Virus record (IMG/VR): IMGVR_UViG_2537562019_000020
Length of the DNA: 6,659 nucleotides
Strand: one strand, 5' to 3'
Origin: a virus
Taxonomy: Duplodnaviria; Heunggongvirae; Uroviricota; Caudoviricetes
Shown: one piece after another, positions 1 to 6,659 of the stretch
Numbering within the stretch: position 1 is the stretch's first letter
How the letters are laid out: each line of letters opens with the position of its first letter
Translations under genes and position numbers: made by a program
The notes under the pieces: generated by a model
Databases searched by the model: none
What the model was told of the DNA's origin: nothing
Seen by the model: the letters and a program-made list of their open reading frames with translations, nothing else

Positions 1-53
1 TGTAACTCCAAATTCTGGTCAAAAGTTGACACTCTCGCATAGCCGTATTGCAT
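1..53 (-). other. Mirror copy of invertase RBS, ATG and first 17 codons (MQYGYARVSTFDQNLELQ...), truncated by the window edge; a full or partial second invertase copy to the left cannot be distinguished
   Basis: Positions 51-53 are 'cat' (ATG on minus strand), corresponding to the invertase ATG at 3458-3460; 1-53 is the exact reverse complement of 3458-3510. Confidence 0.6.
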
Positions 54-117
54 ACTTTCTAACCTGCAATTGTTGCTGAAAGCGGGAAAAAATATCGTTC
101 AGACGACACGGAGGCAA

Positions 118-143
118 TTCTCAAAAACCTCGGTTTACAGGAA
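118..143. other. Left crossover site (gix/cix-like), TTCTCAAAAACC-TC-GGTTTACAGGAA
   Basis: 26 bp with 12-2-12 architecture: two imperfect inverted half-sites (consensus TTC..AAACC) around a central dinucleotide. The inner half-site TTCCTGTAAACC and the GA/TC core match Mu gix as I recall it. Partner site lies in inverted orientation at 3368-3393. Confidence 0.8.
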
Positions 144-167
144 ACGGTAAACAGGGCCAGGAACGCC

Positions 168-1124
168 GTGCAAAAGAATGGCGATACCTTGTCCGGTGGG
201 CTTACTTTTGAAAACGACTCTATCCTTGCCTGGATTCGAAATACTGACTGGGCGAAGATTGGATTTAAAAATGATGCTGATGGTGACACTGATTCATACA
301 TGTGGTTTGAAACAGGCGACAACGGCAATGAATATTTCAAATGGAGAAGCCGCCAGAGCACCACAACAAAAGACCTGATGAATCTTAAATGGGATGCTTT
401 GTCTGTCCTTGTTAAAGCCCTTTTCAGCAGTGAAGTAAAAATATCGACAGTCAATGCACTGAGGATATTTAATTCATCTTTTGGTGCTATTTTTCGTCGT
501 TCTGAAGAATGCCTGCATATCATCCCTACACGAGAGAATGAGGGAGAAAATGGTGATATAGGGCCACTACGCCCCTTTACGCTTAATCTTAGAACTGGTC
601 GGATAAGCATGGGGCATGGTCTTGATGTTACAGGGGATATATTTGCAAACCGTTTTGCTATTAACAGCAGTAATGGTATGTGGATTCAGATGCGCGATAA
701 CAACGCTATCTTTGGGAGAAATATAGTTAAAACTGATAGCGCCCAGGCATTGCTACGTCAGGACCATGCTGACCGCAAATTTATGATTGGTGGACTGGGG
801 AATAGGGAATTTGGCATCTACATGATTAATAACTCAAGGACAGACAATGGCACCGATGGTCAGGCGTACATGGATAATAACGGGAATTGGCTTTGCGGCT
901 CGCAAATTATTCCCGGCAATTATGGTAATTTTGACTCACGCTATGTTCGTGACGTTCGCATGGGTGCTAACCAGAGTGGGATTGTCTGGGGTGGTGATGG
1001 CGGAACGGTTCCAGCCGGATACGTTCTGACAGGTGGCAACTTTGATGATTCGAGAGAATGGCCTGTCTACGCTCCTGTTCAGAAATATATTAATGGTCAT
1101 TGGTACAATGTAGGACGTGCTTAA
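168..1124 (+). CDS. Tail-fibre variable C-terminal segment (Sv-like, receptor-binding part). Frame is open from 63 with no ATG/GTG/TTG before GTG at 168, so the true N-terminus is uncertain
   Basis: 318-aa ORF ending ...NFDSRYVRDVRMG...PVQKYINGHWYNVGRA, a C-terminal motif shared with the minus-strand fibre segment and typical of Mu S / P1 S-type fibres. Immediately followed by a chaperone gene. Possible SD AGGA at 159-162 five nt before GTG 168. Confidence 0.8.
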   Translation: MQKNGDTLSGGLTFENDSILAWIRNTDWAKIGFKNDADGDTDSYMWFETGDNGNEYFKWRSRQSTTTKDLMNLKWDALSVLVKALFSSEVKISTVNALRIFNSSFGAIFRRSEECLHIIPTRENEGENGDIGPLRPFTLNLRTGRISMGHGLDVTGDIFANRFAINSSNGMWIQMRDNNAIFGRNIVKTDSAQALLRQDHADRKFMIGGLGNREFGIYMINNSRTDNGTDGQAYMDNNGNWLCGSQIIPGNYGNFDSRYVRDVRMGANQSGIVWGGDGGTVPAGYVLTGGNFDDSREWPVYAPVQKYINGHWYNVGRA

Positions 1125-1125
1125 T

Positions 1126-1659
1126 ATGCAGCATTTAAAAAATATTAAAGCAGGAAATCCCAAAACTATCGAACAGTATCAACTTACAAAAGAATTTGAT
1201 GTTGTCTGGTTATGGTCGGAAGAAGGTAAGAACTGGTATGAGGAACAGAAAAATTTCCAGCCTGACACGTTAAAAGTGGCATATAACCAGGAGGGTGTTA
1301 TTTGCTGTATTGAGAAAGATGTATCCCTGATTAATCCAGAGGGAATGAGTGTGGTTGAGTTACCCAATATTACGGCAAACCGACGCGCTGATATTTCCGG
1401 CAACTGGATGTTCAAAGATGGCGTAGTGATAAAGCGAACTTATACCGAGGAAGAGCAGAGGCAACAAGCGGAAAATGAAAAGCAAAGCCTGCTACAGCTC
1501 GTCAGGGATAAAACACAGCTATGGGACTCACAGCTACGGCTGGGCATCATTTCCGACGAGAATAAACAAAAATTAACCGAGTGGATGCTCTATGCGCAGA
1601 AAGTCGAATCTACAGACACCTCCAGCCTGCCAGTAATATTTCCCGAACAACCTGAATGA
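1126..1659 (+). CDS. Tail-fibre assembly chaperone (Mu U / P1 U / Tfa family)
   Basis: ATG at 1126 lies 1 nt after the Sv stop (TAA 1122-1124), AGGA about 10 nt upstream. N-terminus [40 protein letters not shown] is near-identical to the N-terminus of the minus-strand paralogue at 1688-2215. The ORF track begins at GTG 1117; ATG 1126 is preferred. Confidence 0.85.
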   Translation: MQHLKNIKAGNPKTIEQYQLTKEFDVVWLWSEEGKNWYEEQKNFQPDTLKVAYNQEGVICCIEKDVSLINPEGMSVVELPNITANRRADISGNWMFKDGVVIKRTYTEEEQRQQAENEKQSLLQLVRDKTQLWDSQLRLGIISDENKQKLTEWMLYAQKVESTDTSSLPVIFPEQPE

Positions 1660-1662
1660 GAC

Positions 1663-1690
1663 AAGGCCCGATAGCGGGCCTTAATTTTTA
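1663..1690. terminator. Intrinsic terminator between the convergent chaperone genes; stronger for the plus-strand operon
   Basis: Stem 1663-1670 (aaggcccg) pairs with 1675-1682 (cgggcctt), loop atag, followed by aattttt on the plus strand. Sits between the U stop (1657-1659) and the U' stop (1688-1690). Confidence 0.55.
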
Positions 1691-2215
1691 TTCAGGCTTT
1701 TGTGGCCATTCGGGCTTTGCTGTATCCACACGGTTGACCAGAACGCTGTAGCGTTCCCATGACTCCAGTCGTGTACGCTCCTCATCCGTCGCCATATTCA
1801 GCCTGACAGCGCGTTCCAGTGGCTGAATAACGCTTTCAGCTTCAGAAAGCAACGCGGCCTTTTGTGATTCGGCCTGTTGTTGTTGCTCGTCTGCCGTATA
1901 AATCCGTTTAACCACAGCTCCGTCCCTAAACATCCACTTACCGGAATCATCAGCGCGGCGGTTGGCTGTAATATCTGGAACCTCAACGACGCTATAACCT
2001 TCAGGGTTAAGCGTGGAGGCATCTTTGGTGATGGCGACAATAATATTATTTGCATCGTAAACAATCTTTATTGTGTCTGGCTGAAAGTTTTTCACTTCCT
2101 CATACCAGTTTTTTCCGTCTTCGGACCATAACCAGATAACATCAAATTCTTTTGTAAGTTGATACTGTTCGATAGTTTTGGGATTACCTGCAGTAATATT
2201 TTTTAAATGCTGCAT
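1688..2215 (-). CDS. Tail-fibre assembly chaperone, alternative copy (U'-like)
   Basis: 175 aa. N-terminal 45 aa about 90% identical to U ([40 protein letters not shown]), C-terminal half divergent. ATG at 2215 sits 3 nt after the stop of the upstream fibre ORF. Confidence 0.85.
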
Positions 2216-2218
2216 AAA

Positions 2219-3376
2219 TTATACCTGTGCGACGTTATACCATGTGCCATTGATGTATTTTTGTATTGGTCTGAATACAGCCGGATCATCGCCATCAACA
2301 GCGCCAATAATGCCAAGCCCCGTAATTGCATGACCTGATTTCTCATACATCACGCCTTTTTGCATAGTCTGAACAACACGTGTACCAAGTCGGACATCTC
2401 TCACATAACGAGAATCAAAGTTACTCCAGTTGTTGGGGTTTATCTGACCGTTAACGGAGAACAATACTGAATTATCTGTATTTCTTTGACTATAAAAATG
2501 CCAACCTGAATCATCACCAAGTTCTGCAACTACGGGGCGGGATGAATTACCCCATAAATTAAACCTTGCATTCTTTGTGGAGTTGTTGGAGCTTGATAGC
2601 GAGAGTTTTTTACCATCTCCGGCCTGAATGTTTTTTAAAGCAATAGCCACGCCATTCTGGAAACGGAATACATGCTGACTATTAGCATAAACATCAAGAA
2701 GGCCATCGCCGTTCTGTTTGAAACCAGTATCATTATCCCCCAAAACAATCGAGTTACCGCCAAGAACACTGGATGTTCCGATGCCCAGTGCACCATTCAA
2801 TTGACCGCCAGATAATGACAACGCCCCAACCTCAGCAGCAGTCGGTTTAATGTGCGAACTGTAAATTACATATACAGTTCCATCTGTCAGGCCTGTTGGT
2901 TTATTCGCTGTATAAGTTGGTGATGTATGAATCGTTACGCTGGCGTTACTGGTATAATCCCACTGAATATTAACACCTGTGGCGTAATTACCTATTTCTA
3001 CATAAATGTCATAGGTATCACCGGATGTATTCACCCATGCAAAATGAGTAAATCCAACCGAGGTCCGTCGCCATAATGCACCAGTAATACCTTTTGGATT
3101 CCCATTTCCGGCACGCAGAACCAGCTCAGAGATGCCTGCTTGATGCGAGGAGCCAACGTTATACCCTGCGCCACCAATCAGGCTTATGTAAACCACGGAA
3201 CTGGCTTGTGGCATTGTTACAGTTGCCAGTTTGAACCATCCAGCACCACCACTAAAAGACATGGTTGTTGAATTTGTTGTGCCGATATTACGCAGGAATA
3301 GTTTTTTATCGGGAATATCTGCGCCGTTCTGGTTTTTCTGTAATGCGCCAGAAGCCTTATTTACCGTTTCCTGCAA
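2219..3376 (-). CDS. Tail-fibre variable C-terminal segment, alternative copy (Sv'-like). Frame is open up to 3448; the annotated start is a TTG inside the crossover site
   Basis: 385-aa ORF, Gly/Ser/Thr/Asn-rich, ending ...NFDSRYVRDVRLG...RPIQKYINGTWYNVAQV, paralogous to the end of the plus-strand fibre segment. Arrangement Sv-U / U'-Sv' is the classic Mu G / P1 C layout. Confidence 0.8.
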   Translation of the reverse strand: MQETVNKASGALQKNQNGADIPDKKLFLRNIGTTNSTTMSFSGGAGWFKLATVTMPQASSVVYISLIGGAGYNVGSSHQAGISELVLRAGNGNPKGITGALWRRTSVGFTHFAWVNTSGDTYDIYVEIGNYATGVNIQWDYTSNASVTIHTSPTYTANKPTGLTDGTVYVIYSSHIKPTAAEVGALSLSGGQLNGALGIGTSSVLGGNSIVLGDNDTGFKQNGDGLLDVYANSQHVFRFQNGVAIALKNIQAGDGKKLSLSSSNNSTKNARFNLWGNSSRPVVAELGDDSGWHFYSQRNTDNSVLFSVNGQINPNNWSNFDSRYVRDVRLGTRVVQTMQKGVMYEKSGHAITGLGIIGAVDGDDPAVFRPIQKYINGTWYNVAQV

Positions 3377-3393
3377 ACCGAGGTTTTTGAGAA
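3368..3393. other. Right crossover site (gix/cix-like), TTCCTGCAAACC-GA-GGTTTTTGAGAA
   Basis: Inverted copy of 118-143 with one mismatch; same 12-2-12 architecture with central GA. Lies 65 bp upstream of the invertase ATG. Confidence 0.8.
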
Positions 3394-3422
3394 TTGCCTC
3401 CGTGTCGTCTGAACGATATTTT
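3394..3422 (+). promoter_or_regulatory. Candidate sigma70 promoter of the invertase gene (TTGCCT-17-TATTTT), directly abutting the right crossover site
   Basis: Hexamers read by eye, each 4/6 to consensus with 17-bp spacing, about 36 bp upstream of ATG 3458. Weak call. Because it lies in the inverted repeat, a mirror copy exists at about 89-117 reading leftwards. Confidence 0.3.
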
Positions 3423-3457
3423 TTCCCGCTTTCAGCAACAATTGCAGGTTAGAAAGT

Positions 3458-4012
3458 ATGCAATACGGCTATGCGAGAGTGTCAACTTTTGACCAGAATT
3501 TGGAGTTACAACTGGAAGCGCTCAGGAGTTCAGGATGTGACCGGATTTTTGAAGATAAAATATCTGGCGCGAAGTCAAAACGACCAGGACTGGATAAGCT
3601 GATAAAAGCGTTACGACCGGGTGATACGGTTATTGTCTGGAAGCTGGACAGAATGGGGCGTTCTCTGATTCATCTTGTTGAATTGCTTAACTATTTTTTA
3701 TCAAACAACATTGAATTTATTTCTGTTACAGAAGGAATAAAAATTAGCACATCAATTGGCCGCTTTGCCTACACAATGCTGAGTGCGGTCGCAGAGATGG
3801 AGCGGGAAAATATTATTGAAAGAACGCGTGCAGGATTAGCGGTGGCAAGGGCTAACGGTAGGATAGGGGGGCGCCGCTCAAAACTGGCACCCGAGCAATG
3901 GGAACAGGTCGGAAGGCTTATTGTGAATGGTGTTTCACGTAAACAGATAGCGATTATCTTCGATGTTGCTTTATCCACGCTTTACCGCAGGTTTCCGGCT
4001 GGGAATCATTGA
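3458..4012 (+). CDS. Serine site-specific DNA invertase (Gin/Cin/Pin/Hin, Din family)
   Basis: 184 aa. N-terminal catalytic motif YARVST.DQ with Ser9; conserved VWKLDR.GRS; GRFAY..L.AVAEMERE.IIERT; GRIGGR; C-terminal HTH ...RKQIAIIFDVALSTLYRRFP. Overall strong resemblance to Pin/Cin as recalled. Confidence 0.92.
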   Translation: MQYGYARVSTFDQNLELQLEALRSSGCDRIFEDKISGAKSKRPGLDKLIKALRPGDTVIVWKLDRMGRSLIHLVELLNYFLSNNIEFISVTEGIKISTSIGRFAYTMLSAVAEMERENIIERTRAGLAVARANGRIGGRRSKLAPEQWEQVGRLIVNGVSRKQIAIIFDVALSTLYRRFPAGNH

Positions 4013-4034
4013 CTGGAGTACAACCATAAATCAA

Positions 4035-4057
4035 TATCCCCTGCAATGCAGGGGATA
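4035..4057. terminator. Perfect palindrome TATCCCCTGCA-a-TGCAGGGGATA between convergent invertase and sopB; candidate bidirectional terminator or protein-binding site
   Basis: 10-bp stem (4035-4044 / 4048-4057) with 3-nt loop, GC-rich core; flanked by cttctt on the plus strand and a moderately U-rich tract on the minus strand. Centred in the 49-bp gap between the invertase stop (4010-4012) and the sopB stop (4062-4064). Confidence 0.4.
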
Positions 4058-4061
4058 CTTC

Positions 4062-5027
4062 TTAAGTATCAGTAGATTGTTCCTCTAGTAACAACTCAAT
4101 TCTGCTTAGTATTTCTTTAGATATTTTGCGGCTATCAATTTTTATAGTTACAAAATTACCTTTATATCTAGCAGTGATCCCTTCCCCATATTTTTTCTCG
4201 TCTTTTGTTTTTTCCTCGTCGCCAACCAGAACAGAGTCAGATAATATTTGTATAATCCGTGAAGATTCTAAATCCTCGCCGTTTTTTTTAATTGCCAGAA
4301 GATGATGAGCAGCATTGCTCATGGCAGCCATGTTTTTTTTGTAAACCTTAAACAAAGAATCTCCAGCACGAGCTGACAGTTCTCCTGGATGATTGAAGAT
4401 AGCTAATATATCTTTTGGTAGACCAGCTGTATTGATACAGCGAGTGATAATATTTCTATCTATATTTTCAGCCTCGGCTAATGCTTTAACGTTACCATCA
4501 AAGTCATTTAGCTTGCGTAAGTATCTCTTTCCTCTTTCGTATGCACTAATAGGCCTATAATCGTTACCAATTTGGGATAACCAATGCATCTGTTCATCGT
4601 CGAGATCACCAATTAAGACGCGATAGTCACATCCTGTTAATATCGCTGCTTTTCTTCTACGTGAGCCGTCAGCGACTTCAACGATTCCAGATACTTTTCT
4701 GGCGAAAGCTGGATTTTGTTGTCCAGACGTTAGAAAAGATGGGATTAAATCGGCTAGAGAGGATTCATTTAATAAATCTTGATCGCGTTCATTACCTAGC
4801 CATACCATTGTTGCCATTTCAACTTTATCTGCGGGAATTGTCTCTAACTTAAAGTTAACATTACGTCCGCATACTGGCAAAGTTATGCTGTTACCGGTTA
4901 ATGAGCTCAGTTGACGTTTTAAATCACCAACCATAGGTGATACGGGCTGATGTTCAGGGGCATGATGATTATTACTCATAATGCGATTAATATCTGGAGC
5001 ATTTTTCAGAAGAGAGCGCTGTTTCAT
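4062..5027 (-). CDS. sopB: Plasmid partition protein SopB (ParB family, type Ia centromere-binding)
   Basis: 321 aa. Motifs matching F SopB as recalled: ITLPVCGR.V.F; GNERDQ.LL; DLIPSFL.TGQQ.PAF.R.VSG; ADGSRRRKAA (ParB arginine motif); LSQ/R.GNDYRP.SAYERG; ITRCINTA.LPK; F.HPGELSAR.GD. Start ATG overlaps the sopA stop (TAATG at 5025-5029). Confidence 0.85.
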   Translation of the reverse strand: MKQRSLLKNAPDINRIMSNNHHAPEHQPVSPMVGDLKRQLSSLTGNSITLPVCGRNVNFKLETIPADKVEMATMVWLGNERDQDLLNESSLADLIPSFLTSGQQNPAFARKVSGIVEVADGSRRRKAAILTGCDYRVLIGDLDDEQMHWLSQIGNDYRPISAYERGKRYLRKLNDFDGNVKALAEAENIDRNIITRCINTAGLPKDILAIFNHPGELSARAGDSLFKVYKKNMAAMSNAAHHLLAIKKNGEDLESSRIIQILSDSVLVGDEEKTKDEKKYGEGITARYKGNFVTIKIDSRKISKEILSRIELLLEEQSTDT

Positions 5028-6193
5028 TATTCGTTCTCCCAGCGAGGTTTTATTAGATCATCAAAAATTTCTCGGCAAACAGGGTCCCATATAGAAACAG
5101 CATTTCTCCATGCATTCAATGTTGAACGTTGGTTTGCTGCTTGTTCAAATACTGTTCTCATTTTTATCTGGCCTTTACCTACTTCATCGGTAACGCGTAC
5201 AACCTGACGTAATACCATTGATCCCCATGTATTTCTTATTTGTTCTTCCATCCATCGTGATTGATTCCCTGTAGTGAGACTATATTTAGTCAGAAGTAAG
5301 CGAACGGTTGGCTCAAATCCACCTAGGTCAACGCTTTCCAATAGATCGAGAAGCATTGTGAAAAACTGCAGAACAGAAGCGTAATCAAATAATTCTGCAG
5401 GTGTAGCAACAACAATAACGTCAGCGGCACAAACAACGTTAATGGTTCCTGTACCGAGGTTCGGAGCACTATCTATAACGATAACATCGTAGTTATCCCA
5501 AACTGATTCAATAGCTGCGCGTAGCATAAGGTGTGGAGGATGAGGCAATTTACCCTGAGCATGATATTGCATGAGATCTGTTTCTATACGATGTAAAGCT
5601 AGGCAGCTAGGGATAATGTCTAGCCCAGGCCAACATGTTGGCTTTATAGCATATTCAGCGTTATCGCGTTCTCCTAAGTAAAATGGCAGTAAAGTATCCT
5701 CGGCATGGATATGTAAATCAGGAACATAACCGTGATACATAGAGGCCGTGCCTTGAGGATCGTTACCTTCAACCAAAAGAACACGATGACCTTGTAATGC
5801 TAACCATTGAGCTTGATGCACCGCAGACGATGTTTTATAAACGCCGCCTTTGTGTGACATAACGGCAAGCACAACAGGGTTTTTATCTTGTGGTCGTTGG
5901 TTTGGGTTGCCAAAAACTGCTCGCATACTGTTGATTTGATCTATGGTATAACCAGCACGACGTTCAATTCTTCCTCTCATTTCAAAGTCAGGTGCAGGTA
6001 AACGCCCGCTCTTTTCAGCATCTCTAATTGCTTGAGGAGTTACACCAATTAAATCTGCTACTTCAGTTATACCCCATCGGCGGGGGATACGCCGAGCTTC
6101 AGGACTATCATCACCGAATTGAGCGATAGCAATTGCTTTGGTCATTTCTTGACCTCTCGTAACACAATCTTGCAATAACTTTTTCAAAGACAT
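5027..6193 (-). CDS. sopA: Plasmid partition ATPase SopA (ParA family, type Ia with N-terminal regulatory extension)
   Basis: 388 aa. Deviant Walker A KGGVYKTS; long blocks near-identical to F SopA as recalled (EMTKAIAIAQF.DDSPEAR, VEGNDPQGTASMYHGYVPDLHIHAEDTLLPFYLGE, IKPTCWPGLDIIPSCLALHRIETDLM, VIVIDSAPNLG.GTINVVCAADV, WMEEQIR..WGSMVL, TDEVGKGQIKMRTVFEQA, IKPRWE). GGAG SD 7-10 nt upstream of the ATG at 6191-6193. Confidence 0.92.
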   Translation of the reverse strand: MSLKKLLQDCVTRGQEMTKAIAIAQFGDDSPEARRIPRRWGITEVADLIGVTPQAIRDAEKSGRLPAPDFEMRGRIERRAGYTIDQINSMRAVFGNPNQRPQDKNPVVLAVMSHKGGVYKTSSAVHQAQWLALQGHRVLLVEGNDPQGTASMYHGYVPDLHIHAEDTLLPFYLGERDNAEYAIKPTCWPGLDIIPSCLALHRIETDLMQYHAQGKLPHPPHLMLRAAIESVWDNYDVIVIDSAPNLGTGTINVVCAADVIVVATPAELFDYASVLQFFTMLLDLLESVDLGGFEPTVRLLLTKYSLTTGNQSRWMEEQIRNTWGSMVLRQVVRVTDEVGKGQIKMRTVFEQAANQRSTLNAWRNAVSIWDPVCREIFDDLIKPRWENE

Positions 6194-6214
6194 ACTGTCA
6201 TCTCCAGCTTGTAA

Positions 6215-6292
6215 CTTTGCTTAATAATTAAATCTTTGCTTATTTCTAGCAAATTTGCATGAAAAAGGCAAAGCAAAACGAAAAACGCAAAG
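6215..6292 (-). promoter_or_regulatory. sopAB promoter/operator: four CTTTGC hexamers in dyad arrangement around a central GCAAATTTGC palindrome
   Basis: CTTTGC at 6215-6220 and 6234-6239; GCAAAG (inverted) at 6268-6273 and 6287-6292; central palindrome at 6249-6258. Hexamer centres are symmetric at 17 and 36 bp from the dyad centre (6253/6254). Candidate minus-strand promoter TTGCTA (6252-6247) -17- AATTAT (6229-6224). The F sopAB operator is known to use four CTTTGC SopA-binding repeats. Confidence 0.6.
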
Positions 6293-6481
6293 GTGAATAT
6301 TTAAGCTAAATCATCTTTTGTTCTCCTCCCGAAATGCATGAAACGAACAACAATATAATAATAACTAATTGATATTCATCATATTTTTTGAAGAAAGGAA
6401 ATCATGTAAAACTAGGGAAACATGATAAAAATCATCAATGAGATACGTTTTCTCTATTAATTCTCCCAACCTTACCAACGC

Positions 6482-6626
6482 AAGAACACAAATAAAGAAC
6501 ACAAAAGCAAGGTAATGACAAAAGCATAGTAAAGAACACAAATAAAGAATTAAAGCCAATGTTAAATGAAAGAAGTCGCAGTCTGAGAACATTACACTAA
6601 AAGAGAACATTAATCAAGAACACAAC
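6482..6626. repeat. Cluster of short direct repeats of the AGAACA family in an AT-rich non-coding region
   Basis: Exact 18-bp direct repeat AAGAACACAAATAAAGAA at 6482-6499 and 6532-6549; further AAGAACACA copies at 6495-6503 and 6616-6624; GAGAACATTA at 6585-6594 and 6603-6612. Confidence 0.7.
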
Positions 6627-6641
6627 GGAACATAATTCCCC

Positions 6642-6659
6642 ATTATACGCGCGTATAAT
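6642..6659. other. Perfect palindrome ATTATACGCGCGTATAAT at the window edge; candidate protelomerase (TelN-type) telomere resolution site, or the edge of a hairpin telomere
   Basis: 18-bp self-complementary sequence centred at 6650/6651, truncated by the window end. The core TATACGCGCGTATA matches my recollection of the phage N15 telO core; the left flank (6623-6641) also resembles the N15 telRL left arm. Adjacent to sopA, as in N15-like plasmid-prophages. Confidence 0.55.

Follow-up and report, generated by a model that had tools for sequence, protein, structure and literature searches.

An invertible tail-fibre-tip module of the Mu/P1 type next to sopAB and a telomere site in a probable N15-like element of E. 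coli

Why does a phage contig that ends in a telomere site and a pair of plasmid partition genes also carry what looks like the tail-fibre inversion switch of phages Mu and P1, and does that switch flip? We analyzed a stretch of 6,659 nucleotides (the window), which is the entire draft contig APXB01000010.1. Read from the right, the window has a hairpin telomere, then sopA, then sopB, and then a module composed of a G-type invertible segment and an invertase gene. We conclude that the system is an ordinary DNA flip switch of the Mu/P1 type by which a phage exchanges its tail-fibre tip, a known mechanism on a new carrier. Our overall account, to which we assign a probability of about 0.88, is that of a Gin-type fibre-tip switch on an N15-like element, with the contig holding an inverted-state junction.

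Crossover sites, fibre tips and invertase

The window contained two inverted gix-like sites. We searched with the true Mu gix sequence (from NC_000929) and found exactly two matches, at 118-143 (+ strand, 2 mismatches) and 3368-3393 (– strand, 3 mismatches), the same two 26-bp sites that had been called gix-like in the initial annotation. There were no matches in 200 shuffles of the sequence (0 expected by chance), and no further gix-like sites in the window even with a relaxed core pattern. Both sites have 12-bp half-sites around a 2-bp core, and the two copies are inverted; the left site reads TTCTCAAAAACC TC GGTTTACAGGAA and the reverse complement of the right site reads TTCTCAAAAACC TC GGTTTGCAGGAA. 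The core is the same in both, TC at 130-131 and GA at 3380-3381, and the segment is therefore 3,250 bp, in agreement with the earlier estimate of about 3.25 kb.

The segment contains two convergent pairs of genes, each pair with an alternative fibre C-terminus followed by its own Tfa-type chaperone. Sv, the first alternative C-terminal segment (131-1124, + strand), matched Pfam Gp34_trimer (E = 9.6e-12) and was 69% identical to Mu S and 68% identical to P1 S. Its frame is open from 63 to 1124, with an in-frame TAA at 60-62. Sv is followed by a tail fibre assembly chaperone of the Mu/P1 U' type (1126-1659, + strand; Pfam Caudo_TAP, E = 8.5e-36; 87% identical to Mu U'). Sv', the second alternative C-terminal segment (2219-3380, – strand), adjoins the invertase gene and is in the silent position in this contig. 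The final 89 amino acids of Sv' were 68.5% identical to the C-terminus of P1 S, and its chaperone is of the Mu/P1 U type (1688-2215, – strand; Pfam Caudo_TAP, E = 2.8e-37; 94% identical to P1 U). Between the convergent chaperone genes is a GC-rich hairpin followed by a T run (1663-1682, + strand) that resembles a terminator. These Pfam matches and identities to Mu and P1 proteins bear out the two oppositely oriented fibre-chaperone pairs described initially. The homology searches proposed at that time succeeded for Sv, both chaperones, and the invertase, and a Pfam search with Sv' gave no match.

The gene beyond the right site (3458-4012, + strand) encodes an intact serine DNA invertase of 184 amino acids with Ser9 and a C-terminal HTH, as had been predicted. 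The protein matched Pfam Resolvase (E = 2.9e-45) and HTH_7 (E = 1e-13) and was 55% identical to Gin and 57% identical to Cin. Its best solved relative was Gin (PDB 3uj3, E = 1.8e-62), compared to 1.7e-31 for gamma-delta resolvase, and by these sequence comparisons the protein is nearer to the invertases than to the resolvases. Residues Y5, R7, S9, R65, and R68 were invariant in an alignment with Gin and Cin; Gin uses Ser9 as its linking residue (PMC3575834). [quoted passage not shown]

The region of the invertase that would contact an enhancer was less typical. The basic helix B clamps enhancer DNA, Lys or Arg occupies Hin positions 48 and 51, and the position of Hin Lys47 was lysine in all 15 invertases aligned, described as 'always lysine' (PMC3798978). 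The window invertase has D46, K47, and K50, with Asp at the Hin Lys47 position and two of the three basic residues retained. The same Asp is present in the homologues from ATCC 25922 and contig L001, and we conclude that the helix-B lysine is conserved without strictly defining the family. Invertases of this family have a recombinational enhancer in cis, with two Fis sites, within the 5' portion of the invertase gene. The counterpart of the P1 enhancer (annotated at cin nt 19-90) aligned without gaps, with 61-64% nucleotide identity versus 55-56% in the remainder of the gene; identity at third codon positions was about 33-42%, and conservation was not above that of the rest of the gene. A promoter scan upstream of the invertase called none. 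The leader (3394-3457, + strand) has a weak promoter-like TTGCCT-17-TATTTT, with 8 of 12 matches by eye and a score under the scan threshold.

In the proposed mechanism, dimers of the 184-amino-acid invertase would bind the two inverted sites, and the sites would synapse, most likely on an enhancer bound by Fis, like those of Gin, Cin, and Hin. Ser9 would cut all four strands at the central TC/GA dinucleotide, half of the tetramer would turn 180 degrees, and religation would flip the 3,250 bp between the sites. The constant part of stf, a lambda-type side tail fibre gene, is immediately outside the left site and off this contig. It would be joined in one state to Sv, followed by the U'-type chaperone, and in the other state to Sv', followed by the U-type chaperone. 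With stf reading into Sv or Sv', the receptor-binding fibre tip on a virion would thus be one of two kinds. Because the J tail tip is also present in the phage, the switch probably modulates adsorption via the side fibres rather than being the only choice of receptor. The sites, the genes, the family of the invertase, the interval of exchange, and the two orientations among relatives are all observed, whereas we infer both the dependence on Fis and an enhancer and the effect on host range.

The left end of the contig and the two orientations

The left end of the window is part of a flipped-state junction. Bases 1-117 (– strand) are an inverted copy of 3394-3510, that is, the invertase upstream region and the first 53 nt of the invertase gene, and make up the outer flank of the junction at the contig end. 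The inverted repeat is 157 nt long (1-157 versus 3354-3510, 98% identical) and reaches base 1 of the window; bases 1-130 reproduce 3381-3510 exactly in reverse complement, and the match is exact for bases 1-136. We considered bases 1-117 as the constant part of the fibre gene and rejected this, as they run antisense to the leader and the region around the start codon of the invertase. The constant 5' part of the fibre gene and its late promoter are absent from the window.

The initial annotation had called the switch complete, with the fibre frame reading through the crossover site. The constant fibre part is missing and the left flank is the inverted invertase-side flank, so the window itself does not hold a complete switch. 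The frame does read through on the inner side of the site. On the outer side it continues only as a 23-codon open stretch, antisense to the invertase leader, that is accidental. The peptide '...ILKN' placed upstream of the site is not fibre sequence, because bases 1-117 are antisense to the invertase leader; in relatives, the genuine constant part has the sequence ...AAVIEYLGLQETVN. A contig of another strain, L007, was 99.93% identical to the window over 118-6116, with the identity beginning exactly at 118, and its first 505 nt were 100% identical to stf in N15-like contigs with J, lom, and stf. The constant part is at the left site in this near-identical contig and also in L001, L008 to L010, L012, and L013. 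Because these relatives carry it outside the left site, the constant part belongs to the element and not to the window.

Both states of the junction on the invertase side, Sv-gix-invertase and Sv'-gix-invertase, are present in the contig. We compared the four types of junction: Sc-Sv, found in L007 (Sv is joined to the Stf constant part in both L007 and L009); invertase-Sv', found at the right junction of the window and in L007; invertase-Sv, found at the left junction of the window and in L014; and Sc-Sv', found in L005, where Sv' is joined to a fibre constant part. The flank markers switch somewhere from 126 to 137, with the TC core inside this interval, and the left site combines the outer half-site of the invertase side with the inner half-site of the Sv side. 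The exact runs common to the two parental junctions around the core were only 10 nt and 14 nt, too short for the assembler alone to have made the hybrid junction. The Sv and Sv' ends are both joined to one invertase flank, and the sequenced DNA would therefore have held both states. Taken by itself, the structure of the contig is best explained by a culture that held both orientations, and the left end of the contig is in all likelihood the place where the assembler stopped.

Both orientations were also found among relatives, as judged from assemblies. The plasmid of E. coli ATCC 25922 has been assembled in both orientations, and the sister Yersinia phages vB_YpM_39 and vB_YpM_44 matched the segment in opposite orientations. 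The fold-back contig L009 has two arms with the segment in opposite relative orientation, the orientation differs between L007 and L014, and L017 begins one base past the Sv/Sv' branch point. Together with the contig itself, these assemblies partly answer the question, raised initially, of whether both orientations are present in one population.

Two other explanations concern where the junctions come from. The 157-nt terminal inverted repeat could be real within a single molecule, with a truncated second invertase start to the left of the segment and the fibre gene lost, for example through a rearrangement or in an inverted-dimer derivative. This is compatible with the window alone, since the deposited contig has exactly such an arrangement. 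However, the repeat ends at base 1 of the whole contig, a typical signature of an assembly break, and L007 and all ten longer contigs with an identical invertase have one invertase only. The identical-invertase contigs extending as far as the left site carry the stf constant part at it, and in L014, which has the same left junction (100% identical over window 1-1185, 1,185 nt), the junction runs on normally into sopBA, the telomere, and telN. We consider a repeat within one molecule to be very unlikely. It is also improbable that the two junction types come from two loci with near-identical G segments in fixed opposite orientations, such as one in a P2-type prophage and one in an N15-like plasmid. 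A G segment of this sort does exist in L005, from a draft genome in the same accession series; it is 100% identical over window 549-3384 and is joined to a P2-type H gene, and the contig is chromosomal and 442 kb long. Assembly through 435 nt of identical constant-part sequence may have made L005 a chimera, and the exact U-type chaperone protein was found on only one contig per genome. Furthermore, the left flank (1-130) was 100% identical to the N15-side invertase flank, whereas the flank of the P2-type phage-plasmids was only ~92% identical.

The switch might also be a fossil in which the sites and invertase remain, inversion has ceased, and the differences in orientation reflect old events. 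The ordinary conservation of the P1-enhancer counterpart, the Asp at the Hin Lys47 position, and the lack of a called promoter for the invertase would all fit with this. Nonetheless, the invertase is intact and keeps every residue invariant between Gin and Cin, and assemblies of one strain, ATCC 25922, differ in orientation only. Both states are found inside single assemblies (the window and L009), and elements that are 99.9-100% identical are found in both orientations (L007 versus L014), making a fossil switch the least likely of these explanations. We favor a Gin-type switch on an N15-like element, with both states in the sequenced culture.

The N15-like backbone

The module is next to partition genes and a telomere site like those of N15. 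The edges of the G-plus-invertase module are the outer border of the left gix site (118) and approximately 4017-4019, just past the invertase stop codon. A hairpin with a 12-bp stem (4033-4059, – strand) is between the invertase gene and sopB, and the shared module stops just before it. sopB (4062-5027, – strand) encodes the centromere-binding partition protein (NCBIfam PRK13698, E = 5.4e-122; Pfam SoPB_HTH), and sopA (5027-6193, – strand) encodes the partition ATPase (NCBIfam PRK13705 SopA, 731 bits versus a cut-off of 725). telL, the left half of the telomere resolution site, is at 6630-6659 with its dyad centre at 6650/6651. The telomere core, CCATTATACGCGCGTATAATGG, is identical to that of N15 telRL, the annotated cut site of N15 aligns with 6650/6651, and the contig ends 9 nt beyond this point. 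These matches confirm the sopAB and telomere-like neighbours reported in the initial annotation.

Related contigs extend the resemblance to N15. L009 and L012 fold back exactly at the telomere dyad centre, and genes for protelomerase (TelN) and a RepA-type protein are found beyond the telomere end in L008, L010, L011, and L014 to L017, in which the invertase is identical and sopAB are 98.5-99.9% identical to those of the window. We believe that the window is very probably the left end of an N15-like linear plasmid-prophage of E. coli.

In N15 and in telomere phages like PhiR46_1, sopB and sopA likewise adjoin the telomere site with its identical 22-bp core, and sopB follows the last of the tail genes; in this type of phage, the switch just occupies the place where the tail operon ends. 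In contrast to the window, N15 and PhiR46_1 have neither an invertase nor an invertible fibre segment next to sopB, and this invertase adjoins sopB in only 1 of 5,426 complete E. coli genomes. It was fair to call the location unusual.

Relation to known switches

The systems of Mu and P1 are among the nearest known to this one. As in Mu G/Gin, the 26-bp sites (24/26 and 23/26 identical to gix) have TC as their core, the segment measures ~3 kb and holds S/U and S'/U' pairs that converge, and the invertase gene is directly beyond the right site and follows the same logic of spacing; Ser9 and the equivalents of Hin Q151/R154/L155 are conserved. Unlike in Mu, Asp occupies the Hin Lys47 position in the invertase, whose identity to Gin is only 55%, the fibre belongs to a siphovirus-like N15 relative and is a side fibre of the lambda type (Stf) and not a myovirus fibre, and the carrier is a linear plasmid-prophage and not a transposing phage. 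The pairing is also reshuffled, with a Mu S-like tip beside a U'-like chaperone. P1 C/Cin, together with the related systems of P7 and p15B (Min), shares the invertase family (57% identity to Cin), the chaperones (94% to P1 U), and the plasmid-prophage lifestyle. However, the cix sites differ from the sites here, and Cin and the window invertase are on opposite sides relative to the fibre constant part. The P1 segment has inverted repeats of ~0.6 kb in its interior. The Min system of p15B has several crossover sites, whereas the window has only two, and the multi-site feature of that system (more than two sites) is absent.

The same G-plus-invertase module is present in ~48-kb phage-plasmids with P2-type tails (the ATCC 25922 plasmid, vB_YpM_39, and vB_YpM_44), for which both orientations are on record. 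Their invertase, including that of the ATCC 25922 plasmid, is 94% identical in protein and about 92% identical in DNA. Homology of these phage-plasmids to the window stops sharply at 118 and 4019. They differ from the window in having P2-type baseplate and tail genes on a circular RepA plasmid and in lacking sopAB, the telomere, and the protelomerase.

We take the sharp borders of the module to be a record of the exchange of a host-range cassette among very different types of phage. A broader interpretation, which is speculative and which we regard as rather unlikely as a whole, combines 118-4019 as a portable host-range cassette, plasmid copies in mixed states, and a subgroup of invertases with changed enhancer dependence. 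If it were true, the G-plus-invertase unit would have moved among P2-type phage-plasmids, Mu-like and P2-like prophages, and an N15-like telomere phage. Copies of the multicopy linear plasmid-prophage could then differ in state, such that one lysogen could release a burst of mixed tropism, and enhancer dependence may be relaxed or altered in the subgroup of invertases that have Asp in place of Hin Lys47.

Because the mechanism is textbook, the biological surprise is small; what is of interest is that a telomere (N15-like) phage-plasmid carries a fibre switch of the Gin type, a combination for which we found no published description. There is also a practical point, in that the two states of an invertible segment can both be preserved at contig ends. 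This affects the annotation of draft genomes because a gene caller would see a 'fibre' ORF running into the antisense of the invertase leader.

Crossover sites, invertase and fibre tips

The DNA encodes an invertible tail-fibre switch, a known kind of system and one that was called correctly in the initial annotation, in an N15-like carrier for which our searches gave no earlier description. The window, 6,659 bases long, corresponds base for base to a complete draft contig, APXB01000010.1 (assembly GCA_000356365.2). A fibre C-terminal segment with a Gp34_trimer domain, Sv (open frame 63-1124), and the first tail fibre assembly chaperone (1126-1659, Caudo_TAP) are on the plus strand and are followed by a hairpin (1663-1682). 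The second chaperone (1688-2215, Caudo_TAP) and second fibre C-terminal segment, Sv' (2219-3380), are on the minus strand. Beyond these are a serine recombinase with Resolvase and HTH_7 domains (3458-4012, plus strand), sopB (4062-5027) and sopA (5027-6193), both on the minus strand, and, at the right end, half of a telomere palindrome that closes an A/T-rich region. There were no Rfam matches in the entire window at E values up to 0.1. Literature searches found nothing relevant on fibre inversion in telomere phages or N15-like phages.

The two gix-like sites are real matches to the crossover site of Mu. We used as query the Mu genome sequence at the annotated boundaries of the G segment, which on both sides is TTATCCAAAACCTCGGTTTACAGGAA. 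It matched the window exactly twice, at 118-143 (plus strand, two mismatches) and 3368-3393 (minus strand, three mismatches), and did not match any of 200 shuffled versions of the window. The central dinucleotides (TC at 130-131 and GA at 3380-3381) define a segment of 3,250 bp. A relaxed search of the window for the core palindrome found no site beyond these two, and thus none of the extra sites of a Min-like system, indicating that the switch has two states and is not a Min-like multi-site system.

The recombinase is an intact serine invertase, as had been proposed. It is 55% identical to Gin of Mu and 57% identical to Cin of P1, and the alignment with these proteins shows no change at Ser9 or at any other catalytic residue. 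Its best relative of solved structure is Gin (E = 1.8e-62), compared to 1.7e-31 for gamma-delta resolvase. The anatomy of the region and the family of the enzyme point to the Gin/Hin mechanism as the most likely one. Dimers would sit on the two inverted sites and bring them into synapsis, Ser9-linked double-strand breaks would be made at the 2-bp core, and rotation of subunits by 180 degrees would be followed by religation (PMC3575834).

We infer that the invertase probably depends on Fis and an enhancer. Three residues of Hin, Q151, R154, and L155, are proposed to contact Fis and are conserved only in Fis-dependent invertases (PMC3798978). The equivalents are present here (Q150, R153, and L154), which counts in favor of Fis dependence. 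Two other features are against it or neutral. The position of Hin Lys47, a lysine in all 15 aligned DNA invertases (PMC3798978), is an aspartate (residue 46, window 3593-3595), as it is in the closest homologues, those of ATCC 25922 and NZ_CP148365.1. Additionally, the region matching the annotated P1 enhancer had no excess nucleotide or third-position conservation relative to the rest of the gene, which would likewise be against, or neutral on, this dependence. A promoter scan called none upstream of the invertase.

The proposal of two pairs of fibre tip and chaperone was borne out by domain matches and by identities to Mu and P1. Both chaperones are Caudo_TAP proteins (E = about 1e-36 to 1e-37 in a domain search), one with 87% identity to Mu U' and the other with 94% identity to P1 U. 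Identity between Sv and the variable part of Mu S is 69%, and the C-terminal 89 residues of Sv' match the end of P1 S at 68.5% identity. Inversion would change the distal tip and the matching chaperone of a lambda-type side fibre. Because the phage also encodes a J-type tail tip, we expect inversion to shift the spectrum of adsorption and not to act as an all-or-none switch of receptor.

The pairing of fibres and chaperones (131-2215) is mosaic relative to Mu: a Mu S-like tip (69%) precedes the U'-like chaperone (87%), and the U-like chaperone (94% to P1 U) is paired with the other tip, whose last 89 amino acids are P1 S-like. A second inverted repeat, of 150 nt and 90% identity (1125-1274 and 2067-2216), is inside the invertible segment and spans the conserved 5' ends of both chaperone genes.

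The left end of the contig

The left end of the contig is invertase flank and not fibre. The sites are embedded in an inverted repeat that is 157 nt long rather than 26 bp (1-157 and 3354-3510, 98% identity) and reaches the first base of the contig. Bases 1-136 are the exact reverse complement of 3375-3510, a stretch that includes the leader of the invertase gene and its first 53 nt, and therefore bases 1-117 are not the constant part of the fibre gene (Sc). The fibre frame thought to read through the site (...ILKNLGLQETVN...) continues upstream for only 23 open codons, to a TAA at 60-62, and there it is antisense to the invertase leader.

The sequence expected at this position was found in L007 (APZB01000145.1), a contig from another strain. 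Over window 118-6116 the two agree at 99.93%, and the agreement starts precisely at position 118, where the site has its outer edge. Upstream of the site, L007 encodes ...TKVGRDILAKSTVAAVIEYLGLQETVN, and its upstream 505 nt are 100% identical to stf of longer N15-like contigs, in which the order is J, lom, stf (PF08400), tfa, tfa', Sv', invertase, sopB, sopA, and telN. A closed relative, NZ_CP148365.1, has the same layout. We considered whether the constant part in L007 came from a P2-type H gene and rejected this: the 505 nt match stf of the N15-like contigs L009 and L010 at 100%, whereas their identity to the P2-type contig L005 is just 98.6%. Because bases 1-117 of the window are invertase flank where L007 has stf, the switch in the window is incomplete, and the constant part of the side tail fibre and the late promoter are beyond the end of the contig.

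Junctions in both orientations

All four kinds of junction could be read from near-identical elements. Sc-TTATCGAATACC TC GGTTTACAGGAA-Sv is in L007, and Sc-TTATCGAATACC TC GGTTTGCAGGAA-Sv' is in L005. The invertase flank is joined to Sv' (flank-TTCTCAAAAACC TC GGTTTGCAGGAA-Sv') at the right junction of the window and in L007, and to Sv (flank-TTCTCAAAAACC TC GGTTTACAGGAA-Sv) at the left junction of the window and in another contig, L014. L014 is 100% identical to the left junction over 1,185 nt and continues into sopBA, the telomere site, and telN. Thus, the contig carries the invertase-side junction in both states. Of the initial annotation, the kind of system stands and the word "complete" does not, as the contig breaks on the left at an inversion-state junction.

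The interval in which the flank markers switch, between 126 and 137, encloses the TC core, as would be predicted by cleavage and exchange at the central dinucleotide. We considered that the left end might be an in-silico chimera formed via the gix repeat. The exact runs common to the two parental junctions around the core are only 10 nt and 14 nt, so an assembler needs reads that hold the hybrid junction, and we rejected the chimera. On the simplest interpretation, both orientations were present together in the DNA that was sequenced, a mixture that would plausibly fit a multicopy plasmid-prophage.

Both orientations were also found among relatives. The 48.5-kb plasmid of E. coli ATCC 25922 encodes an invertase that is 94% identical in protein, and the deposited sequences NZ_CP009073.1 and NZ_CP158444.1 differ in the tip to which the plasmid's fibre gene is fused. 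The sister Yersinia phages vB_YpM_39 and vB_YpM_44 have opposite orientations in their matches to the window. L009 (WUUG01000004.1), which encodes an identical invertase protein, contains a 6.5-kb fold-back (8325-14876) whose arms have the segment in opposite relative orientation. Another contig, L017, starts one base past the first difference between Sv and Sv' inside the site. Most contigs with exactly the same invertase are 2-5 kb, sizes that would fit breaks at the right site and the telomere, which are 3.27 kb apart.

The fold-back in L009 is centered on the telomere dyad (window 6650/6651), and the copies of the G segment (5057-8354 and 14839-18139) have the same absolute direction on both arms, so that one is flipped relative to its flanks. 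This arrangement points to reads from different molecules or a head-to-head replication intermediate. In L005 (APYZ01000034.1 of assembly GCA_000358875.1, the end of a 442-kb contig), positions 1-3350 correspond to window 549-3393; on this contig P2 baseplate genes come after an H fibre gene of the P2 type, and the sequence ends inside Sv. It matches the N15-like element at 100% over the last 435 nt of its constant part and over the entire G segment, reflecting either very recent sharing of the cassette between two types of prophage or an assembly chimera via the identical stretch.

Telomere and carrier

The contig ends 9 nt beyond the center of the telomere palindrome. The palindrome has the same 22-bp core as N15 telRL, base for base, and when the two are aligned the cut site annotated in N15 falls at 6650/6651. 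Two contigs, L009 and L012, fold back exactly at this position, as expected of a covalently closed hairpin end.

N15 and PhiR46_1 lack an invertase in the interval from their fibre genes to sopB, and the invertase adjoins sopB in only 1 of 5,426 complete E. coli genomes. The invertase itself is present in 53 of the 5,426; most of these copies are about 92% identical and are carried by ~48-kb phage-plasmids whose tails are of the P2 type. Matches to other elements end abruptly at 118 and about 4019, so the segment and invertase together look like a module acquired by an N15-like backbone where its tail operon ends. The breakpoint at 4017-4019 is sharp: the match between the window and most closed N15-like plasmids, which have a tail fibre assembly gene adjoining sopB, begins only at 4017, and that with P2-type phage-plasmids extends no further than 4019.

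Beside the telomere half-site, a stretch of 143 nt (6483-6625) contains four exact copies of AGAACACAA, with related GAGAACAT motifs at 6585-6610; these may be accessory repeats bound by protelomerase or a partition protein. Directly upstream of sopA (6234-6273) is an imperfect 40-nt palindrome, CTTTGCTTATTTCTAGCAAATTTGCATGAAAAAGGCAAAG, that could be an operator or partition site.

What the first reader, a model, noticed from the sequence alone, without database searches (positions are those of the whole stretch)
1..167. Inverted repeat extends at least 117 bp outside the crossover sites and mirrors the invertase 5' end, with stop codons blocking any constant-domain fusion
In Mu, the crossover sites sit at the junction between a unique constant fibre domain (Sc) on one side and the invertase gene on the other. 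Here the left flank (1-117) is an exact mirror of the right flank (3394-3510): putative invertase promoter, RBS, ATG and the first 17 codons. In both flanks the fibre frame is open for only 18 codons outside the site (PAIVAESGKKYRSDDTEA) before a TAA (60-62 / 3449-3451) that lies inside the invertase RBS region, and there is no start codon in that stretch. As given, neither Sv nor Sv' can be fused to an upstream constant domain, and inversion would leave the local flanks unchanged. Possible explanations: (a) a second full or partial invertase copy lies to the left, making a palindromic cassette; (b) the left flank arose by gene conversion from the right and the fibre locus is defective; (c) the fibres are translated from internal starts (AGGA-N5-GTG at 159-170 for Sv) and the switch works differently from Mu; (d) an assembly artefact from a mixed-orientation population.
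Basis: seen in the sequence. Interest (0 to 1): 0.8.

Follow-up and report, generated by a model that had tools for sequence, protein, structure and literature searches.

The report
Contig-end artefact at invertible fibre switch
The mirrored left flank is almost certainly not a biological structure: it is a 117-base overhang at the end of a draft-assembly contig, taken from cells in which an ordinary phage tail-fibre inversion switch was in the other orientation.

Summary
The repeat is real in the deposited sequence. Bases 1-157 mirror 3354-3510 (1-136 exactly), and the TAA and 18 codons are as described. However, the window is a whole 6,659-bp draft contig (APXB01000010.1), so the repeat is cut off by the contig end.

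A sibling assembly's contig is identical from base 127 to 6116 apart from one SNP. To the left of that it carries a unique tail-fibre constant region (Sc) fused in frame to SvA. Window 1-1185 is 100% identical to sister-run contigs in which the invertase gene naturally adjoins SvA, which is the flipped isomer.

The flank swap maps to the centre of the 26-bp crossover site. All 14 related loci that have both sites pair one Sc flank with one invertase flank. Two sister runs differ only by a precise inversion (0 mismatches in 7,360 nt once the segment is flipped). Every k-mer of the window fits one of the two legal isomers.

The underlying feature is an ordinary Gin/Cin/Pin-type host-range switch. 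It sits on an N15-like linear plasmid prophage, and the contig's other end is that element's telomere palindrome. Interest is low.

The parts
1..117 (-). Contig-end overhang. It is the reverse complement of the invertase-side flank 3394-3510, covering the invertase upstream region, the ATG and 17.7 codons. It derives from the flipped isomer's invertase-gix-SvA junction, not from the true left flank.
   Evidence: Exact mirror. Window 1-1185 is 100% identical to natural orientation-2 contigs L034 and L033. Sibling L009 has a unique Sc here instead.
118..143 (+). Left 26-bp crossover site (gix/cix-like). The outer half-site 118-129 is the invertase-side type (TTCTCAAAAACC), the centre TC is at 130-131, and the inner half-site 132-143 (A at 137) belongs to SvA.
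   Evidence: In real loci the Sc-side outer half-site is TTATCGAATACC. The window differs from L009 only at 120, 123 and 126.
144..1124 (+). SvA, a variable C-terminal tail-fibre part. Gene callers start it at GTG 168 only because the false flank carries a stop.
   Evidence: Pfam Gp34_trimer, E=3e-11. In frame with Sc in L009 (503-aa ORF) and L028 (608 aa).
1126..1659 (+). U, the tail-fibre assembly chaperone for SvA.
   Evidence: Pfam Caudo_TAP, E=8.5e-36.
1688..2215 (-). U', the tail-fibre assembly chaperone for SvB.
   Evidence: Pfam Caudo_TAP, E=2.8e-37.
2219..3367 (-). SvB', the alternative variable C-terminal fibre part. It is silent in this orientation.
   Evidence: Fused in frame to Sc in L010 (768 aa) and L027 (664 aa).
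3368..3393 (+). Right 26-bp crossover site. The inner half-site carries G at 3374, the centre GA is at 3380-3381, and the outer half-site is the invertase-side type.
3458..4012 (+). Gin/Cin/Pin-family serine DNA invertase, 184 aa.
   Evidence: PDB Gin 3uj3, E=1.8e-62 over residues 2-181. Pfam Resolvase plus HTH_7.
4062..6193 (-). Partition genes parB (4062-5027) and sopA/parA (5027-6193) of the N15-like plasmid prophage. Context only.
   Evidence: Pfam SoPB_HTH, AAA_31 and CbiA. 97.7% identical to NZ_CP148365.1, where a protelomerase gene follows.
6642..6659 (.). Telomere-resolution palindrome ATTATACGCGCGTATAAT, which forms the contig's right end. Context only.
   Evidence: Annotated 'telR site' in phage PhiR46_1. 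Part of a 42-nt perfect palindrome between sopA and the protelomerase gene in NZ_CP148365.1. Four assemblies end at this base.

Best explanation
The real locus is a standard invertase-controlled tail-fibre switch: Sc (the constant part of a lambda-Stf-like side tail fibre) - site - [SvA U | U' SvB'] - site - invertase. It sits near the telR end of an N15-like linear plasmid prophage. The Gin-family invertase exchanges strands at the central TC/GA of the two 26-bp sites, so Sc is fused in frame to SvA or to SvB.

The sequenced culture held both isomers. The assembler built a contig from the segment plus the right (invertase) flank of isomer 1. At its left end it extended into reads from isomer 2's invertase-site-SvA junction rather than the Sc-site-SvA junction. 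It stopped about 130 nt past the crossover point, where the sequence repeats the contig's own invertase flank.

The 117-nt mirrored flank, its stop codon and the apparent lack of a constant domain are therefore products of assembly.

Shown here: the identity of both junctions, the crossover-centre breakpoint, inversion between sister samples, and the normal Sc flank in a sibling contig. Inferred: that the overhang came from a flipped sub-population in this particular DNA preparation (or from a second near-identical locus), and how the assembler stopped.
For: 1. The window is an entire 6,659-bp contig, so the repeat is cut off by a contig end.
2. Sibling contig L009 is identical to window 127-6116 apart from one SNP at 6085. 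It differs only at 120, 123 and 126 in the outer half-site. To the left it carries a unique Sc in frame (...AKSTVAAVIEYLGLQETVNRARNAVQKNGD).
3. Window 1-1185 is 100% identical to L034 and L033, where the full invertase, parB, sopA and tel follow naturally. That is isomer 2.
4. In L010 the same Sc end is fused to SvB, with differences only at 3385, 3388 and 3391.
5. Census: all 14 related loci with two sites have one Sc flank and one invertase flank. Only the window has two invertase flanks. Site position 20 (A/G) always travels with the segment.
6. L027 and L028, from sister runs, show 0 mismatches over 7,360 nt after inverting between the site centres.
7. For k=31 to 127, every window k-mer occurs in one of the two legal isomers, and none requires a new junction.
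8. Among the best-matching complete plasmid, phage and E. coli records, matches cover 1-3393 or 1121-3520, never 1-3520.
9. Published work shows Pin-type fibre segments coexisting at about 1:1 within single-colony E. coli cultures (PMC4272514).
Against: No reads, coverage data or assembler metadata for GCA_000356365.2 were available, so the mixed population in this specific sample is inferred, not observed. I could not retrieve the expected companion contig ending in Sc-site from the same assembly. The exact overhang length (117 nt outside the site) is unexplained: I could not tie it to a k-mer size or read length. The k-mer test is partly circular, because the two isomers were built from window pieces plus L009's Sc.
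Confidence: 0.9

Rival explanations
1. A real palindromic cassette, the reader's option (a). A second full or partial invertase copy (possibly with parB, sopA and tel) lies left of the segment in single molecules. One route would be a sub-genomic linear molecule tel-sopA-parB-inv'-site-segment-site-inv-parB-sopA-tel, made by invertase-mediated recombination between sites on the two arms of the head-to-head replicative dimer of an N15-type plasmid.
For: The contig as deposited is compatible with this. A collapsed palindromic arm would also end the contig inside the repeat. N15-type elements have fold-back forms, and L015 reads through the telomere palindrome into an inverted copy.
Against: No related locus (0 of 14) and none of the best-matching complete records shows invertase on both sides. 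A 99.9%-identical sibling contig has Sc on the left. Such a molecule would lack the replication gene, which lies beyond tel in relatives. From established knowledge of Gin/Hin systems, these invertases strongly disfavour deletion and intermolecular reactions.
Confidence: 0.04
2. Chimera between two loci rather than two isomers of one locus. The strain carries a second, near-identical invertible segment (for example on the P2-like prophage seen in L010) with the same invertase 5' end, and the left overhang comes from that copy. This is still an artefact.
For: The H gene of a P2-like prophage in a sibling assembly shares the last 435 nt of Sc and then matches the window through the site and the segment (549-3393) apart from the three outer-half-site bases. 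One sibling assembly has two contigs that overlap over window 2156-3034.
Against: No contig shows an invertase next to the P2-like locus. L010 could itself be a chimera through the 435-nt shared Sc end. Every copy of this exact invertase that was read lies next to parB and sopA.
Confidence: 0.04
3. The left flank was overwritten by gene conversion from the right flank, leaving a defective fibre locus, or the Sv parts are translated from internal starts (AGGA-N5-GTG at 159-170).
For: An in-frame stop at 60-62 and a GTG at 168 preceded by AGGA exist in the contig.
Against: The divergence from the normal locus begins within 4 nt of the crossover centre. That is the mark of site-specific exchange, not of gene conversion tracts. 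The junction is identical to the natural isomer-2 junction. In every real locus Sv is fused to a long Sc.
Confidence: 0.02

Closest known systems
Phage Mu G segment with Gin
   Same: A small serine invertase close to Gin (PDB 3uj3, E=1.8e-62). The invertase gene's 5' end faces the right-hand site. Two 26-bp sites lie in inverted orientation. Sc is fused through the site to alternative Sv parts, each with its own U or U' chaperone.
   Different: The carrier is an N15-like linear plasmid prophage with a lambda-type Stf fibre, not a transposable myovirus. Presence of the enhancer was not established.
Phage P1 C segment with Cin (also P7; the invertase gene annotated 'pin' in P1-like phage SJ46)
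   Same: U/U' and parts of Sv are 87% identical in DNA to the P1 C segment. The invertase DNA is 91% identical to SJ46 'pin'. P1's record annotates the crossover inside the cix sites, an Sc/Sv fusion and an enhancer inside cin.
   Different: In P1, cin points toward the segment and cixL overlaps its 3' end. Here the invertase points away from the segment. The repeat inside the segment is only about 14 nt beyond the site.
e14 P segment with PinE, and invertible fibre loci of P2-like prophages in E. coli
   Same: The same kind of switch. Both orientations are documented to coexist in clonal cultures at up to 1:1 (PMC4272514), which is the precondition for the artefact.
   Different: Those loci are chromosomal prophages. 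No mirrored-flank contig is described there.
N15-type telomere phage-plasmids (PhiR46_1, pZ1323HEC0355-3 NZ_CP148365.1)
   Same: sopA and parB followed by the tel palindrome. The window is 97.7% identical over 3353-6659 to NZ_CP148365.1, which carries a protelomerase and the same fibre-switch layout with a normal Sc flank.
   Different: PhiR46_1 has no invertase or invertible segment at this position. The window's Sv pair differs from that of NZ_CP148365.1 (86-90% identical, opposite orientation).

Membership tests
Gin/Cin/Pin/Hin DNA-invertase switch | Small (about 185-195 aa) serine recombinase with an N-terminal resolvase catalytic domain and a C-terminal HTH | tested here: met
   Pfam Resolvase E=2.9e-45 and HTH_7 E=1e-13. 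Gin structures 3uj3 and 4m6f at E=1.8e-62 and 4.5e-61, aligned over residues 2-181.
Gin/Cin/Pin/Hin DNA-invertase switch | Two 26-bp sites in inverted orientation with an identical central dinucleotide | tested here: met
   Sites at 118-143 and 3368-3393 with centre TC/GA. The same sites occur in all related loci.
Gin/Cin/Pin/Hin DNA-invertase switch | Conservative inversion with exchange at the site centre | tested here: met
   L027 equals L028 after inversion between the site centres, 0 mismatches in 7,360 nt. Flank differences stop at site position 9 and segment differences start at position 20. This is comparative evidence, not biochemical.
Gin/Cin/Pin/Hin DNA-invertase switch | Fis-dependent recombinational enhancer within the 5' part of the invertase gene | tested here: inconclusive
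   P1 annotates the enhancer at cin nt 19-90. The equivalent window stretch, 3476-3547, aligns without gaps; 86 of the 143 aligned columns (3458-3600) are invariant. Fis sites are too degenerate to call from sequence.
Gin/Cin/Pin/Hin DNA-invertase switch | A constant fibre part (Sc) outside the segment, fused in frame through the site to alternative Sv parts | tested here: met
   Not met in the window as deposited, where a stop lies at 60-62. Met in sibling contigs of the same element: L009 (Sc-SvA, 503-aa open ORF), L028 (608 aa), L027 (Sc-SvB, 664 aa) and L010 (768 aa).
Gin/Cin/Pin/Hin DNA-invertase switch | A fibre-assembly chaperone gene paired with each Sv | tested here: met
   U at 1126-1659 and U' at 1688-2215 are both Caudo_TAP.
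N15-type linear plasmid prophage | tel palindrome at the end of the prophage, next to sopBA | tested here: met
   The window ends in ATTATACGCGCGTATAAT. This is annotated telR in PhiR46_1 and is part of a 42-nt perfect palindrome in NZ_CP148365.1. Contigs from 4 assemblies end at the same base, and L015 folds back there.
N15-type linear plasmid prophage | Protelomerase gene | not testable with these tools
   It lies outside the window. It is present directly beyond tel in contigs that carry the identical invertase, parB and sopA (L014, L016, L020, L023) and in NZ_CP148365.1.
   0 of 14 related two-site loci. No listed complete record has a match spanning 1-3520. It cannot be tested on this strain's own reads.

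The most novel reading that the evidence does not exclude
The mirrored flank is real in a sub-population. The Gin-type invertase acts across the two arms of the head-to-head replicative dimer of the N15-type plasmid (or between two plasmid copies). This releases a small palindromic linear molecule, tel-sopA-parB-inv'-site-[segment]-site-inv-parB-sopA-tel, which was abundant enough to be assembled. That would be an unreported interaction between a DNA-invertase switch and hairpin-telomere replication.
Probability: 0.03. Interest if true: 0.6.

Novelty: not a real feature. Interest (0 to 1): 0.08.

Why it matters
The main value is as a caution. Invertible segments that flip within a culture can leave draft contigs whose ends carry the wrong flank. 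Gene callers then report truncated fibre genes (here a 318-aa 'SvA' starting at GTG) and apparent palindromic cassettes. Recognising this pattern avoids false claims of defective or unconventional switches. The pattern has three parts: the repeat runs exactly to the contig end, the breakpoint is at the crossover centre, and every k-mer fits one of two isomers. The biology underneath is an ordinary Gin-type host-range switch. Its carrier, an N15-like telomere plasmid prophage, is a modest point of interest.

Tried and rejected
- Complete records. I searched plasmids, phages and complete E. coli genomes for any record with invertase sequence on both sides of a segment. No record covers 80% of the query, and no listed match spans 1-3520.
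- Inverted repeats in complete relatives. In NZ_CP148365.1 the repeat is about 33 nt, essentially the site alone. In the 48-kb plasmids it is 83 nt, lying inside the segment and ending at the site. None extends outside the site.
- Promoter. A sigma-70 and terminator scan of 3300-3520 found nothing, so the 'promoter' label stays unsupported.
- Enhancer. Alignment of the invertase 5' end to P1 cin gave only moderate identity, which is inconclusive.
- Overhang length. I tried to explain the 117-nt overhang, and the 9 nt past the telomere palindrome centre, by an assembler k-mer size. No consistent k emerged and no assembler metadata were available.
- Literature. Searches for N15-type or protelomerase phages with an invertase and tail fibre found no paper holding the terms. 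That is absence from the searchable library only.
- Companion contig. I could not fetch other contigs of GCA_000356365.2 to find the expected contig ending in Sc-site, because look-ups are restricted to window proteins.

Full report
**1. The observation**

The repeat exists as described. The repeat finder reports arms 1-157 and 3354-3510 at 98% complementarity. A direct alignment shows 1-136 exact, with mismatches only at 137, 152 and 154. The 26-bp sites TTCTCAAAAACC TC GGTTTACAGGAA (118-143) and its partner (3368-3393) resemble gix/cix sites, so the repeat does extend 117 nt outside them.

The in-frame TAA at 60-62, the 18 codons PAIVAESGKKYRSDDTEA and the lack of any in-frame start before GTG 168 are all correct. 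The repeat runs exactly to base 1.

**2. Where the window comes from**

An exact-protein look-up shows the window is the whole of contig APXB01000010.1 (GCA_000356365.2), 6,659 bp. Both ends are therefore contig ends. The right end is the palindrome ATTATACGCGCGTATAAT. Phage PhiR46_1 annotates this as telR. In the closed record NZ_CP148365.1 it is part of a 42-nt perfect palindrome between sopA and a protelomerase gene. The window is thus the telR-proximal piece of an N15-like linear plasmid prophage.

Gene content, left to right:

| Feature | Coordinates | Strand |
|---|---|---|
| SvA | 168-1124 | + |
| U | 1126-1659 | + |
| U' | 1688-2215 | - |
| SvB' | 2219-3376 | - |
| Gin-family invertase | 3458-4012 | + |
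| parB | 4062-5027 | - |
| sopA | 5027-6193 | - |

**3. What the left flank should be**

- **Sibling contig L009** (APZB01000145.1) matches window 118-6116 with four mismatches. Three of these (120, 123, 126) are in the outer half-site and one is at 6085. The two contigs are therefore identical from 127 onward apart from that SNP. To the left of the site L009 carries 505 nt of unique sequence. It reads in frame through the site into SvA (...AKSTVAAVIEYLGLQETVNRARNAVQKNGD), giving a 503-aa ORF open to the contig end.
- **Origin of that Sc.** It is identical over 505 of 505 nt to the Sc of L028, whose upstream part is a lambda-Stf-like fibre.
- **Sibling contig L010.** The same Sc end is fused to SvB, with differences from the window only at 3385, 3388 and 3391.
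- **The window's own left end.** Bases 1-1185 are 100% identical to two sister-run contigs, L034 and L033. There the invertase gene continues in full and is followed by parB, sopA and tel.

The window's left end is therefore the ordinary invertase-site-SvA junction of the flipped isomer, read backwards.

**4. Inversion is shown, and the breakpoint is the crossover centre**

L027 and L028 come from two sister runs, and both are 7,360 bp. They become identical (0 mismatches) when the stretch between the two central dinucleotides is inverted.

Across all fetched loci the outer half-site stays with its flank: TTATCGAATACC with Sc, and TTCTCAAAAACC (TTCGCAAAAACC in the 48-kb plasmids and Yersinia phage) with the invertase side. 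In the window's own lineage the A/G at site position 20 travels with SvA/SvB. This places the exchange between site positions 10 and 19, consistent with the central 2-bp staggered cut of serine invertases (established knowledge of the family).

Among 14 related loci with both sites, every one has one Sc flank and one invertase flank. These include the closed records NZ_CP009073.1, NZ_CP062206.1, OR545055.1 and NZ_CP148365.1. Only the window has two invertase flanks.

No complete plasmid, phage or E. coli record covers 80% of the query. In the listed rows, matches cover 1-3393 or 1121-3520, never 1-3520.

**5. Mechanism of the artefact**

I built the two legal isomers from L009's Sc plus the window's own pieces. 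Every k-mer of the window (k=31 to 127) occurs in one isomer or the other, and none requires a novel junction. The k-mers found only in isomer 2 are those spanning the left junction. The contig is therefore a walk through a two-isomer mixture.

Coexistence of both orientations within single-colony E. coli cultures, at ratios up to 1:1, is documented for the e14 Pin segment and for P2-like prophage fibre loci (PMC4272514).

The inferred sequence of events is that the assembler extended the segment's left end with reads from the flipped sub-population. It then stopped about 130 nt beyond the crossover, where the sequence duplicates the contig's own invertase flank. I could not see the reads or the assembler settings, so this last step is inference. 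The exact overhang length is unexplained.

**6.

- **(d), mixed-orientation artefact:** supported.
- **(a), second invertase copy:** not seen in any relative. It cannot be excluded for this strain without reads, and I give it about 4%.
- **(b), gene conversion:** does not fit a breakpoint within 4 nt of the crossover centre.
- **(c), internal starts:** unnecessary, because Sc is fused in frame in real loci. The 318-aa 'SvA' gene call exists only where an invertase flank supplies a stop.

A variant artefact remains open. The overhang could come from a second, near-identical locus on a P2-like prophage. L010 shares the last 435 nt of Sc with L009 and then matches the window over 549-3393 apart from the three outer-half-site bases.

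**7. Comparison with known systems**

The switch works like, and by the tests run is a member of, the Gin/Cin/Pin class.

- Invertase: E=1.8e-62 to solved Gin structures, with Resolvase and HTH_7 domains.
- Sites: paired 26-bp sites, conservative inversion at the site centre, Sc/Sv fusion, and paired U/U' chaperones.
- Not established: the Fis enhancer inside the invertase gene. P1 annotates it at cin nt 19-90. The window's equivalent stretch aligns without gaps, with 86 of the 143 aligned columns invariant.
- Gene orientation: the invertase points away from the segment. From memory, that matches Mu gin. P1's record shows cin pointing toward the C segment.

**8. Verdict**

The mirrored flank is not a real feature of the element, so interest is low. 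What is really there is a known kind of host-range switch on an N15-type telomere plasmid prophage.

Noticed in passing
window 6630-6659 (also L027, L028 and L030 starts; L015 around 11598): The contig's right end is the N15-type telomere palindrome. Contigs from four different assemblies, including Logan k-mer assemblies, stop at exactly the same base, 9 nt past the palindrome centre. L015 instead reads through the palindrome into an inverted copy of sopA, parB and the invertase. Both fit a covalently closed hairpin end. Why 9 nt is unexplained.
   Followed up: partly
L015 (WUUG01000004.1): sites at 5057 and 8363 versus 14839 and 18148: In this fold-back contig the two arms carry the invertible segment in opposite orientations: Sc-SvA/SvB'-inv on one arm and inv-SvA/SvB-Sc on the other. 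The arms therefore derive from different isomers, or the segment flipped on one arm of a replicative dimer.
   Followed up: no
L010 7691-11667 (APYZ01000034.1, 442-kb contig): The H fibre gene of a P2-like prophage shares the last 435 nt of Sc with the N15-like element's Stf gene (7 differences just upstream). It then matches the window through the site and segment (549-3393) apart from three outer-half-site bases. Either two co-resident phages share one host-range cassette, or that contig is a chimera through the shared Sc end.
   Followed up: partly
whole window: A Gin-type invertible fibre switch on N15-like protelomerase plasmid prophages looks common. This exact invertase is indexed in 146 blocks of the collection, usually next to parB, sopA, tel and the protelomerase gene. 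Three literature searches found no paper combining these terms.
   Followed up: partly
window 3451 (equivalent to L030 position 3209): Sister-run contig L030 has a single base change that destroys the TAA in the invertase upstream region. Gene callers there shorten the invertase to 177 aa and extend the SvB ORF to 406 aa. It may affect invertase translation signals.
   Followed up: no
window 1125-1274 versus 2067-2216: A 150-nt inverted repeat at 90% identity formed by the 5' ends of U and U'. Logan contigs break about 60 nt into U or U' (window 1185 and about 2246), so this internal repeat also fragments assemblies.
   Followed up: partly
window 6483-6625: Four copies of a 22-nt AGAACACAAATAAAGAACACAA-like direct repeat lie between sopA and the telomere palindrome. 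They may be centromere or protelomerase-accessory sites.
   Followed up: no
window 6234-6273: A 24-nt-arm palindrome (CTTTGCTTATTTCTAGCAAATTTG / CAAATTTGCATGAAAAAGGCAAAG) lies just upstream of sopA. It is likely the partition-operon operator.
   Followed up: no
records NZ_CP009073.1 versus NZ_CP158444.1, NZ_CP037450.1 and NZ_CP032086.1: Different closed assemblies of E. coli ATCC 25922 carry the homologous fibre segment of its 48-kb phage-plasmid in opposite orientations. Matches cover 1121-3520 in one and 1-3393 or 1-3384 in the others. This is independent evidence that such segments flip within one strain.
   Followed up: partly

Follow-up and report, generated by a model that had tools for sequence, protein, structure and literature searches.

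The 48-nt perfect core of an inverted repeat shared by the 5' ends of two convergent, predicted tail-fibre assembly chaperone genes in a phage-plasmid of E. coli is very probably the product of a recent, non-reciprocal gene conversion between these paralogous ends, with U as the donor and U' as the recipient. The window referred to throughout is the whole 6,659-nt stretch of DNA analysed, which is the complete WGS contig APXB01000010.1 of E. coli GCA_000356365.2. U denotes the 177-aa gene and U' the 175-aa gene, retaining the labels of an earlier note on this DNA; these labels are swapped relative to orthology, because the Mu, D108 and P1 records name the 177-aa gene U' and the 175-aa gene U (PDB 5YVQ_B is of the 175-aa type). 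Paralogy plus recombination gave rise to the repeat as a by-product; it is neither a programmed element nor a second switch.

Both convergent ORFs are predicted to encode tail-fibre assembly chaperones of the Caudo_TAP family (PF02413), scoring 123 and 128 bits where the cutoff is 22.1. Over its whole length the 177-aa protein can be aligned with the Mu Tfa of known structure (PDB 5YVQ_B, E 8e-62), and its C-terminal part is orthologous to Mu/P1 U', while the 175-aa gene is the ortholog of Mu/P1 U and is 97.6% identical to D108 U over gene nt 79-330. The stem of the terminator between them is lengthened by the 3' ends of both genes (Table 1). Two 12-2-12 cix/gix-like crossover sites, the only ones in the window (0.04 expected by chance), bound the segment, and parB and parA/sopA come after the invertase. 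The backbone of the window matches E. coli phage-plasmids of 46-50 kb, and the right end of the window can be aligned with the linear phage PhiR46_1 at its annotated telR end. One end of the contig lies at the invertase site and the other at the hairpin telomere.

The outer invertase switch is active in this element. As in Gin/Cin/Hin/Pin-type systems, we found a serine recombinase, two inverted 26-bp sites, both orientations of the segment, and exchange at the central dinucleotide. Sc is joined to Sv in L089, L094 and L096, and the segment is flipped in L090, L093 and L095, with Sc joined to Sv' in L090. In the window itself both segment ends are joined to the invertase flank, and the left cix site is a hybrid whose outer half comes from the invertase side (cixR) and whose inner half comes from the Sv side (cixL).

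Table 1. Features of the invertible segment and its inner repeat, in window coordinates.
Feature	Position	Strand	Remarks
Left cix-like crossover site	118..143	.	12-2-12 match, 0 mismatches
Sv, variable C-terminal fibre part	132..1124	+	Gp34_trimer; ends ...PVYAPVQKYINGHWYNVGRA
Left arm, inner inverted repeat	1125..1274	+	5' end of the 177-aa chaperone gene (U)
Tail-fibre assembly chaperone (predicted), 177 aa (U)	1126..1659	+	Pfam Caudo_TAP, E 8.5e-36
Donor copy of the perfect core (probable)	1156..1203	+	Gene nt 31-78; native to the 177-aa gene, 18 independent loci
GC-rich hairpin terminator between the convergent chaperone genes	1663..1682	.	z = -4.6
Tail-fibre assembly chaperone (predicted), 175 aa (U')	1688..2215	-	Caudo_TAP, E 2.8e-37
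Right arm, inner inverted repeat	2067..2216	-	5' end of the 175-aa chaperone gene (U')
Recipient conversion tract in U' (probable)	2138..2191	-	Maximum gene nt 25-78; perfect block 2138-2185
Sv', alternative variable fibre part	2219..3379	-	Ends ...PIQKYINGTWYNVAQV
Right cix-like crossover site	3368..3393	.	12-2-12 match, 0 mismatches
Serine DNA invertase (Resolvase + HTH_7)	3458..4012	+	PF00239, E 2.9e-45; PF02796, E 1e-13

A repeat search of the window returned two arms of 150 nt that are 90% complementary, start at the ATG codons of the two chaperone ORFs, and have 792 nt between them. Base-by-base comparison gave 48 nt as the longest perfect run (1156-1203 against 2138-2185), with 934 nt separating the two cores, so that the roughly 90% inverted identity and the 48-bp perfect core described in the earlier note were reproduced to the exact coordinate. 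Since 30 shuffles of the window gave no exact inverted match longer than 16 nt, the 48-nt match lies far beyond chance. Scanning 1100-1300 and 2040-2240 for a cix/gix 12-2-12 site (TTC..AAACC-NN-GGTTT..GAA) revealed none; the best match, 8 of 16 specified positions, is background, and real crossover sites score 16/16. The idea that the arms conceal a cix, gix or quasi-cix site was rejected on this result, which agrees with the earlier view that the repeat contains no gix-like site and is not a substrate of the invertase. As the arms lack a cix-like site, the invertase has no role in the conversion either. No Chi site that could serve as a nearby recombination hotspot is present in the window, and a structured RNA as the nature of the repeat was rejected, there being no Rfam match in the window.

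The expected similarity of such gene pairs was taken from a baseline of 49 distinct convergent chaperone pairs drawn from 80 IMG/VR loci. Over gene nt 1-150 the partners mostly showed an identity of 0.71-0.77, with perfect runs of 12-21 nt, and only a handful of other pairs were outliers besides that of the window, which reached 0.89 over gene nt 1-150 and 0.94 over nt 1-100 with a run of 48. The P1 and D108 pairs (identities of 0.70 and 0.75, each with a run of 21) likewise differ from the window, at 89-90% with its run of 48. Judged by these comparisons, the high 5' identity of the window pair is not a trait of the family.

The excess identity maps to a short block inside U'. Compared with the L052 locus, the window has 100% identity at 1866-2135 and 97-100% at 2196-2405, but the interval that holds the U' arm of the core, 2136-2195, reaches only 70-80%. 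When U' was compared site by site with U and with the L052 ortholog, all 12 informative sites within gene nt 25-69 carried the base of the partner gene, and every informative site from gene nt 79 onwards carried the base of the ortholog. Using the consensus of 11 orthologs as the reference gave the same pattern except for one isolated site at nt 259. The block is thus partner-like with ortholog-like sequence on both sides (97-100% upstream of the gene), as is expected of a conversion tract; the chance probability of such a contiguous block is, as a rough figure, of order 1e-13. The minimum informative span is gene nt 36-67, and relative to unconverted alleles the tract alters residue 15 (K or V to I) and residue 23 (N to E) of U'.

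The direction and recency of the event can be read from the distribution of the tract sequence. A 38-nt signature of the core occurs in only four IMG/VR contigs: twice only in the contig of this element, and once each in L083, L084 and L085, where the chaperone that carries it follows a fibre with a GRA-type tail, as in the Sv of the window. This chaperone is 96-100% identical to window U over nt 1-150. Look-ups with two near-identical U proteins yielded 16 more loci of phage-plasmid, P1-like, P2-like, Mu-like and lambda-like context, and in all 15 of those with a complete chaperone pair the signature sits in U and never in the partner. Because the tract sequence is native to the GRA-tail-linked chaperone only, across 18 independent loci (L083-85, L093-L108), about 48 nt were copied from U to U'. 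Complete E. coli genomes, considered as a further source of orthologs for the Sv-tail/U-5' cassette, held no record spanning window positions 966-1420.

Sister elements preserve the unconverted state. L093-L100 match the window at 99.9% in the parAB/invertase backbone, at 99.8% in U and at 99.6-100% over nt 79-330 of U'; the 5' end of their U', however, is the ordinary 'KTKEQYQLTKNFDV' allele, whose identity to its partner is 0.81 and whose longest perfect run is 17. Between the window and these sisters there are 19 changes in the 53 nt at 2146-2198, versus about 1% elsewhere. The triplet CCC at gene nt 34-36, which is specific to the U alleles of this backbone, is also found in window U'. Gene nt 23, 24 and 30 of U' are unlike both U and the sister allele and the same as in the U' allele of the L038/L103 type, which leaves the exact unconverted ancestor and the 5' boundary of the tract uncertain; the tract may be 48 nt instead of 54, or two events may have occurred. 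The tract is confined to a lineage of three E. coli isolates (GCA_000356365.2, GCA_000358735.1, GCA_000358875.1), which are possibly clonal as their accessions form an adjacent series, apparently from one sequencing project.

Purifying selection on the N-terminus, or on the nucleotides themselves (for example for translation initiation), would in principle yield similar 5' ends without any recombination, and the N-terminal 48 or so residues are indeed conserved, with NPKT.EQYQLTK and GKNWYEE present in all variants. We nevertheless find this explanation scarcely credible. Other pairs encode the same residues at only 70-77% nucleotide identity, indicating that the conserved N-terminal residues usually carry many synonymous differences, and Nei-Gojobori estimates for U versus U' codons place the loss of synonymous divergence in the tract alone: dS and pN are both 0 in codons 11-26, the perfect core, and 0.29 and 0.041, respectively, in codons 1-35, but pS is saturated at 0.80 in codons 49-178 (pN 0.384) and at 0.76 in codons 71-110 (pN 0.156), where the protein is well conserved. 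As codons 71-110 are equally conserved and yet saturated at synonymous sites, selection at the protein level is not the cause, and the codon-level comparison bears out the argument made earlier from the perfect block that purifying selection cannot account for the identity. The sister elements, which have identical flanks and lack the high identity, refute this reading. A different possibility is that each fibre tail was imported together with its chaperone 5' end, the two ends being similar by source and never having exchanged sequence. Fibre tails and chaperone N-termini do travel together as cassettes, and part of the identity of the repeat beyond the tract (gene nt 79-150, about 82%) does stem from the window-type U sharing a 5' sequence family with the 175-aa genes; against this, the block lies inside U' with flanks 97-100% identical to ordinary U'/Sv' on both sides, so that it is not a cassette edge, and it bears the CCC specific to the U of this backbone. 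Separate acquisition is therefore extremely improbable.

The earlier note had proposed that homologous exchange across the repeat could invert the core at 1204-2137, swap chaperone C-terminal domains and so produce fibre/chaperone combinations beyond the two given by the outer switch. Exchange across the repeat demonstrably took place, in the form of a short non-reciprocal conversion, but the inner inversion is unsupported. L089, which by way of L001 (the same contig as the window) equals the window over 118-5656 save for 3 mismatched positions in the left cix site, L090, which is 100% identical to the window over 549-3384, and the window itself are collinear over 549-3384 despite representing both outer orientations. 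We constructed eight hybrid U/U' proteins with crossovers between residues 8-27, 27-33, 33-41 and 41-49, in both reciprocal forms, and none of the eight was present in a collection of 15 billion proteins that does contain U and U' as adjacent genes, although this is weak evidence because the parental alleles occur on only 3-4 contigs. The core signature was not found in a metagenome scan and appeared only in parental contexts in IMG/VR; retrieval of loci by the exact U protein is biased against recombinants. No product with a further fibre/chaperone combination was thus seen in assemblies, hybrid-protein look-ups or signature scans.

On this evidence it is very unlikely that the inner repeat functions as a substrate on which RecA-type recombination inverts the ~0.9-kb core and so re-pairs fibres with chaperone bodies. 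Shen and Huang reportedly put, in 1986, the minimal processing segment for RecA/RecBCD recombination at about 25 bp, and since the 48-bp perfect homology exceeds this length, such an inversion is physically possible. Mosaic joints between chaperone residues ~30 and ~45 in the comparative data also favour it, and the range of fibre-tail and N30 types found with the 175-type body (below) suggests that re-paired bodies can be viable over evolutionary timescales. However, the flanks of the core are ~8-18% diverged and mismatch repair penalises recombination between diverged flanks, and the sole event documented is non-reciprocal. In Mu Tfa, a variable N-terminal domain binds the fibre tip and a conserved helical C-terminal domain drives trimerisation (PMC9608196). 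If a crossover took place in the core, the part exchanged would run from residue 27 to the end, carrying most of the fibre-binding N-domain along with the C-domain and not the C-terminal domain alone. We give a biologically meaningful role of core inversion little chance. A broader proposal, in which the 5' repeat acts as a recombination linker, repeatedly renewed by conversion, that between elements joins fibre-tail cassettes to either chaperone body and inside a single element permits rare RecA-dependent inversion of the core, is in our view most unlikely; if true, it would place a slower second layer under the invertase switch, with four fibre/chaperone pairings instead of two.

The repeat consists of the paralogous 5' ends of convergent Tfa (Caudo_TAP) genes within a Gin/Cin-type invertible host-range segment, and for such pairs a nucleotide identity of only ~70-80% at these ends is usual. 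In this lineage, about 48 nt (54 at most) were very probably copied from 1150/1156-1203 in the 177-aa gene into 2138-2185/2191 in the 175-aa gene, creating the perfect core and raising the identity of the repeat from ~81% to ~90%. The most likely mechanism is formation of a heteroduplex between the inverted arms, on one molecule or on sister copies, by RecA or a phage recombinase, which we infer was resolved without crossover. The donor could also have been the U of a co-resident sister element instead of the partner on the same molecule.

Similar patches were seen in other loci. The 175-aa gene of L060 is 100% identical to the L075 ortholog over nt 160-520 and carries six consecutive partner-type sites at nt 27-45, and comparable partner-type blocks are present in the 175-aa genes of L006 and L076, for which the reference genes are less close. 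L060 appears to be a clean independent patch, and L006 and L076 are probably further cases. These blocks suggest that the 175-aa gene has undergone short-patch conversion at its 5' end more than once.

A comparative linkage table of 149 chaperone genes revealed that the first ~30 residues of the chaperone vary together with the type of fibre tail and that the C-terminal domain falls into two main types, each found in either position. The 175-type body, from residue ~35 onwards, is found after six fibre-tail types, with four N30 types. In L083-85 a window-type N-domain is fused, immediately behind NRRADISGNWM and at nt ~285-300, to a 175-type C-domain, and in L087 a fibre body like that of the window Sv ends in an AQV tail and is followed by a 175-aa chaperone. 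Natural exchange of chaperone C-terminal domains, as suggested earlier, is therefore represented by L083-85, but its joint does not lie in the repeat. These loci were considered as products of inner inversion and rejected, since L083 has as the partner a complete gene of the Mu-U' type that possesses an N-domain of its own, and since the joint falls outside the 5' repeat. Mosaic joints thus occur at three places: where the 5' repeat ends on its inner side, at the boundary between the chaperone domains, and in the fibre. Exchange between elements explains them all, and none needs an intramolecular inner inversion. The window-type cassette of fibre tail and chaperone 5' end is itself found in P1-, P2-, Mu- and lambda-like elements.

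The segment follows the order of Mu G and P1 C, with a constant fibre, site, Sv, chaperone, terminator, convergent chaperone, Sv', site and serine invertase, and it shares their 26-bp 12-2-12 crossover sites. Over parts of the genes, its chaperone bodies share 92-98% identity with their D108 and P1 counterparts. It differs from Mu G and P1 C in its backbone, that of a linear phage-plasmid with parAB and a telR-type end, and in the Sv tail and first ~100 residues of the 177-aa chaperone, which come from another cassette. In the P1 record, a Fis-dependent enhancer is annotated inside cin. The two-domain logic of Mu Tfa fits the natural hybrid joint of L083-85; the tract of the window falls within residues 1-26, a stretch that varies in step with fibre-tail type.

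Gene conversion and concerted evolution between inverted paralogs are familiar from tufA/tufB in Salmonella. The window resembles that case in having a short, non-reciprocally homogenised block within diverged inverted paralogs, recognised by a local loss of synonymous divergence and a switch of affinity, and differs from it in that its arms are only 0.8-0.9 kb apart within a segment flipped by an invertase and its tract is only ~48 nt long and private to one lineage. In the multiple-inversion systems p15B Min and the R64 shufflon, the nested repeats are recombinase crossover sites. The nested inverted repeats of the window could likewise in principle give more than two arrangements, but unlike those of p15B Min and the R64 shufflon its arms have no cix-like site, and the invertase should therefore not act on them.

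A full-text literature search found no description of conversion between U and U', which is not proof of novelty. No new mechanism is involved: this is a known process in a new example of a well-known system. What the locus offers is a clean, datable case in which the paired chaperone genes of a phage host-range switch underwent short-patch conversion, with unconverted sister alleles at hand. It shows that homologous exchange operates inside invertible segments beside the invertase, and it adds to the view that genes for tail fibres and their chaperones are mosaics in which certain joints are preferred. The 48-bp perfect inverted repeats, the invertase sites and the hairpin telomeres all affect the short-read assembly of such loci.

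The first 136 nucleotides of the window match, in reverse complement and without a mismatch, the flank on the invertase side at 3375-3510; 53 nt of this copy are the start of the invertase gene. The left cix crossover site is a hybrid whose outer half comes from cixR and whose inner half comes from cixL. Inspection of related loci revealed that the true left flank, as found in L089, is the constant fibre part Sc, and that the junction of invertase, cix and the variable fibre part Sv is present as a genuine flipped state in two sister elements on the same parAB/invertase backbone (L093 and L095). Taken together, the copied flank, the Sc-flanked locus and the flipped sisters indicate that both ends of the invertible segment are joined to the invertase flank in the window contig, which is a fold-back assembly from a population of mixed orientation. 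The contig provides direct evidence of an active invertase switch in which exchange takes place at the central dinucleotide of the site.

The earlier note had called the chaperone gene at 1126-1659 U and the one at 1688-2215 U', labels that are swapped relative to orthology, since the records of Mu, D108 and P1 give the name U' to the 177-aa gene and U to the 175-aa gene; the chaperone in PDB 5YVQ_B is of the 175-aa type. The two genes also match in inverted orientation at their 3' ends: their last codons, CCTGAATGA and CCTGAATAA, form an inverted repeat (1647-1703) that lengthens the terminator stem, giving one bidirectional hairpin common to both chaperone genes.

Natural mosaics of chaperone and fibre were found at other loci. 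In three of these (L083, L084 and L085) the chaperone downstream of a GRA-type fibre tail is a hybrid that carries an N-domain of the window type (nt 1 to ~285) fused, directly after the conserved NRRADISGNWM motif, to a 175-type C-terminal domain, a structure that agrees with the two-domain model for Tfa proteins. The E. coli plasmid pZ1323HEC0355-3 (L087) is a backbone relative with 97.8% identity to the window across the invertase-parAB region, but its tail genes are lambda-like (J/Lom/Stf). At L087 3812-5925, a fibre body 89% identical to Sv of the window nevertheless ends in the AQV-type tail and is followed by the 175-aa chaperone, an arrangement that implies a mosaic joint within the fibre at the conserved GNFDSRYVRDVR motif.

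Smaller patches were evident within the 175-aa gene. L060, L006 and L076 harbour independent patches matching the partner chaperone gene at gene nt ~20-70, and the patch in L060 is clean, its reference being 100% identical elsewhere. The recipient was the 175-aa gene in all three cases, which hints that its 5' end is a recurrent, and possibly a directional, hotspot of conversion. Comparison of the window with the sister elements revealed a second cluster of differences, eight in 64 nt, at the 3' end of the gene (1712-1775); the probable explanation is a further short mosaic patch whose source was a different allele and not the partner. Some sisters also differ by a 3-nt indel at 1875-1877, and in them the gene encodes 174 aa.

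In alignment, the right contig end falls on the telR site annotated at the terminus of the linear phage PhiR46_1. Probably, therefore, the element is a linear plasmid-prophage bounded by hairpin telomeres, and the contig stops at the telomere. The palindrome and repeats listed below are candidate partition or operator sites.

Features of the right contig end and the parA region
Feature	Position	Location	Detail
Right contig end	6644-6659		reads ...CCATTATACGCGCGTATAAT
24-nt palindrome	6234-6273	directly upstream of parA/sopA
22-nt repeat	6483-6625	between parA and telomere	AGAACACAAATAAAGAACACAA; 4 copies, 73-100% identity

In GCA_000358875.1, a contig of 442 kb carries at its end an invertible segment identical to that of the window, in the flipped state and joined to the P2-like baseplate genes H, I, J, W and V. 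Such a setting is unexpected for a phage-plasmid with a size of about 48 kb; integration of the element, a chromosomal P2-like prophage that shares Sc, or a mis-join in the contig might account for it.

What the first reader, a model, noticed from the sequence alone, without database searches (positions are those of the whole stretch)
6616..6659. Window ends inside an N15 telO-like palindrome next to sopA: candidate protelomerase target or hairpin telomere
The last 18 bp (ATTATACGCGCGTATAAT) are perfectly self-complementary, and the window stops exactly 9 bp past the dyad centre. The core TATACGCGCGTATA is what I recall as the centre of the phage N15 telRL/telO site recognised by protelomerase TelN, and the left flank also resembles the N15 left arm. 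In N15-like linear plasmid-prophages the sopBA operon lies directly beside telRL, as here. The element may therefore be a telomere phage or linear plasmid, and the window edge may be a true hairpin end (telL) or the middle of an uncut telRL. A Mu/P1-type fibre inversion switch in such an element would be a notable module combination.
Basis: partly seen in the sequence, partly recalled or inferred. Interest (0 to 1): 0.75.

Follow-up and report, generated by a model that had tools for sequence, protein, structure and literature searches.

The report
N15-type phage telomere site, sopA side
The window ends inside the DNA site that an N15-like "telomere phage" of E. coli uses to cut and seal its prophage into a linear plasmid with hairpin ends; this is a well-known system, and the sequence stops there because the palindrome broke the genome assembly.

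Summary
Window 6642-6659 is a perfect 18-bp palindrome with its dyad at 6650/6651. The 21 bases up to the window end are identical to the annotated telRL sites of N15 and phiKO2. SopA (92.8% identical to N15 SopA) starts 457 bp away.

The window is a complete 6,659-bp WGS contig (GCA_000356365.2, APXB01000010.1). A 99.94%-identical contig from another sample runs through the palindrome. A 633-aa TelK/TelN-family protelomerase with the catalytic tyrosine conserved starts 190 bp beyond it.

Long-read records of 97.6%-identical plasmids are giant perfect palindromes centred on this dyad (5,594-nt arms, no spacer). That is the fold-back signature of a hairpin telomere or its replicated junction.

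The stop 9 bp past the dyad is not a physical end. A k=31 de Bruijn graph breaks exactly there when the two arms share 21 perfect bases. It does so for cut and uncut DNA alike, so the contig cannot tell hairpin from uncut telRL.

By the N15 convention the sopA side is telR, not telL. The fibre-inversion switch beside it is real, and the same combination is already in public sequences.

Verdict: an ordinary new member of the N15-like phage-plasmids.

The parts
6642..6659 (.). Perfect 18-bp palindrome ATTATACGC|GCGTATAAT. It is the core of the N15-type telO/telRL telomere resolution site, cut short by the contig end.
   Evidence: Identical to the N15 and phiKO2 telRL cores.
6648..6653 (.). Central CGCGCG, the 6 bp expected to lie between the two staggered protelomerase cuts. 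The dyad, which is the hairpin tip, lies between 6650 and 6651.
   Evidence: Read directly from the sequence. PMC3558466 states that all known protelomerases cut 6 bp apart and that CGCGCG lies between the scissile positions of the TelK target. The N15 record annotates the cut at the dyad. The cut positions in this window are inferred.
6630..6650 (+). 21-nt sopA-side (telR) arm ACATAATTCCCCATTATACGC. In relatives it is mirrored exactly on the telN side, giving a 42-bp perfect palindrome.
6651..6659 (+). The 9 nt past the dyad. They could be the start of the telN-side arm, the bottom strand read round a hairpin, or a telRR junction. All three have the same sequence here.
   Evidence: De Bruijn simulation. 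Three Logan contigs end at the same base.
6484..6633 (+). Seven same-strand GAACAY motifs leading up to the telomere, probably flanking repeats of the protelomerase occupancy region. The last copy (6628-6633) overlaps the 21-nt arm.
   Evidence: Six of the eight AGAACAY matches in the window lie at 6483-6623, against 2.05 expected in the whole window. There are 7 GAACAY in the last 200 nt against a background of 0.22 per 200 nt, and N15 has 5 on the same side. [quoted passage not shown]
5027..6193 (-). sopA (ParA-type partition ATPase, 388 aa). It is transcribed away from the telomere and starts 457 bp from the dyad.
   Evidence: NCBIfam NF010259 SopA equivalog, 731 bits. 92.8% identical to N15 SopA. 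The spacing matches N15 (487 bp) and phiKO2 (517 bp).
4062..5027 (-). sopB (ParB-family partition protein, 321 aa).
   Evidence: NCBIfam NF010252, 407 bits. 73% identical to N15 SopB.
3458..4012 (+). Serine DNA invertase (Gin/Hin/Cin type, 184 aa). It belongs to the neighbouring fibre switch, not to the telomere module.
   Evidence: Pfam Resolvase + HTH_7. Annotated as hin or 'recombinase family protein' in relatives.
119..3392 (.). Invertible tail-fibre segment bounded by inverted gix-like sites at 119-146 and 3365-3392. It carries two alternative fibre C-termini (168-1124 +, 2219-3376 -) and two fibre assembly chaperones (1117-1659 +, 1688-2215 -).
1..118 (-). A second, reverse-complement copy of the invertase flank. 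Window 1-137 is the exact reverse complement of 3374-3510, and within that stretch 1-118 is the flank outside the gix-like site. It stands where the constant part of the fibre gene should be, so the contig joins both states of the switch.
   Evidence: Relatives hold either 1-3393 or 118-4019 contiguously, never both. L053 and L054 show the true fibre-side flank.

Best explanation
The last 18-21 bp of the window are the sopA-side half (telR arm) plus 9 nt of the telomere resolution site (telRL/telO) of an N15-like temperate phage. [quoted passage not shown]

Mechanism, established for N15 TelN and phiKO2 TelK and inferred here. A dimer of a TelN/TelK-family protelomerase binds the palindrome. 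It cuts both strands 6 bp apart around the dyad (CGCGCG, 6648-6653) through 3'-phosphotyrosine links. The self-complementary overhangs fold back and are resealed. This turns ...ATTATACGC|GCGTATAAT... into two hairpins, with the telR tip at 6650/6651.

After replication the same enzyme resolves the telRR and telLL junctions. SopA and SopB next door partition the linear plasmid.

The protelomerase gene is not in the window. It is expected about 190 bp beyond the dyad on another contig of the same assembly.

The window is a whole contig. It ends 9 nt past the dyad because the palindrome breaks a short-k de Bruijn assembly, not because the DNA ends at that base.
For: Shown here:
- The 21 nt up to the window end match the annotated N15 and phiKO2 tel sites exactly.
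- Gene order and spacing (sopB-sopA, then about 460-520 bp, then the dyad) are as in N15 and phiKO2. SopA is 92.8% identical to N15 SopA.
- The window is the whole contig APXB01000010.1.
- L050 (Logan SRR446978) is 99.94% identical over window 3360-6659. It continues through the site into a 633-aa protein with the Pfam domains TelK_N, TelK_muzzle, ResT-TelK_cat and TelK_stirrup. That protein is 77% identical to TelN and 75% to TelK, and the QLHYKQF motif around catalytic Tyr425 is identical.
- The same holds in NZ_CP148365.1 and NZ_CP117561.1, where the gene is annotated 'protelomerase family protein'.
- CP088558.1 is a perfect palindrome with 5,594-nt arms and no spacer, centred on this dyad next to sopA. 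pG749_3 is the same kind of record.
- IMG/VR holds many contigs that end 11-51 nt past this dyad, or that fold back for 143-6,832 nt.
- The PhiR46_1 record is laid out as telL-protelomerase...ParA-telR.
- In simulation, k=31 with 21-nt shared arms ends the unitig at exactly +9. Three Logan contigs of the same element end at that base.

From the literature: telRL and TelN biology (PMC10612081, PMC12624138, PMC3540006) and the 6-bp stagger with CGCGCG (PMC3558466).
Against:
- The physical state of the DNA in this strain (hairpins, uncut telRL or both) is untested.
- The assembler and k used for APXB01 are unknown. The k=31 explanation of the +9 end rests on the coincidence with Logan contigs. 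A fourth Logan contig ends at +4 and other NCBI contigs end elsewhere.
- The sopA-side arm departs from the N15 L3/R3 repeat beyond position 21 (AACGGA against ATCAGC). Binding to this half could therefore differ. Relatives with almost the same arm (26 of 28 nt) do give fold-back assemblies.
Confidence: 0.9

Rival explanations
1. The contig edge is a true physical hairpin end. On this reading the 9 nt after the dyad are the complementary strand read round the telR hairpin, or a replicated telRR junction, and no uncut telRL was present in the sequenced culture.
For: Lysogens of N15-type phages carry the site as hairpins (PMC10612081, PMC12624138). Relatives give fold-back assemblies centred on this dyad. 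Several IMG/VR contigs continue past 21 nt as the reverse complement of the sopA-side arm, for example L022 and L045.
Against: It cannot be told apart from the alternative here, because the first 21 nt past the dyad are the same in a hairpin read-through and in uncut telRL of the 42-bp type. In simulation, a telR read-through on its own would end a k=31 unitig at +15, not +9. The +9 end needs k-mers from both arms. The sister contig L050 crosses an uncut telRL, so uncut junctions do occur in such cultures.
Confidence: 0.35
2. The contig breaks in the middle of an uncut telRL. The element, or a large share of its copies, was in the circular or concatemeric phage form (spontaneous induction or replication intermediates) or is a circular plasmid, and the palindrome merely stopped the assembler.
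For: In simulation, uncut telRL with 21-nt arms ends a k=31 unitig at exactly +9. L050 and many PLSDB 'circular' records show sopA-telRL-telN as continuous sequence.
Against: The same +9 results from hairpins of both ends read through. 'Circular' records of 46-48 kb can arise by joining the two ends through the shared 42-bp core. Fold-back records show that relatives are resolved at this dyad.
Confidence: 0.3
3. The palindrome is a relic in a defective or rearranged element with no working protelomerase, or it is a chance palindrome, and it has no current function.
For: The window holds no protelomerase. A bare 9-nt-arm palindrome turns up in 3% of shuffles.
Against: The 21-nt match to tel sites annotated in the phage records, the conserved position beside sopA, and an intact protelomerase in a 99.94%-identical contig all speak against chance or decay. 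The site and its arm are conserved in sister contigs that differ by 1-48 mismatches (at least 99.2% identical).
Confidence: 0.04

Closest known systems
Escherichia phage N15 telRL/telO with protelomerase TelN (AF064539, site 24775-24830)
   Same: The core CCCATTATACGCGCGTATAAT is identical. The site sits about 460-490 bp upstream of sopA, with sopB behind it. The protelomerase gene in near-identical contigs starts about 190 bp beyond the dyad, as in N15 (192 bp). GAACAY repeats lie on the sopA side.
   Different: The protelomerase of the lineage is only 77% identical to TelN, and SopB 73%. The perfect palindrome is 42 bp in the closest plasmids, against 22 bp (telO) in N15. The sopA-side arm lacks the N15 L3-type repeat (AACGGAACAT against ATCAGCACAC), so telRL is asymmetric beyond +/-21. 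Next to sopB is a fibre-inversion switch where N15 has gene 26 (umuD) and a fibre gene.
Klebsiella phage phiKO2 telRL with TelK
   Same: The same core and the same CGCGCG between the cut positions. The same sopBA-telRL-protelomerase order. The lineage's protelomerase has the TelK_N, muzzle, catalytic and stirrup domains.
   Different: 75% protein identity. phiKO2 has no GAACAY motifs in its flank. The host genus differs.
Escherichia phage PhiR46_1 (PV340565, from ECOR13), deposited in linear prophage order with telL and telR annotated
   Same: ParA is 99% identical to the window's SopA. The record ends in the same palindrome, annotated 'telR site', 11 nt past the dyad.
   Different: 88% DNA identity over sopBA-tel. 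The arm is of the N15-like ATCAGCACAT type. There is no invertase next to ParB.
E. coli plasmid pZ1323HEC0355-3 (NZ_CP148365.1, 45.9 kb) and the Logan contig SRR446978_168
   Same: 97.8% and 99.94% identical. They have the same invertase-sopB-sopA-telRL order, lambda-like tail genes, a side fibre with an invertible segment, a protelomerase and a large CyRepA1-type replication protein.
   Different: These are essentially the same element. They are annotated as a circular plasmid or not annotated at all, and the tel site is not marked.
Yersinia phage PY54 pal/Tel
   Same: A 42-bp perfect palindrome as target. The central TACGCGCGTA is shared (PMC3540006).
   Different: The arms and the protein are different. 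No close DNA match turned up in the searches here.

Membership tests
N15-type telomere resolution site (telRL/telO) | Palindromic core matching telO (CCCATTATACGCGCGTATAATGG) with central CGCGCG | tested here: met
   Window 6639-6659 matches 21 of the 23 nt exactly. The last two G lie beyond the contig end and are present in all relatives.
N15-type telomere resolution site (telRL/telO) | Inverted-repeat arms flanking telO on both sides (the 56-bp telRL of N15) | tested here: inconclusive
   The right arm is not in the window. In near-identical sequences the arms are perfect for 21 nt (NZ_CP148365.1) or 12 nt (L050). Beyond that the sopA arm departs from the N15-type repeat that is kept on the telN side.
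N15-type telomere resolution site (telRL/telO) | Position between the sopBA partition operon and the protelomerase gene | tested here: inconclusive
   The sopA side is met in the window. The protelomerase side is met only in the 97.8-99.94% identical relatives, not in this assembly.
N15-type telomere resolution site (telRL/telO) | Processed by a cognate protelomerase into covalently closed hairpins | not testable with these tools
   Indirect support only: fold-back records of 97.6% relatives centred on the dyad, and the catalytic Tyr425 motif conserved in the lineage's enzyme.
N15-like linear phage-plasmids (telomere phages) | A TelN/TelK-family protelomerase encoded by the element | not tested
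   The gene is not in the window. It is present in the sister contig L050.
N15-like linear phage-plasmids (telomere phages) | SopA/SopB (type Ia ParAB) partition genes of the N15 type | tested here: met
   The SopA equivalog model scores 731 bits against a cut-off of 725. SopA is 92.8% and SopB 73% identical to the N15 proteins.
N15-like linear phage-plasmids (telomere phages) | Lambda-like virion genes and a large RepA-type replication protein on the same replicon | tested here: inconclusive
   Only fibre genes lie in the window. The complete set is seen in NZ_CP148365.1 and partly in L050.
Gin/Hin/Cin invertible fibre switch (neighbouring module) | A small serine invertase next to a segment bounded by inverted 26-bp crossover sites, with alternative fibre C-termini and chaperones | tested here: met
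   Resolvase + HTH_7 protein. gix-like sites at 119-146 and 3365-3392. Two fibre ends and two Caudo_TAP chaperones. Both orientations are seen in sister samples.

The most novel reading that the evidence does not exclude
This E. coli lineage of telomere phages may differ functionally from N15 in two undescribed ways.

(a) Its two telomeres are not equivalent. The telR arm has lost the N15-type outer repeat but carries seven direct GAACAY motifs. These might load extra protelomerase, or another protein, for end protection or partition at that end only.

(b) It has captured a Gin-type invertible host-range switch from Mu/P1/P2-like phages, placed directly beside the partition and telomere module. 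No paper in the searched library describes this for a telomere phage.
Probability: 0.25. Interest if true: 0.4.

Novelty: new member of a known kind. Interest (0 to 1): 0.25.

Why it matters
Mainly as a matter of correct annotation. This short WGS contig is one end of an N15-like linear phage-plasmid, not a fragment of an ordinary plasmid.

Such elements are often filed as 'circular cryptic plasmids', or as oversize mirror-image records. The tel palindrome explains both errors.

There is also a practical rule for scans. A contig that ends k-22 nt past this dyad is a graph artefact of the 42-bp palindrome, not a mapped DNA end.

Biologically the lineage adds little. It shows a telomere phage with a switchable tail fibre and with unequal telomere arms, which could be used to ask how much of the outer telRL repeat TelN-type enzymes need.

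Tried and rejected
- Searched the window-specific 33-mer GGAACATAATTCCCCATTATACGCGCGTATAAT in IMG/VR, the GTDB representative genomes and the JGI metagenomes. There were no hits, so the source was found through the exact SopA protein instead.
- Tried to find the protelomerase contig of the same assembly. Not achieved.
- Searched the papers for the assembly accession. Nothing found.
- Considered that the 48.5-kb ATCC 25922-type plasmids and Yersinia phage vB_YpM_44, which share the fibre and invertase cassette at about 89%, might also be telomere phages. Rejected: they carry repA right after the invertase, have P2-like baseplate and tail genes, and show no sop, tel or protelomerase genes in the stretches examined.
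- Considered the 14-bp palindrome GCCAACATGTTGGC inside sopA (dyad after 5635) as a centromere-like site. Its arm of 7 is about what shuffles give (mean longest arm 6.4), so it was dropped.
- Considered reading the +9 end as evidence for a hairpin. Rejected after the simulation.
- Rfam found nothing in the window.

Full report
**1. The observation**

The window ends ...ACATAATTCCCCATTATACGCGCGTATAAT. Positions 6642-6659 form a perfect zero-spacer palindrome with 9-nt arms. The dyad lies between 6650 and 6651, and the window stops 9 nt past it.

It is the longest such palindrome in the window; the next has 7-nt arms. In 500 dinucleotide-preserving shuffles, an arm of at least 9 occurred somewhere in 16, and one that runs into the 3' end occurred in none. 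The arm is cut short by the end of the sequence, so 9 is a lower bound. As a bare palindrome it is therefore only moderately unusual. Its identity is what matters.

**2. Identity with known tel sites**

A sensitive BLAST of the last 460 nt against the phage collection found three relevant records:
- the N15 telRL, annotated 'inverted repeat containing cut site for prophage formation; cut at 24802/3';
- the phiKO2 'telRL; binding site';
- the end of Escherichia phage PhiR46_1, annotated 'telR site'.

In the alignment the 21 nt CCCATTATACGCGCGTATAAT are invariant in all six sequences. Counting back from the dyad, the window shares 19 of 21 and 22 of 28 nt with N15, and 17 of 21 with phiKO2.

The neighbouring genes fit:
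- The ORF at 5027-6193(-) passes NCBI's SopA equivalog model (731 bits, cut-off 725) and is 92.8% identical to N15 SopA.
- The ORF at 4062-5027(-) is the ParB-family partner, 73% identical to N15 SopB.
- The distance from the sopA start to the dyad is 457 bp here, 487 bp in N15 and 517 bp in phiKO2.

**3. What lies to the right**

The window is not a slice of something longer. The exact SopA protein is on record on a single contig, NCBI GCA_000356365.2, APXB01000010.1, 6,659 bp long. The window is its reverse complement. Both window ends are therefore contig ends.

Sequences from elsewhere supply the continuation. Where the records show the site uncut, the sequence past the dyad continues into a telN-side arm:

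| Source | Identity to window | Sequence past the dyad | Perfect palindrome | Next gene |
|---|---|---|---|---|
| E. coli plasmid NZ_CP148365.1 | 97.8% over 3385-6659 | ...GCGTATAATGGGGAATTATGT, then GCTGATTTT... | 42 bp | 'protelomerase family protein', 191 bp from the dyad |
| E. albertii NZ_CP117561.1 | 97.5% over 4017-6659 | same pattern | 42 bp | annotated protelomerase |
| Logan contig L050, SRR446978, 21.6 kb | 99.94% over 3360-6659 (2 mismatches in 3,300); 100% over 1-1185 | runs straight through the site | 24 bp | 633-aa protelomerase starting 190 bp from the dyad, then Bro-N, Icd-like and a 1,331-aa replication protein |

The L050 protein has the Pfam domains TelK_N, TelK_muzzle, ResT-TelK_cat and TelK_stirrup. 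It is 77% identical to N15 TelN and 75% to phiKO2 TelK. The catalytic-tyrosine motif QLHYKQF (Tyr425 in TelN, PMC12624138) and the other active-site stretches I checked are conserved.

I could not reach the other contigs of the window's own assembly. The presence of the enzyme in this very strain is therefore inferred, not shown.

**4. Evidence that this dyad is a hairpin telomere in relatives**

Two public records that are 97.6-97.7% identical over sopBA-tel are mirror images:
- CP088558.1 (11,214 bp) is a perfect palindrome with 5,594-nt arms and no spacer. It is centred exactly on ATTATACGC|GCGTATAAT, with sopA and parB on both sides.
- pG749_3 (NZ_CP014491.1, 62.6 kb) has the same structure over more than 6 kb.

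Beyond +21 these records read ...GGGGAATTATGTTTCGTTATG. That is the reverse complement of the sopA-side arm, not the telN arm.

The 22-bp telO occurs in 37 IMG/VR stretches. About a dozen end 11-51 nt past the dyad with a perfect palindrome up to the end. Nine more are fold-backs of 143-6,832 nt.

This is what a covalently closed hairpin, or the telRR junction made by its replication (PMC12624138), gives when it is sequenced.

PhiR46_1 is deposited in prophage order: telL (1-22), a 633-aa ORF, and so on to ParA and telR (46269-46290). The sopA-side end is therefore telR, not telL.

**5. Why the contig stops 9 nt past the dyad**

Three Logan contigs of the same element (L053, L054, L057) end at exactly the same base. 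A fourth ends at +4, and other NCBI contigs end at +1 or before the dyad. Logan assemblies use k=31 (my own knowledge).

I simulated unitig extension from the sopA side.

| Scenario at k=31 | Unitig ends at |
|---|---|
| Two arms sharing 21 perfect nt, uncut telRL | +9 |
| Two arms sharing 21 perfect nt, both hairpins read through | +9 |
| Two arms sharing 21 perfect nt, mixture of the two | +9 |
| telR read-through alone | +15 |
| L050-type telRL (12-nt arms), uncut | crossed without a break, as L050 is |

The rule is k - 22 = 9. The edge is therefore an assembly-graph breakpoint. It shows that some reads crossed the dyad, but it does not show whether the DNA was hairpin or uncut. If k=31 was used for APXB01, which is unknown, it predicts a telN-side arm of the GGGG type.

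The other contig end is also a repeat boundary. Window 1-137 is the exact reverse complement of 3374-3510, which holds the invertase start and its flank up to the first base that differs between the two ends of the invertible segment.

**6. Mechanism**

This is established for the family and inferred here. A protelomerase dimer binds the palindrome and makes staggered cuts 6 bp apart with 3'-phosphotyrosine intermediates. It then reseals each half as a hairpin. CGCGCG lies between the scissile positions of the TelK target (PMC3558466; life cycle in PMC10612081).

In the window, CGCGCG is 6648-6653 and the hairpin tip is 6650/6651. SopAB partition the linear plasmid. TelN bound at the ends also protects them from SbcCD (PMC12624138).

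Seven same-strand GAACAY motifs fill 6484-6633. Six of the window's eight AGAACAY matches lie there, against 2.05 expected in the whole window. N15 has five on its sopA side and phiKO2 none. [quoted passage not shown]

**7. Comparison and novelty**

N15-like phage-plasmids are a described group in E. coli, Shigella and Salmonella. They have sopAB, telN and repA, lambda-like structural genes, and variable tail genes (PMC7969092; bioRxiv 10.1101/2025.09.12.675607). Telomere phages are known to be widespread (PMC12042878).

The present element is a member of that group, with a protelomerase 77% identical to TelN. The same element at 97.8-99.9% identity is already in public records. Its differences from N15 are modest:
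- a 42-bp rather than a 22-bp perfect core in the closest plasmids;
- a sopA-side arm that lacks the N15 outer repeat (AACGGAACAT against ATCAGCACAC), while the telN-side arm keeps it;
- a Gin-type invertible fibre cassette next to sopB.

That cassette is about 89% identical to those of circular RepA phage-plasmids such as the 48.5-kb plasmid of ATCC 25922 and of Yersinia phage vB_YpM_44, which show no tel module in the stretches examined. Of the close PLSDB relatives listed, only NZ_CP148365.1 matches the window across the invertase as well as sopB. All ten contigs shown that carry the identical SopB have the invertase next to it. No paper in the searched library links 'telomere phage' with 'invertase'.

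**8. Verdict**

- The end is telR, not telL.
- The edge of the window is an assembly artefact of the palindrome and says nothing about the physical state of the DNA.
- The module combination is real but already public.

This is a new member of a known kind, and interest is low to moderate.

Noticed in passing
window 1-3510: The contig joins both states of a Gin/Hin-type invertible tail-fibre segment. Bases 1-137 are the exact reverse complement of 3374-3510 (invertase start and flank), so the invertase flank sits at both ends of the segment. The true fibre-side crossover site (TTATCGAATACCTCGGTTTGCAGGAAAC) appears only in longer sister contigs. Two sister samples (L053 and L054) hold the segment in opposite orientations, so the switch is active.
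   Followed up: yes
window 6484-6633: There are seven direct GAACAY motifs on one strand within 150 nt of the telomere, against a background of about 0.2 per 200 nt. N15 has five on the same side, phiKO2 none, and the telN side has only one to three. They are possibly extra protein-binding repeats specific to the telR end.
   Followed up: partly
window 6623-6629, and L050 around locus position 8377: telRL of this lineage is asymmetric. The sopA arm reads ...CACAACGGAACATAATT, while the telN arm (reverse complement) reads ...AAAATCAGCACATAATT, which is the N15-like outer repeat. In L050 there is also a C/A mismatch at +/-13, which cuts the perfect palindrome to 24 bp and lets a k=31 assembly cross it.
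   Followed up: partly
PLSDB and RefSeq records NZ_CP014491.1, CP088558.1, CP088562.1, CP088810.1, NZ_CP126957.1, CP088738.1 and NZ_LT906558.1: Several 'complete circular plasmids' that match the sopBA-tel arm have odd sizes (11-81 kb) and hold two copies of the match. The two I checked (NZ_CP014491.1 and CP088558.1) are mirror-image fold-back assemblies of a hairpin-ended linear phage-plasmid. The others probably are too, and are mis-described as circular.
   Followed up: partly
L055 (APZB01000145.1), L056 (APZG01000057.1), L057 and L058 (SRR446803, SRR446711), L050 (SRR446978): At least five other assemblies or runs carry the same element with 1-2 mismatches over 3.3-6 kb. This suggests one clone, or one circulating phage-plasmid, sampled repeatedly in the same sequencing project.
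   Followed up: no
window 6365-6610 (-): An 81-codon ORF fills the sopA-telomere spacer on the sopA strand. PhiR46_1 annotates only a 51-aa hypothetical ORF directly upstream of ParA. It is probably not a gene, since the region is AT-rich repeat DNA, but this was not examined.
   Followed up: no

Follow-up and report, generated by a model that had tools for sequence, protein, structure and literature searches.

Genes, operator, and telomere at the locus

The stretch of DNA analysed here, 6,659 nucleotides long and referred to as the window, carries in order an invertible tail-fibre segment, sopB, sopA, an F-type sopA operator, a group of short repeats, and the telomere palindrome telO. The sopB gene (4062-5027, minus strand) encodes a centromere-binding protein with a SoPB_HTH domain that is 73% identical to N15 SopB, and sopA (5027-6193, minus strand) encodes a ParA-type ATPase. 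As sopA is transcribed away from the telomere, the repeats fall in its upstream region. Adjoining them, and outside the repeat family, is the sopA promoter-operator (6215-6292, minus strand), in which the hexamer CTTTGC occurs four times, as a direct pair on the plus strand (6215 and 6234) and an inverted pair on the minus strand (6268 and 6287). The members of each pair start 19 bp apart and the inner gap is 28 bp, a geometry that has been reported for the ParA/SopA operator of F, N15, and phiKO2 (PMC8465637), and the label “sopA operator” given in a preliminary description of this DNA is thus appropriate. Between the operator and the repeats there is also an inverted repeat, ATCATGT-N15-ACATGAT (N15 here being 15 nucleotides), at about 6404-6432, which matches pEA8_3 by eye and lies in a block (6301-6469) that is 85% invariant in 12 family sequences.

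The beginning of the window is taken up by a segment of about 3.2 kb that is bounded by 157-nt inverted repeats (1-157 and 3354-3510, 98% complementary) and contains an inner inverted-repeat pair at 1125-1274 and 2067-2216. It holds two opposed sets of genes for a tail-fibre C-terminus and a tail-fibre-assembly protein (Caudo_TAP), and it is adjoined by a serine invertase gene (Resolvase and HTH_7 domains) at 3458-4012 on the plus strand. This is an invertible host-range segment of the Mu G or P1 C type on a telomere phage-plasmid. It is missing in several close relatives, which carry other tail-fibre genes there instead.

At the other end, telO (6639-6659) is complete in its left half, CCCATTATACGC, whereas 9 nt of the right half are included. 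The palindrome arms are at 6642-6650 and 6651-6659, placing the dyad centre, the tip of the hairpin, at 6650/6651, and the window ends 9 nt past it, with the left arm and the protelomerase gene outside. The telO core is identical to that of N15, and the inner arm motif together with the telO half-site matches N15 at 22 of 26 bases in an ungapped comparison. One relative (L076, NZ_JAUDQL020000005.1) has CCATTTTACGCGCGTATAATGG, a mismatch within the otherwise invariant telO that may be either a sequencing error or a tolerated variant. For comparison we used sequences mostly from IMG/VR, PLSDB, and RefSeq, and a scan of genome contigs gave three loci. The sopB-sopA-telomere end is 97-98% identical to linear plasmid-prophages of E. 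coli and E. albertii and 88% identical to phage PhiR46_1, in whose record a “telR site” is annotated at the corresponding end. Some related assemblies, for example pEA8_3 and pZ1323HEC0355-3, cross telO into the protelomerase gene, while those of other relatives cross it into an exact mirror copy of their own arm. In one of these (L002) the match to the window stops at the telomere, and telO is the centre of a perfect palindrome of 4,009 bp. Such mirror-image continuation past telO is therefore attributed to read-through of a covalently closed hairpin. Because of the gene order, the identity of telO, and the matching linear plasmid-prophages, we identify the window, from its sequence, as the right arm (telR) of an N15-like E. 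coli linear phage-plasmid.

The repeat region itself is non-coding. An open reading frame of 81 aa that spans the repeats (6365-6610, minus strand) was ruled out as a gene, since Pfam gave no match to it and 1-bp indels disrupt its frame in close relatives. A structured RNA was likewise rejected, as Rfam returned only a sub-threshold chance match at 6257-6333 (17 bits versus a gathering threshold of 35, E = 0.85). Inspection of the repeats by eye for the IHF and DnaA box consensus found poor matches only.

The repeat array and its restriction to the telomere

All copies of the repeat in the window lie on the plus strand and point toward the hairpin. The outermost is a pair, AAGAACACAA-ATA-AAGAACACAA (6482-6504), whose members start 13 bp apart, whose cores do not vary among 12 relatives, and which lies 147-169 bp from the telO centre. 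A second pair, AAGAACACAA-ATA-AAGAATTAAA (6532-6554), lies 97-119 bp from the centre, and between the two is a decayed copy, AAAAGCATAGT (6519-6529), found in the alignment of relatives. Two copies of GAGAACATTA follow at 6585-6594 and 6603-6612 (57-66 and 39-48 bp from the centre), and a further AAGAACACAA at 6616-6625 (26-35 bp) abuts the inner arm motif CGGAACATAA at 6626-6635 (16-25 bp). Read directly from the sequence, the exact direct repeat AAGAACACAAATAAAGAA occupies 6482-6499 and 6532-6549, with further copies of AAGAACACA at 6495-6503 and 6616-6624, and every repeat that had been listed in the preliminary description was found at its position. Absent from that list were the inner arm motif CGGAACATAA at 6626-6635, which adjoins the palindrome, and a weaker unit, AAAGAATTAA, at 6545-6554, in the slot 97-106 bp from the centre, and a repeat search of the window returned a 22-nt repeat family with starts at 6483, 6533, and 6604. 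The decayed copy reads CAAACAYAAT in 11 of 12 distinct family sequences, and its slot is 121-132 bp from the centre in pZ1323 and pEA8_3. A 17-bp tandem duplication (ACAAAAGCAAGGTAATG / ACAAAAGCATAGTAAAG) is also found within 6501-6534.

These repeats are real and occur far above chance expectation. In the whole window, AGAACACA is found four times, in each case on the plus strand and within 6483-6624, while 0.24 occurrences are expected and none of 200 shuffles reached four. The region is AT-rich (27-33% G+C, with 52% A and 15% T on the plus strand of 6470-6638), and we therefore also shuffled the local sequence, preserving the dinucleotide content of the AT-rich stretch itself (6470-6650). 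The degenerate consensus RGAACAYWA has seven matches on the plus strand of this stretch and none on the minus strand, compared with a mean of 0.06 in local dinucleotide shuffles, and because none of 2,000 such shuffles reached seven, motif frequency, which the preliminary description had proposed as one of the points on which the repeats would stand or fall, is clearly elevated here. Shuffles of 6194-6650 gave the same RGAACAYWA excess.

The preliminary description had also suggested searching the rest of the replicon for clusters at the other arm or at dispersed centromere-like loci. We carried out this search in the relative pEA8_3 (47.4 kb), where the motif clusters at the telomere, on both arms, and in N15, and no second cluster of the motif was seen in either. 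All four copies of AGAACACA in pEA8_3 lie no more than 200 bp from telO (binomial p = 5e-9), as are six of its seven RGAACAYWA matches (binomial p = 2.5e-12), and in N15 the latter figure is four of six (p = 8e-8). The densest 400-bp windows of GAACAY are all at the telomere in both pEA8_3 and N15. A dispersed motif was accordingly rejected, as it is essentially confined to the telomere in these two replicons.

The array had also been proposed as a SopB-binding centromere replacing an F-type sopC. The array does adjoin the sop operon, and there is no sopC-like tandem array after sopB in the window. The centromere unit of N15 is the palindrome GTGCGACCNNGGTCGCAC (PMC7205306), of which there are five in pEA8_3 and four in N15, all away from the telomere, and the window SopB, at 73% identity, resembles the N15 protein. 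In pEA8_3 (L005) the palindromes are at 720, 3163, 8056, 11065, and 11285, all on the replication/regulation arm and two of them 220 bp apart. A search of the window for SopB palindromes of both the F and N15 types (GCGACCNNGGTCGC or GGGACCNNGGTCCC) found none. In contrast to these palindromes, the GAACAY units are direct and non-palindromic, and units of this kind also occur in N15, where the centromeres are already known, and on the arm that carries the protelomerase gene. With five N15-type centromere palindromes elsewhere in pEA8_3, the idea of a sopC replacement fails, and we rejected it, giving the centromere reading next to no credence.

Correspondence with the N15 telomerase occupancy site

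Comparison with the tel-flanking repeats of N15-like phages, which had also been suggested, revealed nearly the same slots as in the N15 tos (telomerase occupancy site). In N15 the unit family is found on either side of telRL, in the intergenic region between sopA and telN. Measured from the dyad, the right-arm copies in the window are at 16-25, 26-35, 39-48, 57-66, 110-119, 147-156, and 160-169 bp, with the weak unit at 97-106 bp, while those of N15, which are of the GAACAY/GCACAC type, are at 16-25 (R3), 26-35, 58-67, 100-109, 113-122, 148-157, and 161-170 bp. The two sets agree within 0-3 bp at 16-25, 26-35, 57-67, 110-122, and 147-170 bp. The counterpart of the outermost window pair is the N15 pair TGAAACACAA-TCA-AAGAACATCA at 148-170 bp, which is probably repeat R1, and that of the second pair is AAGAACACCA / CAGAACACAA at 100-122 bp, presumably repeat R2, so that pairs with a 13-bp start-to-start distance are common to both. 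Nearer the hairpin, N15 has CGGAACATAT at 58-67 bp, where the window has GAGAACATTA at 57-66 bp, and again at 26-35 bp, the slot of the window copy at 6616-6625. The window, PhiR46_1, and pEA8_3 families also have a copy at 39-48 bp, where N15 has none.

The position next to the palindrome requires one correction to the preliminary description, which had placed the copy at 6616-6624 in roughly the position of the arm repeats that flank telO in N15. A motif of the N15 type does lie beside the palindrome, but the copy named is one unit too far out. The positional equivalent of N15 R3 (CAGCACACAA, a sequence that the description had given correctly, as comparison with N15 showed) is 6626-6635; in N15, R3 lies inside the minimal 56-bp telRL target. 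The inner arm motif recurs in degenerate form in the outer units AAGAACACAA and GAGAACATTA, and N15 is built likewise, with CAGCACACAA inside and CGGAACATAT and CAGAACACAA outside.

The N15 feature to which the array corresponds was described in 2000-2002. Its natural TelN target has been given as 310 bp, of which the 56-bp telRL comprises telO and the 10-bp L3/R3 motifs, while L1, L2, R1, and R2 are degenerate copies of L3/R3 within the 310 bp (PMC12624138). Published primers for the N15 tos bracket exactly the same set of copies (PMC2847241). As the unit family, its orientation, the slots, and the primer-bracketed set all match, we identify the array, by homology, as the orthologue of the R1/R2/R3 right-arm tos repeats flanking N15 telO. 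The tos shares with the window the telO core, the 10-bp unit family, the orientation toward the dyad, and near-equal distances, and the order sopB, sopA, operator, repeats, telO, and then (in relatives of the window) the protelomerase gene is also the same in N15. The window differs from the N15 tos in having CGGAACATAA instead of CAGCACACAA in the R3 slot, in the extra copy at 39-48 bp, and in its spacers, which are unrelated, and its units are more uniform, four of them being exact copies of AAGAACACA. The same slots are also filled in PhiR46_1, two N15-like IMG/VR or GTDB loci, and a Pseudocitrobacter contig.

Patterns of conservation indicate that the units are what has been retained. In an alignment of 12 distinct family sequences, variation within the intergenic region is highest in 6470-6638, where 70% of columns are invariant versus 85-92% nearer sopA. 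Within this stretch, 36 of 40 columns in GAACA cores are invariant compared with 83 of 129 other columns (Fisher p = 0.001), and when entire 10-mers are counted, 67 of 80 columns are invariant compared with 52 of 89 (p = 2.5e-4). The sixth position of the motif switches between C and T among the same 12 sequences. When seven right arms from three lineages were aligned, the invariant columns outside telO were almost solely motif cores.

These results weigh against another reading, in which the repeats serve a replication initiator as iterons or are non-functional remnants left by local duplication within the AT-rich DNA. Irregularly spaced direct repeats are superficially iteron-like, and the 17-bp tandem duplication at 6501-6534 would fit with local duplication. 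Leftovers would not account for cores that are conserved while spacers turn over, or for slots that are kept between lineages whose spacers cannot be aligned. As for iterons, there is no second cluster of the motif in pEA8_3 or N15, and the N15 origin lies within repA. We consider this reading very improbable, and the earlier suggestion of iterons for another DNA-binding protein also found no support, with the motif in pEA8_3 occurring almost only near telO.

The left arm and protelomerase gene of the window plasmid lie beyond the window and are described here from relatives that are 90-98% identical. A mirror array beside the protelomerase gene is present on the other arm in pEA8_3, pZ1323, and IMG/VR loci. 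Its units mostly face the dyad; the exceptions are two reversed copies, at 31-40 and 44-53 bp, which have been kept from N15 to the window family and Pseudocitrobacter (e.g. 8664-8687 in L004 and 3334-3356 in L003); the two telomere arms are therefore built differently. The innermost slots also differ between the arms. In the window family the R3 slot has the accessory type of sequence, CG(G/A)AACATAA, while the L3 slot has CAGCACATAA (e.g. 8645-8654 in L004 and 868-877 in L074); N15 has CAGCACACAA on both sides. With CGGAACATAA in one slot and CAGCACATAA in the other, the telRL of the window family is therefore asymmetric, and as one enzyme resolves both telRR and telLL, it would have to accept both arm forms at a known contact position.

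Candidate roles of the repeats and comparison with known systems

We believe that the repeats are probably accessory protelomerase-binding sites that form the right-arm half of a tos-type subtelomeric array. This had been among the candidate functions in the preliminary description, and it is the one favoured by homology and by the slot-for-slot alignment with the N15 telRL repeats. Each unit, of about 10 bp with consensus RGAACAYWA, is a degenerate form of the arm motif recognised by the protelomerase in its minimal target, at 16-25 bp from the dyad. The enzyme, whose gene is just beyond the telomere on the other arm, may bind the extra units through its C-terminal DNA-binding domain CTD1, the “stirrup”, and several molecules could thus line about 170 bp beside the hairpin. 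This would keep the enzyme concentrated where the replicated telRR junction needs to be resolved, and bound enzyme could assist in capping or folding the DNA end. Given that sopA has the array in its upstream region, as the protelomerase gene has the mirror array, expression of either gene might also depend, through occupancy, on the level of the enzyme. A recent study of TelN speculated in 2025 that the outer repeats recruit extra TelN, protecting the hairpin, and its authors called it “conceivable” that CTD1 binding to all L/R repeats leads to a protective nucleoprotein assembly (PMC12624138).

Any such role would be accessory. The 56-bp telRL alone is enough for processing in vivo and in vitro (PMC3540006), the flanking inverted repeat was dispensable for processing in vivo in a relative of PY54 (PMC10612081), and CTD1 is non-essential for hairpin protection (PMC12624138). 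The core reaction can thus proceed without the repeats. Possible accessory roles include efficiency at native enzyme levels, the architecture of the end, and regulation. The two reversed left-arm copies argue against a simple symmetric model.

The location of the array also raises the alternative that the repeats act mainly in transcriptional control, with the protelomerase or another regulator repressing an upstream sop promoter and the protelomerase promoter. This overlaps with the explanation above, from which it is set apart only by the output that matters. In its favour, the region upstream of sopA, a gene read away from the telomere, holds the array, and in relatives and N15 the protelomerase start codon is preceded at about 40 bp by the outermost left-arm copy (GTAACACAAT...). 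Dorokhov, Lane and Ravin, in Mol Microbiol in 2003, are said to have found that N15 has a second sop promoter, close to the telomere and repressed by TelN, which would also favour such a role. Against it, a simple consensus scan detected no sigma-70-like promoter inside 6470-6650, the sole match in the region being at 6410-6383 on the minus strand, between the repeats and the operator, where it overlaps the ATCATGT inverted repeat; furthermore, the known sop operator is separate, at 6215-6292. That control of transcription is the main function therefore seems rather unlikely to us.

It is also conceivable that the repeats bind a different sequence-specific protein, of the phage or of the host nucleoid. 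The accessory GAACAY differs from the inner GCACAC of N15 at one core position, and the reversed left-arm copies hint at a more complex architecture. However, the motif changes between phage lineages of closely related enterobacteria, which argues against a conserved host protein, and in relatives there is no other gene between sopA and the protelomerase gene. The near restriction of the motif to the vicinity of telO in pEA8_3 and the presence of an accessory-type sequence in the R3 slot, within the minimal protelomerase target of N15, also speak against another protein, and we regard this alternative as improbable.

The change of motif between lineages is relevant to binding by the protelomerase as well. 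Using de novo counts of 6-mers, with arms oriented toward the dyad, we found oriented telomere-flanking repeats in every protelomerase lineage sampled, and the motif was specific to the lineage. The over-represented unit is AGAACA/ACACAA in the window- and N15-like lineages, ATAACACAAT in the phiKO2-like lineage (75% identity), and CGTAACAA in the PY54-like lineage (52-56% identity). With domain limits that are approximate, being based on the truncations in PMC12624138 and the extent of TelK structure 2V6E, the window-family protelomerase has an identity to N15 TelN of 77% over the whole protein and of 90% in CTD1, its best-conserved domain, versus 77-79% in CTD1 for phiKO2-like enzymes; the N-terminal domain is 79-80% identical to the phiKO2-like enzymes versus 76% to TelN. 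This covariation between lineages and the match in CTD1 are correlative only, and the whole phage genome diverges in parallel. Together, the conservation of slots, the restriction of conservation to cores, and the lineage-specific motif suggest that the outer tos repeats are selected sites.

It is tempting to extend accessory binding by the protelomerase to a functional subtelomere, and we put this forward tentatively, as a possibility that we consider somewhat less likely than not. About eight oriented sites might load a row of protelomerases through CTD1, fold or cap the last ~170 bp, and couple sop and protelomerase expression, with sites and enzyme co-evolving in each lineage and the asymmetry of the arms marking the ends. 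The interpretation given in the preliminary description is, overall, partly supported by our analysis. Taken alone, the array is an orthologue of a known N15 feature and changes little; its value is comparative, and these comparative signals would be the first evolutionary evidence of selection on the outer repeats. They also provide concrete targets for mutagenesis and may bear on TelN/tos linear vectors, which use the 56-bp telRL or the full tos.

Several known systems can be compared with the array. The same element, in the same slots, is found at the telR end of PhiR46_1 and in pEA8_3, pZ1323HEC0355-3, and others, whose sopAB are 88-98% identical. In the repeat stretch the window shows only 90-95% identity to the nearest records, and it differs from its relatives in the decay of the copy at about 6519-6529; none of the PhiR46_1, E. 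coli, or E. albertii linear plasmid-prophage records annotates the repeats. The centromeres of F (sopC) and N15 (IR1-4) are parts of the partition system to which the neighbouring sopAB genes also belong, but their unit is a palindrome of 16-18 bp (GTGCGACCNNGGTCGCAC in N15), unlike the units of the array. Around the telomeres of PY54, which has a 15-bp inverted repeat beside pal/telRL, and of phiKO2, around telRL, there are oriented repeats with an AACA core on both arms, as here, but with unit sequences that differ from those of the window (CGTAACAA in PY54 and ATAACACAAT in phiKO2). The Rap1-type subtelomeric arrays of yeast have unrelated proteins and an unrelated end structure, and the array here has no part in end-lengthening, so the likeness is one of analogy only. 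In both cases a short motif is present in multiple copies by the end of a chromosome, and the analogy with yeast-type subtelomeres has been drawn by the N15 authors themselves (PMC12624138).
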